Positions 1-64,000 of a stretch of DNA of 64,000 bases are shown here, piece after piece (positions within the stretch are counted from its first letter, which is position 1; each line of letters begins with the position of its first letter). A program made the translations under genes and the position numbers. The DNA comes from an uncultured Spirochaetota bacterium (GTDB lineage Bacteria; Spirochaetota; Spirochaetia; SZUA-6; Fen-1364), in NCBI GenBank assembly GCA_963820525.1, contig CAWGAA010000001.1:448001-512000 (forward strand). Reading direction: 5' to 3'. The notes under the pieces were generated by a model that did not search any database, was not told the origin of the DNA, and saw only the letters and a program-made list of their open reading frames with translations.

Positions 1-115
1 GAATGAACTCGCTCACCGGCGCGACGGCCGCGGCAGTCCCGTGAGCGCGGCTCTCCGCTGAGCCGCCTCACCTGCGACGCAACTCGGCTTCCGCAGGCCG
101 AAGGCTCCGCGCGTT

Positions 116-751
116 TCAGATCTCGGGCAGCGGTATGCCTTCCCTCGGCATCACCAGGATCTCCTCCGCGCCTTTTGCCGAGTACGTAATGACCCCGCGC
201 TTGATCAATGCCCCAAGGAGAGATTCCACGTCCCTCTCCGTCATTCCCACATGCTCGGAGGCCCATTGCCCGAAATCCGCCACGTTCACCCTGCTGCCCT
301 TGAAGGTGGAGACTCCCTTTTCCCTGGCGTATTCCATGAGGCCGGTCCACAGCTGGTTCAACCTGTTGGTGGACATCAGATGCTGGATGATCGCGTTGGA
401 TTTGCGGATGCGCTCGGAGAGGATGCGGCTCATCTTGCGGGCGAAATCGGGGTTGGACCCGATCATGTTTTCGTAGAGCCTCTCGTTTATCCCCAGGAGC
501 TTGGTCGGCTCGACCGCGACGGCGGTTGCCGAGCGGGGCTTCTTCTCGATGATCGCCATCTCGCCGAAGATGTCGCCTTTCCGGAGCCTGATCAGGGTCT
601 TCGCCGACGAAGGGCCCGTGGCCTTCCTGATCTCCACGGAGCCCTGGATGATGATGAACATGTCGCTTCCCTGCTCGTTCTCGCGGAAGATCACCTGATC
701 CGTCTCGAAGAAGCGGACGTAGTTCTCGAATGTGCTCTTGTCGATCTTCAT
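116..751 (-). CDS. Crp/Fnr-family cyclic-nucleotide-binding domain protein
   Basis: cNMP-binding motifs IFRENEQGSDMFII..G.V and GDIFGEMAII..PRSATAVA; start overlaps the aroB stop. Confidence 0.85.
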   Translation of the reverse strand: MKIDKSTFENYVRFFETDQVIFRENEQGSDMFIIIQGSVEIRKATGPSSAKTLIRLRKGDIFGEMAIIEKKPRSATAVAVEPTKLLGINERLYENMIGSNPDFARKMSRILSERIRKSNAIIQHLMSTNRLNQLWTGLMEYAREKGVSTFKGSRVNVADFGQWASEHVGMTERDVESLLGALIKRGVITYSAKGAEEILVMPREGIPLPEI

Positions 752-1824
752 CTGCCGTGATCGCTCCTTTTCACCTTTCTCGATTCCGGACCGCGAGCCG
801 AAAGGACACGCGCAATCAGGTCTTCTTCGACTTCGACGATCTCCACGCTGCCGGCAGATCGGGGTACCGCGAGGCGGATGCGCCCCCTTCTGCGCTTCTT
901 GTCCATGAGCATCGCGGCCGCGAGATCCCTCTGGTTTGCATCGGTATCAAGCCGATAGCCGTAACCCTCCAGCATTTCAACCACTCCTTCGGCGTACCCG
1001 CGTTCCGTCATGCCGAGGGCAATTCCCGCCTCCAGGGCCTTGGAGATTCCCCAGGCAACGGCCTCCCCGTGAGTCCAGCCGGCAAAGCCCATGCAACTCT
1101 CCAGGGCGTGAGCGAAGGTGTGGCCCAGGTTGAGGACCGCCCTCCCGCCTTCCTCTCTCATGTCGGCGGAGACGACCTCCCCCTTCACGGCGAGGCACCT
1201 CCTCACCACATCGGCAAGGAAAGCGGGATCCCGCGCCATGACCTCCGATCGTCTCCCCTCCAGAGCTTCCAGCAAAATCCGGTCCCCGATCATGGCGGTC
1301 TTGATTGCCTCGGCGAGCCCGGAAAGGTATTCCCTCTGCGGGAGGCTCGACAGGACCGCGGCGTATACGATGATTCGGGAGGCGGGATAAAAAGTCCCCA
1401 CGAGGTTCTTGTAGCCGGCGAAATCGATTCCGGTCTTTCCCCCCATGCTCGCGTCAACCATGGCAAGGAGGGTCGTCGGAACGAGCGTGAGGCCGCATCC
1501 CCGCATGTAGATCGAGGCCGCGAAAGCGGCGAGGTCCGATACCACTCCCCCGCCCACGGCGATTACCATGCCGTCCCGTCCCAGGCCGCGGTCCACCATG
1601 AAGGAGAGAATGGTCTGGGCGCTTTCCCATTTCTTCGCGGCCTCCCCGGCGGGAAGCACGACGGCGCTCGGGGCGCCGGCGCCGAAGAGGGCGTGCGTCG
1701 TGGCGTCGAACACCAAGATGCATCCCGCCGGGCACGAGGAGCCGAGTGCCGCACAATCGAGGGCATCGGGGAACGTGACCTCGGTGGAGAAACCGTCGAA
1801 ACGGAAGGAAAGCGGCTCCATCAT
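748..1824 (-). CDS. aroB: 3-dehydroquinate synthase
   Basis: GGGVVSDLAAFAASIYMRG, PTTLLAMVDASMGGKTG, LNLGHTFAHALE, HGEAVA; start taken at the ATG overlapping the aroA stop. Confidence 0.95.
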   Translation of the reverse strand: MMEPLSFRFDGFSTEVTFPDALDCAALGSSCPAGCILVFDATTHALFGAGAPSAVVLPAGEAAKKWESAQTILSFMVDRGLGRDGMVIAVGGGVVSDLAAFAASIYMRGCGLTLVPTTLLAMVDASMGGKTGIDFAGYKNLVGTFYPASRIIVYAAVLSSLPQREYLSGLAEAIKTAMIGDRILLEALEGRRSEVMARDPAFLADVVRRCLAVKGEVVSADMREEGGRAVLNLGHTFAHALESCMGFAGWTHGEAVAWGISKALEAGIALGMTERGYAEGVVEMLEGYGYRLDTDANQRDLAAAMLMDKKRRRGRIRLAVPRSAGSVEIVEVEEDLIARVLSARGPESRKVKRSDHGR

Positions 1825-3152
1825 TCGACGATACCCCCCAGCCGCCTGAAATCGTCGATGAAATCGGGATAGGAAACCTGGGCAGCCTCGAATCCCTTTA
1901 CCCTCACCCCGGCAGGGATCCCCGCGCCTGCCACGGCCGCAGCCATCGCGATCCTGTGGTCTCCCATCGGATCCACCGTCCCCGCCCGCAGGACTTGCGG
2001 GCCTTCCACGGCGAAGCCTTCGTCCGAAATCTCGATTCTCCCGCCGAAGCTTTCCACGAGGCGGCCGATCATGGCCAGCCTGTCGCTCTCCTTGTACTTG
2101 AGCTCCGCGGCTCCCCGCACTTCGGTCCTGCCGCGGGCGAAGAGGCCGAGCACCGCCACCAGCGGAATCTCGTCGATGAGGTCCGGCACTTCCCCGCTCT
2201 CCACTGCGGCGGCCGAGAGCGGGGCCGGGGATGCGCGGATGCTTCCAATCGGCTCTCCCAGAGAGGATCGATCCTCGGCGACCTCGATCGATGCGCCCAT
2301 GCGGCGGAGCACTGAAAGAAATCCCAGGCGCGTGGGGTTGATCCCGCAGCCCGTAACCGTGATGGCGTGACCCGAGATGAGCGCGGCGGCAAGGAAAAAC
2401 GAGGCCGAGGAGATATCGCCGGGGACCTCGAAGGAGAAGGAGGGGAGTCGGGGCACCGGGGTCACTTCCAGCGTGCCGCGCTCCGCTTTGAGCGGGACGC
2501 CGAGGGCTGAAAGAAGCCTCTCGGTATGGTCCCGCGATGAGCCGGCTGCCTCCTGGATCCGCGTGGTTCCCTCCGCCCGCAAGGCGGCAAGCAGGATGGC
2601 GCTCTTTACCTGCGCGCTCGCTACGGGGAGGGCGTAGCTGATGGGAGAGAGGCTTCCGCCGCCGGGGAGAAAGCACAGGGGCGCAAGCTTCCCCCCCTCC
2701 CTGCCTTCGATGCGGGCCCCCATGCTGCGGAGGGGCTCCACCACTCTCGCCATGGGGCGTTGTCTGAGGGAGGAGTCTCCCGTCATCACGGCAAAAAGGG
2801 GAAGACCGGCAAGGAGGCCGGAGAGCAGGCGCATGCTGGTGCCCGAGTTTTCCGCGTCGAGCACCCCGGCGGGCTCGCGCAGGCCGCGCAGGCCGAGCCC
2901 CCGGATCGTGACTTCACGCGCACCACCGCCGGCGGACGGCCTTCCAGCGCCGCGGCCCCCCTCGCAGACTGCGCCGAGCGCCTCCATGCAGCGCCGCGTG
3001 GAGAGGCAATCCCCCGTCTCCAGAGGGTTTGAAACACGGCTCTCGCCGTCAGCGATCGCCGCGAGCATGAATGCCCTGTGCGTGAGGGATTTGTCGGCGG
3101 GCGGAACGATCTCGCCGCCGATGCCGCGCGGGGCACGAAACCGCATCTCCAT
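1821..3152 (-). CDS. aroA: 3-phosphoshikimate 1-carboxyvinyltransferase (EPSP synthase)
   Basis: DKSLTHRA, NSGTSMRL, SAQVKSAILLA, RDHTERLL, KESDRL, DHRIAM; start at ATG 3152 supported by the promoter position. Confidence 0.95.
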   Translation of the reverse strand: MEMRFRAPRGIGGEIVPPADKSLTHRAFMLAAIADGESRVSNPLETGDCLSTRRCMEALGAVCEGGRGAGRPSAGGGAREVTIRGLGLRGLREPAGVLDAENSGTSMRLLSGLLAGLPLFAVMTGDSSLRQRPMARVVEPLRSMGARIEGREGGKLAPLCFLPGGGSLSPISYALPVASAQVKSAILLAALRAEGTTRIQEAAGSSRDHTERLLSALGVPLKAERGTLEVTPVPRLPSFSFEVPGDISSASFFLAAALISGHAITVTGCGINPTRLGFLSVLRRMGASIEVAEDRSSLGEPIGSIRASPAPLSAAAVESGEVPDLIDEIPLVAVLGLFARGRTEVRGAAELKYKESDRLAMIGRLVESFGGRIEISDEGFAVEGPQVLRAGTVDPMGDHRIAMAAAVAGAGIPAGVRVKGFEAAQVSYPDFIDDFRRLGGIVE

Positions 3153-3159
3153 GGAACCG

Positions 3160-3188
3160 AGCTTATGCAATGATGTATATCGTGTCAA
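3160..3188 (-). promoter_or_regulatory. Sigma70-type promoter of aroA (leaderless)
   Basis: On the minus strand TTGACA-17 nt-TAAGCT, 7 nt before the ATG. Confidence 0.7.
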
Positions 3189-3259
3189 ATGTCAGGCGCG
3201 AAAGCGCGCGGCGGTGCACCGCGTGTTGGGCGGCGAGCGCCGGGTTGCGGGACTCCTCC

Positions 3260-3715
3260 TCACTCCCACTTCTGCAGCTCTATGATGTTTCCTTCAGGAT
3301 CGCGAGCGTAGACGAAGAGAATCGATCCCATCCCGCTGATCCGCGTGGAAACGATTGAGCCGACTCTGCTGCCGCCGTATTTTTCGATCTTTCGAAGGGC
3401 GCGATCGACATCCTTCACGGCGAATGCGATATGCGCCAGGCCCGGCCTGTTGACGGCAGATCGTGTTCCCCGTGTTTCCCGGGAGTATTGAAAAATCTCC
3501 AGCGTGGGGCCATCCGCGCCGTATCCGGGAAGACGAAGATGGATCCCCTCGATGTGGGCATCTTTCAATGCGGTGGCTTCATCGAGCCACCTGCCTTTCA
3601 AGTTCCGCTTCGGGGGCTTGCGCGTGCAGCCGAGGGCGGTGACGTAGAACTGCGCCAGAGGTTTCCAGGCCTTTGCAACGATGTTCGTGTGGACATATCT
3701 GGTTTCGTATTTCAT
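3260..3715 (-). CDS. VOC/glyoxalase family protein
   Basis: HTNIVA..., LEIFQY, GLAHIAFAVKDVD, YARDPEGNIIELQ. Confidence 0.85.
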   Translation of the reverse strand: MKYETRYVHTNIVAKAWKPLAQFYVTALGCTRKPPKRNLKGRWLDEATALKDAHIEGIHLRLPGYGADGPTLEIFQYSRETRGTRSAVNRPGLAHIAFAVKDVDRALRKIEKYGGSRVGSIVSTRISGMGSILFVYARDPEGNIIELQKWE

Positions 3716-3851
3716 TGAAGCTCGATCGGATGATACGACGCGACCCGTGAAAACGCAATTCCCTGCCCAAGGTGACCCAGGACTGCTGCGCGATCAATTG
3801 ACAGGGGAGCCTCGCGGGATCTACCCTCGCGGAGGGGTTTCCCCCACACGT

Positions 3852-4688
3852 ATGATAGACCTGCACACTCACTCGACGGCGTCCGACGGGACGTGTTCGC
3901 CGGGCGAGCTCATCGACCTCGCCGCCCAGCGAGGTATTTCCGCTCTCGCCCTGACCGACCACGACACCCTCTCCGGCCTTGAAGCCGCGCAGGACCGCGC
4001 ACGGACTGCCGGCATCCGATTCATCCCCGGCGTGGAGATCGAGATTGAAAGCCTCCGGGGGGAGTTCCATCTGCTCGGGCTGGGGCTTTCGGGGGACCGC
4101 AGCCGGCTCGCCGATGCGCTCCAGGAGGTCCGCCGGAGAAGGCACGAGAGGAACCTCGTGATGATCGGGAAGCTTCGAAACGCGGGATTCGACATCAGCC
4201 TGGAGGAGCTCTCCGCTGCGGCGGGGGGAGAGGTTGTCAGCCGAGCGCATTTCGCGCGCCTTCTCATGGCAAAGAAATACGTGAGCTCCATTGAGAAGGC
4301 CTTCAAGCGCTATCTTGGAAAAGGGCAGCCCTTCTACGAGGCCAGAAAATGCCTCTCTCTTTCCGAGGCGGTGTCCATCATACGCGGCGCCGGCGGCATT
4401 TCCGTCATCGCGCATCCGCTCTCACTCCAGATGCGGGGCCCGGCCTTGCGCCAGTTCCTCGAGCACTGCAGGGGGATAGGCGTGGCGGGGATCGAAGCGT
4501 ATCACCCCACTCATCCCCTCAAGGACGCGCGGCGGCTCGAGCGGCTGGGCCGGAGGCTGGATCTGCTCATCACGGGAGGCTCGGACTTCCATGGCAGCGC
4601 CATCCCCCAGCGCCGCCTCGGCTATGCGTCGGGAGGGCTTCCGATCCCCGATGCGCTTCTCGATGCGTTGCGCTTGGACCCGAGTTGA
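3852..4688 (+). CDS. PHP-domain metal-dependent phosphoesterase (TrpH/YciV-like)
   Basis: DLHTHSTASDG, ALTDHDT, GVEI, AHP, TGGSDFHG; upstream TTGACA(3798)-18-TACCCT(3822). Confidence 0.9.
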   Translation: MIDLHTHSTASDGTCSPGELIDLAAQRGISALALTDHDTLSGLEAAQDRARTAGIRFIPGVEIEIESLRGEFHLLGLGLSGDRSRLADALQEVRRRRHERNLVMIGKLRNAGFDISLEELSAAAGGEVVSRAHFARLLMAKKYVSSIEKAFKRYLGKGQPFYEARKCLSLSEAVSIIRGAGGISVIAHPLSLQMRGPALRQFLEHCRGIGVAGIEAYHPTHPLKDARRLERLGRRLDLLITGGSDFHGSAIPQRRLGYASGGLPIPDALLDALRLDPS

Positions 4689-4709
4689 ACTATACTGCCA
4701 GACACCACG

Positions 4710-5486
4710 ATGATCGCAGCGCTCGGCAAATGGGCCAATGAAAAGGCGCGGGATTTCTCATATGCCCTCGGCTTCTTTTTCCAGGTCCTCAAGGAGACGG
4801 TGTTCTTTGTCCGCCGTAAACAGGTCGCCTTCAAGGTCCTGGTCATGCAGATCCTCTTCACCGGCGTGGATGCTCTTGGCATCGTCGCCCTCGTGGCGCT
4901 GTCAATCGGGGCGGTCATCATCGTGGAGGGAAACACGATCCTCCCCCGCTTCGGCCAGACCAGCCTCCTGTACTCGATCCTCATCGTCGTGATCACCCGC
5001 GAGCTGGGTCCGATCCTGACGGCCTTCATCATCATCGCGCGGTCCGGAACCGCCATCACAACGGAGCTTGCCAACATGGTGGTGTCCCACGAGATCGAGG
5101 CCTATATCTCGGTCGGCATCAACCCCATCTCCTACCTCGTCGTGCCGCGTTTTCTCGGGGTCATCATCTCGGTGATGCTCCTCACCGTGTACTTCGACTT
5201 CTTCGGGCTGTTCGGCTCCTTCCTGGTGTCCCAGATCATCAGGCCGGTCCCCTTCCTGGAGTATTTCAGGTCCATCCTCGCCACCCTCCAGGTCAGGGAC
5301 GTAATCTCCACCTTCGTGAAGAGCTTCGTTTTCGGGGTCATCGTTTCGGTGGTGGCCACCTACCAGGGATTCCGCGTGCGCACATCGACAACCGAGATCC
5401 CGCCGGCCGCCATCCGGTCCGTGGGGCAGGGTTTCGTGCTCTGCTTCCTTGCCGATGCGGTCATCACCCTCATCTACTATGTCTGA
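4710..5486 (+). CDS. mlaE: MlaE-family lipid ABC transporter permease
   Basis: RELGPILTAFIIIARSGTAITTELANM..SHEIEA....GINPISYLVVPR. Confidence 0.9.
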   Translation: MIAALGKWANEKARDFSYALGFFFQVLKETVFFVRRKQVAFKVLVMQILFTGVDALGIVALVALSIGAVIIVEGNTILPRFGQTSLLYSILIVVITRELGPILTAFIIIARSGTAITTELANMVVSHEIEAYISVGINPISYLVVPRFLGVIISVMLLTVYFDFFGLFGSFLVSQIIRPVPFLEYFRSILATLQVRDVISTFVKSFVFGVIVSVVATYQGFRVRTSTTEIPPAAIRSVGQGFVLCFLADAVITLIYYV

Positions 5487-6273
5487 GCTGATAGAGCTTC
5501 GCGGCGTGACGGTCACTCTGGGAGACTACGCGGTTCTGCGAGACGTGACCGTGGCATTCCCCGAGGGCAAGAGCACCGTCATCATGGGCCCCTCGGGCTG
5601 CGGCAAGAGCACCCTCCTGAAGGTGGCGGCCGGAATCACGCCTCCGGACAAGGGCAGCGTGTTCTACCGCGGAGAGGACATTTTCTGGATGTCCGAGCGC
5701 AGGGTGCGCGAGATGCGCGCGGTCAACGGATTCGTGTTCCAGGACGCCGCCCTCTGGGAGAACAAGACGATCTTCGACAACCTCGCCCTTCCCCTCCAGG
5801 TGCACGCGCCGGGGCTTTCCCGCGCGGAGATCGAGCGGCGCGTTGTTCGGATGCTTGAGCGCGGCGAGCTGGTGGATTCCATCACCCTGAGGCCCGCGCA
5901 GCTTTCCGGCGGTGAGCGCAAGTTCGTCTCGTTTCTGCGCGCCATCATCCTCGAGCCGTCCCTGCTCTTCCTCGACTCCCCCACCGGCACGATCGATCCC
6001 GCGCTCGCCGACCGCATAACGGGGATGATACGGGAGATCAAGGCGGGAGGCTGCTCCATCCTTGCCGTCAGCCACGACCGCAGGCTCGCCTCCACCCTTG
6101 CGGATCGCCTGGTCGTGCTCTCCGAGGGCTCTCTCCTGGCGCAGGGGGATTTCGATTCGGTGAAGAGAAGCTCCGATGCGAGGGTTCGCGCCGTGCTCTC
6201 CGAGGTGCTGGGAGAGATCGCCTCTTTCGACACGGATCTGCTCACCCTCCTGGGCGGGGAGGACGCGAATTGA
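5479..6273 (+). CDS. mlaF: MlaF-like ABC transporter ATP-binding protein
   Basis: Walker A GPSGCGKS, signature LSGGE, atypical Walker B LFLDSP, H-loop SHD; overlaps the mlaE end. Confidence 0.85.
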   Translation: MSELIELRGVTVTLGDYAVLRDVTVAFPEGKSTVIMGPSGCGKSTLLKVAAGITPPDKGSVFYRGEDIFWMSERRVREMRAVNGFVFQDAALWENKTIFDNLALPLQVHAPGLSRAEIERRVVRMLERGELVDSITLRPAQLSGGERKFVSFLRAIILEPSLLFLDSPTGTIDPALADRITGMIREIKAGGCSILAVSHDRRLASTLADRLVVLSEGSLLAQGDFDSVKRSSDARVRAVLSEVLGEIASFDTDLLTLLGGEDAN

Positions 6274-6299
6274 CAGTAACGGAAGCGCGGGGATAGGAT
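6270..6299 (+). promoter_or_regulatory. Sigma70-type promoter of the MlaD gene (leaderless)
   Basis: TTGACA-18 nt-TAGGAT, 7 nt before ATG 6307. Confidence 0.55.
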
Positions 6300-6306
6300 T
6301 CAAGGG

Positions 6307-7422
6307 ATGAAGTTCAGGATCCGTTTCGTGGATCAGATCGTGGGCATCTTCGTTCTGCTCGCCATTGTCGGCATCGCCGTGATCCTCATCTTCATCGGCA
6401 TCAACCAGAGATGGTTCGCCAAGAACTACTATTTCACGAGCACGTTCCCCTCCGGGGAGGGGCTCGCCGTGGGGATGCCCATCATGCTGCAGGGCTTCGA
6501 GATAGGGAAGATATCGCGCTCTTCCCTCACCACCGACAACCGCGTTGATATCGAGTTCTCCGTCGAGGATACCTACTACGACAAGATCCTTCCCTATACC
6601 GTGATCGAGCTCATCTCGAGCCCCATCGGTCTGGGCACGACCCTGAAGCTCCACCCCGGCAAGGCCAAGGGAAGCCCATTGCCGGAGCACTCCCTCATTC
6701 CCTCGCTGAACTCGCCCGAGGGACAGGAATACGTGGACAAGGGCCTCGTCGAGATGCCGAAGGGGGAGGACGTCATCGGCTCCGTCCTGGCCAAGGTCAA
6801 CCCGATCCTCGACGAGACGAGGAACACCATCGCGCAGCTTCGGCGCGTGGCAACGGATGTGGACCTCGCCCTCAACGGCAAGGGCGGGCCGGTCGGTTCG
6901 ATGGTAAACGAGCTCTCCCTGACCCCCGCCCGGCTCAACCGCACCATCGACATCGTCAACGACAGGGTGGACACCATCACCAATGATGTGAACGTCATCA
7001 CGGGCAAGACCGAAGACATCCTCGGCCGCATCGACACGGTGACAAAGAACCTGCAGGAGATATCGGAGAACCTCAAGGCCACCTCGGAAGGCCTCAAGGA
7101 CACCAAGGGGCTGGCGATGCGGCTCCTGGATCCCAAGGGGTCGGTCAACAGCTTCATGAACGACGACAACGCGCTGTACAACCAGGTTGACGAGGCGCTG
7201 AAAAACCTCAACCAGATCACGGTGCAGATCAAGGGCTTTGTCGACTACGTCAACGGAACCCGGCCGCAGATCTCCAACCTCTTGGAAAAAGGGAGCACGA
7301 CGCTGGACCAAGGCAAGGACGTTCTGGAGGCCGTGAAGAACAATCCTCTGCTCAAGGGCGGGGTCCCCGAGAAGAAGCCTCAAAGCTCGACCCTCAACAG
7401 CTATCGGGACGAGGATTTCTGA
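6307..7422 (+). CDS. MlaD/MCE family protein
   Basis: N-terminal TM, GL.VG.PI...G..IGKI MCE motif, long helical C-terminal region. Confidence 0.85.
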   Translation: MKFRIRFVDQIVGIFVLLAIVGIAVILIFIGINQRWFAKNYYFTSTFPSGEGLAVGMPIMLQGFEIGKISRSSLTTDNRVDIEFSVEDTYYDKILPYTVIELISSPIGLGTTLKLHPGKAKGSPLPEHSLIPSLNSPEGQEYVDKGLVEMPKGEDVIGSVLAKVNPILDETRNTIAQLRRVATDVDLALNGKGGPVGSMVNELSLTPARLNRTIDIVNDRVDTITNDVNVITGKTEDILGRIDTVTKNLQEISENLKATSEGLKDTKGLAMRLLDPKGSVNSFMNDDNALYNQVDEALKNLNQITVQIKGFVDYVNGTRPQISNLLEKGSTTLDQGKDVLEAVKNNPLLKGGVPEKKPQSSTLNSYRDEDF

Positions 7423-8345
7423 TGTCCGGGACCGCGCGCATCCTCGCCGCCGTGGCGATTCTTGTCTCGGCCGCCTGCTCTTCCGCTCCCCCGAAGACAG
7501 ATACCGTCTCCGACGTGAAAAACCAGGCCGCCGACGCCACCGACACGGGAAACCGCTACTACCGCCAGGGCCGCTGGGACATGGCCCTCCGCTTCTTTTC
7601 CCAGGCCCTCGATTTCAACAGCTCGGTGGACAACCAGGCCGGGATCATCCAGTCCTACAATTCGATGGCGAAGGTCCACATGGCCATGGGCAGCTATGAC
7701 CTCGCCGAGGCGACGCTGATGAAGGCCCTGCCGCTCTGCCAGGGGGCGGGAAACGAGGCGCTCTTCTTCATCACATGCGACAACCTCGGGGAGCTGTACC
7801 TGCTGCGGGGGGATGCGCAGAAGGCAATCGATACGCTCCAGCAGGCCCTTGCAATCCCCCCGGGGAAGCTCAGCCGGCAGCAGACCGCCATTCTCTATCA
7901 CGACATGGGATCAGCCTACAAGACCGCGGGCGATTTCGCGCGCGCCAAAGAGCTCCTGGAAAAATCGCTCGCCATCAACCTCGCCGCGAAGCTGGGCGAG
8001 GAAACGGCCGCGGACTACTACATGCTCGCCTCCGTCTCCTCGAAATCGGGGGACTACAAGGCCGCCGATGCGAACCTCCAGCTCGCGCTTTCCTTCGACA
8101 AGAAGGTCGAGAACTCCATCGGAATAGCGAAGGACCTCTATGCCCTGGGGCTCGTCGCCGTCAAACGGGGGGATGCCCAAGGGGCATACGACTCTTTCAG
8201 GCGCTCCTACCTCGCGTACGCTTCCCTGGGATTCACGGAGGATACGAAGCGGGCCCTCGAGAAGCTGATCGCGAGCTCGGATGAGCTGGGCAGGGCGGAT
8301 GAGGCGGCGAGCTATCGCAAATCACTCCAGGAATTGGGGAATTGA
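7422..8345 (+). CDS. TPR-repeat lipoprotein
   Basis: Lipobox-like SAAC and multiple TPR helices; coupled to the mlaD stop. Confidence 0.8.
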   Translation: MSGTARILAAVAILVSAACSSAPPKTDTVSDVKNQAADATDTGNRYYRQGRWDMALRFFSQALDFNSSVDNQAGIIQSYNSMAKVHMAMGSYDLAEATLMKALPLCQGAGNEALFFITCDNLGELYLLRGDAQKAIDTLQQALAIPPGKLSRQQTAILYHDMGSAYKTAGDFARAKELLEKSLAINLAAKLGEETAADYYMLASVSSKSGDYKAADANLQLALSFDKKVENSIGIAKDLYALGLVAVKRGDAQGAYDSFRRSYLAYASLGFTEDTKRALEKLIASSDELGRADEAASYRKSLQELGN

Positions 8346-8346
8346 T

Positions 8347-8811
8347 TTGGCAACCCCGATCTTCAGCCGGGTGCTTCGCGGGTACCTGGGGATATTCAAG
8401 GCGGTCGGTTTCATCCTGGCTCTCCTGGGGGCGAGCGCCGGCCTGGGATTTCTTGTCGCGTGGCCCCTCTGGTTTTTCGCCACATCCAGCCGCTTAGCCT
8501 ACTCGATCTTTACCACGGCGGTGCTCTGCGCGGGAGTCGCCTACTTCGTGTTCAACAAGATCCGGCGCCGTCAACCCCGTGGCTACGGCCGGCCGGGAAA
8601 TCGCAGACCGCTGGGCGCCGCCGCGCTGATTCTGCTGTGGGTCGTCCTCCTTGCCGCGGGAGCGTACCTGGTGATCCTGCTTGCGCTTCGCGGCATGTAC
8701 ATCCTGGCAATCCCGGTTTCGATCCTCCTGCTGGCGGCTCTCGGATACATCGCCTATGCCGCTTCTGCCGGCGGCAAGGCCGGCGATCTTCATCCCAAAA
8801 AACAACCCTGA
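8347..8811 (+). CDS. Small 4-TM membrane protein, hypothetical
   Basis: Four hydrophobic segments; probable TTG start right after the previous stop. Confidence 0.65.
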   Translation: MATPIFSRVLRGYLGIFKAVGFILALLGASAGLGFLVAWPLWFFATSSRLAYSIFTTAVLCAGVAYFVFNKIRRRQPRGYGRPGNRRPLGAAALILLWVVLLAAGAYLVILLALRGMYILAIPVSILLLAALGYIAYAASAGGKAGDLHPKKQP

Positions 8812-8845
8812 ACGGGGCCTCGAATCATGCCGAGAATGGGTATGA

Positions 8846-9763
8846 GTGGTCAGGATGAAGAGAATATACGCGCTCGTCGTCTTCCTGCTTGTTCCTCTGG
8901 CGCATGGGGCAGCCGGCGACTACCCGCAAATCCTCTCCCTGTCGCGCGACGACATGCTTTTCGTCCAGCTCGAGGATGATATCGAGAGCTTCTACCGCAT
9001 CTCCCGCCAGCGGGAGCCGGAGAGCCCTCCGCCGCTTGGCATTTTCACATATCAAAGAAAGCAAACGGAAGACCTTTTCTCTCTCAACGCCCGGCTCAAC
9101 CTCTCTTACGAGACCCTGGCAACCTTGAATGGGATCGAAAGCCCCCAGGCCATGGGAAGGCTTGACAGCATCCTCATCTCCTCCCAGCCCGGAATATTCG
9201 TTTCAGACCCTCCGCGAACGGAGCTGGAGCAGATGATGCTCGGCTCACGCCTCCAGCAGGGAAAGCTGCCCCAAAAGGTCGTGGTCTGGCGCTGCGCAAA
9301 GAGGCAGAATCTCTCCTTTTTCCCGGGGAGCCAGTTCAGCGACGTTGAAAGGGCGTTCTTCCTGCGGATCCTCTTTCGCTTCCCCATAGCCGAAGGGTCG
9401 ATCACCTCCCGCTATGGGCCCCGTCAAAACCCTTTTTCCGGCCACCCCGAGTTTCATGGCGGCATCGATATAGGCGCCCATGAGGGAACGGAGGTGCACG
9501 CGGCGCGCGATGGCACCGTATCCGAGAGGGCGGTCAGCCCGATCCTCGGCAATTACCTCGTCGTGAGCCATCCCGGGGGCTACCAGACGGTCTATGGACA
9601 CCTTTCGGCATTCAATGTTACTCTAGGACAGGAGGTGAGCGCCGGATCGGTCATCGGGCGGGTCGGGAATACCGGCCTTGCCACGGGGCCCCATCTCCAT
9701 TTCGAGGTCAGGAACAGGGGAGCGACTGAGGATCCCTTCCTGGTCTTGCGCGTGAAGAGGTAG
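8846..9763 (+). CDS. M23-family metallopeptidase with a LysM-like segment
   Basis: Signal peptide, HGGID, YGHL, GNTGLATGPHLHFE. Confidence 0.9.
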   Translation: MVRMKRIYALVVFLLVPLAHGAAGDYPQILSLSRDDMLFVQLEDDIESFYRISRQREPESPPPLGIFTYQRKQTEDLFSLNARLNLSYETLATLNGIESPQAMGRLDSILISSQPGIFVSDPPRTELEQMMLGSRLQQGKLPQKVVVWRCAKRQNLSFFPGSQFSDVERAFFLRILFRFPIAEGSITSRYGPRQNPFSGHPEFHGGIDIGAHEGTEVHAARDGTVSERAVSPILGNYLVVSHPGGYQTVYGHLSAFNVTLGQEVSAGSVIGRVGNTGLATGPHLHFEVRNRGATEDPFLVLRVKR

Positions 9764-9793
9764 GCGAAAAAGGGGCTCAATATTACTATTCTT

Positions 9794-9904
9794 CCTGACG
9801 AAAATAAAGGTGTTGGTGTCCCAATATAGTTCCCCTCCCAGTTTACTATATGAAAGACACCACACCAGGCAGGCCGGCTCCTTCGGGAGTCGGCCTCTTT
9901 TTTT
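9794..9904 (+). ncRNA. Candidate small structured RNA (unassigned)
   Basis: AT-richer intergenic stretch with a long nested hairpin (9809-9820/9856-9866; 9824-9830/9845-9851), a C-rich loop, then an intrinsic terminator. Confidence 0.5.
9871..9904 (+). terminator. Rho-independent terminator
   Basis: AGGCCGGCTCC-TTCG-GGAGTCGGCCT stem-loop followed by C and T7. Confidence 0.85.
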
Positions 9905-9982
9905 CACCCTGACGTCCGGCGCGGGATAAGGCCGTCCTGTCGGGCTTTCGCCGCCGGGACCTGCCGAGCCTCCCCCGACGAG

Positions 9983-10011
9983 TTGACAAACCACCCCTCC
10001 CTTTCTATCCT
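9983..10011 (+). promoter_or_regulatory. Sigma70-type promoter of PBP1A (leaderless)
   Basis: TTGACA-17 nt-TATCCT, 6 nt before GTG 10018. Confidence 0.7.
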
Positions 10012-10017
10012 CGAAGA

Positions 10018-12492
10018 GTGGTTATTCTTCCCCGCAAGAAGCTCCTCTTTGAAATTCTTCTCATAGCCGCTTTTGTCGTGGCCGTTTCCATCGGAGTATC
10101 CCTCGGCCTCGCCCTGGCCGGCACGCGAAACGCCCGAGCGGACCTGCAGTGGGGAGAGATCAAGCCCGCCCTTCCCACGAAGATCCTCGACATCAATGAC
10201 CGCGAGATCACGCAGTTCTTCGGGGAGGAGAAAAGGGACATCATCTCGATCACCGACGTGCCCCAGAGCCTCATCAATGCCCTTCTCACGCGCGAGGACC
10301 AGCACTTCTACTCGCACCACGGCTTCCGCTTCCAGAGCATCCTGCGGGCCGCGTTCAACATCGTCACGGGCCAGTTCGTCTCCGGAGCAAGCACCATTAC
10401 CCAGCAGCTGGCCGGAAAGCTCTTCGCGGACCGCACCGAGTTCTCCCTGAAGCGCAAGCTCGTGGAGCTGTGGTGGGCCATTCAGCTGGAGCGGCAGTAC
10501 ACCAAGAGCGAGATCCTCGAGATGTACATGAACGAGATGCCCTTCGGCGCCGGGACTCAAGGGGTCGAGGCTGCCAGCAAGTTCTTCTTCGGCCACGGCG
10601 TGAAGGACATCACCCTCGCGGAATCCGCCATGCTGGTGATCCAGCTCGCGCGTCCCGGATTCTACTCCCCTATCAAGTATCCCGACCGCGCCATGAAGAT
10701 GCAGAAGAAGATCCTCGACGATATGGTGAGGCTGAAGTATTGCAGCAAGGAGGAGGCGGACGCATCGCTTCAGGACTTCTGGGCCCGGCACGACTACACG
10801 CGGTCAAGCTCCGCCTCCCCGTATTTCGAGCGCGAGGACAAGGCCCGCTATTTCAGCGAATACGTGCGCAGCCAGCTCGAGGACATGCTCTTCGGCTCGG
10901 TGAACATCCTCAAGGACGGCCTGGTGGTGCACACGACCCTCAACCTCGACTACCAGAAGGAAGCCGACCGCATCATGGGGGAAGGCATCGACAACATCAA
11001 CGAGAAGTACCTCAAATCTTCGGGCAACAGCGCTTCCTATGCCAATGCATCCTTTTTACCCCTGATCGACATGATCACCTCCACATTCAACATCGACGGC
11101 CTGCAGTACCGCCAGTCCAGCGCCAAGGCCAAGTGGAAGAGCTACTACGTGAAGAACGTCAATCCCGTCGTGGACCTCGTCTCCTCCCTGTTCTCGCTGG
11201 AAGGCGCCCAAAACGTGGCTTCGGCCGGCTACCTGTCCGCCCAGTTCACGGCGCGGCGGACGCAGGTGCAGGGCGCCCTCATCTCCCTCGACTCGCACAA
11301 GGGGTATATCCTCGCAATGGTCGGGGGACGGGAGTGGAAGTCAACGGACCAGTTCAACAGGGCGGCATCCGGGCAGGTGGAGCCGGGCTCGGCCTTCAAA
11401 CCCATGTATTACTCCGCCGCCATCGACTCGCGGAAGTTCACGGCGGCGACGATGATCCTGGACAAGCCTGTCGTCTTCACCAGCCCGGACGGCAGGCCCT
11501 ATGAGCCCCAGAACTACAAGGGCCAGTTCCACGGTCGGGTTCTCCTTCGAGACGCCCTGGCCGAATCGATGAACATCCCCTCCCTTGTCGTCCTCGATAC
11601 AGTGGGATTCGACGCGGCCATCCAGAGGGCAAGCAGGATGCTCGGCATCACGGATCCCGCCGAGATCGTACGCGTGTTTCCCCGCTACTATCCCCTGGGC
11701 CTCGGCGTCCTCCCCGTCTCGCCCCTTCAGATGGCCAGGGCGTACGCCGTGTTCGCCAATCAGGGCCGCGAGGTGGTTCCCATTACGATCCGCTATATCG
11801 AGGACAGAAATGGGAAAATCATCCTGGAGCCGGAGAAAGAGCTGCGGGCCCAGCAGGCGAGAAAGGGCGACGCCGCTCAGATCATGAGCCCCCAGACGGC
11901 GTACATCATGACCAGCATCCTGGAGAGCACCATTGCGGAAGGCTCCCTGCAGGGCATCACCGGCATCCTCACGGACCTGAACAAGAGGCCCATGGCCGCC
12001 AAGACGGGGACCACGCAGAACTGGTCCGACGCGTGGACCGTGGGATTTACTCCCCAGATCACGACGGCGGTCTGGTTCGGCTTCGATCAGGGCAACCGCT
12101 CCCTGGGCGTGAACCTGACCGGCGCCCTGGCCGCGGGCCCCATCTGGGCCAGGTACATGAAAGCAATCCACAAGGGCGTGCCTCCCGAGAAGTTCCCCCG
12201 GCCGGAGTCCGGCCTGGTGACGGTGAACGTGAGCGCCAGCTCAGGTCTCCTTCCCACCAAGTACTCCAAGAAGGTGATACCCGAGATATTCCTCGCGGGC
12301 ACGGAACCGAAAACCTTCGACGAGATCGACGAGTACGAATCCGTGCGAGGGCAGGATATCCAGGACAACCTCATGAAGAGCCAGCTGGGCGGCGGAATGC
12401 TCCCCTCGAACCCCGACGTGAACCTTCCGCCGCTCGACGACAAGGCTCCCGATTCCGGGACTCCCGATTCGGGCAACCCTCTCCTCGACTGA
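10018..12492 (+). CDS. Class A penicillin-binding protein (PBP1A family)
   Basis: Transglycosylase EDxxFxxHxG and GASTITQQL; transpeptidase SAFK, SMN, KTGT. Confidence 0.95.
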   Translation: MVILPRKKLLFEILLIAAFVVAVSIGVSLGLALAGTRNARADLQWGEIKPALPTKILDINDREITQFFGEEKRDIISITDVPQSLINALLTREDQHFYSHHGFRFQSILRAAFNIVTGQFVSGASTITQQLAGKLFADRTEFSLKRKLVELWWAIQLERQYTKSEILEMYMNEMPFGAGTQGVEAASKFFFGHGVKDITLAESAMLVIQLARPGFYSPIKYPDRAMKMQKKILDDMVRLKYCSKEEADASLQDFWARHDYTRSSSASPYFEREDKARYFSEYVRSQLEDMLFGSVNILKDGLVVHTTLNLDYQKEADRIMGEGIDNINEKYLKSSGNSASYANASFLPLIDMITSTFNIDGLQYRQSSAKAKWKSYYVKNVNPVVDLVSSLFSLEGAQNVASAGYLSAQFTARRTQVQGALISLDSHKGYILAMVGGREWKSTDQFNRAASGQVEPGSAFKPMYYSAAIDSRKFTAATMILDKPVVFTSPDGRPYEPQNYKGQFHGRVLLRDALAESMNIPSLVVLDTVGFDAAIQRASRMLGITDPAEIVRVFPRYYPLGLGVLPVSPLQMARAYAVFANQGREVVPITIRYIEDRNGKIILEPEKELRAQQARKGDAAQIMSPQTAYIMTSILESTIAEGSLQGITGILTDLNKRPMAAKTGTTQNWSDAWTVGFTPQITTAVWFGFDQGNRSLGVNLTGALAAGPIWARYMKAIHKGVPPEKFPRPESGLVTVNVSASSGLLPTKYSKKVIPEIFLAGTEPKTFDEIDEYESVRGQDIQDNLMKSQLGGGMLPSNPDVNLPPLDDKAPDSGTPDSGNPLLD

Positions 12493-12512
12493 AGCGGGGA
12501 AGGAGGCCGATC

Positions 12513-12887
12513 ATGTACCTCTACACGAAGGATCACGTCTGGGTCCGGGCCGCAGGCAATCGGGTCCGCGTCGGAATCTCCGATTTCGCTCAGAGGGAGC
12601 TCGGGGACATCGCGTACGTGGAGCTCCCCGAGGTTGGGAGGAAGCTGGCCAGAGGAGACGTGGCCTGCACCGTCGATTCCCTGAAGTCTTCAAGCGAGAT
12701 CTACTGTCCCGTTTCAGGCACTGTTGTCGAGGCGAACTCCGCCCTCGCGCAACAGGATGGATGCCAGGCGATCAACAGGGATCCACTGGGTGAGGGATGG
12801 ATCTTCGGCCTCGAGATGAGCGACCCGTCGGAGCTCGACCTCCTGTTGTCAGAGAAGGACTACGCGGACTACCTTCAGGAGAACTGA
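12513..12887 (+). CDS. gcvH: Glycine cleavage system H protein (lipoyl carrier)
   Basis: YTKDHVWV, GISDFAQRELGDIAYVELP, DSLKSSSEIYCPVSG (lipoyl-Lys); AGGAGG RBS. Confidence 0.9.
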   Translation: MYLYTKDHVWVRAAGNRVRVGISDFAQRELGDIAYVELPEVGRKLARGDVACTVDSLKSSSEIYCPVSGTVVEANSALAQQDGCQAINRDPLGEGWIFGLEMSDPSELDLLLSEKDYADYLQEN

Positions 12888-12896
12888 AAGAAGCCT

Positions 12897-13841
12897 TTAC
12901 CTCTGCCTGGCTTTCCCCTTCGCGCTTCCAAGAAGCCGCCCCGCGAACCGGCCGATCCAATTCCCCAGCCGCTTGAGCAGGGGGAACCGCGGCTGCCGCG
13001 AAAGGTCCACGGCCGCCTCCTCCAGCGTGAAGATGTGGCCGTAGCGCTTCCCGAGCTCACCCCAGTGCTTGCCGATGAAGACGTAGAGGTCGCTCTCCGT
13101 GGCCTCGGGGAAGCGCGAGAGAAGCTTCTCCTCGAGGATGACTCGAACGATGGGCATGTAGACCGTGTCGTACCAGGAGAGAAGCGCTTCCTCGAAGGGA
13201 ATCTCTTCCGTCTTCTTGAGGTTGATATACCACTTGTGCTCGCGCACGTGCTCCATGATCTCGTCGTAGCGGCCGACTTCCGTGAACTCCAGGCGGCAGT
13301 CCGGCCGCAGCTCGCACAGCCTGGTCTCCTCGAAGAACCTCTTTTTCTCGAACTCGATGACGGCTTTTTTCAACTCCTCCCGCCCCATAGCGGGGTGGAT
13401 GTCGATCTGCGATGAAAGGGAAATGACCTCCGCGTCGATGAACTCGGCCCCCCGCGCCTTTGCCACAGAGACGCGGTGGTTTCCGTCCCTCACGAAGTAC
13501 ACTCCCCCGATCTCGAAGAGCTTGATGGGCGGCAGGGTGACGTTCTGGTAATGGGCCATGTCCACGCGGGTCCACCGCGACATGAGCTTGTCGTGCCGGG
13601 GGAGGAAAGCCTTGTTGAAGTCCTTGTAGCGGCCTTCGCTGCCGACGATCTTGGAGATGGCAACGGCGCGCATGCCCCGGTAGTGCTCTGACTCCGGCCG
13701 CAAAAGCGAGCGCACGTCTCCCAGGGAGAGCATCTCGTCCTTCTGCGCCTTGAGCAGGCTCAGGATCCTCGTGATGATCTCCCTCTTCCTGACCCTTCCG
13801 AAATCGTCCTTGGCCATGAGGAAAAAGCTCTTGTCGCTCAT
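12897..13841 (-). CDS. ParB/Srx-like N-terminal domain + DUF4032-like protein
   Basis: IVGSEGRYKDF, LPPIKL, YFVRDGNHRVSVA; C-terminal EHKWYIN...SWYDTVYMP..TESDLY. Confidence 0.7.
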   Translation of the reverse strand: MSDKSFFLMAKDDFGRVRKREIITRILSLLKAQKDEMLSLGDVRSLLRPESEHYRGMRAVAISKIVGSEGRYKDFNKAFLPRHDKLMSRWTRVDMAHYQNVTLPPIKLFEIGGVYFVRDGNHRVSVAKARGAEFIDAEVISLSSQIDIHPAMGREELKKAVIEFEKKRFFEETRLCELRPDCRLEFTEVGRYDEIMEHVREHKWYINLKKTEEIPFEEALLSWYDTVYMPIVRVILEEKLLSRFPEATESDLYVFIGKHWGELGKRYGHIFTLEEAAVDLSRQPRFPLLKRLGNWIGRFAGRLLGSAKGKARQR

Positions 13842-14500
13842 CGGGAGTTCTCCAGCTCGACCACGATGTGATCGTAGGCGTTGATGACGCGCGTCAGATG
13901 GTAGTGCGCCTCCCGCGCGGCGTTCCTGTCATAGAGGTGAACGTGGCCGTGGATGAGAACCTTGGGCTTGAAAACGCGCATGAACCACAGGAAGATCTTG
14001 AACCCGGTGTGGCACGGATCGGGAAGGTCGTTGATGCCGTAGGGCGGAGAATGCGTCACGAGGATGTCGAGGAAGCGGCCGCGCAAGATACGGTTCACGA
14101 GGAGCCGGGGGAAGAGGCGGACCATGGAGAGGAACATGGTGAAGTCCGTGTACTGGTTCTCTCCGCCGTTGTACCAGATGCTCCCGCCGAGGCCGGCGAT
14201 GATCATGCCCTTCTCCCGCATCACCTTTCCCTCGAGGTAGGTTGCGCCGACCTCGGAAAGGTAGCGGGGAGACCGGCCGGCGTAGGGGTCCCGAACCCGG
14301 GCAAAGCTTCCGCGATCCGCGAGGTGGTGGTTTCCGAAAACGAAGAACAGCGGCTTGTTCAGCGTGCTGACGATGAAATCGTAGTATTCGAGGGCGAGAT
14401 CCCCCGCGCTGATCACGAGATCCACGTCCGAGAACCGGGTTTTCAACCCATTGCTGTATATCAGTGGATCCACGTGATCCGCGATACAGAGAACCTTCAT
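13838..14500 (-). CDS. Calcineurin-like metallophosphoesterase
   Basis: IADH, SAGDL, FGNHH, THSPP, HGHVH; ATG at 14500; stop overlaps the next gene. Confidence 0.88.
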   Translation of the reverse strand: MKVLCIADHVDPLIYSNGLKTRFSDVDLVISAGDLALEYYDFIVSTLNKPLFFVFGNHHLADRGSFARVRDPYAGRSPRYLSEVGATYLEGKVMREKGMIIAGLGGSIWYNGGENQYTDFTMFLSMVRLFPRLLVNRILRGRFLDILVTHSPPYGINDLPDPCHTGFKIFLWFMRVFKPKVLIHGHVHLYDRNAAREAHYHLTRVINAYDHIVVELENSR

Positions 14501-14550
14501 GGCCGTTGCATCACAAATATAGCCAAACGGCCCACCCGGCGCAATCTCCT

Positions 14551-14580
14551 TTGACAGGGTGAGCCTTCCCCCTGTATACT
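14551..14580 (+). promoter_or_regulatory. Sigma70-type promoter of acpP
   Basis: TTGACA-18 nt-TATACT with an upstream TG; AAGGAG RBS before the ATG. Confidence 0.7.
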
Positions 14581-14611
14581 CACCGCCGCATCTTCCATCA
14601 AGGAGAGTTAC

Positions 14612-14890
14612 ATGGAAAAAGCCGAGATCCAGACCAGGTTGATTGAAATCCTCGCCAAGCACACGTCACTCGAGCCGTCCGCCCTTGCCCCCGACAAGAA
14701 CCTGAAGCTGGACCTGGGGCTGGATTCCCTCGATGTGGCCGAGATCGTCTACGAGATCGAAGAGGTCTTCGACATCTCGATCTCCGACGATTCCGCGGAC
14801 AAGGTCCAGAAGATCTGCGATATGGTCGATTTCATAGCGGAGAAGATGAGGTCCGCAGCCGAAGGCAGCCTCTCTCCCCAGGAGAGGTAG
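14612..14890 (+). CDS. acpP: Acyl carrier protein
   Basis: DLGLDSLD phosphopantetheine site, EEVFDISI; acidic, 92 aa. Confidence 0.9.
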   Translation: MEKAEIQTRLIEILAKHTSLEPSALAPDKNLKLDLGLDSLDVAEIVYEIEEVFDISISDDSADKVQKICDMVDFIAEKMRSAAEGSLSPQER

Positions 14891-14918
14891 CCCGCCTTGC
14901 TGAAGGGGATCCCCCGCC

Positions 14919-16274
14919 CTACCCTTCAGTTTTTTTGAGAAGCTCCTGGAGGCGGTCCCTGTTGTAGAGCTCGATCGGCCTGTTCTCCGCGAACTCCAGG
15001 GCTTTTCGCGTGTAGACGGAGCTGGAGACGATCACTCCACGGATCACGTTGTTTTTCCTCATTTCCTCCAGCGTGTCCCGAACGACGGTCTCATCGAGAG
15101 GATCCGTGGTCCTGTAGAATCGCATGAGCCGCGGCATCTTGCGGGTGCCCAGCCGCTTGGAATCGGATTCGAATCCCGATACCTGCACACCTCCCCCCGC
15201 AAGTTCAGAAACGGACATGACCTGCATCCCGAGGCCCTCAGCCACGGTCTGGCAGATCTTGAGGAACTCCTCCTTCGGGGTGGTCAGGTAATCCTTCACC
15301 GAATCGTCCGCCCGAAGCTCCTGGTACTGGCTGAGCTTCTCCGCAACGTCCCGGAAGGTGGGCTTTCTCGCGTATATCTTCTCCCATTCCGAGATCGCCT
15401 TCTCCACCTCCCGCACCTTTTCGTAGCACACGGCGAGGAAGTATCTGCCGTAGAGGGTCACAGGGTCCGTCTCATTGGAGGCGAGGTTGACCGACCGCTC
15501 CAGCTCCGAGATGGCCCTGTCGAAGTTGTTCATGCTCATGAAGCAGCCCCCGCGCTCGACCAGCACCTTCTGCCTGAGCTCGGGGTCTCTCTGGGCTTTC
15601 TCGAACGCATTGAGAGCGGCGGCGTAGTCGTGACTGTCCTTCAAGAGCTTTCCCAGGTAGTAGGAGGCGCCGGCGTTGGAAGGATCTATCTTCACCGCCG
15701 TCTCCAGATCCCTGCGCGCCTCCAGAAGCTTTTTCTGCCTGTACTCAAGCAGGCCGAGCTGGAAGTGGGCCTGGGCGTGATTGGGATCGAGCTGGATGGC
15801 CTTGGCATAGTAGCCCAGAGACTTGTCCGCGTTGCCGCGCTCCTCGAAGAGCATTCCCGTCTTGAAGTAGAAGTCGGCCTCCGCCGGCTGGCTCGTGATG
15901 AGGAGGAGGTACTCCTTGAGCGCCTCGTCCTTCTGATTGAACTTCCAGTACAGCTCGGCGATCTGCCTCCTGAAGGGGATCTCCCTGCAGATTCCCGTGA
16001 AGTCCCCGATCTGATTCACGGCCTTCAGCTCCATCAGCGCCAGCTCGGGCTTCTTCTCCTGGAGAAAGGCCATCCCCAGAAGGTAGTGGGCATCGGCATT
16101 GCGAGGGTCCTTGGCCAACAGCCGCCTGGCCAGACGGATCACCTGCTTTGTCTTTCCGGACTTGAGCATACCTTCGATCGTGGAAATCCGCTGAGGAGAG
16201 AAGAATATGAAATAGGCGAAAATGATCAGAAAGACGAGGACAATTCCGAGAATGACAATGAGAGAAATGAGCAT
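14919..16274 (-). CDS. Membrane-anchored TPR protein with a C-terminal Mrr-like nuclease-fold domain
   Basis: N-terminal TM, about 7 TPRs, C-terminal RGVIVSSSVYTRKALEFAENRPIELYN resembling Mrr_cat; minus-strand TTGACA-17-TACTCT upstream. Confidence 0.75.
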   Translation of the reverse strand: MLISLIVILGIVLVFLIIFAYFIFFSPQRISTIEGMLKSGKTKQVIRLARRLLAKDPRNADAHYLLGMAFLQEKKPELALMELKAVNQIGDFTGICREIPFRRQIAELYWKFNQKDEALKEYLLLITSQPAEADFYFKTGMLFEERGNADKSLGYYAKAIQLDPNHAQAHFQLGLLEYRQKKLLEARRDLETAVKIDPSNAGASYYLGKLLKDSHDYAAALNAFEKAQRDPELRQKVLVERGGCFMSMNNFDRAISELERSVNLASNETDPVTLYGRYFLAVCYEKVREVEKAISEWEKIYARKPTFRDVAEKLSQYQELRADDSVKDYLTTPKEEFLKICQTVAEGLGMQVMSVSELAGGGVQVSGFESDSKRLGTRKMPRLMRFYRTTDPLDETVVRDTLEEMRKNNVIRGVIVSSSVYTRKALEFAENRPIELYNRDRLQELLKKTEG

Positions 16275-16376
16275 ATTTTCAAGTGTAGAGAGTACTTGCT
16301 TTTCCTCCCCCTGTCAAACTCTCCCGAGGGCGGCTGGTCAGTGAGGCAAAGGCGGGGTATACTAGGGGAGAGCGCG

Positions 16377-17057
16377 ATGAAGAAAAGCCCCCTCGTCCTA
16401 TTTCTCCTTCTTGCCGCTGGGGCGGCCTTCCCCATATCGGTGACTCTCGAGCAGGCAGAAAGCCTCTATCAGCAGAACAAGCCCGCCGAGGCGAAGCCGC
16501 TGCTCGAAGCGGCTCTCAGCGAAGACCCCACAGACGAAAAGATCTACCTCTGGCTGGGAGTCACCTACAGGCAGCTGGAAGACCTCGACAAGGCCATCGC
16601 CGTTCTGAAGAGGGGCCTCGCCATTGCCGCCGACTACAAGGCCGAGTTCTACTGGAACATCGGGCTCGTCTACTTCAGCCAGAAACAGTTCACCTTTGCC
16701 GACAACATGTTCACTTCCGCCATTGCGACGGATAGAAAGTACACGGACGCTTACAAGGACCGTGCCCAGGCTCGCATGAAACTGGAGAACTACGACGGCG
16801 CCCTTGCAGACTACACCCTTTTCCTCCAGCTCGCGCCGCAGGATCCCCAGAGGCCTCAGATCGAGGCCCTCATTGCCCTTCTCACCAAAACGCTCGAGGC
16901 TCGAGCGAACAAGCAGAAGGAAGAAGAGGCCAGGCAGAAGGCCCTGATGAACGATGTCCTGAACTCCCTCAACAACGCCTCCGAGGATACGAAGAACCTC
17001 TCGGTTGAGTCGCTGCAGATCAAGCACGATGCGGAAGACGTCGATATAAAGGACTGA
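16377..17057 (+). CDS. Exported TPR protein
   Basis: Signal peptide MKKSPLVLFLLLAAGAAFP and TPR repeats. Confidence 0.8.
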   Translation: MKKSPLVLFLLLAAGAAFPISVTLEQAESLYQQNKPAEAKPLLEAALSEDPTDEKIYLWLGVTYRQLEDLDKAIAVLKRGLAIAADYKAEFYWNIGLVYFSQKQFTFADNMFTSAIATDRKYTDAYKDRAQARMKLENYDGALADYTLFLQLAPQDPQRPQIEALIALLTKTLEARANKQKEEEARQKALMNDVLNSLNNASEDTKNLSVESLQIKHDAEDVDIKD

Positions 17058-17063
17058 AGCCCG

Positions 17064-18965
17064 ATGAAAAAGAATGCACCGAAGGTTTCCCTGACAGGGG
17101 AAAGACTGCACCCCTCCACCTCACCGTCTCCCGACAGCTCCCCCCGCGGGCCGCGCGCAATCGTTTTTGTCGCGATCGCGGCCGCCCTCATCCTCGCCAT
17201 CGGGGGCGGGGTGATCCTGTATTCCCGGATCGCCTCCTCCAACAGCCAGAGGATCCGGGAGAACACCCTGAAGGTCGTCACAACCTATGCCGACAAGGGC
17301 GAATACGATGCGGCCTTGAAGCTCCTCAACGACCTGCTGATCGCCAACCCGGACGATCCCCAGGCCAAGGCCGCCCTCGACGACATCCTGGGCAGGAAAA
17401 AAGCCACCGAGGAGGCGGCATCACAGAAGCTCGCATCCGAGCAGAAGCAGCTCCAGCAGGGGCTCGCCGAGCTCGGCGACACCCTCAAGAAGAGCAGCGC
17501 CCCCCAGATCGTCATCCAGGAGCCCAAGAAGCCTTCCGCGGAAGAGACCTCCGCCAAGGAAGCGGAGAAACAGAAGAAGCTCCAGGATCTGCTCAAGAAG
17601 GGGGCCGCCCTGTTCAATGCGCAAAAGTACCCGGATTCCCGCAAGGCGTTCTCCGATGCGCTGGCCATAGACCCCAACTCCGCCGCGGCCCTGGCATACT
17701 CAGGTCTCTCCTACCTGCGGGAGAACCCCTCGAGCCCTGAGAACATCCAGAAAGCGGTCGATCTTTCCAACCAGGCCATCGACAAGGATCCCAACTTCTG
17801 GGTTCCCCACGATACCCTGGGGGAGGTCTATGAATCCCGAAACCTGTATGACGACGCCTTGAAGGAGTACAAGAACGCCTCGCGCCTCAACCCGAGCAAT
17901 CCCGACGTGCTCTATTCCCTGGGCAAGATCCAGTACCTGAGCAAGCAGTACGCGGACGCCCTGCGCTCCTTCGACAGCTGCCTCCAGCTGAAGCCCGACC
18001 ATATGCTGGCCCACTACCGCCGCGGGTTGACGCTGATCAAGCTGGGAGACCAGGACAAGGCCCTGGAGGCGCTCCGCTCCGCCGTCGGGCTCAAGCAGGA
18101 TTTCCCCGAGGCCTGGTACTACGTGGCCACGATCCAGAGGGACAAGGGCAGCCTCGCGGCGGCGGTCGACTCCCTGAAGAAGGCCGTCGGTTTCGCGCCC
18201 GACAATCCCGTCTTCATGCGGGAGCTGGCCAACGTGTACACCCTGCGGGGAGACTTCGCCGGCGCCGAGGCCGCCTATGGGCGGGCGCTCGCGCTGGATC
18301 CCCAGCACGCCACCACGAACTTCAACATGGCAAACGTGGAGATCAAGCTGGACAAGCCCCAGGCGGCCCTCCCGTACGCCCAGAAGGCCGTTGAAAAGAA
18401 TCCGGATTCGGCCCAGTCCAACTACATCCTCGGGCTGGCCAACGAGCAGCTGGGAAAAACAGACGAAGCCATAAAGAACTATTCCACCGCGATTCAAAAA
18501 GACGGAAAGTTCACCCCGGCCCTCATCAACCTCGGCGCGATCTATGACAGCGAGGGATTCGCCGACAAGGCGCTGCCCCTCCTGCAGACCGCCGTGGCGG
18601 TGGACCCTTCATCCTACGAGGCGAACAACGACCTGGGCAACGCCTTCCTTCACAAGAGCATGTTCCCGGACAGCATTGCCGCCTTCAAGAAAGCGATATC
18701 CTTGAAGCCGGACAGCAAATCAACCCGGTTCAACCTCGCCCTCGCTTACCTCGAGGTGAACCAGACCGCGGACGCAAAGCAGTCGCTCACGGAGCTCATC
18801 AAGATAGACCCCGCCTATTGGGATGCCTACATGAAGCTGGCGCAGGTGTTCATCAAGGAAGGAAACCAGGCCGACGCGAAGACGCTTCTCACGACGCTGC
18901 TCACGAAAAACCCCGCCTACGAAAAAAAGGACGAAGCGCGGAGCCTCCTCGACAAGCTGAAGTGA
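17064..18965 (+). CDS. Large membrane-anchored TPR protein
   Basis: Single TM followed by more than 10 TPR repeats. Confidence 0.85.
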   Translation: MKKNAPKVSLTGERLHPSTSPSPDSSPRGPRAIVFVAIAAALILAIGGGVILYSRIASSNSQRIRENTLKVVTTYADKGEYDAALKLLNDLLIANPDDPQAKAALDDILGRKKATEEAASQKLASEQKQLQQGLAELGDTLKKSSAPQIVIQEPKKPSAEETSAKEAEKQKKLQDLLKKGAALFNAQKYPDSRKAFSDALAIDPNSAAALAYSGLSYLRENPSSPENIQKAVDLSNQAIDKDPNFWVPHDTLGEVYESRNLYDDALKEYKNASRLNPSNPDVLYSLGKIQYLSKQYADALRSFDSCLQLKPDHMLAHYRRGLTLIKLGDQDKALEALRSAVGLKQDFPEAWYYVATIQRDKGSLAAAVDSLKKAVGFAPDNPVFMRELANVYTLRGDFAGAEAAYGRALALDPQHATTNFNMANVEIKLDKPQAALPYAQKAVEKNPDSAQSNYILGLANEQLGKTDEAIKNYSTAIQKDGKFTPALINLGAIYDSEGFADKALPLLQTAVAVDPSSYEANNDLGNAFLHKSMFPDSIAAFKKAISLKPDSKSTRFNLALAYLEVNQTADAKQSLTELIKIDPAYWDAYMKLAQVFIKEGNQADAKTLLTTLLTKNPAYEKKDEARSLLDKLK

Positions 18966-19062
18966 GCCCAAGGCTCTAAAGCGATCCCCCTCCCGAGCAC
19001 GGCTCCCGACGCGCACGCGGCTTCCGCAAGCCCCGCCGCCGTGCTATAGTGGGGCGCTTTTT

Positions 19063-19818
19063 ATGAGCAGATATCCTCCCGTTTCGCGGCTGAACGCTCA
19101 ACAACGCGTGGTTGTGGTCAAGGACATCTTCACCACTTCGTACTCGCGCTACGATTTCCTCAATCATCTGCTCAGCCTCCGTCGGGACGTGGGCTGGAGA
19201 CGGTTCACCGTGGAGCGAATGCGGTTTTTCTCCACGCGCCGCCTGCTGGACGTCGCAACCGGCACGGCGGACCTCGCGATAGCGGCCGCTCAGCGCTACC
19301 CCGACGTCGAGGCGACGGGCATCGACTTCGCCGAACCCATGCTCTCCATGGGGCGCAGGAAGCTTCGGCGGCTCGGACTCGACGGGCGGATCAGGCTGGC
19401 TGCAGGCGACGCGCTTTCCCTCGGCTTCCCCGACTCCGCATTCGACGTTTCGGCGATCGCCTTCGGCATGCGCAATATCCCGGACAAGCTGAGTGCCCTG
19501 CGTGAGATGGCGCGGGTCACCGTCGCCGGGGGCCAGGTCATGGTGCTGGAGATGAGCTTCGCCCCGGCCCCGTTTTTCCGCGGGATCTATCGGCTCTACC
19601 TCAACCGAATGCTGCCGCTCATCTCCGCGCCCTTCGCGCCCAACGGCGCCGCCTACTCCTATCTCGCCGATTCGATCATGCACTTCCCTTCACCCGAGGC
19701 CTTCCGCGATCTCATGCGGCAGGCAGGACTGACCGACATTGTGTATCACAGCCTCAGCTTCGGCCTGGCGCACCTGTACATCGGCAGGACGCCGGGGCAT
19801 CTGCCGGGAGGAGCATGA
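19063..19818 (+). CDS. ubiE: UbiE/MenG quinone C-methyltransferase
   Basis: YDFLNHLLSL, LLDVATGTADLA, AFGMRN, AYSYLADSI; extended -10 TGnTATAGT at 19042-19050. Confidence 0.9.
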   Translation: MSRYPPVSRLNAQQRVVVVKDIFTTSYSRYDFLNHLLSLRRDVGWRRFTVERMRFFSTRRLLDVATGTADLAIAAAQRYPDVEATGIDFAEPMLSMGRRKLRRLGLDGRIRLAAGDALSLGFPDSAFDVSAIAFGMRNIPDKLSALREMARVTVAGGQVMVLEMSFAPAPFFRGIYRLYLNRMLPLISAPFAPNGAAYSYLADSIMHFPSPEAFRDLMRQAGLTDIVYHSLSFGLAHLYIGRTPGHLPGGA

Positions 19819-20679
19819 ATGGAGCTCGCCGATATCTTCGCCCCCGTTGCCTCGGACCTGTCCCTCGTGGAGGAGGATCTCAAGAAGATTGCCCGGCTTA
19901 TAGCGACTTCACGGCAGGAGGAGCTGGGCAGCGGGGGGATTCTTTCGAAGATCGTGCAGCATCCATTCACCGTTCCCGGAAAGAGGATCCGTCCCGCCCT
20001 TGTGCTGCTCTGCTCGCGAACGGTCGGCGCCCCCGAGGATCCTCTGGCCGTTATCCGCCTTGCCACGTCGGTGGAGATGCTCCATGCCGCCTCCCTCGTT
20101 CATGACGATGTCATCGACGGCGCCGATACGCGCAGACATCAGGTCAGCCTGAACAAGCTGTTTGGAAACCGCGTCGCCGTCCTGGCGGGCGATATCCTGT
20201 ACACGCACTTCTTCACGCTCGTCACGGGCCTTCCCAATGTCCTTGCGGAGCGCCGCATCGCGATCCTGGACAAGTTCCTGGAGACGACAAAGGCCATGTG
20301 CATGGGAGAGATCCTCGCCCAGGAGGCTGGGGGCCCGGCGCGGAACACCCTCGGTTTCGAAGAGTATGTCGAGATCTCGGCGGACAAGACCGCTTCGCTT
20401 TTCTCGGCGTGCTGCGGGACCGCCGGCATGATTCTTGGAGCCGGGCAGCCCGTGGTCCGCTCACTCGAAGAGTTCGGTCTCTCATTCGGGCTCACCTTCC
20501 AGATGATGGACGACCTTGCGGACGGCGACTCCCGCCTGGATCCCCGCATCGACCTCCGCGCCAAGGCCCGGGAGTATGCCGCAAAGGCTCGAACTGTGAC
20601 CGATGCTCTCCCTTCGAACGCTTACCGTGAAAAATTGCGCGAGCTTGTCGATTTCGTGATTTCACCGGCTATTTGTTGA
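19819..20679 (+). CDS. Polyprenyl diphosphate synthase
   Basis: GKRIRP, FARM HDDVID..RR, KTASLF, second motif FQMMDDLAD. Confidence 0.9.
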   Translation: MELADIFAPVASDLSLVEEDLKKIARLIATSRQEELGSGGILSKIVQHPFTVPGKRIRPALVLLCSRTVGAPEDPLAVIRLATSVEMLHAASLVHDDVIDGADTRRHQVSLNKLFGNRVAVLAGDILYTHFFTLVTGLPNVLAERRIAILDKFLETTKAMCMGEILAQEAGGPARNTLGFEEYVEISADKTASLFSACCGTAGMILGAGQPVVRSLEEFGLSFGLTFQMMDDLADGDSRLDPRIDLRAKAREYAAKARTVTDALPSNAYREKLRELVDFVISPAIC

Positions 20680-20705
20680 CGCCGTTCGTCGGCTGTCAGT
20701 ATACT
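20676..20705 (+). promoter_or_regulatory. Sigma70-type promoter of the nuo operon
   Basis: TTGACG-18 nt-TATACT, 12 nt before the nuoA ATG. Confidence 0.65.
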
Positions 20706-20717
20706 TTCAGCAGAAAA

Positions 20718-21128
20718 ATGAACGAATTGCTCATGCTTGGCGCCTTTCTGTTCGTCGTAGCGGCCCTGGTTTTTTTCCTTCTCGTGGTGACGCATCTGCT
20801 GGGTGAGCGGCATTACGAGAAGAGGACGGGGATTCCCTACGAATCGGGGATCAACCCAACGGGGAGCGCGCGCATCCGCTTTTCAGCCGATTTCTATCTC
20901 ATCGGAGTCTTCTTCGTCATCTTCGACGTCTCTTCAGTGTTCGTCTTCGCCTGGGCCGTTGCCGCTCGCGAGCTGGGGTGGGCCGGCTACGCGGCCATCT
21001 TCCTGTTCATCGTCGAGACGGCGGCCGGGCTCGCGTATCTCTGGCGCATGGGGGCTTTCGATTGGGGAGCCCGCAGGCTGCGGGAGCATCGGGAAAGGCA
21101 TGGGTACGGACGTGGCGCGGTTCGCTAA
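20718..21128 (+). CDS. nuoA: NADH-quinone oxidoreductase subunit A
   Basis: [19 protein letters not shown]...FFVIFD. Confidence 0.93.
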
Positions 21129-21705
21129 GGGCCCCTCTCCGGCGGGCGACATCGTGCTCGCCCGGCACAAAAGCCTCCTGGCATGGAGCCGCAAGTACTC
21201 GATGTGGCCCTTCAACTTCGGGCTTTCCTGCTGCTACGTCGAGTTCGCCACCGCCCTCACCAGCAGATTCGATCTTGCCCGCTTCGGCTCCGAGATCCTC
21301 CGCGGCTCTCCGCGCGAGGCCGACCTCATGGTGATCGCCGGAACCGTCTTCATGAAGATGGCGCCCATCATCCGGCAGATGTACCAGCAGATGATGGAGC
21401 CCCGCTGGGTGATATCGATGGGATCCTGCGCCAACTCGGGGGGAATGTACGACATCTACAGCGTGGTGCAGGGCGTCGATTCGTTCCTTCCCGTGGACGT
21501 CTACGTCCAGGGCTGCCCGCCGAGCCCCGATTCGTTCATGCGCGGCCTGGTGCTGCTCCAAGAGGCGGTCGCCACCGAGAAACGGCCCCTCTCGTGGGTT
21601 GTCGGTCCCCAGGGGGTCGTGAAGCTGGAGAAGCCCTCACTGCGGGACATCATGAGGGCGGAGAGACAGAAACAGACGGAGCTTGCCTCGCCCGATGGAA
21701 TCTGA
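21100..21705 (+). CDS. nuoB: NADH-quinone oxidoreductase subunit B
   Basis: [30 protein letters not shown]. Confidence 0.95.
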
Positions 21706-21806
21706 GGGCGGGGCGGGCATAGCGGCGCCTTGCGCGCCCTGTCCATCCATCGGCGTGGAGCGGCGCCGAGGCGGGTGAGCAAAAAGGCCGAGGGGAGAAA
21801 GTTCTG

Positions 21807-23555
21807 ATGGAAGAAGTGCCGGCAGTGATCCGGGAGCTCGTCGAGCGCTTCGGCGCGGACGCCCTGGCTACCCAATCGACGCGGGACGAAATCCCCACCG
21901 TGTGGGTGGACCGGGGAAAATTCCGCGAGGTGCTCGCCTTCCTCAAGGCGGCCCCCGGCGGCTCCTACCCCATGCTCTTCGACCTTACCGCGATTGACGA
22001 GCGCTTCCGCGTTCACCGCGAAGGCCAGCCGCTCTCGGATTTTTCGGTCGTCTACCACCTCCTTTCCTTCGACAGGAACCAGGACATCCGCGTGAAGGTG
22101 GCCCTGCGCGGCGAGCACCCCTCCATAGCCACGATCACGGACCTCTGGGCCAACGCCAACTGGTACGAGCGCGAGGCCTGGGACATGTTCGGCATCCGCT
22201 TCGAAGGCCACCCCAACCTGCGCCGCATCCTGATGCCCCCCTGGTGGGAGGGCCACCCCCTGAGAAAGGAGCATCACGCCAGGGCCACGGAGATGGGTCC
22301 TTTCACAATGACTGAAGAGGACACCGAGCGGATGCTCGCCTCCATGGAGTTCAAGCCGGAGGAGTGGGGAATGAAGCGTGAGGAGGGGGATCAGCAGTTC
22401 CTCTTCGTGAATATCGGCCCCCAGCACCCGGGGACCCATGGGCTCCTGCGCCTCGTGGCGCAGCTCGACGGCGAGGAGATCGTGGACCTGGTCTGCGACA
22501 TCGGGTTCCACCACCGCGGGGCCGAAAAGATGGCCGAGAGGCAATCCTGGCACACCTTCATTCCCTACACGGACAGGATCGACTACACCGGCGGCGTGAT
22601 GAACAACTTCCCCTACGTTCTGGCCGTAGAGAAGCTGGCCGGAATCACGGTCCCGGACCGGGCCCAGGTGATCCGCATCATGATGGCTGAGATTTTTCGC
22701 ATTATCAGCCACCTCGTCTACTACGGCACCTTCAGCCAGGACCTGGGACAGATGTCTCCCATCTTCTACATGTTCAACGACCGGGAGAGAGCCTTCGACA
22801 TCGTGGAGGCCGTGACGGGCGGCCGCATGCACCCGGGCTGGTTCCGCATCGGGGGCGTGGCCCAGGACCTCCCCGTGGGATGGGACGCGATGGTGCGGGA
22901 GTTCGTCGCCTCCATGCATCGCAGATTGAAAGATTACGACGTGGCCGTGATGAAAAACCGCATCTTCAAGATGCGGGCCAAAGGGATCGGCTCGGTATCA
23001 CTGGCGGAAGCAATCGAATGGGGCGCCACGGGCCCCTTCCTCCGGGCCTGCGGACTGGAGTGGGACCTCAGGAAGAAAAGGCCCTACGGCGGCTACGAGC
23101 GATTCCAGTTCGACGTTCCCACGGCCGCGAACGGGGATTCCTACGACAGGCTCGCGATACACGTGGAGGAGATGCGCCAGAGCCTGCGGATCATCGAGCA
23201 GTGCCTCAAGAACATGCCCGCCGGACCGTACAAGGCGGACCGTCCCCTCGCCACCCCGCCCATGAAGGAGCGCACGATGCACGACATCGAGACGCTCATC
23301 GACCACTTTCTGGGGGTGAGCTGGGGGCCGCCGATACCCCCGGGGGAAGCCACTGCGACCATCGAGGCCACGAAGGGCAACAATGCCTACTATCTGGTAA
23401 GCGACGGAAACACGATGTCCTACCGGACGCGGATCCGAACCCCTTCCTTCGCCCACATCCAGATGGTGCCCATGATGAGCCGCGGGCTCACGATCCCGGA
23501 CCTCATCACGATTCTGGGAAGCGTCGACTTCGTGCTTGCAGACCTTGACCGATAG
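21807..23555 (+). CDS. nuoCD: NADH-quinone oxidoreductase subunit C/D (fused)
   Basis: NuoC ERE.WDMFGI.F.GHP.LRRIL fused to Nuo[10 protein letters not shown]...DFVLADLDR. Confidence 0.95.
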
Positions 23556-23577
23556 AGGAGCGAAACGTGGAGAGCGT

Positions 23578-24072
23578 ATGCTGAGCGACCGGGAGCGGCA
23601 CCTGATAGAAACAGAAGCTCGCTCATTCCCCGACAGGAGGGCCGCCGTCTCCGAGGCCCTCATGATCGTGCAGGAGAGCCGGGGATGGGTTTCTGATGAA
23701 GCAGTGGCGGACGTGGCCCAGGCGCTGGGCATGAGCGCGGATGAAGTGGACGGCGTGGCGACGTTCTTCGAGCTCGTGTTCCGCAGGCCGGTGGGAAAGC
23801 ATGTAATTCTCGCCTGCGACAGCGTGAGCTGCTGGGTGACGGGGTATGAAGGAATCCTCGATCACCTGAAGCGCAGGCTGGGCATCGGGCTGGGGGAAAC
23901 GACGGCGGACGGGCTTTTCACCCTGCTTCCCGCCGGATGCCTGGGTGTCTGCGAACAGGCCCCGGCCATGATGATCGGCGACGAGGTTTTCGGGAACCTG
24001 ACTCCCGGGAAGGTCGATGAGATTCTTTCACAGTTGGGAGGCGGAGGAGATGCCGACACCCCTCACCGCTAA
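23578..24072 (+). CDS. nuoE: NADH-quinone oxidoreductase subunit E
   Basis: CDSVSC and CLGVC 2Fe-2S ligands. Confidence 0.93.
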   Translation: MLSDRERHLIETEARSFPDRRAAVSEALMIVQESRGWVSDEAVADVAQALGMSADEVDGVATFFELVFRRPVGKHVILACDSVSCWVTGYEGILDHLKRRLGIGLGETTADGLFTLLPAGCLGVCEQAPAMMIGDEVFGNLTPGKVDEILSQLGGGGDADTPHR

Positions 24073-25315
24073 CATCCGCCCCGGTCAGGGGCCGGTGGAT
24101 ATCGCCGCCTACGAGGCGGCGGGCGGCTATCAGGGCCTGCGCAAGGCCCTCGCACTTCCCCCGGGGGGGGTTCAGGACTCCGTAAAGAAGTCCGCCCTCC
24201 GCGGCAGGGGTGGCGCCGGATTCCCCACGGGACAGAAGTGGAGCTTCGTTCCCCTGGACGGCGCGGAGCAGCACTACCTCGTGGTGAACGCCGACGAGAA
24301 GGAGCCGGCCACCATGAAGGACCGCATCCTCATGGAAGGAGACCCGCATCAGCTGCTCGAAGGGCTGATCATCGCATCCTACGCGGTCCAGGCTTCAACG
24401 GCCTTCATCTTCCTTCGAAGGGAGTACGCAAGAAGCGCGCAGGCGCTGGAGCGTGCGATCGGCGAAGCTTCCAAGGCCGGCTACCTCGGCACCGGCATCC
24501 TCGGCTCGCCCTTCAACCTGGAAGTCCGCCTCCACAAGAGCGCGGGCCGCTACATGTGCGGGGAGGAGACGGGCCTTCTCAATGCCCTGGAGGGAAGGCG
24601 GGCAAACCCGCGCAACAAGCCCCCGTTCCCCCAGACCTGCGGCCTGTGGGGAAAGCCGACCGTGGTCAATAATGTTGAAACCCTGTGCAACGTCCCGCAC
24701 ATCCTGCGCGAGGGTTGGGAATGGTACAAGAGCTTGAGCGATTCCCCCGACACGGGAACAAAGATCTTCGGGGCGAGCGGCAAGCTGAAGAACCCCGGGC
24801 TGTGGGAGCTTCCCATGGGGGTGACGATCCGGGAAGTGATCTTCCAGCATGCCGGAGGGCTCGCCGACGGCGTTTCGCTCCGCGGCCTTCTGCCCGGCGG
24901 CGGCTCCACGGACTTCCTGACCGCGGATCACCTCGACGTGAAAATGGAATTCGATTCCGTGGTCAAAGCGGGCAGCAGGCTGGGAACCGGCACGATCGTC
25001 GTTCTGGACGATAAGACGTGTCCCGTCTCCATGGTGCTCAGTCTCGAGAAGTTCTTCGCGCGCGAGTCCTGCGGCTGGTGCACTCCCTGCAGGGAGGGGC
25101 TCCCTTGGGTCATGCGGACCCTGGAGGCGCTGGAGCAAGGCCGCGGCGAGATGGAGGACCTCGAGGTGCTGGAAGAGCAGGCTCGGCTTCTGGCTCCCGG
25201 GCGGACCTATTGCGCTTTTGCCCCCGGCGCGGTGGAGCCCCTGGGAAGCGCCCTGAAGCTCTTCCGGGAGGATTTCGAGGCTCACGTGAAGCAGAAAAGG
25301 TGTCCCTGGAGATGA
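24050..25315 (+). CDS. nuoF: NADH-quinone oxidoreductase subunit F
   Basis: GRGGAGFPTG, NADE.EP, YMCGEETGL, ESCGWCTPCREG. Confidence 0.95.
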   Translation: MPTPLTANIRPGQGPVDIAAYEAAGGYQGLRKALALPPGGVQDSVKKSALRGRGGAGFPTGQKWSFVPLDGAEQHYLVVNADEKEPATMKDRILMEGDPHQLLEGLIIASYAVQASTAFIFLRREYARSAQALERAIGEASKAGYLGTGILGSPFNLEVRLHKSAGRYMCGEETGLLNALEGRRANPRNKPPFPQTCGLWGKPTVVNNVETLCNVPHILREGWEWYKSLSDSPDTGTKIFGASGKLKNPGLWELPMGVTIREVIFQHAGGLADGVSLRGLLPGGGSTDFLTADHLDVKMEFDSVVKAGSRLGTGTIVVLDDKTCPVSMVLSLEKFFARESCGWCTPCREGLPWVMRTLEALEQGRGEMEDLEVLEEQARLLAPGRTYCAFAPGAVEPLGSALKLFREDFEAHVKQKRCPWR

Positions 25316-28038
25316 AGATGCTCACCCTGACAATAGACGGAAAGCCCTACTCGGTGGACGCTGAAGGAAAGAACCTGCTCGCGATCTGCCTCTCCCTCGG
25401 CTTCAACCTCCCCTACTTTTGCTGGCACCCCGCCATGCACTCCGTCGGCGCCTGCCGGCAGTGCGCCGTGAAGCTCTTCCGCGACGAGAAGGACACCCAG
25501 GGCCGGATCGTCATGTCCTGCATGACGGCGGCAGTTGATGGGATGCGGATATCGATCGAGGACCCCGAGGCGCGCGAGTTCCGCTCAGGCGTTATCGAGT
25601 GGCTGATGGTGAACCATCCCCATGACTGTCCCATCTGCGACGAGGGCGGTGAATGCCACCTCCAAGACATGACCGTGATGAGCGGGCATGTCTACCGCCG
25701 CTACCGCTTCACCAAGCGGACCCACAAGAACCAGGATCTCGGGCCCTTCCTCAACCATGAGATGAACCGCTGCATCCAGTGCTACCGCTGCGTTCGCTTT
25801 TATCGCGATTACGCGGGGGGCAGGGACTTCGAAGTCCAGGGATGGCACGACAGCGTGTACTTCGGCCGGCACTCCGATGGCACTCTCGAGAACGAGTTCA
25901 GCGGCAACCTGGCCGAGGTCTGCCCGACCGGGGTTTTCACGGATAAGACGCTCAAGAACCACTACAGCCGCAAATGGGACCTCGCCACCGCCCCCTCGGT
26001 CTGCGTTCACTGCGGGGTGGGCTGCAACACGTCCCCCGGGGAACGCTATGGGATGATCCGACGCATCCGGCCCCGCTACAACGGCAAGGTCAACGGGTAT
26101 TTCCTCTGCGACCGCGGCCGCTACGGCTACGAGTTCCTGCACAGCGAGCGGATCATCCGCCGTACGCTTTTGAGAAGGGGCGGAACCCTGATCCCGGTTG
26201 ACCGTGAGCTGGCTTTCAAGGCGGCGCAGGAGGCGCTTTCCGGGACAGCCGCGATCGGGATCGGCTCTCCCCGCGCCTCCCTCGAGACCAACTATGCCCT
26301 GCGGCGGCTCGTCGGGGCTGAGAGCTTTTTCATGGGGGTGCCGGACGGACAGTTGGAGCTCACGCGCCTCATGGCGAGGATCCTTGCCGAAGGGCCGGTT
26401 GCCGGCGCATCGGTCAAAGACGCTGCGGATGCCGATGCCACAGTCGTCCTGGGTGAGGACGTGTGGAACACGGCTCCCATCCTCGCCCTGAACATCCGCC
26501 AGGCTTCCCGCAATGCGCCCATCTCCTCCGCCATGAAGCGCAAGGGCATCCAGCGCTGGGACGACGCGGCCCTGCGGCAGGCCATCCAGAGGGAGAACGG
26601 GCCCCTCTTCATCGCCACCGTGGAGTCGACAGGCCTGGATGTTTCAGCCCAGGCCGTATTCCGCGGCTCCCCGGATGAGATCGCCCGGCTCGGTTTCGCA
26701 ATTGCCCATGAGATCGATTCAGCCGCCCCCGAGGTGCCGGGGCTGACTGTGGAAGCGAAAAGTCTCGCCGGCCGCGCCGCCGCCGCCCTGCTCGCGGCGG
26801 AGCGCCCCGTAGTTGCAAGCGGCTCGAGCCTGGGGAGCGCCGGGATCATCCAGGCCGCGGCGAACATCGCCTGGGCGTTGAAGAAAAAGGGGCGCAGCCC
26901 CGCTTTGAGCTTCTCTTTCCCGGAGGCGAACAGCTTCGGGGCCGCGCTGATGTCGGCGGGTGGAATAGAGAGCGCTGCGAAGGCGCTCCGGGAAAAAAAG
27001 GCCGGCGCGCTTCTCATCGTGGAAACCGACATCGTGCGCCAGGTCGGCTCAAAGGCGGCGCGTGAGCTTTTCAGCGCCGCATCCCACGTCCTTGTCATCG
27101 ACTGCATTTCAAACGGTACGACGGAGGCGGCCGAGATCGTCCTTCCGGCAGCGCCCTTTCCCCAGTCGTCGGGAACCCTGGTGTCGAGCGAGGGCAGGGC
27201 GCAGCGATTCTTCGCCGTGCACCCTTCCGCGGCTCCCGCCCAGGAAAGCTGGCGCTGGCTTGGAGAGCTTTCCGCGGCCGTGGGCAGAAGCCCGCGCGCC
27301 TGGGAAAGCCTCGACGAGCTCATTACGGATATGTGCGCCGAGCTTCCCGCGCTTTCCGGCGCGCGTAAAGCGGCCTCCAGCGCGGCCTTCCGCATCAATG
27401 GGGCACAAGTTCCACGCGATCCCCACCGCGTGAGCGGCCGCACCGCCAAGTACGCGAACATCGACGTGCACGAGCCCAAGCCTCCGGAGGACCGCGATTC
27501 CCCCCTCGCCTATTCCATGGAAGGCTTCATCGAGGCACCGCCTCCCTCCCTGATTCCGAGGTTCTGGGCTCCGGGATGGAACTCGGACCAGGCCATCAAC
27601 AAGTTCCAGATCGAGGCAGGCGGCCCGCTTCGCGGAGGAGACCCGGGGGTGCGTCTGGTTGAACCGCGCGAGGGAGCCGAAGGCAGGTACTTCACCTCCA
27701 TCCCTCACGCCTTCGCGCCCGTGGATGGGCAGATTCTGCTCGTGGCCCACCACCACGTCTTCGGCTCCGAGGAGCTCTCCGCGCTGGCAAGCGCCATCGC
27801 GTCACGCTGTGCCCGGCCGTACCTCGCCATCGGAGAGGCGGATGCGCGGAGGCTTGGGCTGGAAGAAGGCAGGCACGCCAGGCTTATCCTCGGCGGGGAT
27901 TCATACGAGCTTCCCGTGGCCATCCGCGGCCTTCCCTCGGGCGTGGCGGCGCTTCCCGCCGGTGTACCGGGACTCACCGGTATCGGCCTTCCCGCCTGGG
28001 CATCCCTCGAGCCCGCCGGGCAAGGAGGCGCGCGATGA
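25312..28038 (+). CDS. nuoG: NADH-quinone oxidoreductase subunit G (long form)
   Basis: CWHP..GACRQC, HPHDCPICDEGGEC, CIQCYRC, N7-type CVHCGVGC..C. Confidence 0.95.
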   Translation: MKMLTLTIDGKPYSVDAEGKNLLAICLSLGFNLPYFCWHPAMHSVGACRQCAVKLFRDEKDTQGRIVMSCMTAAVDGMRISIEDPEAREFRSGVIEWLMVNHPHDCPICDEGGECHLQDMTVMSGHVYRRYRFTKRTHKNQDLGPFLNHEMNRCIQCYRCVRFYRDYAGGRDFEVQGWHDSVYFGRHSDGTLENEFSGNLAEVCPTGVFTDKTLKNHYSRKWDLATAPSVCVHCGVGCNTSPGERYGMIRRIRPRYNGKVNGYFLCDRGRYGYEFLHSERIIRRTLLRRGGTLIPVDRELAFKAAQEALSGTAAIGIGSPRASLETNYALRRLVGAESFFMGVPDGQLELTRLMARILAEGPVAGASVKDAADADATVVLGEDVWNTAPILALNIRQASRNAPISSAMKRKGIQRWDDAALRQAIQRENGPLFIATVESTGLDVSAQAVFRGSPDEIARLGFAIAHEIDSAAPEVPGLTVEAKSLAGRAAAALLAAERPVVASGSSLGSAGIIQAAANIAWALKKKGRSPALSFSFPEANSFGAALMSAGGIESAAKALREKKAGALLIVETDIVRQVGSKAARELFSAASHVLVIDCISNGTTEAAEIVLPAAPFPQSSGTLVSSEGRAQRFFAVHPSAAPAQESWRWLGELSAAVGRSPRAWESLDELITDMCAELPALSGARKAASSAAFRINGAQVPRDPHRVSGRTAKYANIDVHEPKPPEDRDSPLAYSMEGFIEAPPPSLIPRFWAPGWNSDQAINKFQIEAGGPLRGGDPGVRLVEPREGAEGRYFTSIPHAFAPVDGQILLVAHHHVFGSEELSALASAIASRCARPYLAIGEADARRLGLEEGRHARLILGGDSYELPVAIRGLPSGVAALPAGVPGLTGIGLPAWASLEPAGQGGAR

Positions 28039-28991
28039 GCGTCCTGGTCACTGCCATCTTTCTCATCGGCGGCGTGCTCCTCGGAGTGCTCCTCATCGCG
28101 GCCGGCACGATCTGGGTGGAGCGAAGGGCCCTCGGATTTCTCCAGGAGAGGTACGGACCCAACCGGGCAGGGCCCTTCGGCGCCCTGCAGGTCATCGCCG
28201 ACATGCTGAAGATCTTCACGAAGGAGAACTGGATCGCCCCGTTCTCGGACAAGGCCGTCTTCGTGCTCGCGCCGACCATCATCTTCACCGCCACCCTTGC
28301 CTCCTTCGCCGTCATTCCCTTCGCTCCCGCCATCTTCGTCTCGGACGTGAGCTTCTCCCTCCTGTTCTTCCTTGCCATGTCCTCCTTCGGCGTGTACAGC
28401 GTGGCGCTGGCCGGGTGGTCCTCGAACAGCAAGTATTCTCTCCTGGGCAGCTTCCGTGCCGTCGGGCAGATGGTGAGCTACGAGGTCTTCATGGGCCTCT
28501 CCCTCATGGGGGTCGTGATCCAGGCCGGCTCCTTCAGCCTGCGGGAGATCGTCGAGGCCCAGCGCGGGATGTGGTTCTGCGTGCCCCAGCTCGTCGGGCT
28601 CGTCGTATTCCTCATCGCGGGATTCGCGGAGACCCGCCGCATCCCCTTCGACCTCTCCGAGGCGGAGAATGAGCTGGTTGCCGGCTACCACACCGAGTAC
28701 TCGGGCTTCAAGTTCGCCATGTTCTACGTCGGTGAATACGTGGGCATCACCCTGATCTCCATGATGGTTGTGACGCTTTTTTTCGGCGGCTGGCTGGGAC
28801 CGATCCTCCCGCCCCTGGTCTGGTTCCTGCTGAAGAGTGCCGTCGGGGTGGGGCTCTTCATCCTCGTGCGCGGGTCCCTGCCGCGGCCCCGTTACGATCA
28901 GCTTTTGGCGTTCGGCTGGAAGCTGATGCTTCCCCTCGCCCTCGCGAACCTTCTGGCGACGGGGGCGATCGTGCTGGCCCTGCAAAAGTGA
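28035..28991 (+). CDS. nuoH: NADH-quinone oxidoreductase subunit H
   Basis: ERR..G..Q.RYGPNR, PFDL.EAE.ELVAGYHTEYSG, PRPRYDQL. Confidence 0.95.
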   Translation: MSVLVTAIFLIGGVLLGVLLIAAGTIWVERRALGFLQERYGPNRAGPFGALQVIADMLKIFTKENWIAPFSDKAVFVLAPTIIFTATLASFAVIPFAPAIFVSDVSFSLLFFLAMSSFGVYSVALAGWSSNSKYSLLGSFRAVGQMVSYEVFMGLSLMGVVIQAGSFSLREIVEAQRGMWFCVPQLVGLVVFLIAGFAETRRIPFDLSEAENELVAGYHTEYSGFKFAMFYVGEYVGITLISMMVVTLFFGGWLGPILPPLVWFLLKSAVGVGLFILVRGSLPRPRYDQLLAFGWKLMLPLALANLLATGAIVLALQK

Positions 28992-29006
28992 GGAGGTGAG
29001 CTCGAT

Positions 29007-29522
29007 ATGTGGAGCATCCTGAGGTCGATGTGGATCGTGTTCAAGCACCTCTTTTCCCCCAAAGTCACGGTCCGGTACCCCGACGAGAAGCGGCGGCTTC
29101 CCGCCCGCTGGAGGGGCCGCATCATTCTTTCCCGCGACCCTGACGGAGAGGAGCGCTGCGTGGCCTGCTACCTCTGCGCGGTGGCCTGCCCGCCCTCCTG
29201 CATCTCGCTTCAGGCCACGAGCGACGAGCACGGACGGCGCTATCCCGAGTTCTTCCGCATCAACTTCTCCCGGTGCATCTTCTGCGGATACTGCGAGGAG
29301 GCGTGCCCCACCTACGCCATCCAGCTGACGCCGGACTACGAGATGGGCGAATACCATCGCAAGAACCTCGTCTACGAGAAGGAGGACCTCTTGATATCGG
29401 GTCCCGGCAAATACCCGGGGTACAATTTCTACCGTGTCGCCGGCCTCGCCATCAAGGGCAAGGACAAGGGCCAGGCCGAGAACGAGCGCCCCCCCGTGGA
29501 CGTGAAAGAGCTCCTGCCATGA
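29007..29522 (+). CDS. nuoI: NADH-quinone oxidoreductase subunit I
   Basis: Two CxxCxxCxxxCP ferredoxin motifs. Confidence 0.95.
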
Positions 29523-30040
29523 ACGCCCTGTACGCCGTGGCCGCCGCAGTCGCGATCGTCTCCACCATCCTCGTCATCACGCGAAAGAACGCGGTGCATG
29601 CCCTGCTCTATCTCATCGTTTCCCTTTTCGCCGTGGCGGTGATCTTCCTCCTGCTCGGCGCGCCCTTCGTGGCGGCCCTCGAGGTCATCGTCTATGCCGG
29701 GGCCATCATGGTCCTCTTCATCTTCGCCGTCATGCTGATCGGCGCGGAAAGCGCGGTGGTGCGCCCCCTGGCCTGGCTCGGGCCCGCCTTTCTCGGCGCC
29801 GTGATCTTCGCGGAGATCCTCTACATCCTGACGTCGGGCGGCAGGGTGAGCGCGCCGCCGCCCATGCAGTCCATGCCCGTGGACCCCAAGCAGGTGGGAA
29901 GAGCGCTCATCGGGCCGTATGTCCTGGGGATCGAGGTGGCGGCGTTCCTTCTCCTGGCCGGCCTCATCGGGGCGTACCACCTCGGCCGCAGGCGTGTGGA
30001 GCGTTCGGCGGCGGAGCGGGAAGCACGGGGGAGCACCTGA
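29519..30040 (+). CDS. nuoJ: NADH-quinone oxidoreductase subunit J
   Basis: [22 protein letters not shown]. Confidence 0.93.
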
Positions 30041-30357
30041 TGGCGACTTTTCCCTTCGAGTACGGTCTTGCCCTGGCCGGCATCCTCTTCGTTCTGGGGT
30101 TGATCGGCGTGCTTGCACGAAGGAACCTGATCTTCATTCTCCTTGGCGTGGAGATCATGTTCAACGCGGCGGGGCTCGCCTTCATCGTGGCGGGCGCGCG
30201 CTGGGCCCAGCCCGACGGGCAGGTGATGTTCATTTTCCTCCTTGCCGTCGCGGCGGCGGAGGTGGCCGTGGGGCTCGCCTTGATCCTGCTCCTCTTCCAT
30301 CGAAAGAAGACATTGGACGCGGACCAGATGGGGTCCGCGGGGAGGATGAAAGCGTGA
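30040..30357 (+). CDS. nuoK: NADH-quinone oxidoreductase subunit K
   Basis: RRNLI....[16 protein letters not shown]. Confidence 0.93.
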
Positions 30358-32281
30358 GCTTTGCGTGGCTTATTCCCGCGCTTCCCTTCGCCGGGTTCTT
30401 CATCCTCATGGTGGGCTGGAAGATGCCGCGAAAAGCGGCCGCGTGCATCGGCGCGGGATCCGTAGGCCTCGCGATGGCTTTCGCCATCTGGGTGGCCGCC
30501 CTGTTCCTCGCCAATCCTCCCGCGGGCGGCTCCTCCACCTTCCTGCTGTGGCAGTGGGTCGCCGTCAGCGGCTTCTCGGCTCCCGTGGCGATCACCGTGG
30601 ATGCGCTCTCCGTGGTGATGCTCCTGGTGGTCACGGTGGTCGGCTTTCTGATCCACCTCTACTCGGTGGACCACATGGCGGGCGGAGAGGGATACTCGCG
30701 GTTCTTCGCCTACATGAATCTCTTTGTCGGATCCATGCTCACCCTCGTCCTGGCCGACAACCTCCTCCTCCTCTACCTCGGCTGGGAGGGAGTGGGGCTG
30801 TGCAGTTACCTGCTCATCGGATTCTGGTATGAAGACCCTGCCAACGGCAGGGCGGCGCGCAAGGCGTTCATCGTGACGCGGATCGGAGACGTGGCCCTGA
30901 TGATCGGGCTTTTCCTGATCGCTTTCAGCCTCGGAAGCCTCGGCCTGAAGGAGTCCTCGGCCAAGGCCCTTTCCTCGTGGGCGCCGGGCTCCGGCATCGC
31001 TGTGGCGGCGGCCGCCCTCATCCTGGGCGGGGCGGTGGGAAAGTCGGCGCAGCTTCCCCTCCAGACCTGGCTCCCCGACGCGATGGCCGGTCCATCTCCC
31101 GTGAGCGCCCTCATCCATGCGGCCACGATGGTCACGGCCGGAGTCTACCTCATTGCCAGAACCAACGTGTTCTTCTCACTGGCCCCCGCCGTCCAGCTCG
31201 CCGTTGGAATCGTCGGCGCCGCCACGCTGATCCTGGCGGGATCCAGCGCCGTGTCCCAGAGGGACATCAAGCGGGTGCTCGCCTACTCCACCATAAGCCA
31301 GCTCGGCTACATGTTCCTCGCCCTCGGCGTGGGTTCCTGGGCCGGCGCCATCTTCCACCTGGTGACGCACGCCCTCTTCAAGTCGCTTCTCTTCCTCTCC
31401 GCAGGGGTGGTGATCCTCGCCATGAACGAGGAGCATGACATCTTCGCCATGGGCGGGCTGGCCAGGAAGATGCCGTTCACGTTCTGGGTCTTCCTCATCG
31501 GCTGCTTCGGCCTCACTGCCCTGCCTCCGGTCACCTCCGGGTTCTCCAGCAAGGATCTCATTCTCGCGGCAGCGTGGTCCTCCGGAGGCGCGGGACGGAT
31601 CCTGTGGGCCGTAGCTCTTGCGGGAGTCTTCCTCACCTCGCTGTACACCTTCCGCATGGTGTTCATCGCGTTTTTCGGCCCGCCGCGGCCGCTTGCGGAA
31701 CATGGCGCGGAGGGAGGCTCACACGCCTCGCACGGCGGCCCCGGCCGGGGGTTCAGGGCCGGTCCCATCATGGGATTCCCACTCGCGGTCCTTGCCTTGT
31801 TGTGCGTGATTGGGGGATTGCTCAACCTCCCCGCCACACTGGGCGGGGCGCCATTCCTCTTCAATTTCCTGGACACGGTGCTCCCCCATCAGAGCCCGGC
31901 CGAGGGAGGCGCGCTTTCCGAGGGGATGCTCCAGCTCATCTCTCTTGTCGTCTCCCTGGCAGGCATCCCATTCGCCTACCTCATCTACAAGCGAAGCCTG
32001 CGGCCGGCGCCCGCGCATGAAGGGCGCCCCAGCCTCACCACGAGGTTTTTCGCCTCCGGATGGGGATTCGACTCGATCTACGATGTGCTGTTGGTGCGCC
32101 CCTTCACCTGGATCGCCGGAATCAATCGGGCGGATGTGATCAACGGGCTCTCTGAGGGGGTGGGGGCCGTCAGCATGTTCTTCTCGCGCCTGTTCCGCGT
32201 TTCACAGACCGGCAGGGTACGCTGGTACGCCGTGGGGCTTGCGGCCGGCGGCCTGCTCATCGTTGCTGCGGTGGTGATGCT

Positions 32282-32285
<4 letters not shown>
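30354..32285 (+). CDS. nuoL: NADH-quinone oxidoreductase subunit L
   Basis: [49 protein letters not shown] start overlapping nuoK. Confidence 0.95.
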
Positions 32286-33768
<1,483 letters not shown>

Positions 33769-33772
<4 letters not shown>

Positions 33773-35274
33773 GCCCTCAGGATTACCTCATTCTGCTGCC
33801 GCTCATGATCCTCGGCCTGACCTCGGTCCTCTCCTTGATGGTTTCCGCCTTCATCCGCAGGGCTGGCGCGGCGTTCGCAGTGGCAATAATCGGGATGGCG
33901 CTGTCTCTTGCTTCCCTGGCGTACGTCTGGCCGCTTGCCCCGCGAACAGTAAGCGGATTTCTCACCCTCGACAGGTTCTCGCTGTTCACCGTCGGGCTGA
34001 TCGTGGCCGCCTCGCTCGTCTCTGCCATCTCTGCGGTAGGAACGCTCGCCGGGCGCGAGGACGAGCGCGGAGAGTTCTTCTTCTTTCTGGTCCTGAGCGC
34101 CCTTGGCGGGGCCGTACTCGCTGCAAGCTCCAACTTCGCCGCGTTCTTTCTCGGCCTCGAGCTGTTGAGCGTCCCGCTCTTCACCCTTATTGCCTACCGG
34201 CGCGAGCATACCCCGGGAGCTGAAGCGGGCATCAAATACCTGATCCTTGCGGGAGTCTCCAGCGCGTTCCTCCTTTTCGGCATGGCGCTTTCCTATTCTG
34301 CGCTGGGCACCATGGATCTCTCCCAGGTGGCGCAGGGAGCCGCTTCCGGCTCCGGAGGTCTTCTCCTGCCGGCGGGCCTGGGTTTCATAGCCGTGGGCAT
34401 CGGGTTCAAGCTCGCCGTCGTTCCCTTCCACTTCTGGACTCCCGACGTCTATGACGGCGCTTCCTCACCCGTGGCGGGCTACATCGCGACCGCCTCCAAG
34501 GGAGCGATGGCAGTGCTGCTTGTGAGGCTCTTCGCTCCAACGGGAATAGTGGCTCTTGGAACATTCGGCTGGGTCTTTGCCGTGATCTCCGCAATCACGA
34601 TGTTTACCGGCAACTTCCTCGCCCTCAGGGAAGACAACGTGAAGCGAATCCTCGCCTATTCCTCCATCGCCCATCTCGGCTACCTTCTCATAGCGTTCGT
34701 GGCAAGCGGCTCGCGGGCCATTACTGCCACCGCCTTTTTCCTTGCAGCGTACTTCGCCTCCACCCTTGGAGCGTTCTCTTCCATCTCCGCCATCTCTTCC
34801 CGCCAGAGGGAAGCAGACCGCATCCAGGACTACAGGGGGCTGGCTTCCCGACGGCCGTGGCTTGCAGGATGCTTTACTGCCTCTCTTCTCTCCCTCGCGG
34901 GCCTTCCGCTCACGGCGGGTTTCATGGGCAAGTTCATCCTCTTTTCGGCCGGCGAGGCCTCCTACCTGTGGATCCTCGTAGTTCTCCTCGCCGTGAACAG
35001 CACGATTTCACTTTTTTACTACCTCAGGGTCGTTTCCATGATGTATCGCACAGCCGAGGAGCCCGAGGAGGCGCATGCGGAAGGCGCTCCGGCGGGAAGG
35101 GGGGTGGCGGGCCCCGGCGGGGCGGTCGTCGCTGCCGTGGGTTCGCGCGGCGGTGCTCTTTCCGTGCCGTTTTTTACGGGCCTTGCCCTGGCTCTCATGA
35201 CCCTGGCGATCGTTGTCCTGGGTGTCTACCCGACCCCGCTCCTTCAGCTCATCGAGCTTCTGACATCGGGCTGA
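33769..35274 (+). CDS. nuoN: NADH-quinone oxidoreductase subunit N
   Basis: EAGIKY, FKLAVVPFHFWTPDVYDG, KRILAYSSIAH. Confidence 0.95.
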
Positions 35275-35279
35275 AGCGG

Positions 35280-37043
35280 CTACAGCGGCCGATCCACGAG
35301 CCTGTAGAGCTCATCCCGCGATACCACGTGCCAGATCGGCCTTCCGTGAGGGCAGCGGGGAACTTCAAGCTCAAGGGCCACGCGCAGAAGCTCGGCGGCC
35401 GCAAGCGGGTCCACCGGGTCTCCCTCTTTCACTGCAAGCCTGCACGCCGCGCGCGCAACAAGATCCCGCCTCCACTCTTCACCGGACGCGATGGAGCCCT
35501 TCACAATCTCGATGAGGCCCGCTTCGGGCAGCGTGGCGAAGTCTGCGCTGAGCGCATCGATCTGGTATGAGCGGATTCCGCTGCGGCGGAGAACCATGCC
35601 CAGGGCGCGAAGATCGTCGAGCCTTTTTGAAAGCTCTGCATCCTCGTCCGCGGATACGTCGAAGCACAACGGAATAAGAAGCTCCTGGATCTTCGCAGTC
35701 GCTGCGTTCAACCGTTGGAAAATGATCTTCTCATGAGCGGCATGCTGATCGAGGAGGATGAGCTTCTCTTCCACCTCGAAAGCCAAAAACACTCCGAACA
35801 CCTGACCGAGAAACCGAGCAGGCACGCCGGCGGGCCTCTCAGCCGCTCCCGCTTGCGGAGGAGAATCAGGGAGGAACCCATCGGGCAGCGCGCGGGAGCC
35901 CGGCCGCAGTGGAAGGTCGAGCGGCCTCTCGCCCCGGTAAATAGGCGCGGCGCCTGAAGCCGGCCGAGAAGGCGCCTGCCCGCCCCCGACTGCGCGCGAT
36001 CTGGTTCCCAGGAACTCGCGGGTGGCGCTTACCACCGCCGCGTGCACGTCAGGGAGATTCCTGAACCGCGCCTCCTTCTTTGCCGGATGAATGTTGAAAT
36101 CGACAAGCGAGGGATCGATCACGATGAAGACAAAGGCCATGGGGTGCCACCCTCCGGGAATAAAGCCGGCAAACCCATACTCCGCCGCCTGCATGAGCGA
36201 GTACTCCGGAATCCGACGGCGATTGACGAATACTTGAAGAAGCTTCCTGTCGCGCTTTCGAAGCGACGGGTCGGCAGCCACGACCTGAACGGAGAACCCA
36301 GTTCCTCTGGACTGCCCAATGCCCAGGAGCCTCTCATCGATCGATTCTCCGTACGCCGAGGATATCCTCTTGGGCGCCGGTGTGGCAGGAAGAAAAAGCT
36401 TCAAAGCGCCGTCCGTGAAAAGGCGAAAAGCGACTCCGGGATGGGCAATGGCCCTATCCACGAAGATGGATCTGCAGAGGCTCGACTCCGCCGAAGGGCT
36501 CTTGAGGAATTTCTTGCGCGCCGGAAAATCGAAAAAAAGCTCCGATACCTCGGCCGCGGTCCCCTCCCTCCCCTGGCAGCTCTCTATGCCCAGGAGCTTT
36601 CCTCCCCGGACCACCAGGCGATTCGCTGGGGACAGCCTTTCCGCGCCGGCACCAGAGGCGGGTTTTGCGTTCAAGCGCGCGGCGCTCACGATCTCCAGGC
36701 GACCGGCCACAGCCATGCTGGAGAGGGCTTCACCTCGGAATCCCAGGCTGGTCACGGTGAGAAGATCGTTTTCCGTCTCGATCTTGGAGGTGGCGTGTGG
36801 CTGCCAGCACAGCTCCAGATCTTCGCGGTCCATGCCGGCCCCATCGTCCACCACGCGAACCCGTGAGACGCCTCCCGCCTCGATGTACACATCTATGGAG
36901 GAAGCGCCCGCGTCGATGCTGTTGTCGAGCAGCTCACGCACAATGGAAAAGGGCCGATCGATCACCTCGCCGGCCGCGATCTTTCGGGAAACCTCGTCCC
37001 GGAGGATTGCGATCCTCCGGGACCGGGAAGCGTCGTCGGGCAT
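35280..37043 (-). CDS. mutL: DNA mismatch repair endonuclease MutL
   Basis: IAAGEVI.RP, GFRGEAL, DQHAAHE, ACR, CPHGRP. Confidence 0.95.
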   Translation of the reverse strand: MPDDASRSRRIAILRDEVSRKIAAGEVIDRPFSIVRELLDNSIDAGASSIDVYIEAGGVSRVRVVDDGAGMDREDLELCWQPHATSKIETENDLLTVTSLGFRGEALSSMAVAGRLEIVSAARLNAKPASGAGAERLSPANRLVVRGGKLLGIESCQGREGTAAEVSELFFDFPARKKFLKSPSAESSLCRSIFVDRAIAHPGVAFRLFTDGALKLFLPATPAPKRISSAYGESIDERLLGIGQSRGTGFSVQVVAADPSLRKRDRKLLQVFVNRRRIPEYSLMQAAEYGFAGFIPGGWHPMAFVFIVIDPSLVDFNIHPAKKEARFRNLPDVHAAVVSATREFLGTRSRAVGGGQAPSRPASGAAPIYRGERPLDLPLRPGSRALPDGFLPDSPPQAGAAERPAGVPARFLGQVFGVFLAFEVEEKLILLDQHAAHEKIIFQRLNAATAKIQELLIPLCFDVSADEDAELSKRLDDLRALGMVLRRSGIRSYQIDALSADFATLPEAGLIEIVKGSIASGEEWRRDLVARAACRLAVKEGDPVDPLAAAELLRVALELEVPRCPHGRPIWHVVSRDELYRLVDRPL

Positions 37044-37054
37044 CTCGGCTCGAC

Positions 37055-39202
37055 CTAGAAGTGGATGCTCGTCTGGATAGCCAGGGACGTGTCCATCTCG
37101 GGCAGTATCGTTTTCGAACCCTCGTTATAGACGATATTTCCGTTTGCATCCCTATGCGCCGTTGCGGAGTAGAGAAGGATAATGTCGAGATTCGGCGTGG
37201 CCGAATAGGCGATCTGCGCGCTCACAACGGTGTTTGCATCGAAGAGGGAAAGCCCTTCGGCACCCTGGCTCTGAAGGATCGTGGAGACGAACCTGTTCCT
37301 TTCATAAGACACGGAGCCCGAGAGGTTGACGACGGGGATTACGCCCTTTTCCAGCGTGAACGTGGCTATGAGGTGGTCGTTTGGATCCGCCACGATCGCC
37401 CCCGTCGAGTCGTACGCCCACGGCCAGTAATAGCCGATCTTGAGCCTCAAGATCTTCTCCAGGGTGAATCCGCCTTCCCCGTAGATGCCCATCTCGACCC
37501 TGTCGAACGCGGGGTCTGAAGGGTTCTGGAGATAACTCATGACCTCTGCGGTGTACAAGAGGCGGTTGGTTCGCGTGTAGACGGTGTCGTAATAAGCAGG
37601 ATGGGAGATTCCCGTGAAATATCGGTATTCCAATCGATAGTCAACCATTACGATGTTGCCCAGGACTCCCGCCGCGACGCCGTAGTTCTTCAGCCCTGAA
37701 TCCCAAAGGGTGTTCCACTGATAGCCGGTCTGGATCGTCGAAAACCAAGGCGGCGCCTGAACAAACGGTACCATACCCGTCATGTCGGCGAAGGCAATGA
37801 GCGAGAGGGCGTCGGACTCGATGAACGGCACGTCGATGTCCAATCCCGGGTTGAAGATCATCATCTTTCCCATCACGTACTCGGCAGGCACGGGGAAACC
37901 CATGATGGGGAGGGTACTGTCCCCCGCGGGATTGAGGTCCGCGAGCAGGGACACGCCCAGCGCGGCGCGGAAGCCGGGGATGGGCCGCGCAAAGAGCCTT
38001 CCGCCGACGATCTGCGGTAGCGCGGCGTCGTCCATCATGGCCTCCATGCCGAAGCCGCCGAGGTCCAGGCCGAGATTGAGTCCGACGCGCCTGACGGCGG
38101 GGAAGTCGGCGTCATTTGCGTAGTCCCTCATGATCACGCCATGGCCGATTGTGATGTCATCAAGGTTGCCCGCTTTGAAGTAGAAGGGGTCCCTCTGCTT
38201 GCCGTATTCGATGTACTTGATCTTGAGAACGAGGTCGTTGAAGGCGTCCAGGGGATCCCAGGCGGAGGCGGAAACGCCGAAGTTCCACTCATCGTTGCCC
38301 GCCGGCCTGTAGTAGTCTCCGGGATCGAACATGTTGTCGGTGTAGATGATGGGGAGGTAGAGACCGAGCTTCAGGTCTCCGATGGAGAATTGCGGGGAAA
38401 TCACGACCTTTGCGTAGGTGTTGCCGCTGATCGTGATCGAACCGATCTCCATGCCGAGGATGTTGCGAAGCCATCCCATGACGCCGTCAAGCGGTCCTCC
38501 TTGGCCCGGTCCGGCCGCCTGCGAGCCGGGGCCGTGTCCCGGAACATCCTGGGGGCTCAGCTTCTCGAAATCCAGGTCCTTGTGGATCTCCTGAAGGAAA
38601 TCAGCAGGGATCTGGACGGGCTTGAACTCCGGAGCCATCGCATCCGCCATCATACCCTTGGAGATTTCCACGGTCTCTCCCGTGGCCGTCTTGGTGAATT
38701 CGATTTCACCATCAAGGACGAAGGCGGTCTCTTTGTCGGTTTCCACGTCGAAGCCGAAGTCAGTGCCGCGAACGCCGCACACGGCCGAGGGCCCCTGCAC
38801 ATTGTACTTTTCCTGGCCCGTGGCCTTTCCGGCAACGGCCCTGATCTTGCCTATGGCGACGGAGAACGTGTTTATTTCGCCCGCGGCGCTCTGGAGGCTG
38901 TCCACCTTGAAGTTCGTCACCTGGGAGACCTTGATGATGGTGCCGTTGGGGTCCAGCTTCAGCTCGACCACGTCGCCCTTGTCCGTGACAACGGTCCAGC
39001 CCGGAAGGAGGCGGGTGCCAATGTCGAACTGCACGGCGTTCTTTCCCTGGTCATAGATGGCGAGATTGCCGCTGGCATTATCGATGTATTCGATGACAAC
39101 GGAAGGAGCCGAACCCTGGGGCTTCTGGGCTTGCGCAAATGCCGCGCACGATATCAGGAGGAGAACCCCTGCTATGACGATGCCTGGTTTTCTCGTATTC
39201 AT
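37055..39202 (-). CDS. FecR-domain protein fused to a predicted outer-membrane beta-barrel
   Basis: Signal peptide, FecR motif GPSAVCGVRGTDF...VLDGEI, amphipathic-strand C-terminal region ending in F (QTSIHF). Confidence 0.7.
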   Translation of the reverse strand: MNTRKPGIVIAGVLLLISCAAFAQAQKPQGSAPSVVIEYIDNASGNLAIYDQGKNAVQFDIGTRLLPGWTVVTDKGDVVELKLDPNGTIIKVSQVTNFKVDSLQSAAGEINTFSVAIGKIRAVAGKATGQEKYNVQGPSAVCGVRGTDFGFDVETDKETAFVLDGEIEFTKTATGETVEISKGMMADAMAPEFKPVQIPADFLQEIHKDLDFEKLSPQDVPGHGPGSQAAGPGQGGPLDGVMGWLRNILGMEIGSITISGNTYAKVVISPQFSIGDLKLGLYLPIIYTDNMFDPGDYYRPAGNDEWNFGVSASAWDPLDAFNDLVLKIKYIEYGKQRDPFYFKAGNLDDITIGHGVIMRDYANDADFPAVRRVGLNLGLDLGGFGMEAMMDDAALPQIVGGRLFARPIPGFRAALGVSLLADLNPAGDSTLPIMGFPVPAEYVMGKMMIFNPGLDIDVPFIESDALSLIAFADMTGMVPFVQAPPWFSTIQTGYQWNTLWDSGLKNYGVAAGVLGNIVMVDYRLEYRYFTGISHPAYYDTVYTRTNRLLYTAEVMSYLQNPSDPAFDRVEMGIYGEGGFTLEKILRLKIGYYWPWAYDSTGAIVADPNDHLIATFTLEKGVIPVVNLSGSVSYERNRFVSTILQSQGAEGLSLFDANTVVSAQIAYSATPNLDIILLYSATAHRDANGNIVYNEGSKTILPEMDTSLAIQTSIHF

Positions 39203-39220
39203 GTGCGCACCTCCCCTGGG

Positions 39221-40571
39221 CTAAAACAGCTTGATGGAGCTCTGGAGGCCGGAGGTTACTATCCAGTCCGGCGACTGCCCCGGAGCATAACGAATCATGT
39301 AGATGAACGATATGACGGCAGGCCCTGTCATGTAGTTGAGCTTGGCCTGGATGGAAGCATTCAGGGGGCTGATAAGCTCGGCCCAGCTCGTTATGCCCTC
39401 CTTGTCATAGCTGCAATCCACCGAGATGCCGGGGATGACGCCCTCCGCAACCGTGAGGATGCCGCGCAGGTGCGGGTAGTTCAGGACGTACTGGGGATCT
39501 CCAGGAGAGGCATCGGGATACGGCACCCCGAAGGGACCATCGAGGACTACGGTGAAGAGGAACTTGTCCTGCAGGAAGGAGGTGCCAAGGCTTGCCAGCC
39601 ATCCGTAGGAGACCGCGGTGGCGAGCCCGGCCTGCACGGTGTCGAAGCGGCTGGACCGGAAAAGGTCATAGGTCGCATCGAAGTAGGAAGGGATGAAGTT
39701 CGGGCCGAGGATCCTGAATTGAGCGCCGTAGGAGAGAAAGCCGATCAGCCGTCCGCCGAGCCCGATGGCACCGCCCATGCTCTTCCCCTGGATGGAAGCC
39801 AGATCCGCGAAGGTGGCGAGCGAGAACACGGGCATGGAGACGATTGGCAGGCGGAGGTCGCCGCCGAAGACCATGATGGGGGCGGCGGCATACGCCGTCG
39901 GGTTGTACAGGTCGGGCAGTGTATCGGCGACAATGGTCCCGCCGAACTCGAGGTCCTTGATGACGGGCGCATCCAATGCCGCCAGGGGCCTCACGTACAA
40001 CCTGCCGCCCACAACGTCGAAGAACGCGAGGTTTCCCACCACGGTCTCGATCCCCACGAAGGGAAAATCGAACAGGGCCCCGTCGAGGTCGAATGAAAGC
40101 CCGAATATCCTCTTGCCCGGCATGAAGAGGGTATTGTCGTAATCCGCCATGATGAAGCCATTGCCCAGGGTGCCGTCCCTGAGTGAGCCCGCCTTTATGA
40201 ATAGCGGATCACCCTTCAAGCCCCAGCGGATGTATGCGATCTTGGAGAGATAGATCGAAAGAAAGTCGCTGAAATCTGCGGGAATCCAGTCGTCTTGCCG
40301 AACGACGATCTGGCTTCCCGAGGTGAAGCGGTAGTTCAGCGTGATATCGAGCCCTATCCCGAATTGCCCGATGCCAATGTCCGGGAAAAGCGTCAGGGAC
40401 TGGTAGGTGACGGGCATCTCCCGGGTCATTGAAGGTGTTCACTCCGATGCCAAGCGCCAGGCCGAAAGCGAGGGGATTGCCCGCCTCCCCCTGTTCCTGC
40501 GAGAAGACCAGCGCCGCCGAGAGACCTGCCAGGAGAAGGATGAGGAAGAGTCGCCGCAGAACAGCCGCCAT
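39221..40571 (-). pseudogene. Predicted beta-barrel protein (paralog of the 37055-39202 barrel), frameshifted near 40420
   Basis: RBS AAGGAGG + ATG 40571 and signal peptide lie in one frame; the body (PVTYQ...SSIKLF) lies in another; may be a sequencing error. Confidence 0.7.
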
Positions 40572-40596
40572 TGCCGCCTCCTTGCAACCTCTTTGA

Positions 40597-40625
40597 ATTA
40601 TAAACCCCATGAAGTGATAAAACAA
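40597..40625 (-). promoter_or_regulatory. Sigma70-type promoter for the barrel gene pair
   Basis: Minus-strand TTGTTT-17 nt-TATAAT upstream of the RBS/ATG 40571. Confidence 0.55.
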
Positions 40626-40633
40626 TTACGGGG

Positions 40634-43600
40634 TCAGAACTTCAGTTTTGCCGTCAACGAAAGTTCAAATGCAATCCGATATGCCGAAAGTCCCGCTGAA
40701 AGGACACTCCTGATCAAATCCGATTCCCGCTTTTCCATCGATAGACCCGTTTTTTGGGAAAACGAGGGAGGTGGTGTGCTCGAGGAGCACGGTGAAGGGA
40801 TGGAATGCCTCGGGGCTCGCGTATCGAAACGTGAGCTCGGCAGATTCCTTGTGGGAGAGAAAGCCCGAATGCCCGATATCAGGGGGGATCAAGGGGATGG
40901 CAAGCCCTCCGGCCGGATGCATGCTCCACTGAAACGCGAGCTCGGTTGCGTCGGTCAGGCTCACGGAGCCGGCGAGGATATCCAGCACTTCCCATTTGAA
41001 GGAATGGGTGAGCGTGAACTCCTCTTCAGCGAAACCCTCGATGCTGGCGTAGAGGTCCGCGGTCGTTTCTGTCCACCGGAAGGCCTGGCCCGGCATGGCG
41101 GTAAGTGAAGCCCCGAATGAGAGGCCGTACTCGTCCGTTCTCGCGAAAGGCATCAGGGGATTGGACCCGAGCTGGCCGAAAAGGTTGAGGGCGCGTGAGG
41201 AGATTTTCGGGAGGATGAAGATCTGGGTGGAAGAAAGCACCCCATCCTTCTTGAGGTCCTGGCCAAGGGTGAGGTCGACCGACGAGGGCAAAAGCAGGTC
41301 ATAGAGATGAGAGCCGAAGCTGCGCTGCACGCTGAAGGTGGCCCGCGGGCTGTAGGTTGCCAGCGACGCTTCCGCCCACAGGGGGAGGATGGCCGAGGAA
41401 TTGTCCTGAAACAGCTCCGCGAAAGGCACCGCGCCCAGCAGATAGCTTTGAAGCCCGATAAGGCTCCCGTAGGTTTGGGCTTCGGAGATGAACCTCTCCC
41501 CCGCCTCGGGGCTGGTGAGCAGGGTGACGAGCCTCTGGTAGCCGAGGCTGATGCTGAGGTCATTGGAAGGTGAGCTTCCGAAGTGAAGCAGGAGTGCAAG
41601 GGAGAGATCGAGGTCGTTTTCCTGGTTCCGAGCCGATGCGGTGAAATCCGCGCTTTTCACGAGCGCTTGCGTGGAGGCATGGATCCCGATGGGGCTAGGC
41701 TGGATGTCGAAGGAGATATCGAGCTTCTCCCGCCTGGCCACATCCTGGCCGCCGGTCCACGGAAGGACCAGCCCCATCTCCCTGACCCACCTCTGGCCAT
41801 ACCAGAGGGAAGGAAGCGGATACCCGGAGACGGCCTGAAATACCTCGATCTCGGAAGCCAGAGCGACGTTTGGGATGGGGGCGAGGGTGAGCTTGCCGTC
41901 CCACCGCTGGCTCAGGAGGCTCTCTGTCCCATCGGATTCGGTGTCGAGCAGAAGGCCCACGCCTCCCAGGGGCTTGATCTCCAGCAGGTTCTCCCTGGTA
42001 AACTCCCCCAGCCATGTGAGTGAGAAAGCGTCCGTGAGGGCGACGGGGAAGCTCACCGAAGGGACAGTGACCCGATGCCCGCCGGAAGCCGTGAAGGTGC
42101 CTGCGAACTCGCGCAGAAGCAGATCCACCGTGATGCTCGAGAACAGGGCGTCCACCCCGAGCTCGGTCTTCGAATAGATGTCTTCGTTCTGGGAGGGAAT
42201 CCCATACAGCGTGGAAAAGCCGGGCGAGATGAGGGAGAGCTTCTGATGCACGGCGAAGTTTCCCAGAAGGGGGACGCCGCCCGCCTGGATGATGACATCG
42301 GGATGCTTGTACGAGACCTCGGCGTCCAGGGCGGCCCCCACGGAGCCTTCCGGGTCCTGGCATTGGACCTCATCGATGTAGATGGCGCCGCTGGCGGTAC
42401 CCGAAACCGTCACTTGGAGCTGCGCGATGCTGCCATACCCGGCGTCGAACCGGGGAGGCGATGCGCCCGTGTCGTTGCCGTCAATTCGCACTTTCCCATC
42501 GCGCTTGGACGCTTTCATCTCGTGCCAGGGCCCGACGGAGATGGCGGAGGAATCCACGTCCCAGGAGATCCCGCGCCCGCTCGTATCTTTCAGGGAGAAG
42601 CTTATTGTGGGGGATCCGGCAAGAGCGGCAGGGATTCGAATGTACAGGGCAATGGTATCGTACTGGATTCCTCCCGTGCCCTGGGTCGCGCTCGCATAAG
42701 CCGTGATAACAAGGGGATTGGTAAGGGGAGTGTAAGACCCCCCCAGGACTGACCCCCACAGAGCTTCCAACACTTCCTGCGGTTCTCCGTTGGGGTGGAA
42801 CATTGTTTTCACTGTCGGGAAGACGTCCGCAAGCCTCTGGCCGGAACCGGGATCGTAAGCAGCCAGGGGCTCGGCGATCTCCTTCACGGAGACGCTTCCT
42901 GGCACAGTGCCAGGCGGGGTCTCCGCCCCATGCTCGGCCGCGCCTTCGAAGGAGATATTATCGATCAGGACCTGCCCCGTCACGCCGGTGGCGCCCGTCG
43001 CCACAATGAGCAGCCGCAGCTGCCGCGTATTGGTGAGCTTCGCTCGCATTGTCCCATCCAGGGGAATCGTCACCTTCTGCCATCCGGAATCGGCTCCCGA
43101 GGAAAAGCCGAGACTCGAGTTTGTGATGGTAAGCACGCGGGAGGCATCCTCCGAGTCGAGGATTCCATTGCCGTCGCGGTCTTCAGAATCGAGCCTGCCG
43201 TTGCCCTGGCCCTTGGGCCCGCCGCCCACCTTGAGGGTCACCCCATGGGCCTGGTCGTAGAAGGGGAAACCGGGGTCCGTGGGCGACGATTCGGCCTGGA
43301 GGATTCCATCGCCGTCGATGTCCTCGGTGATATTCCCCGCCTGCAGATACACCTGGAAATTGCCGCTGACGTCGAGCGTCCGGAGCTCGATTGTGATTGC
43401 CTGCGCCGTGGACAGATCGGCGCCGGTTCCCGCGGCCGGCAGGAGCTGGGCCCCGACCCAGCCGCCGCTGGGCACGTCGAAATCGAACACAAGGCTCGCC
43501 CCGGAGTTGGAGTCAGCCGCACTGCCCAGCACGTTGTAGGGCCCCATCCTGCCGCCGTCCGCATAGGGAACCGATATGGCGCTCGGCCACGTTATGGTAT

Positions 43601-45557
43601 TCAGGGAGGCCCCCCCGAAGGCATCGTACGCCCGGTAGTCCTTGTAAAAGAGGTATCCGCGGTTCCCCTGTGACAGCGCCGGTGCAGGCAATTCCCCCGT
43701 GACCGCGGGGGCAGCCGGGTAAGCGTTGTTCTCGGAGAGATCCACGAAAAGCGAGTTGCCCTCCATGCCGAAAAGCCGAAGGACGCCCGTTGTGTCGGGG
43801 TTTGTATAGGCGACGCCCCCCAGGACCGAGTACGACCAGTTCTCCCCCTCGCCCGAGATGCCGGCCTGGGCAAGTATCGTGCCGGATTTCGCATAGGGTT
43901 TCTGGGAGAAGGACCAGGGATCCGCGTTCCACCGGATGCCGGCCGCGAAGGAAAGCTTCATTGCGTCCGAAAAAGCGATGGTATCCCGCCACGCAAAGAG
44001 GATATCCCCGCCGGAGAGCCCCGCGGATGTCACGCGATAGCGGATCTCGATCCTGTCCGTGGAGCTGACATCGAAGAGGAAGGTCACCCGTCCCGCGGCC
44101 GGGTCTGCCTCGAAGCGGGTCTCCGTGATCCCGTTCACCGTCACCCTCACCGAACCGGGGACAATGTTCGGCTCCAGGTTGAACTCATTGGACGGCGTGA
44201 GGAGCTGGACATAGAGCTGGTAGCCTAAGTATCCCGACAGCGCGTCCCGGGGCTGCCCATAGATGAAACCGTCGTTATCGGGAAAGGGATACATGTTGCG
44301 GAAGTCGTCACGGAAGGCGGAGTTGGCGAAGACCACGAACCTCTGCTGGTCGGGAAGGGACTGGAATTTCAGCGCTTGAGCCGCGGGTGGGATACCATCC
44401 GCCCTCTTTGCCTGGAGCTGGATGAAGATGCGGGAAGGATCCGCCGGCGGCACATCGGTGAAGGCATAGGATGAATCGATCTCGAAGGGCGAGGTGTCGC
44501 CCGGCTCCCAGAGCAGCAGGCAGTTCGTCGCCCCTATGGAAACCCTCCTTGCGGTAAAAGGCTGCCCATTGAAATATGTCGTCAAACCCGAGAAATCAAA
44601 ATCAGCCCCTGCCGGCGGAGGCGGCGGAGCAGCTACAACCCGGCGGGTGTTCAAAGAATCGAGGGGGGGAAGCGCCCCCCTGCCCAGGGTAGCGTCCCCG
44701 ATGGCCACTCCCCCTTTTTTGTAATAGACGAGCACCCTCCCCTTCATCGCTGTTTTCAGCGACACCAGGCCGCCCGCCGCGTCCAGGGACGCATCGTCGA
44801 GGGTGGCGATCCTGTAGATCTTGTTGTCCCCCCCCTTGATGGAACCCCTCTGGGTGTCTTCGATATACACCACGAGGCTCTGGGGATCCACGCCCGCGTC
44901 GGGCAGGAAGAAGAAGCGTCCCCGCACGTAGCCGTCCAGGGGGATCGTCTCCTCCAGGAGCTCATTGGGGCCGAGGAAGGTTTTCGTCTTCTCCTCGGCC
45001 GAATCCCAGCGCAGGAGAAGCTCGTGCGTGGACATTCCGGAGGCGAAAAGGGCGGATGCGCCGAGGGAGCTTGCGGGCTGATCCGGAATCTCCATGAAGC
45101 CGGAAGACGGGATGGCGATGCCCCCGTTTCCCAGGAGGATGCTTCGAATCACCTCGGAACGGTCTCCACGGTAGCCGAGGGTGAGAGTGTTTCGCGTGGA
45201 TCCCGGGGCGGTCGGATCCTGGAAGTAAGCCAGGTCAAGGAAGTATTTCTGCATCAACACCACCGAGGCCGTGAGATTGGGAGACTGGGCGAAGTGGAAC
45301 CCCGTATCCATCGTGGGGAAAGCGTCGAGCAGCTGGAGGGGAAGCCCGGGCACGAAAAGAAACCCCGTGGAGAAGGACAGGCTCCCATCCCATGAGCCGC
45401 CGAGGTTGAAATCCACGCCGGCATCGCCTATCTTGGTGGAAAAGATGGTCGTGGGGGCTTCGGGCTCGGGAACGACGACTTGTTGTGACGGGAGGAGCTT
45501 GACGGTGAACAGCGAGAACACGAGTATGCAGGGAGCAAGCCGAGCCGCGCGTGTCAC
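40634..45557 (-). CDS. Very large (~1640 aa) predicted outer-membrane protein with SprA-like motifs; C-terminal frameshift near 40706
   Basis: ORF 40665-45578, probable GTG start at 45557; a shifted frame supplies the barrel-type C-terminus AYRIAFELSLTAKLKF* ending at 40634. Confidence 0.65.
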
Positions 45558-45631
45558 GTGGAGGACAGTATTCACCAAAACCCCCGTTCATGTAAATGAT
45601 TACCACAACCGAAAATGAAAAAAACAAAGCT

Positions 45632-45919
45632 ATGGTCGTATCGATGATTCAGTTCCGGCTCGAGCTCGTCGGCATCGAGTCGATCAAGGACAAGCGCCGC
45701 ATCGTCTCGTCGCTCAAGGAGAAGCTGTACCAGAAGTTCCGGCTCTCCGTGGCGGAGGTCGACCTCCTGGACTCCCTGGACCGCGCTCAGATCGGGGCGG
45801 CCGTGGTGTCGAACTCGCGGCGGCACGGCGAGGCCGTTCTCAACAAGGCCCTCGCGTTCGTCGAGTCCGAGGTGCCGGGGCGAATCCTCGATATGGAGAT
45901 ATTTTCGGAAGTGTACTGA
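45632..45919 (+). CDS. DUF503 (YlxP-like) family protein
   Basis: SIKDKRRIVSSLKEKL..KF.LSVAEVD..D; 95 aa. Confidence 0.85.
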   Translation: MVVSMIQFRLELVGIESIKDKRRIVSSLKEKLYQKFRLSVAEVDLLDSLDRAQIGAAVVSNSRRHGEAVLNKALAFVESEVPGRILDMEIFSEVY

Positions 45920-45991
45920 GGGTTCGGCTCCCGGAGGCGTCCGGGAGGGCATGGGATGGGCGCCGGCTCTGCACGAGCCGCGCCGCAGTTT

Positions 45992-46690
45992 TCAGCGAGG
46001 GATCAGGAAGAGATCGGGAAGGGTGAGGATTCGGCTTGCCGACTCGTACTTCAAGTAGCCTTCCTGGGACACGAGCGAAACGGTGAAGTAATGCCGCAGA
46101 GGCTCGAAAGCCTCATCATCGACCGCCACCTCCAGCTCGAGTGACTTTGCCTGCCCGCTCGCTTTGGCCTTTTCCGGAACGGGCCAGAAGGAGAAGACGC
46201 CGGGGGTGCTCTCGGGGATCAGGCAGGGATTCGTCCAGCGGGAATCCGTCATGCGCATAACTTCGCCCTTCTCGGAAAGCAGGCGGACTTCTATTTTCCA
46301 CAGGGGCGCGAAGCTCGTGCTGTGGAAGAGCCTCCCGAGGATCTGCGGGAAATTGAAGAAGCATCCCTGCGGGGCCGCCTCCTCGATTTCCTCGGCTACC
46401 CTGTATCCATGGGGCCTGCGTGTTTCCGTGATCCGCTCGATCCCGCGATAGATGAGGGAGACGAGATCCGCTTCCCTCTGCAGCTTCTCCTGGTAGTCCA
46501 TTTCGCGGTGTGCAAGCCCCCGTCCGGAGGTCTGGTAGAGGGGCTGCACGCGATTGAGGGCGAAACAGGCGACATCCGTCCGGCAGTATTCGCAGGTACA
46601 GAACCGTTTCAGCTCCTTGGCCTGCTCCGCATCGAAGATTTCCTGGACCTTTGCCAGGACCTCTTCCTCGGCATAGTTGTGGACGGTCAT
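45992..46690 (-). CDS. ComFB-family protein with a C-terminal extension
   Basis: HNYAEEEV, CTCEYCRTDVACFALNRVQPLY, RPH. Confidence 0.85.
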   Translation of the reverse strand: MTVHNYAEEEVLAKVQEIFDAEQAKELKRFCTCEYCRTDVACFALNRVQPLYQTSGRGLAHREMDYQEKLQREADLVSLIYRGIERITETRRPHGYRVAEEIEEAAPQGCFFNFPQILGRLFHSTSFAPLWKIEVRLLSEKGEVMRMTDSRWTNPCLIPESTPGVFSFWPVPEKAKASGQAKSLELEVAVDDEAFEPLRHYFTVSLVSQEGYLKYESASRILTLPDLFLIPR

Positions 46691-47121
46691 TGGTCGGAGC
46701 TCTTGTTGATCTCAAGCAGGTCCATGAGAGACCAGATGCATTCGCGGAAATCCCTCATGGTGTCCCGCAGGGCGTAATAGTTGAGCCCCGAATAGTAGAG
46801 CTTGGCAAAGACCGAGAAGGTGATCTCGCTCGCCGACTGCTGGAGGCTGACGTAGCAGCCGAACTCGTAGGCGATCTTCAGCATCTCCTCGAGCTTTCCC
46901 CGCATGTACTGGGAGTAGCTGCTGGGGAAACTGAAGGCATGCGCCAGCTCCAGGAACTTGCTGCCGCGTTCTATTAGGATACCCGCCTGGAAGCCCTCGT
47001 CATCCTCGAAGGTGGCCGAGTAGGCGTTATGAGATCTCTCGTCCTCGATGACCCGGAAGCTGAGCTCCGAGAAAAGAACCGTGACGCGGCGTATCCGCTC
47101 TTCCATGAGCTGAGATTTCAT
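46687..47121 (-). CDS. Hypothetical protein (YbjN/T3SS-chaperone-like fold suspected)
   Basis: 144-aa ORF with GGAG RBS, coupled to the ComFB gene; the fold guess is weak. Confidence 0.6.
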   Translation of the reverse strand: MKSQLMEERIRRVTVLFSELSFRVIEDERSHNAYSATFEDDEGFQAGILIERGSKFLELAHAFSFPSSYSQYMRGKLEEMLKIAYEFGCYVSLQQSASEITFSVFAKLYYSGLNYYALRDTMRDFRECIWSLMDLLEINKSSDQ

Positions 47122-47137
47122 CCACTCTCCTCCACAG

Positions 47138-47887
47138 CTACCACCCCTCCTCAAGCCTGCGGGCGAGCTCCCTTGGCAGCCCCGCCTCAAGGATCTTGCG
47201 CTGGCTCTCGCGGATCGCGTAGGCCACCCGGATGGTTCGATAGATCCATCTCTCGGTGTCTAATATACCAAATGACGCCTGTGGATTACCATCTCTCGGC
47301 TGGCCTACTGAGCCGGGATTGATCAGGTACCTCGCCCCTTCTTCGAGCGAGACTTCTTCCTCCGGGGGCATCAGCACCACCTTCCCCCCGACGGAGTTCA
47401 TGCGCGCGATCAGCGGCGCATGGGTGTGCCCGTGAAAACAGACCCGGGCTCCGGGATGGTTTCGCTTGAGAAATCGAAAGCTTTCCCCGATTGAGGCGGA
47501 ATCCACCATGTAGCGATCCTCATCCATCGGAGTCCCGTGGCAGATGAGCACTCCCTCCACGGGCTCCTCGGGGCCTTCCGGAAGCTCGGCGATTCTCTCC
47601 AGGGTTTCCTCCGGGAGGCTTGCGCGCGTCCAGAGCAGGGCTTCCTTGGCGACGGAGTTGAACCATTCCAGGGAAAGCAGTCGAGATGCCGCCTTGTCAT
47701 GATTGCCCCGCACCGTAGCGGCTGCCCGTGAGAGAACCTCCTCGGCGCACGCGCCGGGATCCGCATTGTAGCCCACCAGGTCTCCGAGGCAGAGAATCTC
47801 GTCCACGGGAAGCTTCGCGACGGCATCCAGGACGGCGCTCAATGCTTCCAGATTGGCATGAATATCGCTGATGATGCAGAAAACCAT
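47138..47887 (-). CDS. Calcineurin-like metallophosphoesterase (YfcE/ApaH-like)
   Basis: ISDIHANLEAL, LGDLVGY, RGNHD, HGTP, GHTH, NPGSVGQPRDG. Confidence 0.9.
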   Translation of the reverse strand: MVFCIISDIHANLEALSAVLDAVAKLPVDEILCLGDLVGYNADPGACAEEVLSRAAATVRGNHDKAASRLLSLEWFNSVAKEALLWTRASLPEETLERIAELPEGPEEPVEGVLICHGTPMDEDRYMVDSASIGESFRFLKRNHPGARVCFHGHTHAPLIARMNSVGGKVVLMPPEEEVSLEEGARYLINPGSVGQPRDGNPQASFGILDTERWIYRTIRVAYAIRESQRKILEAGLPRELARRLEEGW

Positions 47888-47903
47888 TGCAGTGGAGCCG
47901 CAG

Positions 47904-48752
47904 CTACTCTACGACAGAACGGCCGTGTATGCAAGGTGGGGCCCCGAGCGCGGCCCCCCGGGGTTCCGTCGAGACCTCGGGGGCGCGCCGGGGCAGGTAA
48001 TCGGTGTTGATCCGCCACGCGGAGCCGTAGAGGTTCGGCACGGCGTGCCTGTCAACGCGCGAGGCCTGCTTGAGAAGCTCCGCCATGAGCTTCCTCTGGT
48101 TCTTCTCGGCGTTGGGACAGCGGCTGGGCACCGTCGGCAGGCCCACCCGCCGCGCGAGCTTTTCGATCTCCCCTTCCCTGACCTCGCACATGGGCCGGAT
48201 GATCGACATCCTGCCTCCGAAGAACTGCTGAACCGGCATCATCGTGGAAAACTCGCTTCGGAAGAGCAGATTGATCAGCATGGTCCTGGCGATGTCGTCC
48301 ATATGGTGTCCCAGAGCGATCTTCGAAGCGCCGATCTTCTCGGCCTCGTTGAAGAGGATTCTCTTCCTGTTGCGCGAGCAGTTGTAGCAGTTGAAGCCCT
48401 TGCGAAAGGAGGGCGGGTTGATGGAAGCCGGGATTCGCGCGAGGGGAATGCCGAGCGTTCGGTAGAATCCATCGATGACCCGCTTTTCCTCGTCGCTCAA
48501 GGGGTATTCCCGCCACTCGACCTGGACGGCGAAAAGCTCGTACTCGACGGGAACCCACTTCTTCCTCTCCACAAGCGCCAGGCTCAGCGCCAGGGAGTCC
48601 TTCCCCCCCGATACCCCGATGAGGATGCGATCAGCGGGCCTGATCATGTCGAACCGATTGATTCCCCTTCCTACCGAGCGGGCGAATCTGGTGAGGAGCC
48701 GGGCCGTTGTGAGGTCTGCGGCAAAGGGGCCGGGCTCGAAGCGCGCGCTCAT
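47904..48752 (-). CDS. ttcA: tRNA 2-thiocytidine synthase TtcA family protein
   Basis: PP-loop SGGKDS, CYNC, ALGHHMDD, IIRP. Confidence 0.85.
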   Translation of the reverse strand: MSARFEPGPFAADLTTARLLTRFARSVGRGINRFDMIRPADRILIGVSGGKDSLALSLALVERKKWVPVEYELFAVQVEWREYPLSDEEKRVIDGFYRTLGIPLARIPASINPPSFRKGFNCYNCSRNRKRILFNEAEKIGASKIALGHHMDDIARTMLINLLFRSEFSTMMPVQQFFGGRMSIIRPMCEVREGEIEKLARRVGLPTVPSRCPNAEKNQRKLMAELLKQASRVDRHAVPNLYGSAWRINTDYLPRRAPEVSTEPRGAALGAPPCIHGRSVVE

Positions 48753-50068
48753 GAGGGGGCGAATCTCCGGGCAAGGTCAATTGTGGAGAGAGCGGCGAGA
48801 AGCCTTTCGCTTCTGCGGCAGCACACCGAGACCAAGCGCAGGGAGCCGGGAAGGCCTTCCATCCCTCGGTCTGAGAACAAATGGGCCGTGCCCGCGCTCG
48901 AGAGGGACACCCGAGACGAACCCTCTTCCAGCACGGGGATGTCGATCTCGAAGGAAAGGCGCTCGGGGACGTCGATGATGATGCAGTCCGGCGTCACGTC
49001 CTCCCCCAGGATGCCTTGAGCTTCCCTGGCTATTTCCCCCTCCAGAGCCAGACGCGCCTCGATGTCCTCGAGCTTCCTGTGGATTTCCCAGTCGTCGCGG
49101 AAGGGGACGCTCAAGACCTGCTTGTACAGCTCGCGCCTTCGGACCTCCGCGATCAAACGGAAGCCGGGGAAGCGCTTCTCGGTGAACCCGGCGAAGAACT
49201 CCTCATCGTCGAGGCCGTAGAGGTCCTCCCGCCGGATCGCTCCGGCGGCCAGCCCCAGGGCAATGCCCTTCTTGATCATCGCCGTAGCGATCCTCACCGT
49301 CTTGTGCCAATAGACCGTCTTGTACATCAGGTACTTGGAGAACAGCACGTCTTCCAGGGCCGTGATGCCCTTGCGGCTGAGCGCGACGCCGGTCTGCGCG
49401 CTGGGGTACGCCTCCTCGAGGATGAAATCCACGTCCTGAATGCCGTAGGGAACGCCGCAGAAATATGCATCCCGGTTGAGATAGTCCAGCTTGTCCGGAT
49501 CCAGGACGCCGGAGAGGATTTTCCAATAGTAGGAGACGTTTTCGGCTCCCCGATACCCGCTTCGGGAGTTGACGATCGCGGCCACGGCCTCGGGCTCGAT
49601 GCGCAGGGCCGTGCGGATGACGCGGTCAAACCTATCCAGAATCACGTCGGCGGTGAGCGCCTCGTGCGCCTCGACGTGAAGGTCCTTCAGGGAGTGGGCG
49701 AAGGGATAGTGGCCCACGTCGTGCAGGAGGGCCGCGCAGAGAAAGGCCTTCACCCCCTCGAGGGTGATCTCCACTCCCTGCCCCGCCGCGGACCCGGCCG
49801 GCCATGAGTTTCTCCGCGACAGGGAGGCGATCATCCTTCGCGCCAGGTGGAAGACCCCCAGGCTGTGGCTGAGGCGCGTGTGGGTCGCTCCCGGGTATAC
49901 GAGATATGCCGGACCGAGCTGCTTGATCCGGCCGAGCTTCTGGAACGGCTCGAGCTCGATGATCTTCACGAGCTCCCGGGAGATGTAGATGTGCTTCCAC
50001 ACCGGGTCCCGGATCGGCTCTGAATAGTCGTTTTCGAGGTGGTCGAGGATGCGCTCCCTCTCTCCCAT
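48749..50068 (-). CDS. HD-domain phosphohydrolase (SAMHD1/YdhJ-like dNTPase family)
   Basis: IRDPVW, IKQLG..YLVYPGATHTRLSHSLG, LLHDVGH, DPDKLDYLNRD, VYWHK; start at 50068 chosen from minus-strand TTTACA-18-TACACT (alternative GTG 50125). Confidence 0.88.
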   Translation of the reverse strand: MGERERILDHLENDYSEPIRDPVWKHIYISRELVKIIELEPFQKLGRIKQLGPAYLVYPGATHTRLSHSLGVFHLARRMIASLSRRNSWPAGSAAGQGVEITLEGVKAFLCAALLHDVGHYPFAHSLKDLHVEAHEALTADVILDRFDRVIRTALRIEPEAVAAIVNSRSGYRGAENVSYYWKILSGVLDPDKLDYLNRDAYFCGVPYGIQDVDFILEEAYPSAQTGVALSRKGITALEDVLFSKYLMYKTVYWHKTVRIATAMIKKGIALGLAAGAIRREDLYGLDDEEFFAGFTEKRFPGFRLIAEVRRRELYKQVLSVPFRDDWEIHRKLEDIEARLALEGEIAREAQGILGEDVTPDCIIIDVPERLSFEIDIPVLEEGSSRVSLSSAGTAHLFSDRGMEGLPGSLRLVSVCCRRSERLLAALSTIDLARRFAPS

Positions 50069-50214
50069 TCCAGGCCAGAGTGTATTCCCCGCGTCCAGGG
50101 AGTGTAAAGCCGTCACCGCGGTCACGGGCCGCCCGAAGAGGAGCCTTGCGCGGCGAAGATCCCCTCCCGTGAAAGCATTTGACCATCCGGCTCGATTTCT
50201 GATACACCGGAAGA

Positions 50215-50961
50215 GTGAGAATGGCCCGGGCTTCGGTTCTCATAGCGCTCACGGCGGTTGCGCTTCTGGCATGCACGCGCTCCCCCAAGAGCGCGCCGAG
50301 CACCTCTACAGCGCAAACACCCGCTCCCGCGGTCGGCACGACCTCGCAGCCCGCCCCAGGCGGCGCCCCCCCGGCGCCGCAGATCGTCCCCGCCCGCCCG
50401 CCGAACCCCGCCGGGACGCAGCCGTCGGCACCTGCGGCGCCGTCTGCCGCGCCCGCCTCGGGTCAGGCTCTGCCGGTCAGGACGGATACGTCGATCCAGT
50501 CCCTCCTCACCCTCAATCGAGAGAGGGTCGTCCTTGCAGAAGACTTCTCCATCGGCCTGCTCGCCGGGCCGAAGGATCTCGAGGGGGAGGAGAGGGCCGC
50601 AATGACGACCGCGGTCTCCTTCCTCGGCTCACTTTCGCAGGGGAAGATCGCCAAGGATCTGATCGCCTCGCAGTCCGTCTCCGGCCTTCGCGATTCGCTT
50701 TCCTACTCCATCGAAAAGGGGGACGTGCCCACCTCGTTTCGTATAGGAAAGCCCAAGGAGCACGAGGGGGTGGAGATCGCCTTCAATGTCCGCCTGTTCC
50801 GCCAGGAGGGCTCGGCGGAGGGCGAAATCTATCTCGCCTCCCAGAAAGGGTCATGGCTCGTTTCCGATTTCCAGATCAGCCTCGCCCAGCTGGAGGAGAA
50901 GCGGGTGAAGCCTGAGGAGAAGTTCTTCCCCAACTCATACCGGTGGCTGTTGGGAGAATAG
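50215..50961 (+). CDS. Hypothetical lipoprotein with a Pro/Ala-rich linker
   Basis: Lipobox LLAC, low-complexity linker, globular C-terminal domain. Confidence 0.7.
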   Translation: MRMARASVLIALTAVALLACTRSPKSAPSTSTAQTPAPAVGTTSQPAPGGAPPAPQIVPARPPNPAGTQPSAPAAPSAAPASGQALPVRTDTSIQSLLTLNRERVVLAEDFSIGLLAGPKDLEGEERAAMTTAVSFLGSLSQGKIAKDLIASQSVSGLRDSLSYSIEKGDVPTSFRIGKPKEHEGVEIAFNVRLFRQEGSAEGEIYLASQKGSWLVSDFQISLAQLEEKRVKPEEKFFPNSYRWLLGE

Positions 50962-50964
50962 AGA

Positions 50965-52221
50965 ATGGGAACCCAAGTCGGCAGAATCGAGAAAGAGTTC
51001 GTTTTCAAGGCCCTGGCGGACGAGGGGATCGCCTGCGAGGTGCACGGCCACGGAAAGGAGATCCGCTGCCGTTTCGACTCGGCGGACGATAGCGAGATCC
51101 GCTTCATTGCCCTGGAGGGCGGGCTGCAGGACCTCGAGCCCGGCGACGAGATCCGCGTCTTTTTCTACCTCAAGAACAACTACCATACCTTCAGCAGCAA
51201 GGTATCCTCGGTCGAAGGGGATACGCTGGTAGCCGGGCAGCCGAAGGGCGTCTACAAGAACCTCCAGCGCAAGTACGAAAGGATCAAGGTCCCTCAGGAC
51301 ATCGAGGTCTCGTTCAGCCTGAAGGGAAGGAAGATCGAGCTGAACTTCCCCAAGTCGGAGCGCTATGCCAGCGTGGAGCCGCCGGAGTTGTCCGAGACCT
51401 TCGACCCGCGGCGCATCCACGAGCTGATAAAGGACTTTCGCGCCAAGGTGGGCCCGTCGGTCTCCACGAACTCGATCACGATGCTTCGCGACCGTCTCCC
51501 GCGCTCCTGGGAGGAGAAGCTCGTCGCCCGGATGGGGAAGTGCCTCTGGATCCCTTCCACCGAGGATGACTTCCCCTCCAAGGAGCTGTATCCCGAGGAG
51601 CGGGTTATCACCAAACCCGAGCTCGCCAGTCTGGAGGAGGAAGCCGGCGTACAGCCCCACGTTGTGGCGAGCAAGCTCGGCAACATCCTTTATGAAAAGG
51701 CGAAAAAGGGAATCTTCTCCGAGCTGTACTGCCCCATTCTCTACAACGAGTACGTGGTGGGATACATCTACCTCGCAAACACCACGGAGAAGAGGGATCG
51801 GATCACCCGTGAGCTCTTCGAGTACGTCTGGGAGTACTCCAAGGTGCTCTGCTACTCTCTGGTGGAGAACGGGTATTTCAAGGCGGAAAGCGCCGGAGAG
51901 AAGAGGTACGAAGCGCCCATCGTGGACATGAGCGCCTCGGGGCTTCTCTTCGCCCACCCCTCCGGCGATCTGGCCCGGGAGCTGCACATCCACGCGGACC
52001 TGGAGCTCACCATCCGCATCGAGAGGAGGGTGATCTCGGTGGTGGCCCGCATAATGCGAAAGTTCAAGGACGCGGAGAATGCCTATTTCGGGGTGCTCTT
52101 CATGAAGATGGAGCCGGAGGACTTCCGCTTCCTCTTCGAGTTCCTCTACGGAAAGCCCTTCCAGTCCAAGTATGAGATGAGCTGGGAGGGCGGTGCGCCT
52201 CCGCCTCCGGTGGAGCTGTAG
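50965..52221 (+). CDS. PilZ-domain protein (DUF1577-like)
   Basis: QRKYERI (RxxxR) and VDMSASGL (DxSxxG) with a PilZ-like C-terminal barrel. Confidence 0.75.
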   Translation: MGTQVGRIEKEFVFKALADEGIACEVHGHGKEIRCRFDSADDSEIRFIALEGGLQDLEPGDEIRVFFYLKNNYHTFSSKVSSVEGDTLVAGQPKGVYKNLQRKYERIKVPQDIEVSFSLKGRKIELNFPKSERYASVEPPELSETFDPRRIHELIKDFRAKVGPSVSTNSITMLRDRLPRSWEEKLVARMGKCLWIPSTEDDFPSKELYPEERVITKPELASLEEEAGVQPHVVASKLGNILYEKAKKGIFSELYCPILYNEYVVGYIYLANTTEKRDRITRELFEYVWEYSKVLCYSLVENGYFKAESAGEKRYEAPIVDMSASGLLFAHPSGDLARELHIHADLELTIRIERRVISVVARIMRKFKDAENAYFGVLFMKMEPEDFRFLFEFLYGKPFQSKYEMSWEGGAPPPPVEL

Positions 52222-52239
52222 GGCGCGAGATCCCCTCCT

Positions 52240-52989
52240 CTATTTGGTTGCCAGGAGGATCAAGCGGTGCGCATCGGCGTCATATGGCCTGCCCGACAGG
52301 TCTCCGTAGGCCGCAGCCTGCGAGAACCCGTTGGCCTTGAGAAGCTCGGTCAGCTCCGAAGCCGAGTACAGCCGGTGGGAGAGGGTGATTTCGTTTCGCT
52401 TCTCGCCGCTTATCACGATCCATCGGTTTCGAATCCAGGACCAGTCTTTCTCTATGTTTCTCTCTTCCAGCACGATGTATCCGTTTCCTTCGTGCCAGTC
52501 CCTCTTCTGGTACGCCCGGGCGATGGCCTCCTTGCCCACGGTATCCAGCAGAAAGCGGCCGCCCGGGCGTAGAGACTCACTCACGTTGGCGACCACGGTG
52601 ATGTCGTCCGCCTTCTCCTCGAAATAGCCGAATGATGAGAAGCAGTTGATGACGAGGTCGAATGAATCCGGCCTTCGAAACGCGCGCATATCCTCGCAGA
52701 GAAACTCGATGGCGAGGCCCTGCTCTTTTGCCAGACGGTTCGCCATGTCGATGTATTTCTGCGTGATGTCCACCGCGGTGACCGCGAACCCCAGCCGGGC
52801 AAGCTCGAGGCAATGCCTGCCGATGCCGCAGCACAGGTCGAGGATTCTGGAGCCCGGGGCCGGCTTGGTGAGCTCGAGGATCATCCGCGTCTCTGCAACC
52901 GCGTCGACGAGTCTGCTTCTCTGAAAGAGGATGGGCTGCGCCGTTTCCCACAGCGAGGCGTCTTCGAACCATTCTTTCTTCTGCGACAT
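52240..52989 (-). CDS. Class I SAM-dependent methyltransferase
   Basis: ILDLCCGIGRH, DMR, FSSFGYF, LRPGG. Confidence 0.9.
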   Translation of the reverse strand: MSQKKEWFEDASLWETAQPILFQRSRLVDAVAETRMILELTKPAPGSRILDLCCGIGRHCLELARLGFAVTAVDITQKYIDMANRLAKEQGLAIEFLCEDMRAFRRPDSFDLVINCFSSFGYFEEKADDITVVANVSESLRPGGRFLLDTVGKEAIARAYQKRDWHEGNGYIVLEERNIEKDWSWIRNRWIVISGEKRNEITLSHRLYSASELTELLKANGFSQAAAYGDLSGRPYDADAHRLILLATK

Positions 52990-53135
52990 ACTTTCTCTCC
53001 ATCCCCTTTATACACCCCTGCACCGATCCCCGCAAGGCCATTCTAGTCACAGAACAGCCGTTAGGCGGTGGAGAGGAGAACGCGATGACGGAGATGGGCG
53101 GCTTCCCTCGCGGAAGCCGAAGGGAGCATACTCTG

Positions 53136-53209
53136 TCGGGCTGGGCGGATTTGAACCGCCGGCCTTTCGGTCCCGAACCGAACGCGCTGAGCCACTGCGC
53201 TACAGCCCG
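53136..53209 (-). tRNA. tRNA-Pro (anticodon CGG)
   Basis: Cloverleaf CGGGCTG...CAGCCCG-A, anticodon arm TTCGG-TTCGGGA-CCGAA, GGTTCAAATCC T-arm; CCA not encoded. Confidence 0.93.
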
Positions 53210-53224
53210 AATTGAAAAAAAAGA

Positions 53225-53298
53225 CGGGAGCGACGGGACTTGAACCCGCGGCCTCCGGCTTGACAGGCCAGCGCGATAACCAGCTTCGCCACGCCCCC
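53225..53298 (-). tRNA. tRNA-Asp (anticodon GTC)
   Basis: GGGGGCG...CGCTCCC-G acceptor, anticodon loop CTGTCAA, GGTTCAAGTCC T-arm. Confidence 0.93.
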
Positions 53299-53312
53299 GT
53301 GTTGACATGCAA

Positions 53313-53341
53313 AATGTAGCAGTCGGCCATCAAAGTGTCAA
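53313..53341 (-). promoter_or_regulatory. Promoter of the tRNA-Asp/tRNA-Pro pair
   Basis: Minus-strand TTGACA-17 nt-TACATT; back-to-back with a plus-strand TTGACA(53364)-17-TAATTT promoter. Confidence 0.65.
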
Positions 53342-53430
53342 GTGACGGCCGCATCCCGCTTGATTGACATTTCGAGGGTTGAATGGTAATTTCACCCTCG
53401 CACGCAACCCATCGGAAATAGGAAGAGATA

Positions 53431-54981
53431 ATGCTTTCACGAGAGGCTAGAAGGCTGAGGGCGAGAAAGGGCGATTCCGTCGCCGAGAGCATCGAGAAGA
53501 GGAGGGAAATGCATCCCCTTCTCTACGGATTCAGCGTCGTCGTTCTCGTCGTCGTGGTCGTCACGTTCGTCGCCTTGCCCATGGCGGGGAGGATGGGCAG
53601 CGGTGTCGGCTCCATCGTGTTCGGCAGCTATGATGGACACGATATTGTCTACCAACCCGGCAACTACTTCGCCCAGCAACAGAACCGTCTTTCCGAGCAG
53701 GTCCGCCAGCAGGGCCAGAATCAGGACGTGGCCAGCCAGGTCGAATATATATGGTACCAGGCGTACCAGCAGACCATCGTCCATACCGCAATGCTCATCG
53801 AAGCCCAAAAGGCGGGCTTGCAGGTCTCCGAGGACAAGGTGGACAAGGCGCTGCTCAACTATCCCGGCTATCAGGACAACGGGCAGTTCAGCGAAGAGCT
53901 CTACAGGAAAACGCCCACGCCCGAGCGCGTGCAGACGAGGAAGATGACGCGCGAGCAGCTCATCACGGACCAGTTCCTCTCTGATGAGTTTTCCGGGCTG
54001 AAGACGGCAGATCAGGAGAAGGCTTTCATCGCCTCCATGGCCAAGGACGAGCGCAGCTTCGATTTCGTCTCCTTCCCCTTCGACGGCTTTCCGGCGGATC
54101 AGGTGAAGAAGTATGCCGAGGCGAACAAGGCCCAGTTCAAGAAGATCAAGGTGAGCCGGATCCTCATCAAGTCGGGTGAGGGCGAGGCCAAGGAGATCAG
54201 AAAGAAGCTCCAGGACAAGTCATCGAGCTTCGAGGATCTTGCCAAGACCTACTCCAAGGACTCCTACGCCGTGGGCGGAGGAGACATGGGCTGGCGCTAC
54301 GCCTACGACCTTCAGTCAGACTTCGACAACAAGGATCAGGTGCAGTCCGTTTTCACCCTCAAGCAGGGAGAGGTGAGCGACGTCCTCAAGGGAACCTACG
54401 GTTGGATGATCTACCGCGCGGAGTCAGACTCCGTGGACCCCGACCTCGCGGATCAGGCCACGCTCGACACGGTGAAGGGCTATGTCATGAGGTACGAGCG
54501 CGGCAAGGTTGAAGACTATTTCATGGAGCTGGCGGGCAAGATGGCTCGCCGCGCCTCAGAGAGCGGCTTCACCGCCGCGGCGAAAGAGGCGGGGCGCGCG
54601 GTGAAGAAGACGGCCTCCTTCCCCATCAACCTCCAGAACGTGTTCAGCCTGGCTCCGGTCAAAGCGGTGCCGGACTCCGACACGCCCGCCTCCGCTGCGT
54701 ACAATCAGGACTTCTTCATCCGGGGCTTCTCCCTCGGTATGGACCAGGTCTCTCCGCCGATCGTCCTCGACGATCAGATCGTCGTGCTCAAGCTCACGGG
54801 CCAGCGGCAGGAGCCGGATGCGTCCCAGAAGCTGATGGCGAACTTCGCGGATTACATGGCCAGTCAATCGCTGCAGGCAGACCTGCAGGCCGAGCTGGAC
54901 AACCCGAAGAAGCTCAAGGACAACTTCCTGACCGTTTTCAACCAGTACGTCTACAGGCCCCAGAGGTCTCAGTCGCAATAG
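53431..54981 (+). CDS. PpiD/SurA-like membrane-anchored parvulin PPIase/chaperone
   Basis: N-terminal TM, SurA_N-like region, parvulin motif FEDLAKTYSKD...GGDMGW. Confidence 0.85.
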   Translation: MLSREARRLRARKGDSVAESIEKRREMHPLLYGFSVVVLVVVVVTFVALPMAGRMGSGVGSIVFGSYDGHDIVYQPGNYFAQQQNRLSEQVRQQGQNQDVASQVEYIWYQAYQQTIVHTAMLIEAQKAGLQVSEDKVDKALLNYPGYQDNGQFSEELYRKTPTPERVQTRKMTREQLITDQFLSDEFSGLKTADQEKAFIASMAKDERSFDFVSFPFDGFPADQVKKYAEANKAQFKKIKVSRILIKSGEGEAKEIRKKLQDKSSSFEDLAKTYSKDSYAVGGGDMGWRYAYDLQSDFDNKDQVQSVFTLKQGEVSDVLKGTYGWMIYRAESDSVDPDLADQATLDTVKGYVMRYERGKVEDYFMELAGKMARRASESGFTAAAKEAGRAVKKTASFPINLQNVFSLAPVKAVPDSDTPASAAYNQDFFIRGFSLGMDQVSPPIVLDDQIVVLKLTGQRQEPDASQKLMANFADYMASQSLQADLQAELDNPKKLKDNFLTVFNQYVYRPQRSQSQ

Positions 54982-56604
54982 ATGGAACTCGAGGACCCTC
55001 TCCTCATCCCGACGGAAAAGGGCCTCACGGCGCGCTGCGAGGACATCTACCTCTACCCTCCCGATGACCCGCTTGGCTACGCTGTCAAGCGCGCCCGGGC
55101 GGCGGAGATCCCTCCGCGGACTCTCGTCTTCGTTCCTTCCGTCGGGCTCGGCCACGGGCTGGGGGAGCTGCTCGCCCGGTTGCCGGAAGGCTGCGCAATC
55201 CTCTGCGTGGAAGCGCATCAAAAAATCATGGCCCTCGCCTCCGCTGTCGGGCTGCCCAGCGATCCCCGGCTCACGATCATAAGGACCGAAAGCGAGGATG
55301 CGGCAGCTGCAGTGCTCTCACGGATGGGCACGGGCCGGTTCCGCAGGGTGACTCAAATCTCCCTCTGCGCTGGATACAGGCTCAACCCGACGCTTTACGC
55401 GAGGCTTTCCGAGGTTCTTGCCTCTGAGATCAGGACCTACTGGCAGAACAGGATGACCCTCATCGCGATGGGAAGCCTCTGGATGAGGAACATCTTCGAG
55501 AACATGACGCTCTTGCCGCTTTCCCGGGATTTTGGAGGCCTCTCGACACACAAACCGGTCGTCGTCGCCGGAGCCGGGCCTTCCCTCGAAGGAAGCATCC
55601 CCGCGCTGCGCGCGCTGCGCCGCAAGTACCTCCTTGCCGCGGTAGACACTGCCCTCCCCGCTCTCGCCGCCTGCGGCCTCCGGCCGGATATCGTCGTCGT
55701 TCTGGAGGCCCAGGCTCTCAACCTGGCAGATTTCCTTCCCTACCGCGATCCCTCGATGCCGATCGCCTGCGAGCTCTCATCCCTCCCTCAAGCTCTCCGC
55801 CTGTTCCCTTCGAACCTGCATTTCTTCTCCTCGGCATTCGCTCCGCTCTCCCTCTTCAGCAGGCTCGACGCATCCGCGCTTCTTCCACGCGCCTTCCCGG
55901 CCCTCGGCTCCGTGGGAGTGGCTGCGGTGTACGCGGCGCTTTCCATGACGGAATGCGACGTGGTGCTCACGGGCCTGGACTTCGCCTACCCCGACGGCAG
56001 GACTCACGCGCGCGGGACCCCGGCGCACCTGGCCGCGCTCGGTTCTTGTGGGAGGTTTCACGGCGTCGGGCAGGAGGCGTACGCTTCGCTTCTGGCGCGG
56101 CCGCGCATGAGGGAGCGCGACAGGAACGGGAGGCTGGTGACGACTGACCTCGTGCTTGCCTCCTATGCCCGGCAGCTTCGCAGGAGCATTCGCGAGGATG
56201 CGGGACGCACATGGGAGATTGGAGAGATCGGATTGCCGCTCGGCGCCCGTCAGGCGAGCATGGAGGAGATCGCGGACAGGCTTTCCTCGGTCCCCGAGCT
56301 CGACGAGAGGCTCATCGAGCCCGGGGGACACGCTTTCGACCGCGCGCGGCTGCGCACCTTCTTGGAGGGCGAAAGGGAAATGCTTGCACGCGCCGAACAG
56401 GCGATCGAGGACGGCCTTTCGACAGGAGGCCCGCTGCCGCTTCCTACTGCAAGCAGGGAAGCCATGCGCGCGGTGGACTACGCTTTCGTGCATTTCCCCG
56501 ACGAGATGGATTGCGAGGCTCCCGCCAGGAGCTATCTCTCCCGGGCGCACGTGGCCGTGGGATACTACTTCGAGAGGCTCCCGAGGGTCATCGCCCGCCT
56601 GTAG
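54982..56604 (+). CDS. Maf/DUF115 (MptE-like) family protein
   Basis: W.RNIFEN, VVAGAGPSL, AVDTAL, PDIVV, GSV, LTGLDFAY...THARG. Confidence 0.8.
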   Translation: MELEDPLLIPTEKGLTARCEDIYLYPPDDPLGYAVKRARAAEIPPRTLVFVPSVGLGHGLGELLARLPEGCAILCVEAHQKIMALASAVGLPSDPRLTIIRTESEDAAAAVLSRMGTGRFRRVTQISLCAGYRLNPTLYARLSEVLASEIRTYWQNRMTLIAMGSLWMRNIFENMTLLPLSRDFGGLSTHKPVVVAGAGPSLEGSIPALRALRRKYLLAAVDTALPALAACGLRPDIVVVLEAQALNLADFLPYRDPSMPIACELSSLPQALRLFPSNLHFFSSAFAPLSLFSRLDASALLPRAFPALGSVGVAAVYAALSMTECDVVLTGLDFAYPDGRTHARGTPAHLAALGSCGRFHGVGQEAYASLLARPRMRERDRNGRLVTTDLVLASYARQLRRSIREDAGRTWEIGEIGLPLGARQASMEEIADRLSSVPELDERLIEPGGHAFDRARLRTFLEGEREMLARAEQAIEDGLSTGGPLPLPTASREAMRAVDYAFVHFPDEMDCEAPARSYLSRAHVAVGYYFERLPRVIARL

Positions 56605-56612
56605 GCGGACCG

Positions 56613-58415
56613 TTATTCCTCGGATGTCTTCAGGACGGCGAGGAAGGCGGATTGGGGAAGCTCGACCTCTCCCACCATTTTCATCCTCTTCTTGCCTTCC
56701 TTCTGCTTTTCCAGGAGCTTGCGCTTTCGGGTGATATCCCCGCCGTAACACTTGGCCGTCACGTCTTTTCTGAATGCGGAGATGGTCTCGCGCGCGATGA
56801 TCTGGCCGCCGATGGCCCCCTGGATAGGGATCTTGAACTGATGGCGAGGGATCTCGTCGCGCAGCCGCTCGCAGATCTTTCGCGCCCTCTGATAGGCATT
56901 GCCCCGGAACACGAGCTGGGCTAGGGCGTCGACCACCTTCCCATTGATGAGGATGTCCAGCTTGGCAAGCTCGGTCTGGCGGAAGCCCAGGATCTCGTAA
57001 TCGAATGAAGCGTATCCCCTGCTCACCGATTTCAGCCTGTCGTAGAAGTCGAAGACCACCTCCGCCAGGGGCATCTCGAAGACGAGCTCCACCCGCTTCT
57101 CGTCGAGGTAGGTCATGCTCTTCTGGACGCCGCGTTTCTCCAGGCAGAGGGTGATGATGTTCCCCAGGTATTGCGTCGGGGTGATCATGGAAGCGCGGAT
57201 ATAGGGCTCTTCCGTCTTTTCGATATTCGTCGGGTCGGGAAAATTGGCGGGGTTGTCGATGAGGATCTCCCTGCCGTCCCGCATGGTGATCCTGTATTGC
57301 ACCGACGGAGCGGTGAACACGATGGCGAGGTAAAACTCCCTCTCGATCCTCTCCTGCACGATCTCCAGGTGCAGGAGGCCCAGGAAACCGCAGCGAAAAC
57401 CGTAGCCCAACGCCACGGAGGAATCCTTCTCGTAGACAAGAGAGGCGTCGTTGAGCTTCAGCTTGGCCATGGCGTCGATGAGCTGCTCGTAATCGTTTGC
57501 GTCCACGGGGTAGATCGAGGAGAAGACGACCGGCTTGACCTCGCGGAACCCCGCCAGACGCTCGGTGCACGGGCTGTCGCGATCCGTGACGGTGTCTCCC
57601 ACCCGCGTGTCGGAAACCGTCTTGATCCCCGCGATCAGGTAGCCGACCTCTCCGGGGCCCAGCGACTCTTTCTTTACCAGCCCGAGGCGGAAGATCCCCG
57701 TCTCCTCCACCTGGTATGCCGCCTTGTTCCAGAAGAACTGGATGAACTGTCCGGGACGGATTGTCCCCGTGAAAACGCGGATGTGGATAATGACCCCGCG
57801 ATACGCGTCGTAGTTGGAGTCGAAGATCAGGGCCTTCAGTGCTTCTTCCCCGGATCCCTTCGGCGACGGCACCCGGGCGACGATGGCCTCGCACAGCTCG
57901 TCGACGCCGGTCCCCAGCTTGGCCGACACAAGCAGGGCGGAATCGGGATCCAGCCCCAGGTCGTGCCCGATCTGGCGCTTCACCCCCTCGATGTCCGCGC
58001 TGGGCAGGTCGATCTTGTTGATCACCGGAATTATCTCAAGGTCATGGTCGAGGGCCATGTACATGTTGGCCAGAGTCTGCGCTTCAACCCCCTGCGTCGC
58101 GTCTATCAGGAGCACCGCGCCTTCGCACGCCGAGATCGAGCGGGATACCTCGTAGGAGAAGTCGACGTGCCCGGGGGTGTCCACCAGGTTCAGGATATAC
58201 TCCTGCCCATCACGGGAGCTGTAGGGAATCGCCACGGCCTGGCTCTTGATCGTGATCCCGCGCTCCCGCTCGATGTCCATGTTGTCCAGGATCTGGTCGT
58301 GAAACTCCCTGTCGGAGACGAGCCGGGCCCGCTGGATGAAGCGGTCCGCGAGAGTGGACTTGCCATGATCGATATGCGCGATGATGCAGAAATTGCGGAT
58401 TCTTTGAGTTTCCAA
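56613..58415 (-). CDS. lepA: Elongation factor 4
   Basis: [53 protein letters not shown]. Confidence 0.97.
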
Positions 58416-58467
58416 CGGACGGGCAGTATAGCGAATGGCGGCGCTTTCTTCAATCCAATTGCGCGCC

Positions 58468-58496
58468 TTGACAAACCCTTTTCCGGCACTTACCCT
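58468..58496 (+). promoter_or_regulatory. Sigma70-type promoter of the response regulator (leaderless), back-to-back with the lepA promoter
   Basis: TTGACA-17 nt-TACCCT, 7 nt before GTG 58504; minus-strand TTGAAG-17-TATACT (58453-58425) precedes the lepA TTG. Confidence 0.65.
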
Positions 58497-58503
58497 GGCG
58501 GCG

Positions 58504-59430
58504 GTGATTAACGGCGGAAGAGCGAAGATCCTCGTCGCTGAGGATCAGGATGCCTTGCGAACCTTCCTCTGCCGGACGCTCTCCCGTGAAGGCTTCGAGG
58601 CCATCGAAGCCAAGGACGGAGAGAGCGCTATAGAGCTCTACAAGTCCCTGAAGCCCCCCCTGGTCGTTTCCGACATCATGATGCCCAGGATGGACGGCCT
58701 CACTCTGCTGCAGGAGATCAAGAGGATCGATCCCGAAGCCGCAGTCATCCTGATGACCGGCCATGGCAATGAGGATATTCTGTTGAAGGCTCTCCAGGGC
58801 GGGGCCACCAACTTCTTCAAGAAGCCCTTCAATATCCGTTCGCTGATCGCCGAGATCCGCAAGATCTTCCAGTACAAGATCGAGACGGTGAGGAGCATCC
58901 TCTTCTCGCCCTATCTCGTCGAGGAATCCAAGAGCTTCCTCATCACCACCGGAGAGGCTCAGTATCACCCCATCATCAACCAGATCACTCTCCAGCTTCC
59001 CTGCCTGCTTGCCGAATCGGAGATCCTCAACCTCAAGATCGGGATCGAGGAGATGATCACCAACGCCATAGAACACGGCAACCTTGCCATCAGCCTCGCG
59101 GAGAAAAACGCGGCGATCACCGAGGGCAATCTCGGCAAGCTCCTGCGGGATCGCATTGCCCAGGGGGGCAATTCCTCCAAGAAGGTCTCCATCTCATCCC
59201 GTCTCAGCCGGGAGTCCTTCACCATCACCATCCGCGACGAGGGGGACGGCTTCGACTGGCGCAACCTTCCCGCGCTGGCTCCTGAAAACCTCTTCTCTTT
59301 TGGCGGCAGGGGGATCTTCCTCACGAAGATCTATTACGATGAGGTCTCCTACAACGACCCGGGAAACGAGGTGACACTGATAAAGAGGAGAAGAAGCGAG
59401 AGGCACTGGCCGACGCCGCGCGGCCCCTAG
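58504..59430 (+). CDS. Response regulator: receiver + RsbW-like HATPase (anti-sigma kinase) domain
   Basis: REC AED...SDIMMP..DG..T..KP; HATPase [28 protein letters not shown]. Confidence 0.85.
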
Positions 59431-59434
59431 ACCT

Positions 59435-61222
59435 TTAGAGGAAATTGTTGGTATCCAGGTACGTGGCGATCTGGATCACGCTCTCCATGAACCCCTGTTT
59501 GCGCTTCTTCACGTAGAGTTGCAGGACGACGTAGCCCTTGTCCCGGTCCACCTGCCAGTCCTGGATGGTCAAAGGATCGTTTTCTGAGAAACCCGACTCG
59601 TCCGCCACGGAACCCTTGGAGACGCGTCGCACGACGTAGTCGTTCTTCCACAGAAAGCTGCCCACCCTTTCCAGCTGCATCCCGAAAAGAGGGTAGATCA
59701 CGGTGTCCATCGAGTCCCGTTTCAAGGCGACCTCGACCGGGCTCTCGGGCCTCGAGGAGAGGCAGAGAACCCTCTCCAGCTTCACGCCGTCCCGGATCGA
59801 AGAGAGGCGGACGAGGCTCAACGGCGCGTGGTTCAACAGGGCATCCTGCGCGTCCCGGATGGTCGTATACTTGGCGCCGTTGATGCCCTCGATGATATCT
59901 CCCACCAGGATCCCTGCCTTGTCGGCGGGCTCGCCCGGCACGACGTATGTCACCTCCAGCCCCTTGTCCGTCTCGTTCAGGGACATGCCGAGCCAGGGGT
60001 GATCGACCTGCCCCCCCGCGTACAGCTGCGGCAGAACACGTTCGATCCACGTGTAGGGCACCGCGAAATTGATCCCCTCGAACTGCGGGATGCCGGCGAA
60101 AACAATCCCGATCACGTCCCCCTTGTCGTTGAGCAGCGGACCGCCGCTGTTGCCGGGATTGAGGGGAACATCCACCTGGAGCGTGTCCCCCATCTGGAGG
60201 AATCGACGTCCCGTGGCGGAGACGATCCCCGACGTGATGGTCTTCTCGAGCCCTCCGGGCGAACCGATGGCGTAGATCCGGTCTCCCGGAACGACAGGCT
60301 CCGTGGAAAGCCCCGAGAAGACGTATTCGGGGGCGAGCTCCACCTTGAGCAGGGCAAGGTCGAACGTCGAATCGTATCCGATCACCTTGGCCGGGATCTT
60401 GTCCCCCGTGTCTTCCGACAGGCGGATGAACAGCCGCGAGTATCCCTCGTACTTCGGGTCCACCTCGCTTTTGATCACGTGGTAGTTGGTGAGCAGATAG
60501 CCGCGGGAGTCGATGAAAAAGGCGCTTCCGATCACGCGATCGGGGTAGCCGACCCCCTTCTCCATGCGGATGCCCCTGTCCACCCAGACCGTCACGGTGC
60601 CCTTTATCATGCGCTTGAAATCGGCCTTGTCGTCGGGCTTCGGCACCGCGATTCCCGCGGGGATGGAGAATCCTCGCTTGACCATCAGATCTGCGATCAT
60701 CCGCACCGCGGCGGCATCTCCCAGGCCGGAGGCATAGGAGAGGGCGTCGGAGAGCTCAGCCTGGGTGGGCTCGCCGAGTGAGATGGCGCGAAGACGCGCA
60801 AGGAGGGAAAGGAGCCGTTCTCCCGAGGAGTCAAGCGAAGAGGCCAGCCCTTCGGTGAGGGCCTTTTCCGTCCACCCCGTGACGAGCTCAGGCTTGCCGT
60901 AGGCATTGGCCGATTGATAGAGGCGGATCGCATCCGCGTATTTCTTGTCCGCCGCCGCCTGCTTGAAAGCGCTCGCCAACGCCTCAAGCGCTCGGCCTTC
61001 CAGCGCATCGATCTTGGCCGCCTGATCGCTTGTCGGCGTGACCGATCTGAGGAAAGAGATGCCCTCCAGGCTCTGCAGGAAAGAGCCGGAATCAATGAGG
61101 CTTTCAACCTCGTGGATGCGAGCCTCCGGCAGGGTCGGAACGCGCTCCCGTGACGGCTGTGTCGTCGCGCACCCGAAGAGGAGAAACGCCAGCGAAACTG
61201 CAATGGGAAGGAGCCTTCTCAT
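59435..61222 (-). CDS. HtrA-like trypsin serine protease with PDZ, lipoprotein
   Basis: Lipobox LFGC, catalytic TNYHVI / DLALL / GNSGG, PDZ PADKAGILVGDII. Confidence 0.9.
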   Translation of the reverse strand: MRRLLPIAVSLAFLLFGCATTQPSRERVPTLPEARIHEVESLIDSGSFLQSLEGISFLRSVTPTSDQAAKIDALEGRALEALASAFKQAAADKKYADAIRLYQSANAYGKPELVTGWTEKALTEGLASSLDSSGERLLSLLARLRAISLGEPTQAELSDALSYASGLGDAAAVRMIADLMVKRGFSIPAGIAVPKPDDKADFKRMIKGTVTVWVDRGIRMEKGVGYPDRVIGSAFFIDSRGYLLTNYHVIKSEVDPKYEGYSRLFIRLSEDTGDKIPAKVIGYDSTFDLALLKVELAPEYVFSGLSTEPVVPGDRIYAIGSPGGLEKTITSGIVSATGRRFLQMGDTLQVDVPLNPGNSGGPLLNDKGDVIGIVFAGIPQFEGINFAVPYTWIERVLPQLYAGGQVDHPWLGMSLNETDKGLEVTYVVPGEPADKAGILVGDIIEGINGAKYTTIRDAQDALLNHAPLSLVRLSSIRDGVKLERVLCLSSRPESPVEVALKRDSMDTVIYPLFGMQLERVGSFLWKNDYVVRRVSKGSVADESGFSENDPLTIQDWQVDRDKGYVVLQLYVKKRKQGFMESVIQIATYLDTNNFL

Positions 61223-63096
61223 TCAATCACCTCGACATAAACGATGTTCTCGAACCGGAAGACGAGAAAGCTCTTCCCGCCGGAGGAGAAGACGCCGTCT
61301 CTGGTGCTCCCGCTCACCGGAGCGCTCGGGCTTGGCGGCCCGATCCACACGATCCCCTTTGCCTTATCGGGGGCAACCGGGAGCGTCTTCCCGTTCTTCT
61401 GAACTCCCACGATCCGGCCGTTCTGGAAGACCGTGCGAAGGTTGAAAGCTCCGTTCAGGGCGGTGGAGAACTCCCGGACTATCGTGCCCTTCGCACCGGG
61501 AAACTCTCGCGCGTCCCAAACCCCGTCCTCATTGTAATCCCACAGCCTGACGGTGGCTGCGCTGTATCGCTCCGCATAATCGACCTTCCCGTCTCCGTCC
61601 GTGTCTGCCCGGATTCCGGAAAGCTTTCCATCGCGATAGGTCTCCGAGACCTCGCCGCCGCTGCCCGGAAGATCGCGAAGACCTCTCACCGGATGTCCCG
61701 CGGTGTACCAGACCTTGTGATCCATGACGCCGTCACGGTTCAGGTCCTCTTCCATGTACTGCCTCTGGCCGGCGGCAAGGTCGATTCTTCGAAGCAGGAG
61801 GGAGGATCCGGCCGGGTAGTCCTCTTCACGAAAGGCCGCGGTGAGGATCTCCCCGCGGGTGGGGACGATGAACTGCGGGCGGATCTCCGGTTCGGGGAGG
61901 CCGCTTGTCGCGGAATCGAGCAGCGGGCAGCCGAGCGAGTGAGGCGCGAGCGAGTATGTCCGCGTCTCCGCCGCGTCCGCTTCCGCCGCCGTGTCGATAA
62001 AGGGATACGTTTCGTAGTGAAACGTAAGCTTCGCGCCGCCCGAAGGGACGGTGAGTGACGCCACGGCGCCGCTGGAAAAGGCGGCGCTGTGCTCGGGAAT
62101 TCCATCCTCGTTCGCGTCGCGGATCCACAGCACGGGCGTGCCATTCTGATATTCCCAGCGCTCCTCGTAGAATCCGTCGCCATCGATATCCAGATCCCTC
62201 CGGCCGGTGAACCGGGCGAGCTCGGCCTGGAAGCTGGATGCCAGGGCGCTCGCGCCTGCGGTCGCCAGAGCGACGCGACGGGTGAGATCCAGCCGGGACA
62301 GCCCTCCGTTGGCTATGAAGGCGGAGAGGTACTTTTCGGGATCCTTCGGCCCCGCCTCCATTCCCAGGACCGGGGCGAGCGGTTCCTTTCCCCCCCGGGA
62401 CATGTAGTCGTCCACGGCGCGGACCCTTCTTTCGGGATCGGGCTCCAGGACTGCCAAGCGCAGGAGAAGCGGCATGCTGTCGGGCAGCTCGCGCAAGCCC
62501 GCGGCAGCGAAGGATCGAGCGGCGTCCAGGTTCCCACGGGCTTCGGCAAGCCTCGAAGAGAGCAAGGAGAGGCCTTCGGTCTTGGGAAATTGTTTCAGGC
62601 CGGCCGCAGCCGTCTTCTCGGCAAGGTCCCCTCTCCCGTTTTTCGAAAAAGCCTCGGCCAGGAGGAGGATATTTTCAGGATCCTCGGGCTCGTGCGCGAC
62701 GAGACGCTGGAGGGTTAAGACCGCTTCTGCAAGGGAGCCGATTCTTACGAGCACGCCGGCAAGCTCCTGGGAGGCCGTGTCGGTGTTCGTGGTTGACCAG
62801 GTATCGGCGGCGATGGCTTTCCTCAGGGATTCGATGCCTTTCCGGGTGTTTTCCTGGCTGCGCAGGGAGATACGGGCGCTCAGGTACAGGGCCTCCGAGG
62901 AATCGGGGAAGAACTGGAGGGAGGATTCGGCCATGCGCTGGGCTGCGGCGAAATCCCCGGACGCGTAGAGGGCTCTGGCTTGATCGAGGTACACGGCCGA
63001 AGTGGCCGGATCGCGATCCGCCGCGAAGGCCGTTAAAGGGAGGAGCAAGAAAAAGATCGAGACGAAAAGGGACTGTGTCGACCGGCCCGTGTTCAC
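61219..63096 (-). CDS. Exported TPR protein with repeated DxDxDG motifs
   Basis: Signal peptide, TPR N-terminal half, five D-x-[DN]-x-DG motifs in the C-terminal half. Confidence 0.75.
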   Translation of the reverse strand: MNTGRSTQSLFVSIFFLLLPLTAFAADRDPATSAVYLDQARALYASGDFAAAQRMAESSLQFFPDSSEALYLSARISLRSQENTRKGIESLRKAIAADTWSTTNTDTASQELAGVLVRIGSLAEAVLTLQRLVAHEPEDPENILLLAEAFSKNGRGDLAEKTAAAGLKQFPKTEGLSLLSSRLAEARGNLDAARSFAAAGLRELPDSMPLLLRLAVLEPDPERRVRAVDDYMSRGGKEPLAPVLGMEAGPKDPEKYLSAFIANGGLSRLDLTRRVALATAGASALASSFQAELARFTGRRDLDIDGDGFYEERWEYQNGTPVLWIRDANEDGIPEHSAAFSSGAVASLTVPSGGAKLTFHYETYPFIDTAAEADAAETRTYSLAPHSLGCPLLDSATSGLPEPEIRPQFIVPTRGEILTAAFREEDYPAGSSLLLRRIDLAAGQRQYMEEDLNRDGVMDHKVWYTAGHPVRGLRDLPGSGGEVSETYRDGKLSGIRADTDGDGKVDYAERYSAATVRLWDYNEDGVWDAREFPGAKGTIVREFSTALNGAFNLRTVFQNGRIVGVQKNGKTLPVAPDKAKGIVWIGPPSPSAPVSGSTRDGVFSSGGKSFLVFRFENIVYVEVIE

Positions 63097-64000
63097 GCTC
63101 TCTCGACGCCTACGGCCTCTACCAGGCTCTCATCCTTCTTGCGGGGGGGCATACCGAGGAGACTTCTGATCTCGTCGTCGTCCATCGTCTCTTTCGTGAT
63201 CAGGGTCTCCGCCAGGAGCCTGAGTTTGCCCTCCTCCTCGGTAAGGATCCGTTGAGCGTCCGTGAGGGCCTCCTCCACGATCCGCTTGATCTCGGCATCG
63301 ATCTTGCGCGCCGTCTCCTCGGAGTAGTCCTTGTGGCGCGCTATCTCCTTGCCCAGGAAGATCGGCTCGTCCTTCTGACCATAGGTGATGGGCCCCAGCT
63401 CCTCGCTCATGCCCCACTCGCATACCATCTTCCGCGCTATCTCGGTGGCCTGCTCCAGGTCGTTCTGGGCGCCCGTGCTTGTCTCGTTGTAGATGATCCT
63501 CTCCGCGGCATAGCCGCCCATCGCGATCGCGATCCGGTCCAGCAGCCATCCCTTGTTCCGGGAATACGTGTCGCTCTCCGGCAGGGAGAATGCCACCCCG
63601 AGATACTTTCCGTGGGGGATGATCGTGATCTTGTGGAGGGGATCCGCGTTCTTCAGGAAATAGTGCAGAAGCCCGTGTCCCGCCTCATGGTAGGCAGTCA
63701 TCTGCTTCTCCTTGGGCGGGATCACCTTGCTCTTTCGCGCGATGCCCATGAGCGTCTTGTCCCGGGCCTCCTCGAAGTCCGCCATGTCGACTCTGTCCTT
63801 GTTCCCGCGGCCCGCGAAAAGCGCCGCCTCGTTCACCATGTTGGCGAGGTCGGCCCCCGAGGAGCCGGGGGTGGCGCGCGCCAGTCGGGCAAGGTCCACG
63901 TCAGGGGCCAGGGGGAGCTTGCGCGCGTGCAGGCGCAGGATCATCTCCCTCTCCTTGATATCGGGCATGTCGACAACGACCTGGCGGTCGAACCTGCCCG
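63093..64000 (-). CDS. ftsH: ATP-dependent zinc metalloprotease FtsH (3' part; gene runs off the window)
   Basis: GRFDRQ SRH at the window edge, SGADLAN.VNEAAL, HEAGH, TGAQNDLEQAT..ARKMV. Confidence 0.96.
   Translation of the reverse strand, partial: GRFDRQVVVDMPDIKEREMILRLHARKLPLAPDVDLARLARATPGSSGADLANMVNEAALFAGRGNKDRVDMADFEEARDKTLMGIARKSKVIPPKEKQMTAYHEAGHGLLHYFLKNADPLHKITIIPHGKYLGVAFSLPESDTYSRNKGWLLDRIAIAMGGYAAERIIYNETSTGAQNDLEQATEIARKMVCEWGMSEELGPITYGQKDEPIFLGKEIARHKDYSEETARKIDAEIKRIVEEALTDAQRILTEEEGKLRLLAETLITKETMDDDEIRSLLGMPPRKKDESLVEAVGVERA

What the first reader, a model, noticed from the sequence alone, without database searches (positions are those of the whole stretch)
37055..45557. 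Possible T9SS-related outer-membrane translocon locus: SprA-like giant protein plus two paralogous barrels
Seen: a ~1640-aa exported protein with the segments FNLEPNIVPGSVRVTVNG..F..DP..GRVTF (~44085-44190), YLQAGNITEDIDGDG (~43305-43350) and GNGRLDSEDRDGNGILD (~43155-43206), and a barrel-type C-terminus ending in Phe. Two more Phe-terminated, signal-peptide-bearing proteins follow in the same direction. Established: SprA is the very large beta-barrel translocon of the Bacteroidota type IX secretion system and works with partner barrels. Inference from my recollection of SprA motifs (GSVRVT..G, LGxISED, EDxN): this is a shortened SprA-like translocon in a presumed spirochaete, and the locus could be an undescribed secretion or surface-assembly system.
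Basis: partly seen in the sequence, partly recalled or inferred. Interest (0 to 1): 0.75.

Follow-up and report, generated by a model that had tools for sequence, protein, structure and literature searches.

The report
SprA-like giant barrel operon, spirochaete
A spirochaete operon encodes a very distant, shortened relative of SprA, the giant outer-membrane channel that Bacteroidota use to secrete proteins, followed by two smaller related barrel proteins; this suggests an undescribed export machine in a phylum thought to lack SprA.

Summary
On the minus strand lie a 1,637-codon ORF (40665-45578), a ~445-codon barrel gene and a 715-codon FecR-plus-barrel gene, then mutL. The giant gene and the second gene each carry a frameshift. 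Because of these, the Phe-ending C-terminus of the first and the signal peptide of the second sit in another frame.

The SprA reading is supported. An AlphaFold2 model of residues 438-1637 (pLDDT 84.7) finds the four SprA chains first in the PDB (Foldseek E 2.8e-26 to 6.4e-19); the next hit is at 4.9e-7. Profile comparisons link the family through a ~1,900-aa Spirochaetota family (E 9.7e-49) to a protein that passes NCBI's SprA model (E 7.7e-29).

It is not a curated-family member. Pfam SprA_N matched none of 45 members scanned, and TIGR04189 matched 2 of 32, weakly. The protein is about 750 residues shorter than SprA.

The partner barrels are paralogues (27% identity) and look like AlgE, LptD or porins, not PorV. 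No other T9SS gene was found among the window's 50 ORFs.

The three-gene order is kept in 20 of 21 related loci, all Spirochaetota.

The fold and homology are well supported (about 0.9). An export function is an inference (about 0.45).

The parts
40634..45578 (-). Giant outer-membrane protein gene, a remote SprA homologue. The main frame runs 40707-45578; the native C-terminal 23-24 codons ending ...AKLKF lie in another frame, 40634-40705. Read through, it would be about 1,647 aa.
   Evidence: ORF and translation. Intact 96%-identical relative P0005. AF2 model pLDDT 84.7. Foldseek SprA hits at E 2.8e-26. hhalign chain to SprA.
40703..40707 (-). Frameshift in the giant gene, directly after ...GIGFDQE. 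It cuts off the last beta-strand and its Phe end.
   Evidence: P0005 continues ...DQEILSAGLSAYRIAFELSLTAKLKF; family consensus C-terminus.
44079..44183 (-). Conserved block FNLEPNIVPGSVRVTVNG...GRVTF (residues 466-500). It is equivalent to SprA's GAFNVPQGSVVVTAAG...DYQLGRVQILDP.
   Evidence: (S476 and N482 invariant).
43155..43352 (-). Acidic Asp/Gly-rich loops YLQAGNITEDIDGDG and GNGRLDSEDRDGNGILD (residues 743-808), in the part modelled as non-membrane beta-sandwich domains. Calcium binding is only an inference.
   Evidence: E752, D753, E799, D800 invariant; the same loops in the 1,900-aa family.
39221..40571 (-). Partner barrel 1. The signal-peptide part starts at ATG 40571 in one frame; the body is 39221-40429 (402 aa, ends KLF) in another. 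Orthologues are 449-483 aa.
   Evidence: paralogy to gene 3; no Pfam family.
40418..40425 (-). Frameshift in partner barrel 1, at a short C/G run between ...NTFNDP and MPVTYQSL...
   Evidence: 14 orthologues are continuous here.
37055..39202 (-). Partner barrel 2 (715 aa, intact). It has a signal peptide, a FecR-type beta domain (Pfam residues 70-168, about 38699-38995), a low-confidence Gly/Pro linker (225-236) and a C-terminal beta-barrel (about 250-715) ending IHF.
   Evidence: PF04773, 31.4 bits, cut-off 24; pLDDT 85.6; LptD, AlgE, porin-like.
35280..37043 (-). mutL, 11 nt downstream of gene 3. It is a conserved neighbour, probably co-transcribed, and is not claimed as a functional part.
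   Evidence: it follows the locus in 18 related loci.

Best explanation
What the gene encodes. The 4.9-kb gene encodes a Sec-exported, single-chain giant outer-membrane beta-barrel. It is a remote, about 30% shorter homologue of SprA/Sov, the 36-strand capped translocon of the Bacteroidota type 9 secretion system.

Operon. It heads an operon kept across Spirochaetia. Two paralogous medium-sized barrels follow it: one plain, one carrying a periplasmic FecR-type domain.

Most likely mechanism (inferred). The giant barrel forms a capped chamber in the outer membrane. Periplasmic proteins enter it and leave sideways onto the cell surface, as in SprA. The two smaller barrels would take the place of SprA's docking partners as carrier, gate or plug.

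How firm each step is:
- Fold and homology are shown (about 0.9).
- Physical association of the three proteins is inferred from conserved gene order only.
- Export as the function is inferred from homology (about 0.45).
- Substrates and energy source are unknown.

State in this genome. Two of the three genes carry frameshifts. Either the sequence has local errors or the system is inactive in this strain.
For: Structure:
- AF2 model of residues 438-1637: mean pLDDT 84.7, pTM 0.59, about 29 strands of 10 or more residues.
- Foldseek against the PDB: ranks 1-4 are SprA chains 8gl8_A, 8gl6_A, 6h3i_A and 6h3j_A, with E 2.8e-26 to 6.4e-19 and probability 1.00. Rank 5 has E 4.9e-7; LptD is at about 2e-5.

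Sequence chain to SprA:
- Family profile A1 against the 1,900-aa Spirochaetota family A5: probability 100, E 9.7e-49, 970 columns.
- A5 against P0316: probability 99.8, E 7.7e-29, 1,007 columns.
- P0316 scores 523 bits on TIGR04189 (cut-off 200) and matches F. johnsoniae SprA at E 4.1e-31.
- Direct comparison of A1 with P0316: probability 81, E 1.2e-5.
- Family member P0056 hits TIGR04189 at E 3.3e-5.
- Protein-language-model look-alikes: 25 of 30 nearest clusters carry SprA_N.

Outer-membrane features: signal peptides and Phe-ending C-termini.

Gene order: 20 of 21 loci with downstream sequence keep giant gene, barrel 1, FecR-barrel in that order.

Size of the family: 1,039 representatives at E<=1e-3.
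Against: - Curated models do not recognise the family. Pfam SprA_N matched 0 of 45 members scanned (P0001, then 14 and 29 relatives). TIGR04189 matched 2 of 32, both far below the cut-off.
- phmmer and hmmsearch against PDB sequences found no SprA.
- TM-scores to SprA are only 0.34-0.36 (query-normalised) and 0.21-0.24 (target-normalised). The model lacks the first 437 residues.
- I could not inspect coordinates, so the cap, the lateral opening and a count of 36 strands are unverified.
- The partner barrel model matches LptD, AlgE and porins. No PorV or FadL chain is in the top 50.
- None of the 50 window ORFs scanned with Pfam is a T9SS motor, ring, PorV, sortase or CTD protein.
- One related locus, L028, has the giant gene without the partners.
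- Two of the three genes are frameshifted here.
Confidence: 0.5

Rival explanations
1. Same fold, different job. The giant barrel and its two partners form an outer-membrane conduit for something other than proteins, for example export of a polysaccharide or glycolipid, or uptake of large nutrients.
For: The partner-barrel model's best matches are the alginate exporter AlgE (E 3.7e-9 and similar) and the LPS inserter LptD (3.2e-9). The language-model look-alikes nearest to P0002 that have a name are OprD, DUF6029 and Alginate_exp, at 0.89-0.90. The non-membrane part of the giant model matches carbohydrate-binding modules (CBM11 1v0a: TM-score 0.53 on the target, E 3.6e-4). No T9SS motor or CTD substrate is seen in the window.
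Against: The only characterised homologue of the giant protein, SprA, is a protein translocon (abstract and passages of PMC10994853). The AlgE, LptD and porin matches are generic barrel matches with TM-scores of 0.2-0.4. No glycosyltransferase or polysaccharide-synthesis gene lies beside the locus in the window.
Confidence: 0.25
2. In this particular genome the locus is a decaying pseudogene cluster. The two frameshifts are real mutations and the system no longer works here, whatever it does in relatives.
For: Two frameshifts lie within about 300 bp and hit two of the three genes. Other conserved genes of the window that were checked, such as MutL, LepA, EPSP synthase and PBP1, give full-length single-frame matches. 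No 100%-identical giant protein appears in the protein collection, although gene 3 of the window does.
Against: One shift sits in a short C/G run, a typical place for a sequencing error. Each shift removes only a terminus. Codon-position GC of all three ORFs still looks like that of coding sequence (GC3 0.78-0.81). A 96%-identical intact copy exists.
Confidence: 0.35
3. The resemblance to SprA is not homology. The protein is an unrelated large barrel or adhesin that merely shares generic beta-barrel and beta-sandwich features.
For: No direct hit to SprA in PDB sequence searches. No Pfam SprA_N hit in 45 family members. TM-scores are below 0.5. The 'GSV.V.VNG' block also gives weak hits to a phage tail family (DUF2460/TIGR02217).
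Against: SprA chains lead the Foldseek list by 12 or more orders of magnitude over all other barrels. The profile chain covers about 1,000 collinear columns at E 1e-48 and 8e-29. Intermediate proteins score 101-178 bits on TIGR04189. Three conserved blocks seen in the printed alignments fall in the same order as in SprA.
Confidence: 0.03

Closest known systems
SprA/Sov, the T9SS outer-membrane translocon of Bacteroidota (F. johnsoniae SprA, PDB 6H3I, 6H3J, 8GL6, 8GL8; TIGR04189, PF14349)
   Same: A single-chain giant beta-barrel with folded non-membrane inserts. It is the top structural match. Conserved sequence blocks are collinear. Both have a signal peptide and an aromatic C-terminal end.
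   Different: About 1,647 aa against 2,403 aa. Below every curated model cut-off. Found in Spirochaetota rather than the FCB group; a passage of PMC12611786 calls SprA 'FCB-specific'. No PorV-like partner, and no GldK/L/M/N, PorU or CTD genes nearby.
Unnamed ~1,900-aa protein family of Spirochaetota MAGs (P0060 and 100+ relatives)
   Same: Homologous over about 970 columns (E 9.7e-49), with the same acidic DGDG loops and the same GSV.V..NG block. Ends in Phe.
   Different: About 250-300 residues longer, and closer to SprA: 130 bits on TIGR04189 against none for the window protein. Its gene neighbourhood was not examined.
PorV (FadL-type 14-strand carrier) and Plug, the known docking partners of SprA
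   Same: Here too, smaller outer-membrane proteins are encoded with, and presumably work with, the giant barrel.
   Different: The partner model matches LptD, AlgE, MOMP and porins, not PorV or FadL, in the top 50. No PorV-type Pfam hit. One partner carries a FecR-type periplasmic domain that PorV lacks.
FecR-domain proteins of spirochaetes (Leptospira LipL45, Lsa33, Lsa19) and FecR anti-sigma factors
   Same: The N-terminal domain of gene 3 matches PF04773 above its cut-off. It also gives weak hits to the LipL45, Lsa33 and Lsa19 models.
   Different: Here the domain is fused to a large C-terminal beta-barrel. All scores against the Leptospira models are far below their cut-offs.

Membership tests
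SprA/Sov (T9SS translocon) | Scores above the curated cut-off of TIGR04189 (200 bits) or Pfam SprA_N PF14349 (27 bits) | tested here: not met
   P0001 and P0005 gave no hit. Pfam matched 0 of 45 family members. TIGR04189 matched 2 of 32, at 21 and 13.5 bits.
SprA/Sov (T9SS translocon) | Detectable homology to SprA by profile-profile or transitive search | tested here: met
   A1 against A5: E 9.7e-49. A5 against P0316: E 7.7e-29. P0316 scores 523 bits on TIGR04189 and matches PDB SprA at E 4.1e-31. A1 against P0316 directly: E 1.2e-5, probability 81.
SprA/Sov (T9SS translocon) | SprA-like three-dimensional fold (giant barrel plus inserted domains) | tested here: met
   Foldseek ranks 1-4 are SprA chains, E 2.8e-26 to 6.4e-19, probability 1.00, TMq 0.34-0.36. 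Only residues 438-1637 were modelled.
SprA/Sov (T9SS translocon) | 36 transmembrane strands | tested here: inconclusive
   There are about 29 strands of 10 or more residues in the modelled 1,200 residues. The first 437 residues were not modelled, and coordinates could not be inspected.
SprA/Sov (T9SS translocon) | Extracellular cap and lateral opening | not testable with these tools
   The tools return only the secondary-structure string and match scores, not coordinates.
Type 9 secretion system (whole system) | GldK/L/M/N (PorK/L/M/N) motor and ring, SprE/PorW, SprT/PorT, PorU in the genome | tested here: inconclusive
   None among the 50 window ORFs scanned with Pfam. The rest of the 3.2-Mb contig could not be read. 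TXSScan found T9SS only in Bacteroidetes (passages of PMC4793230).
Type 9 secretion system (whole system) | PorV-type (FadL-like) carrier barrel docking on the translocon | tested here: not met
   The model of gene 3 matches LptD, AlgE, MOMP and porins, with no PorV or FadL in the top 50. No Pfam hit for gene 2. Gene 2 itself was not modelled; it is a paralogue of gene 3.
Type 9 secretion system (whole system) | Substrates with a T9SS C-terminal sorting domain | not tested
   Only the 64-kb window was available, and no such domain was seen in it.
FecR domain (PF04773), N-terminal part of gene 3 | Score above the Pfam gathering cut-off | tested here: met
   31.4 bits against a cut-off of 24, residues 70-168. 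Most listed orthologues carry precomputed PF04773.
Outer-membrane beta-barrel protein (general) | Signal peptide, all-beta membrane domain, C-terminal aromatic residue | tested here: met
   For the giant gene and gene 2 this holds only when the frameshifts are read through.

The most novel reading that the evidence does not exclude
The operon encodes the core of a previously unrecognised spirochaetal outer-membrane export system. It would be an evolutionary sister of the T9SS translocon that works without the GldKLMN motor and uses two dedicated barrel partners, one with a periplasmic FecR-type plug or adaptor, to release proteins or lipoproteins sideways onto the cell surface. That would make it a candidate for the long-sought spirochaete surface-lipoprotein 'flippase'. 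A passage of PMC7857515 says such machinery has yet to be discovered.
Probability: 0.3. Interest if true: 0.85.

Novelty: new variant of a known kind. Interest (0 to 1): 0.65.

Why it matters
SprA is currently treated as specific to the FCB superphylum. A passage of PMC12611786 calls it 'FCB-specific', and TXSScan found T9SS in no other clade (passages of PMC4793230).

Here a large family (1,039 cluster representatives) of SprA homologues turns up in Spirochaetota, with its own conserved partners. No curated model sees it, and none of my four literature searches on the point found a description.

If it is an export channel, it gives a concrete, testable candidate for how spirochaetes move proteins across or onto their outer membrane. 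It would also show that the SprA-type lateral-exit barrel is older and more widespread than the T9SS itself.

A cultivable species, Spirochaeta thermophila, has at least the gene-3 orthologue, so experiments are feasible.

Tried and rejected
Searches that found no link to SprA:
- Direct family scans of the giant protein: Pfam and NCBIfam gave no hit.
- phmmer of P0001, and hmmsearch with profiles A1 and A5, against PDB sequences: no SprA hit.
- Pfam on 14 + 29 relatives: no SprA_N.

Searches limited by the tools:
- The exhaustive representative search lists only the best 150 hits, all ordinary ~1,600-aa family members. The distant tail, where SprA might appear, could not be inspected.
Organism names of unnamed relatives therefore stayed unknown.
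- One search was over the size limit and one search had wrong coordinates; both were corrected and re-sent.

Context checks that gave nothing:
- The promoter and terminator scan gave only chance-level counts.
- The extra ~2 kb between DUF503 and the giant gene in some loci holds an ion-transport gene on the other strand and is not part of the system.
- Literature hits for 'SprA' in Leptospira papers were the word 'Sprague'.

Readings rejected:
- LptD homologue: Foldseek E about 2e-5, against 1e-26 for SprA.
- Adhesin or passenger-only protein: the model is dominated by long membrane-length strands.

Not run:
- Complex prediction. The giant barrel cannot be cut to fit the 1,000-residue limit in a meaningful way.
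- A model of residues 1-437.
Full report
**What is in the sequence**

Four tightly packed genes lie on the minus strand between 35280 and 45578.
- The second is a 402-codon ORF (39221..40429) ending KLF.
- The third is a 715-codon ORF (37055..39202) ending IHF.
- The fourth is mutL (35280..37043).

Gene 2 and gene 3 are 18 nt apart, and gene 3 and mutL are 11 nt apart. No convincing terminator lies between the genes; the scan counts were at chance level. A DUF503 gene on the other strand begins 18 nt upstream of the giant ORF, so the operon starts with the giant gene.

**Two frameshifts**

As written in the window, the giant ORF ends ...GFDQECPFSGTFGISDCI. The barrel-type end ...SAYRIAFELSLTAKLKF is in another frame, with its stop at 40634. 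The 96%-identical relative P0005 (1,646 aa) reads ...GFDQEILSAGLSAYRIAFELSLTAKLKF without interruption. The consensus of 47 relatives ends LEAKLTF. The window therefore has a frameshift at about 40703-40707.

The signal peptide of gene 2 (ATG at 40571) is likewise in a different frame from its body. Fourteen orthologues are continuous across this point, which places a second frameshift at about 40418-40425, in a short C/G run.

Two shifts within about 300 bp hit two of the three genes, while the other conserved genes I checked are intact. I cannot tell whether this reflects a local sequence error or real decay.

**The giant protein has no direct database match**

- Pfam, NCBIfam and PDB sequence searches find nothing for the protein itself.
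- A profile of 47 relatives also finds nothing in the PDB.
- Pfam SprA_N matched 0 of 45 family members scanned: P0001, then 14 and 29 relatives.
- NCBI's SprA model TIGR04189 (cut-off 200 bits) matched 2 of 32: P0056 at 21 bits (E 3.3e-5) and P0027 at 13.5 bits (E 0.007).

**More sensitive tests agree on SprA**

*Structure.* An AlphaFold2 model of residues 438-1637, built with 47 aligned sequences, has mean pLDDT 84.7 and pTM 0.59.
- It consists of beta-sandwich domains followed by a long run of membrane-length strands, about 29 strands of 10 or more residues.
- Foldseek against the PDB returns the four SprA chains first: 8gl8_A at 2.8e-26, 8gl6_A at 6.1e-25, 6h3i_A at 7.7e-24 and 6h3j_A at 6.4e-19, all with probability 1.00 and alignments of 1,630-1,763 columns.
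- The next hit has E 4.9e-7, and LptD barrels sit near 2e-5.
- TM-scores are modest (0.34-0.36 on the query, 0.21-0.24 on the target). That is expected for a partial chain compared with a protein twice its length, but it limits the claim.

*Sequence chain.*
- The family profile aligns with a ~1,900-aa family of Spirochaetota MAG proteins at probability 100, E 9.7e-49, over 970 columns.
- That family aligns with P0316 at probability 99.8, E 7.7e-29, over 1,007 columns.
- P0316 scores 523 bits on TIGR04189, carries Pfam SprA_N and matches F. johnsoniae SprA at E 4.1e-31.
- Intermediates P0311, P0060 and P0314 score 178, 130 and 101 bits on TIGR04189. The family thus grades into canonical SprA.
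- The direct comparison of the window family with P0316 gives probability 81, E 1.2e-5.

*Language-model look-alikes.* 25 of the 30 nearest clusters carry SprA_N. I treated this only as a lead.

*Collinear blocks.* The printed alignments show the same conserved blocks in the same order in SprA:
- an N-terminal strand block;
- PQGSVVVTAAG...DYQLGRVQILDP, equivalent to the window's PGSVRVTVNG...GRVTF;
- IYVDDFEGS, equivalent to LRLFGMEG.

A fourth block, GEVWFNELRLAD, is equivalent to IYIDEVQCQD by position and pattern only; I did not see those columns printed.

The protein is about 750 residues shorter than SprA (2,403 aa), and the shortening is spread along the chain.

**The two smaller proteins**

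They are paralogues: 27% identity over 438 columns, E 3e-18. The same relationship appears in the related loci at 25-39% identity.

Gene 3 has a FecR-type domain (PF04773, 31.4 bits against a cut-off of 24, residues 70-168), then a low-confidence Gly/Pro linker, then a barrel. Its AlphaFold2 model, built with 52 sequences, has pLDDT 85.6. Its best PDB matches are an LptD model (3.2e-9), the alginate exporter AlgE (3.7e-9 and similar), C. jejuni MOMP and porins, with TM-scores of 0.2-0.4. No PorV or FadL chain is among the 50 listed. From the secondary-structure string I estimate 18-22 strands.

Gene 2 has no Pfam family. Its language-model neighbours are unnamed Spirochaetota and Myxococcota clusters; the nearest named ones are OprD, DUF6029 and Alginate_exp at 0.89-0.90.

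Both proteins give weak, far sub-threshold hits to the Leptospira ImpL63 model.

**Distribution and context**

- All 28 related loci found in the genome collection are Spirochaetota MAGs or the Olavius algarvensis spirochaete endosymbiont.
- Of the 21 loci with sequence downstream of the giant gene, 20 have barrel 1 and then the FecR-barrel in the same order. The exception is L028, the endosymbiont, where mutL follows directly.
- mutL follows the locus in 18 loci. The upstream genes are also syntenic, so part of this conservation is simply conserved chromosome order within the clade.
- The profile of the N-terminal 1,028 positions finds 1,039 cluster representatives at E<=1e-3 and 558 at E<=1e-30.
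- Gene 3 has 415 relatives at E<=1e-3, among them 'FecR family protein' of Spirochaeta thermophila at 42% identity.
- The window otherwise holds housekeeping genes: the nuo operon, a Mla-type transporter, PBP1, LepA, FtsH, HtrA and a SurA-like isomerase 8 kb away. None of the 50 ORFs scanned is a T9SS motor, ring, sortase, PorV or CTD protein.
- The rest of the 3.2-Mb contig (length) could not be read.

**Interpretation**

*Shown.* The giant gene encodes a remote SprA homologue with an SprA-like fold, and two paralogous barrels are conserved next to it.

*Inferred.* The three form a complex. The giant barrel works as SprA does: a capped chamber with sideways release of cargo, as described in the abstract and passages of PMC10994853. 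The smaller barrels stand in for PorV or Plug.

*Unknown.* Substrates, energy input, and whether the cap and lateral opening exist here.

*Alternatives.* A non-protein conduit, suggested by the AlgE/LptD-like partners and the CBM-like domains, remains a serious possibility (about 0.25). Chance resemblance is very unlikely (about 0.03).

**Novelty**

- Four literature searches found no description of SprA relatives in spirochaetes.
- The nearest item is a Brachyspira preprint noting a PorV/PorQ-family annotation (passages of 10.1101/2025.01.03.631275).
- Current papers call SprA FCB-specific (passage of PMC12611786) and find T9SS only in Bacteroidetes (passages of PMC4793230).
- A review notes that the spirochaete surface-lipoprotein translocation machinery is still undiscovered (passage of PMC7857515).

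I rate this a new variant of a known kind, with interest about 0.65.

Noticed in passing
window 40400-40720: Two frameshifts about 300 bp apart disrupt the 3' end of the giant gene and the 5' part of the next gene, while other conserved genes in the window look intact. This is either a local sequencing problem or ongoing loss of the system.
   Followed up: partly
P0002 (window 39221-40429) and P0391: The barrel family gives weak hits (E 1.3e-5 and 1.6e-5, about 24 bits, cut-off 1000) to NCBIfam 'cytoplasmic membrane protein ImpL63' of Leptospira. If the relationship is real, ImpL63 might be an outer-membrane barrel rather than an inner-membrane protein.
   Followed up: no
L028:7413-14072 (Olavius algarvensis spirochaete endosymbiont): The giant gene is followed directly by mutL, with no barrel-1 or FecR-barrel gene detected in the 22-kb locus. 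The partners are therefore not always adjacent, or not always present.
   Followed up: no
proteins P0243, P0285, P0290, P0295, P0296, P0298, P0299 (1,900-aa family): Seven of the 113 listed relatives of P0060 carry a precomputed Pfam accession PF27067.1 that is absent from the Pfam copy I could scan. What that family is stayed unknown.
   Followed up: partly
window 21807-23555 (+): A single 582-aa ORF combines the 30-kDa (NuoC) and 49-kDa (NuoD) complex I domains, so it is a fused NuoCD within the nuo operon (about 20.8-35.3 kb).
   Followed up: no
window 14919-16274 (-): A 451-aa protein combines many TPR repeats with a C-terminal Mrr_cat restriction-endonuclease domain (residues 334-446), which is an unusual pairing.
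   Followed up: no
window 4710-7422 (+): A Mla-type lipid transport set (MlaE permease, ABC ATPase, MlaD-domain protein) is followed by a TPR protein. This bears on outer-membrane lipid homeostasis in this diderm.
   Followed up: no
L005:7874-9940 and similar loci: In many related loci about 2 kb is inserted between DUF503 and the giant gene. It holds an ion-transport-domain gene on the opposite strand. It is absent in the window and in L015, L020 and L022.
   Followed up: partly
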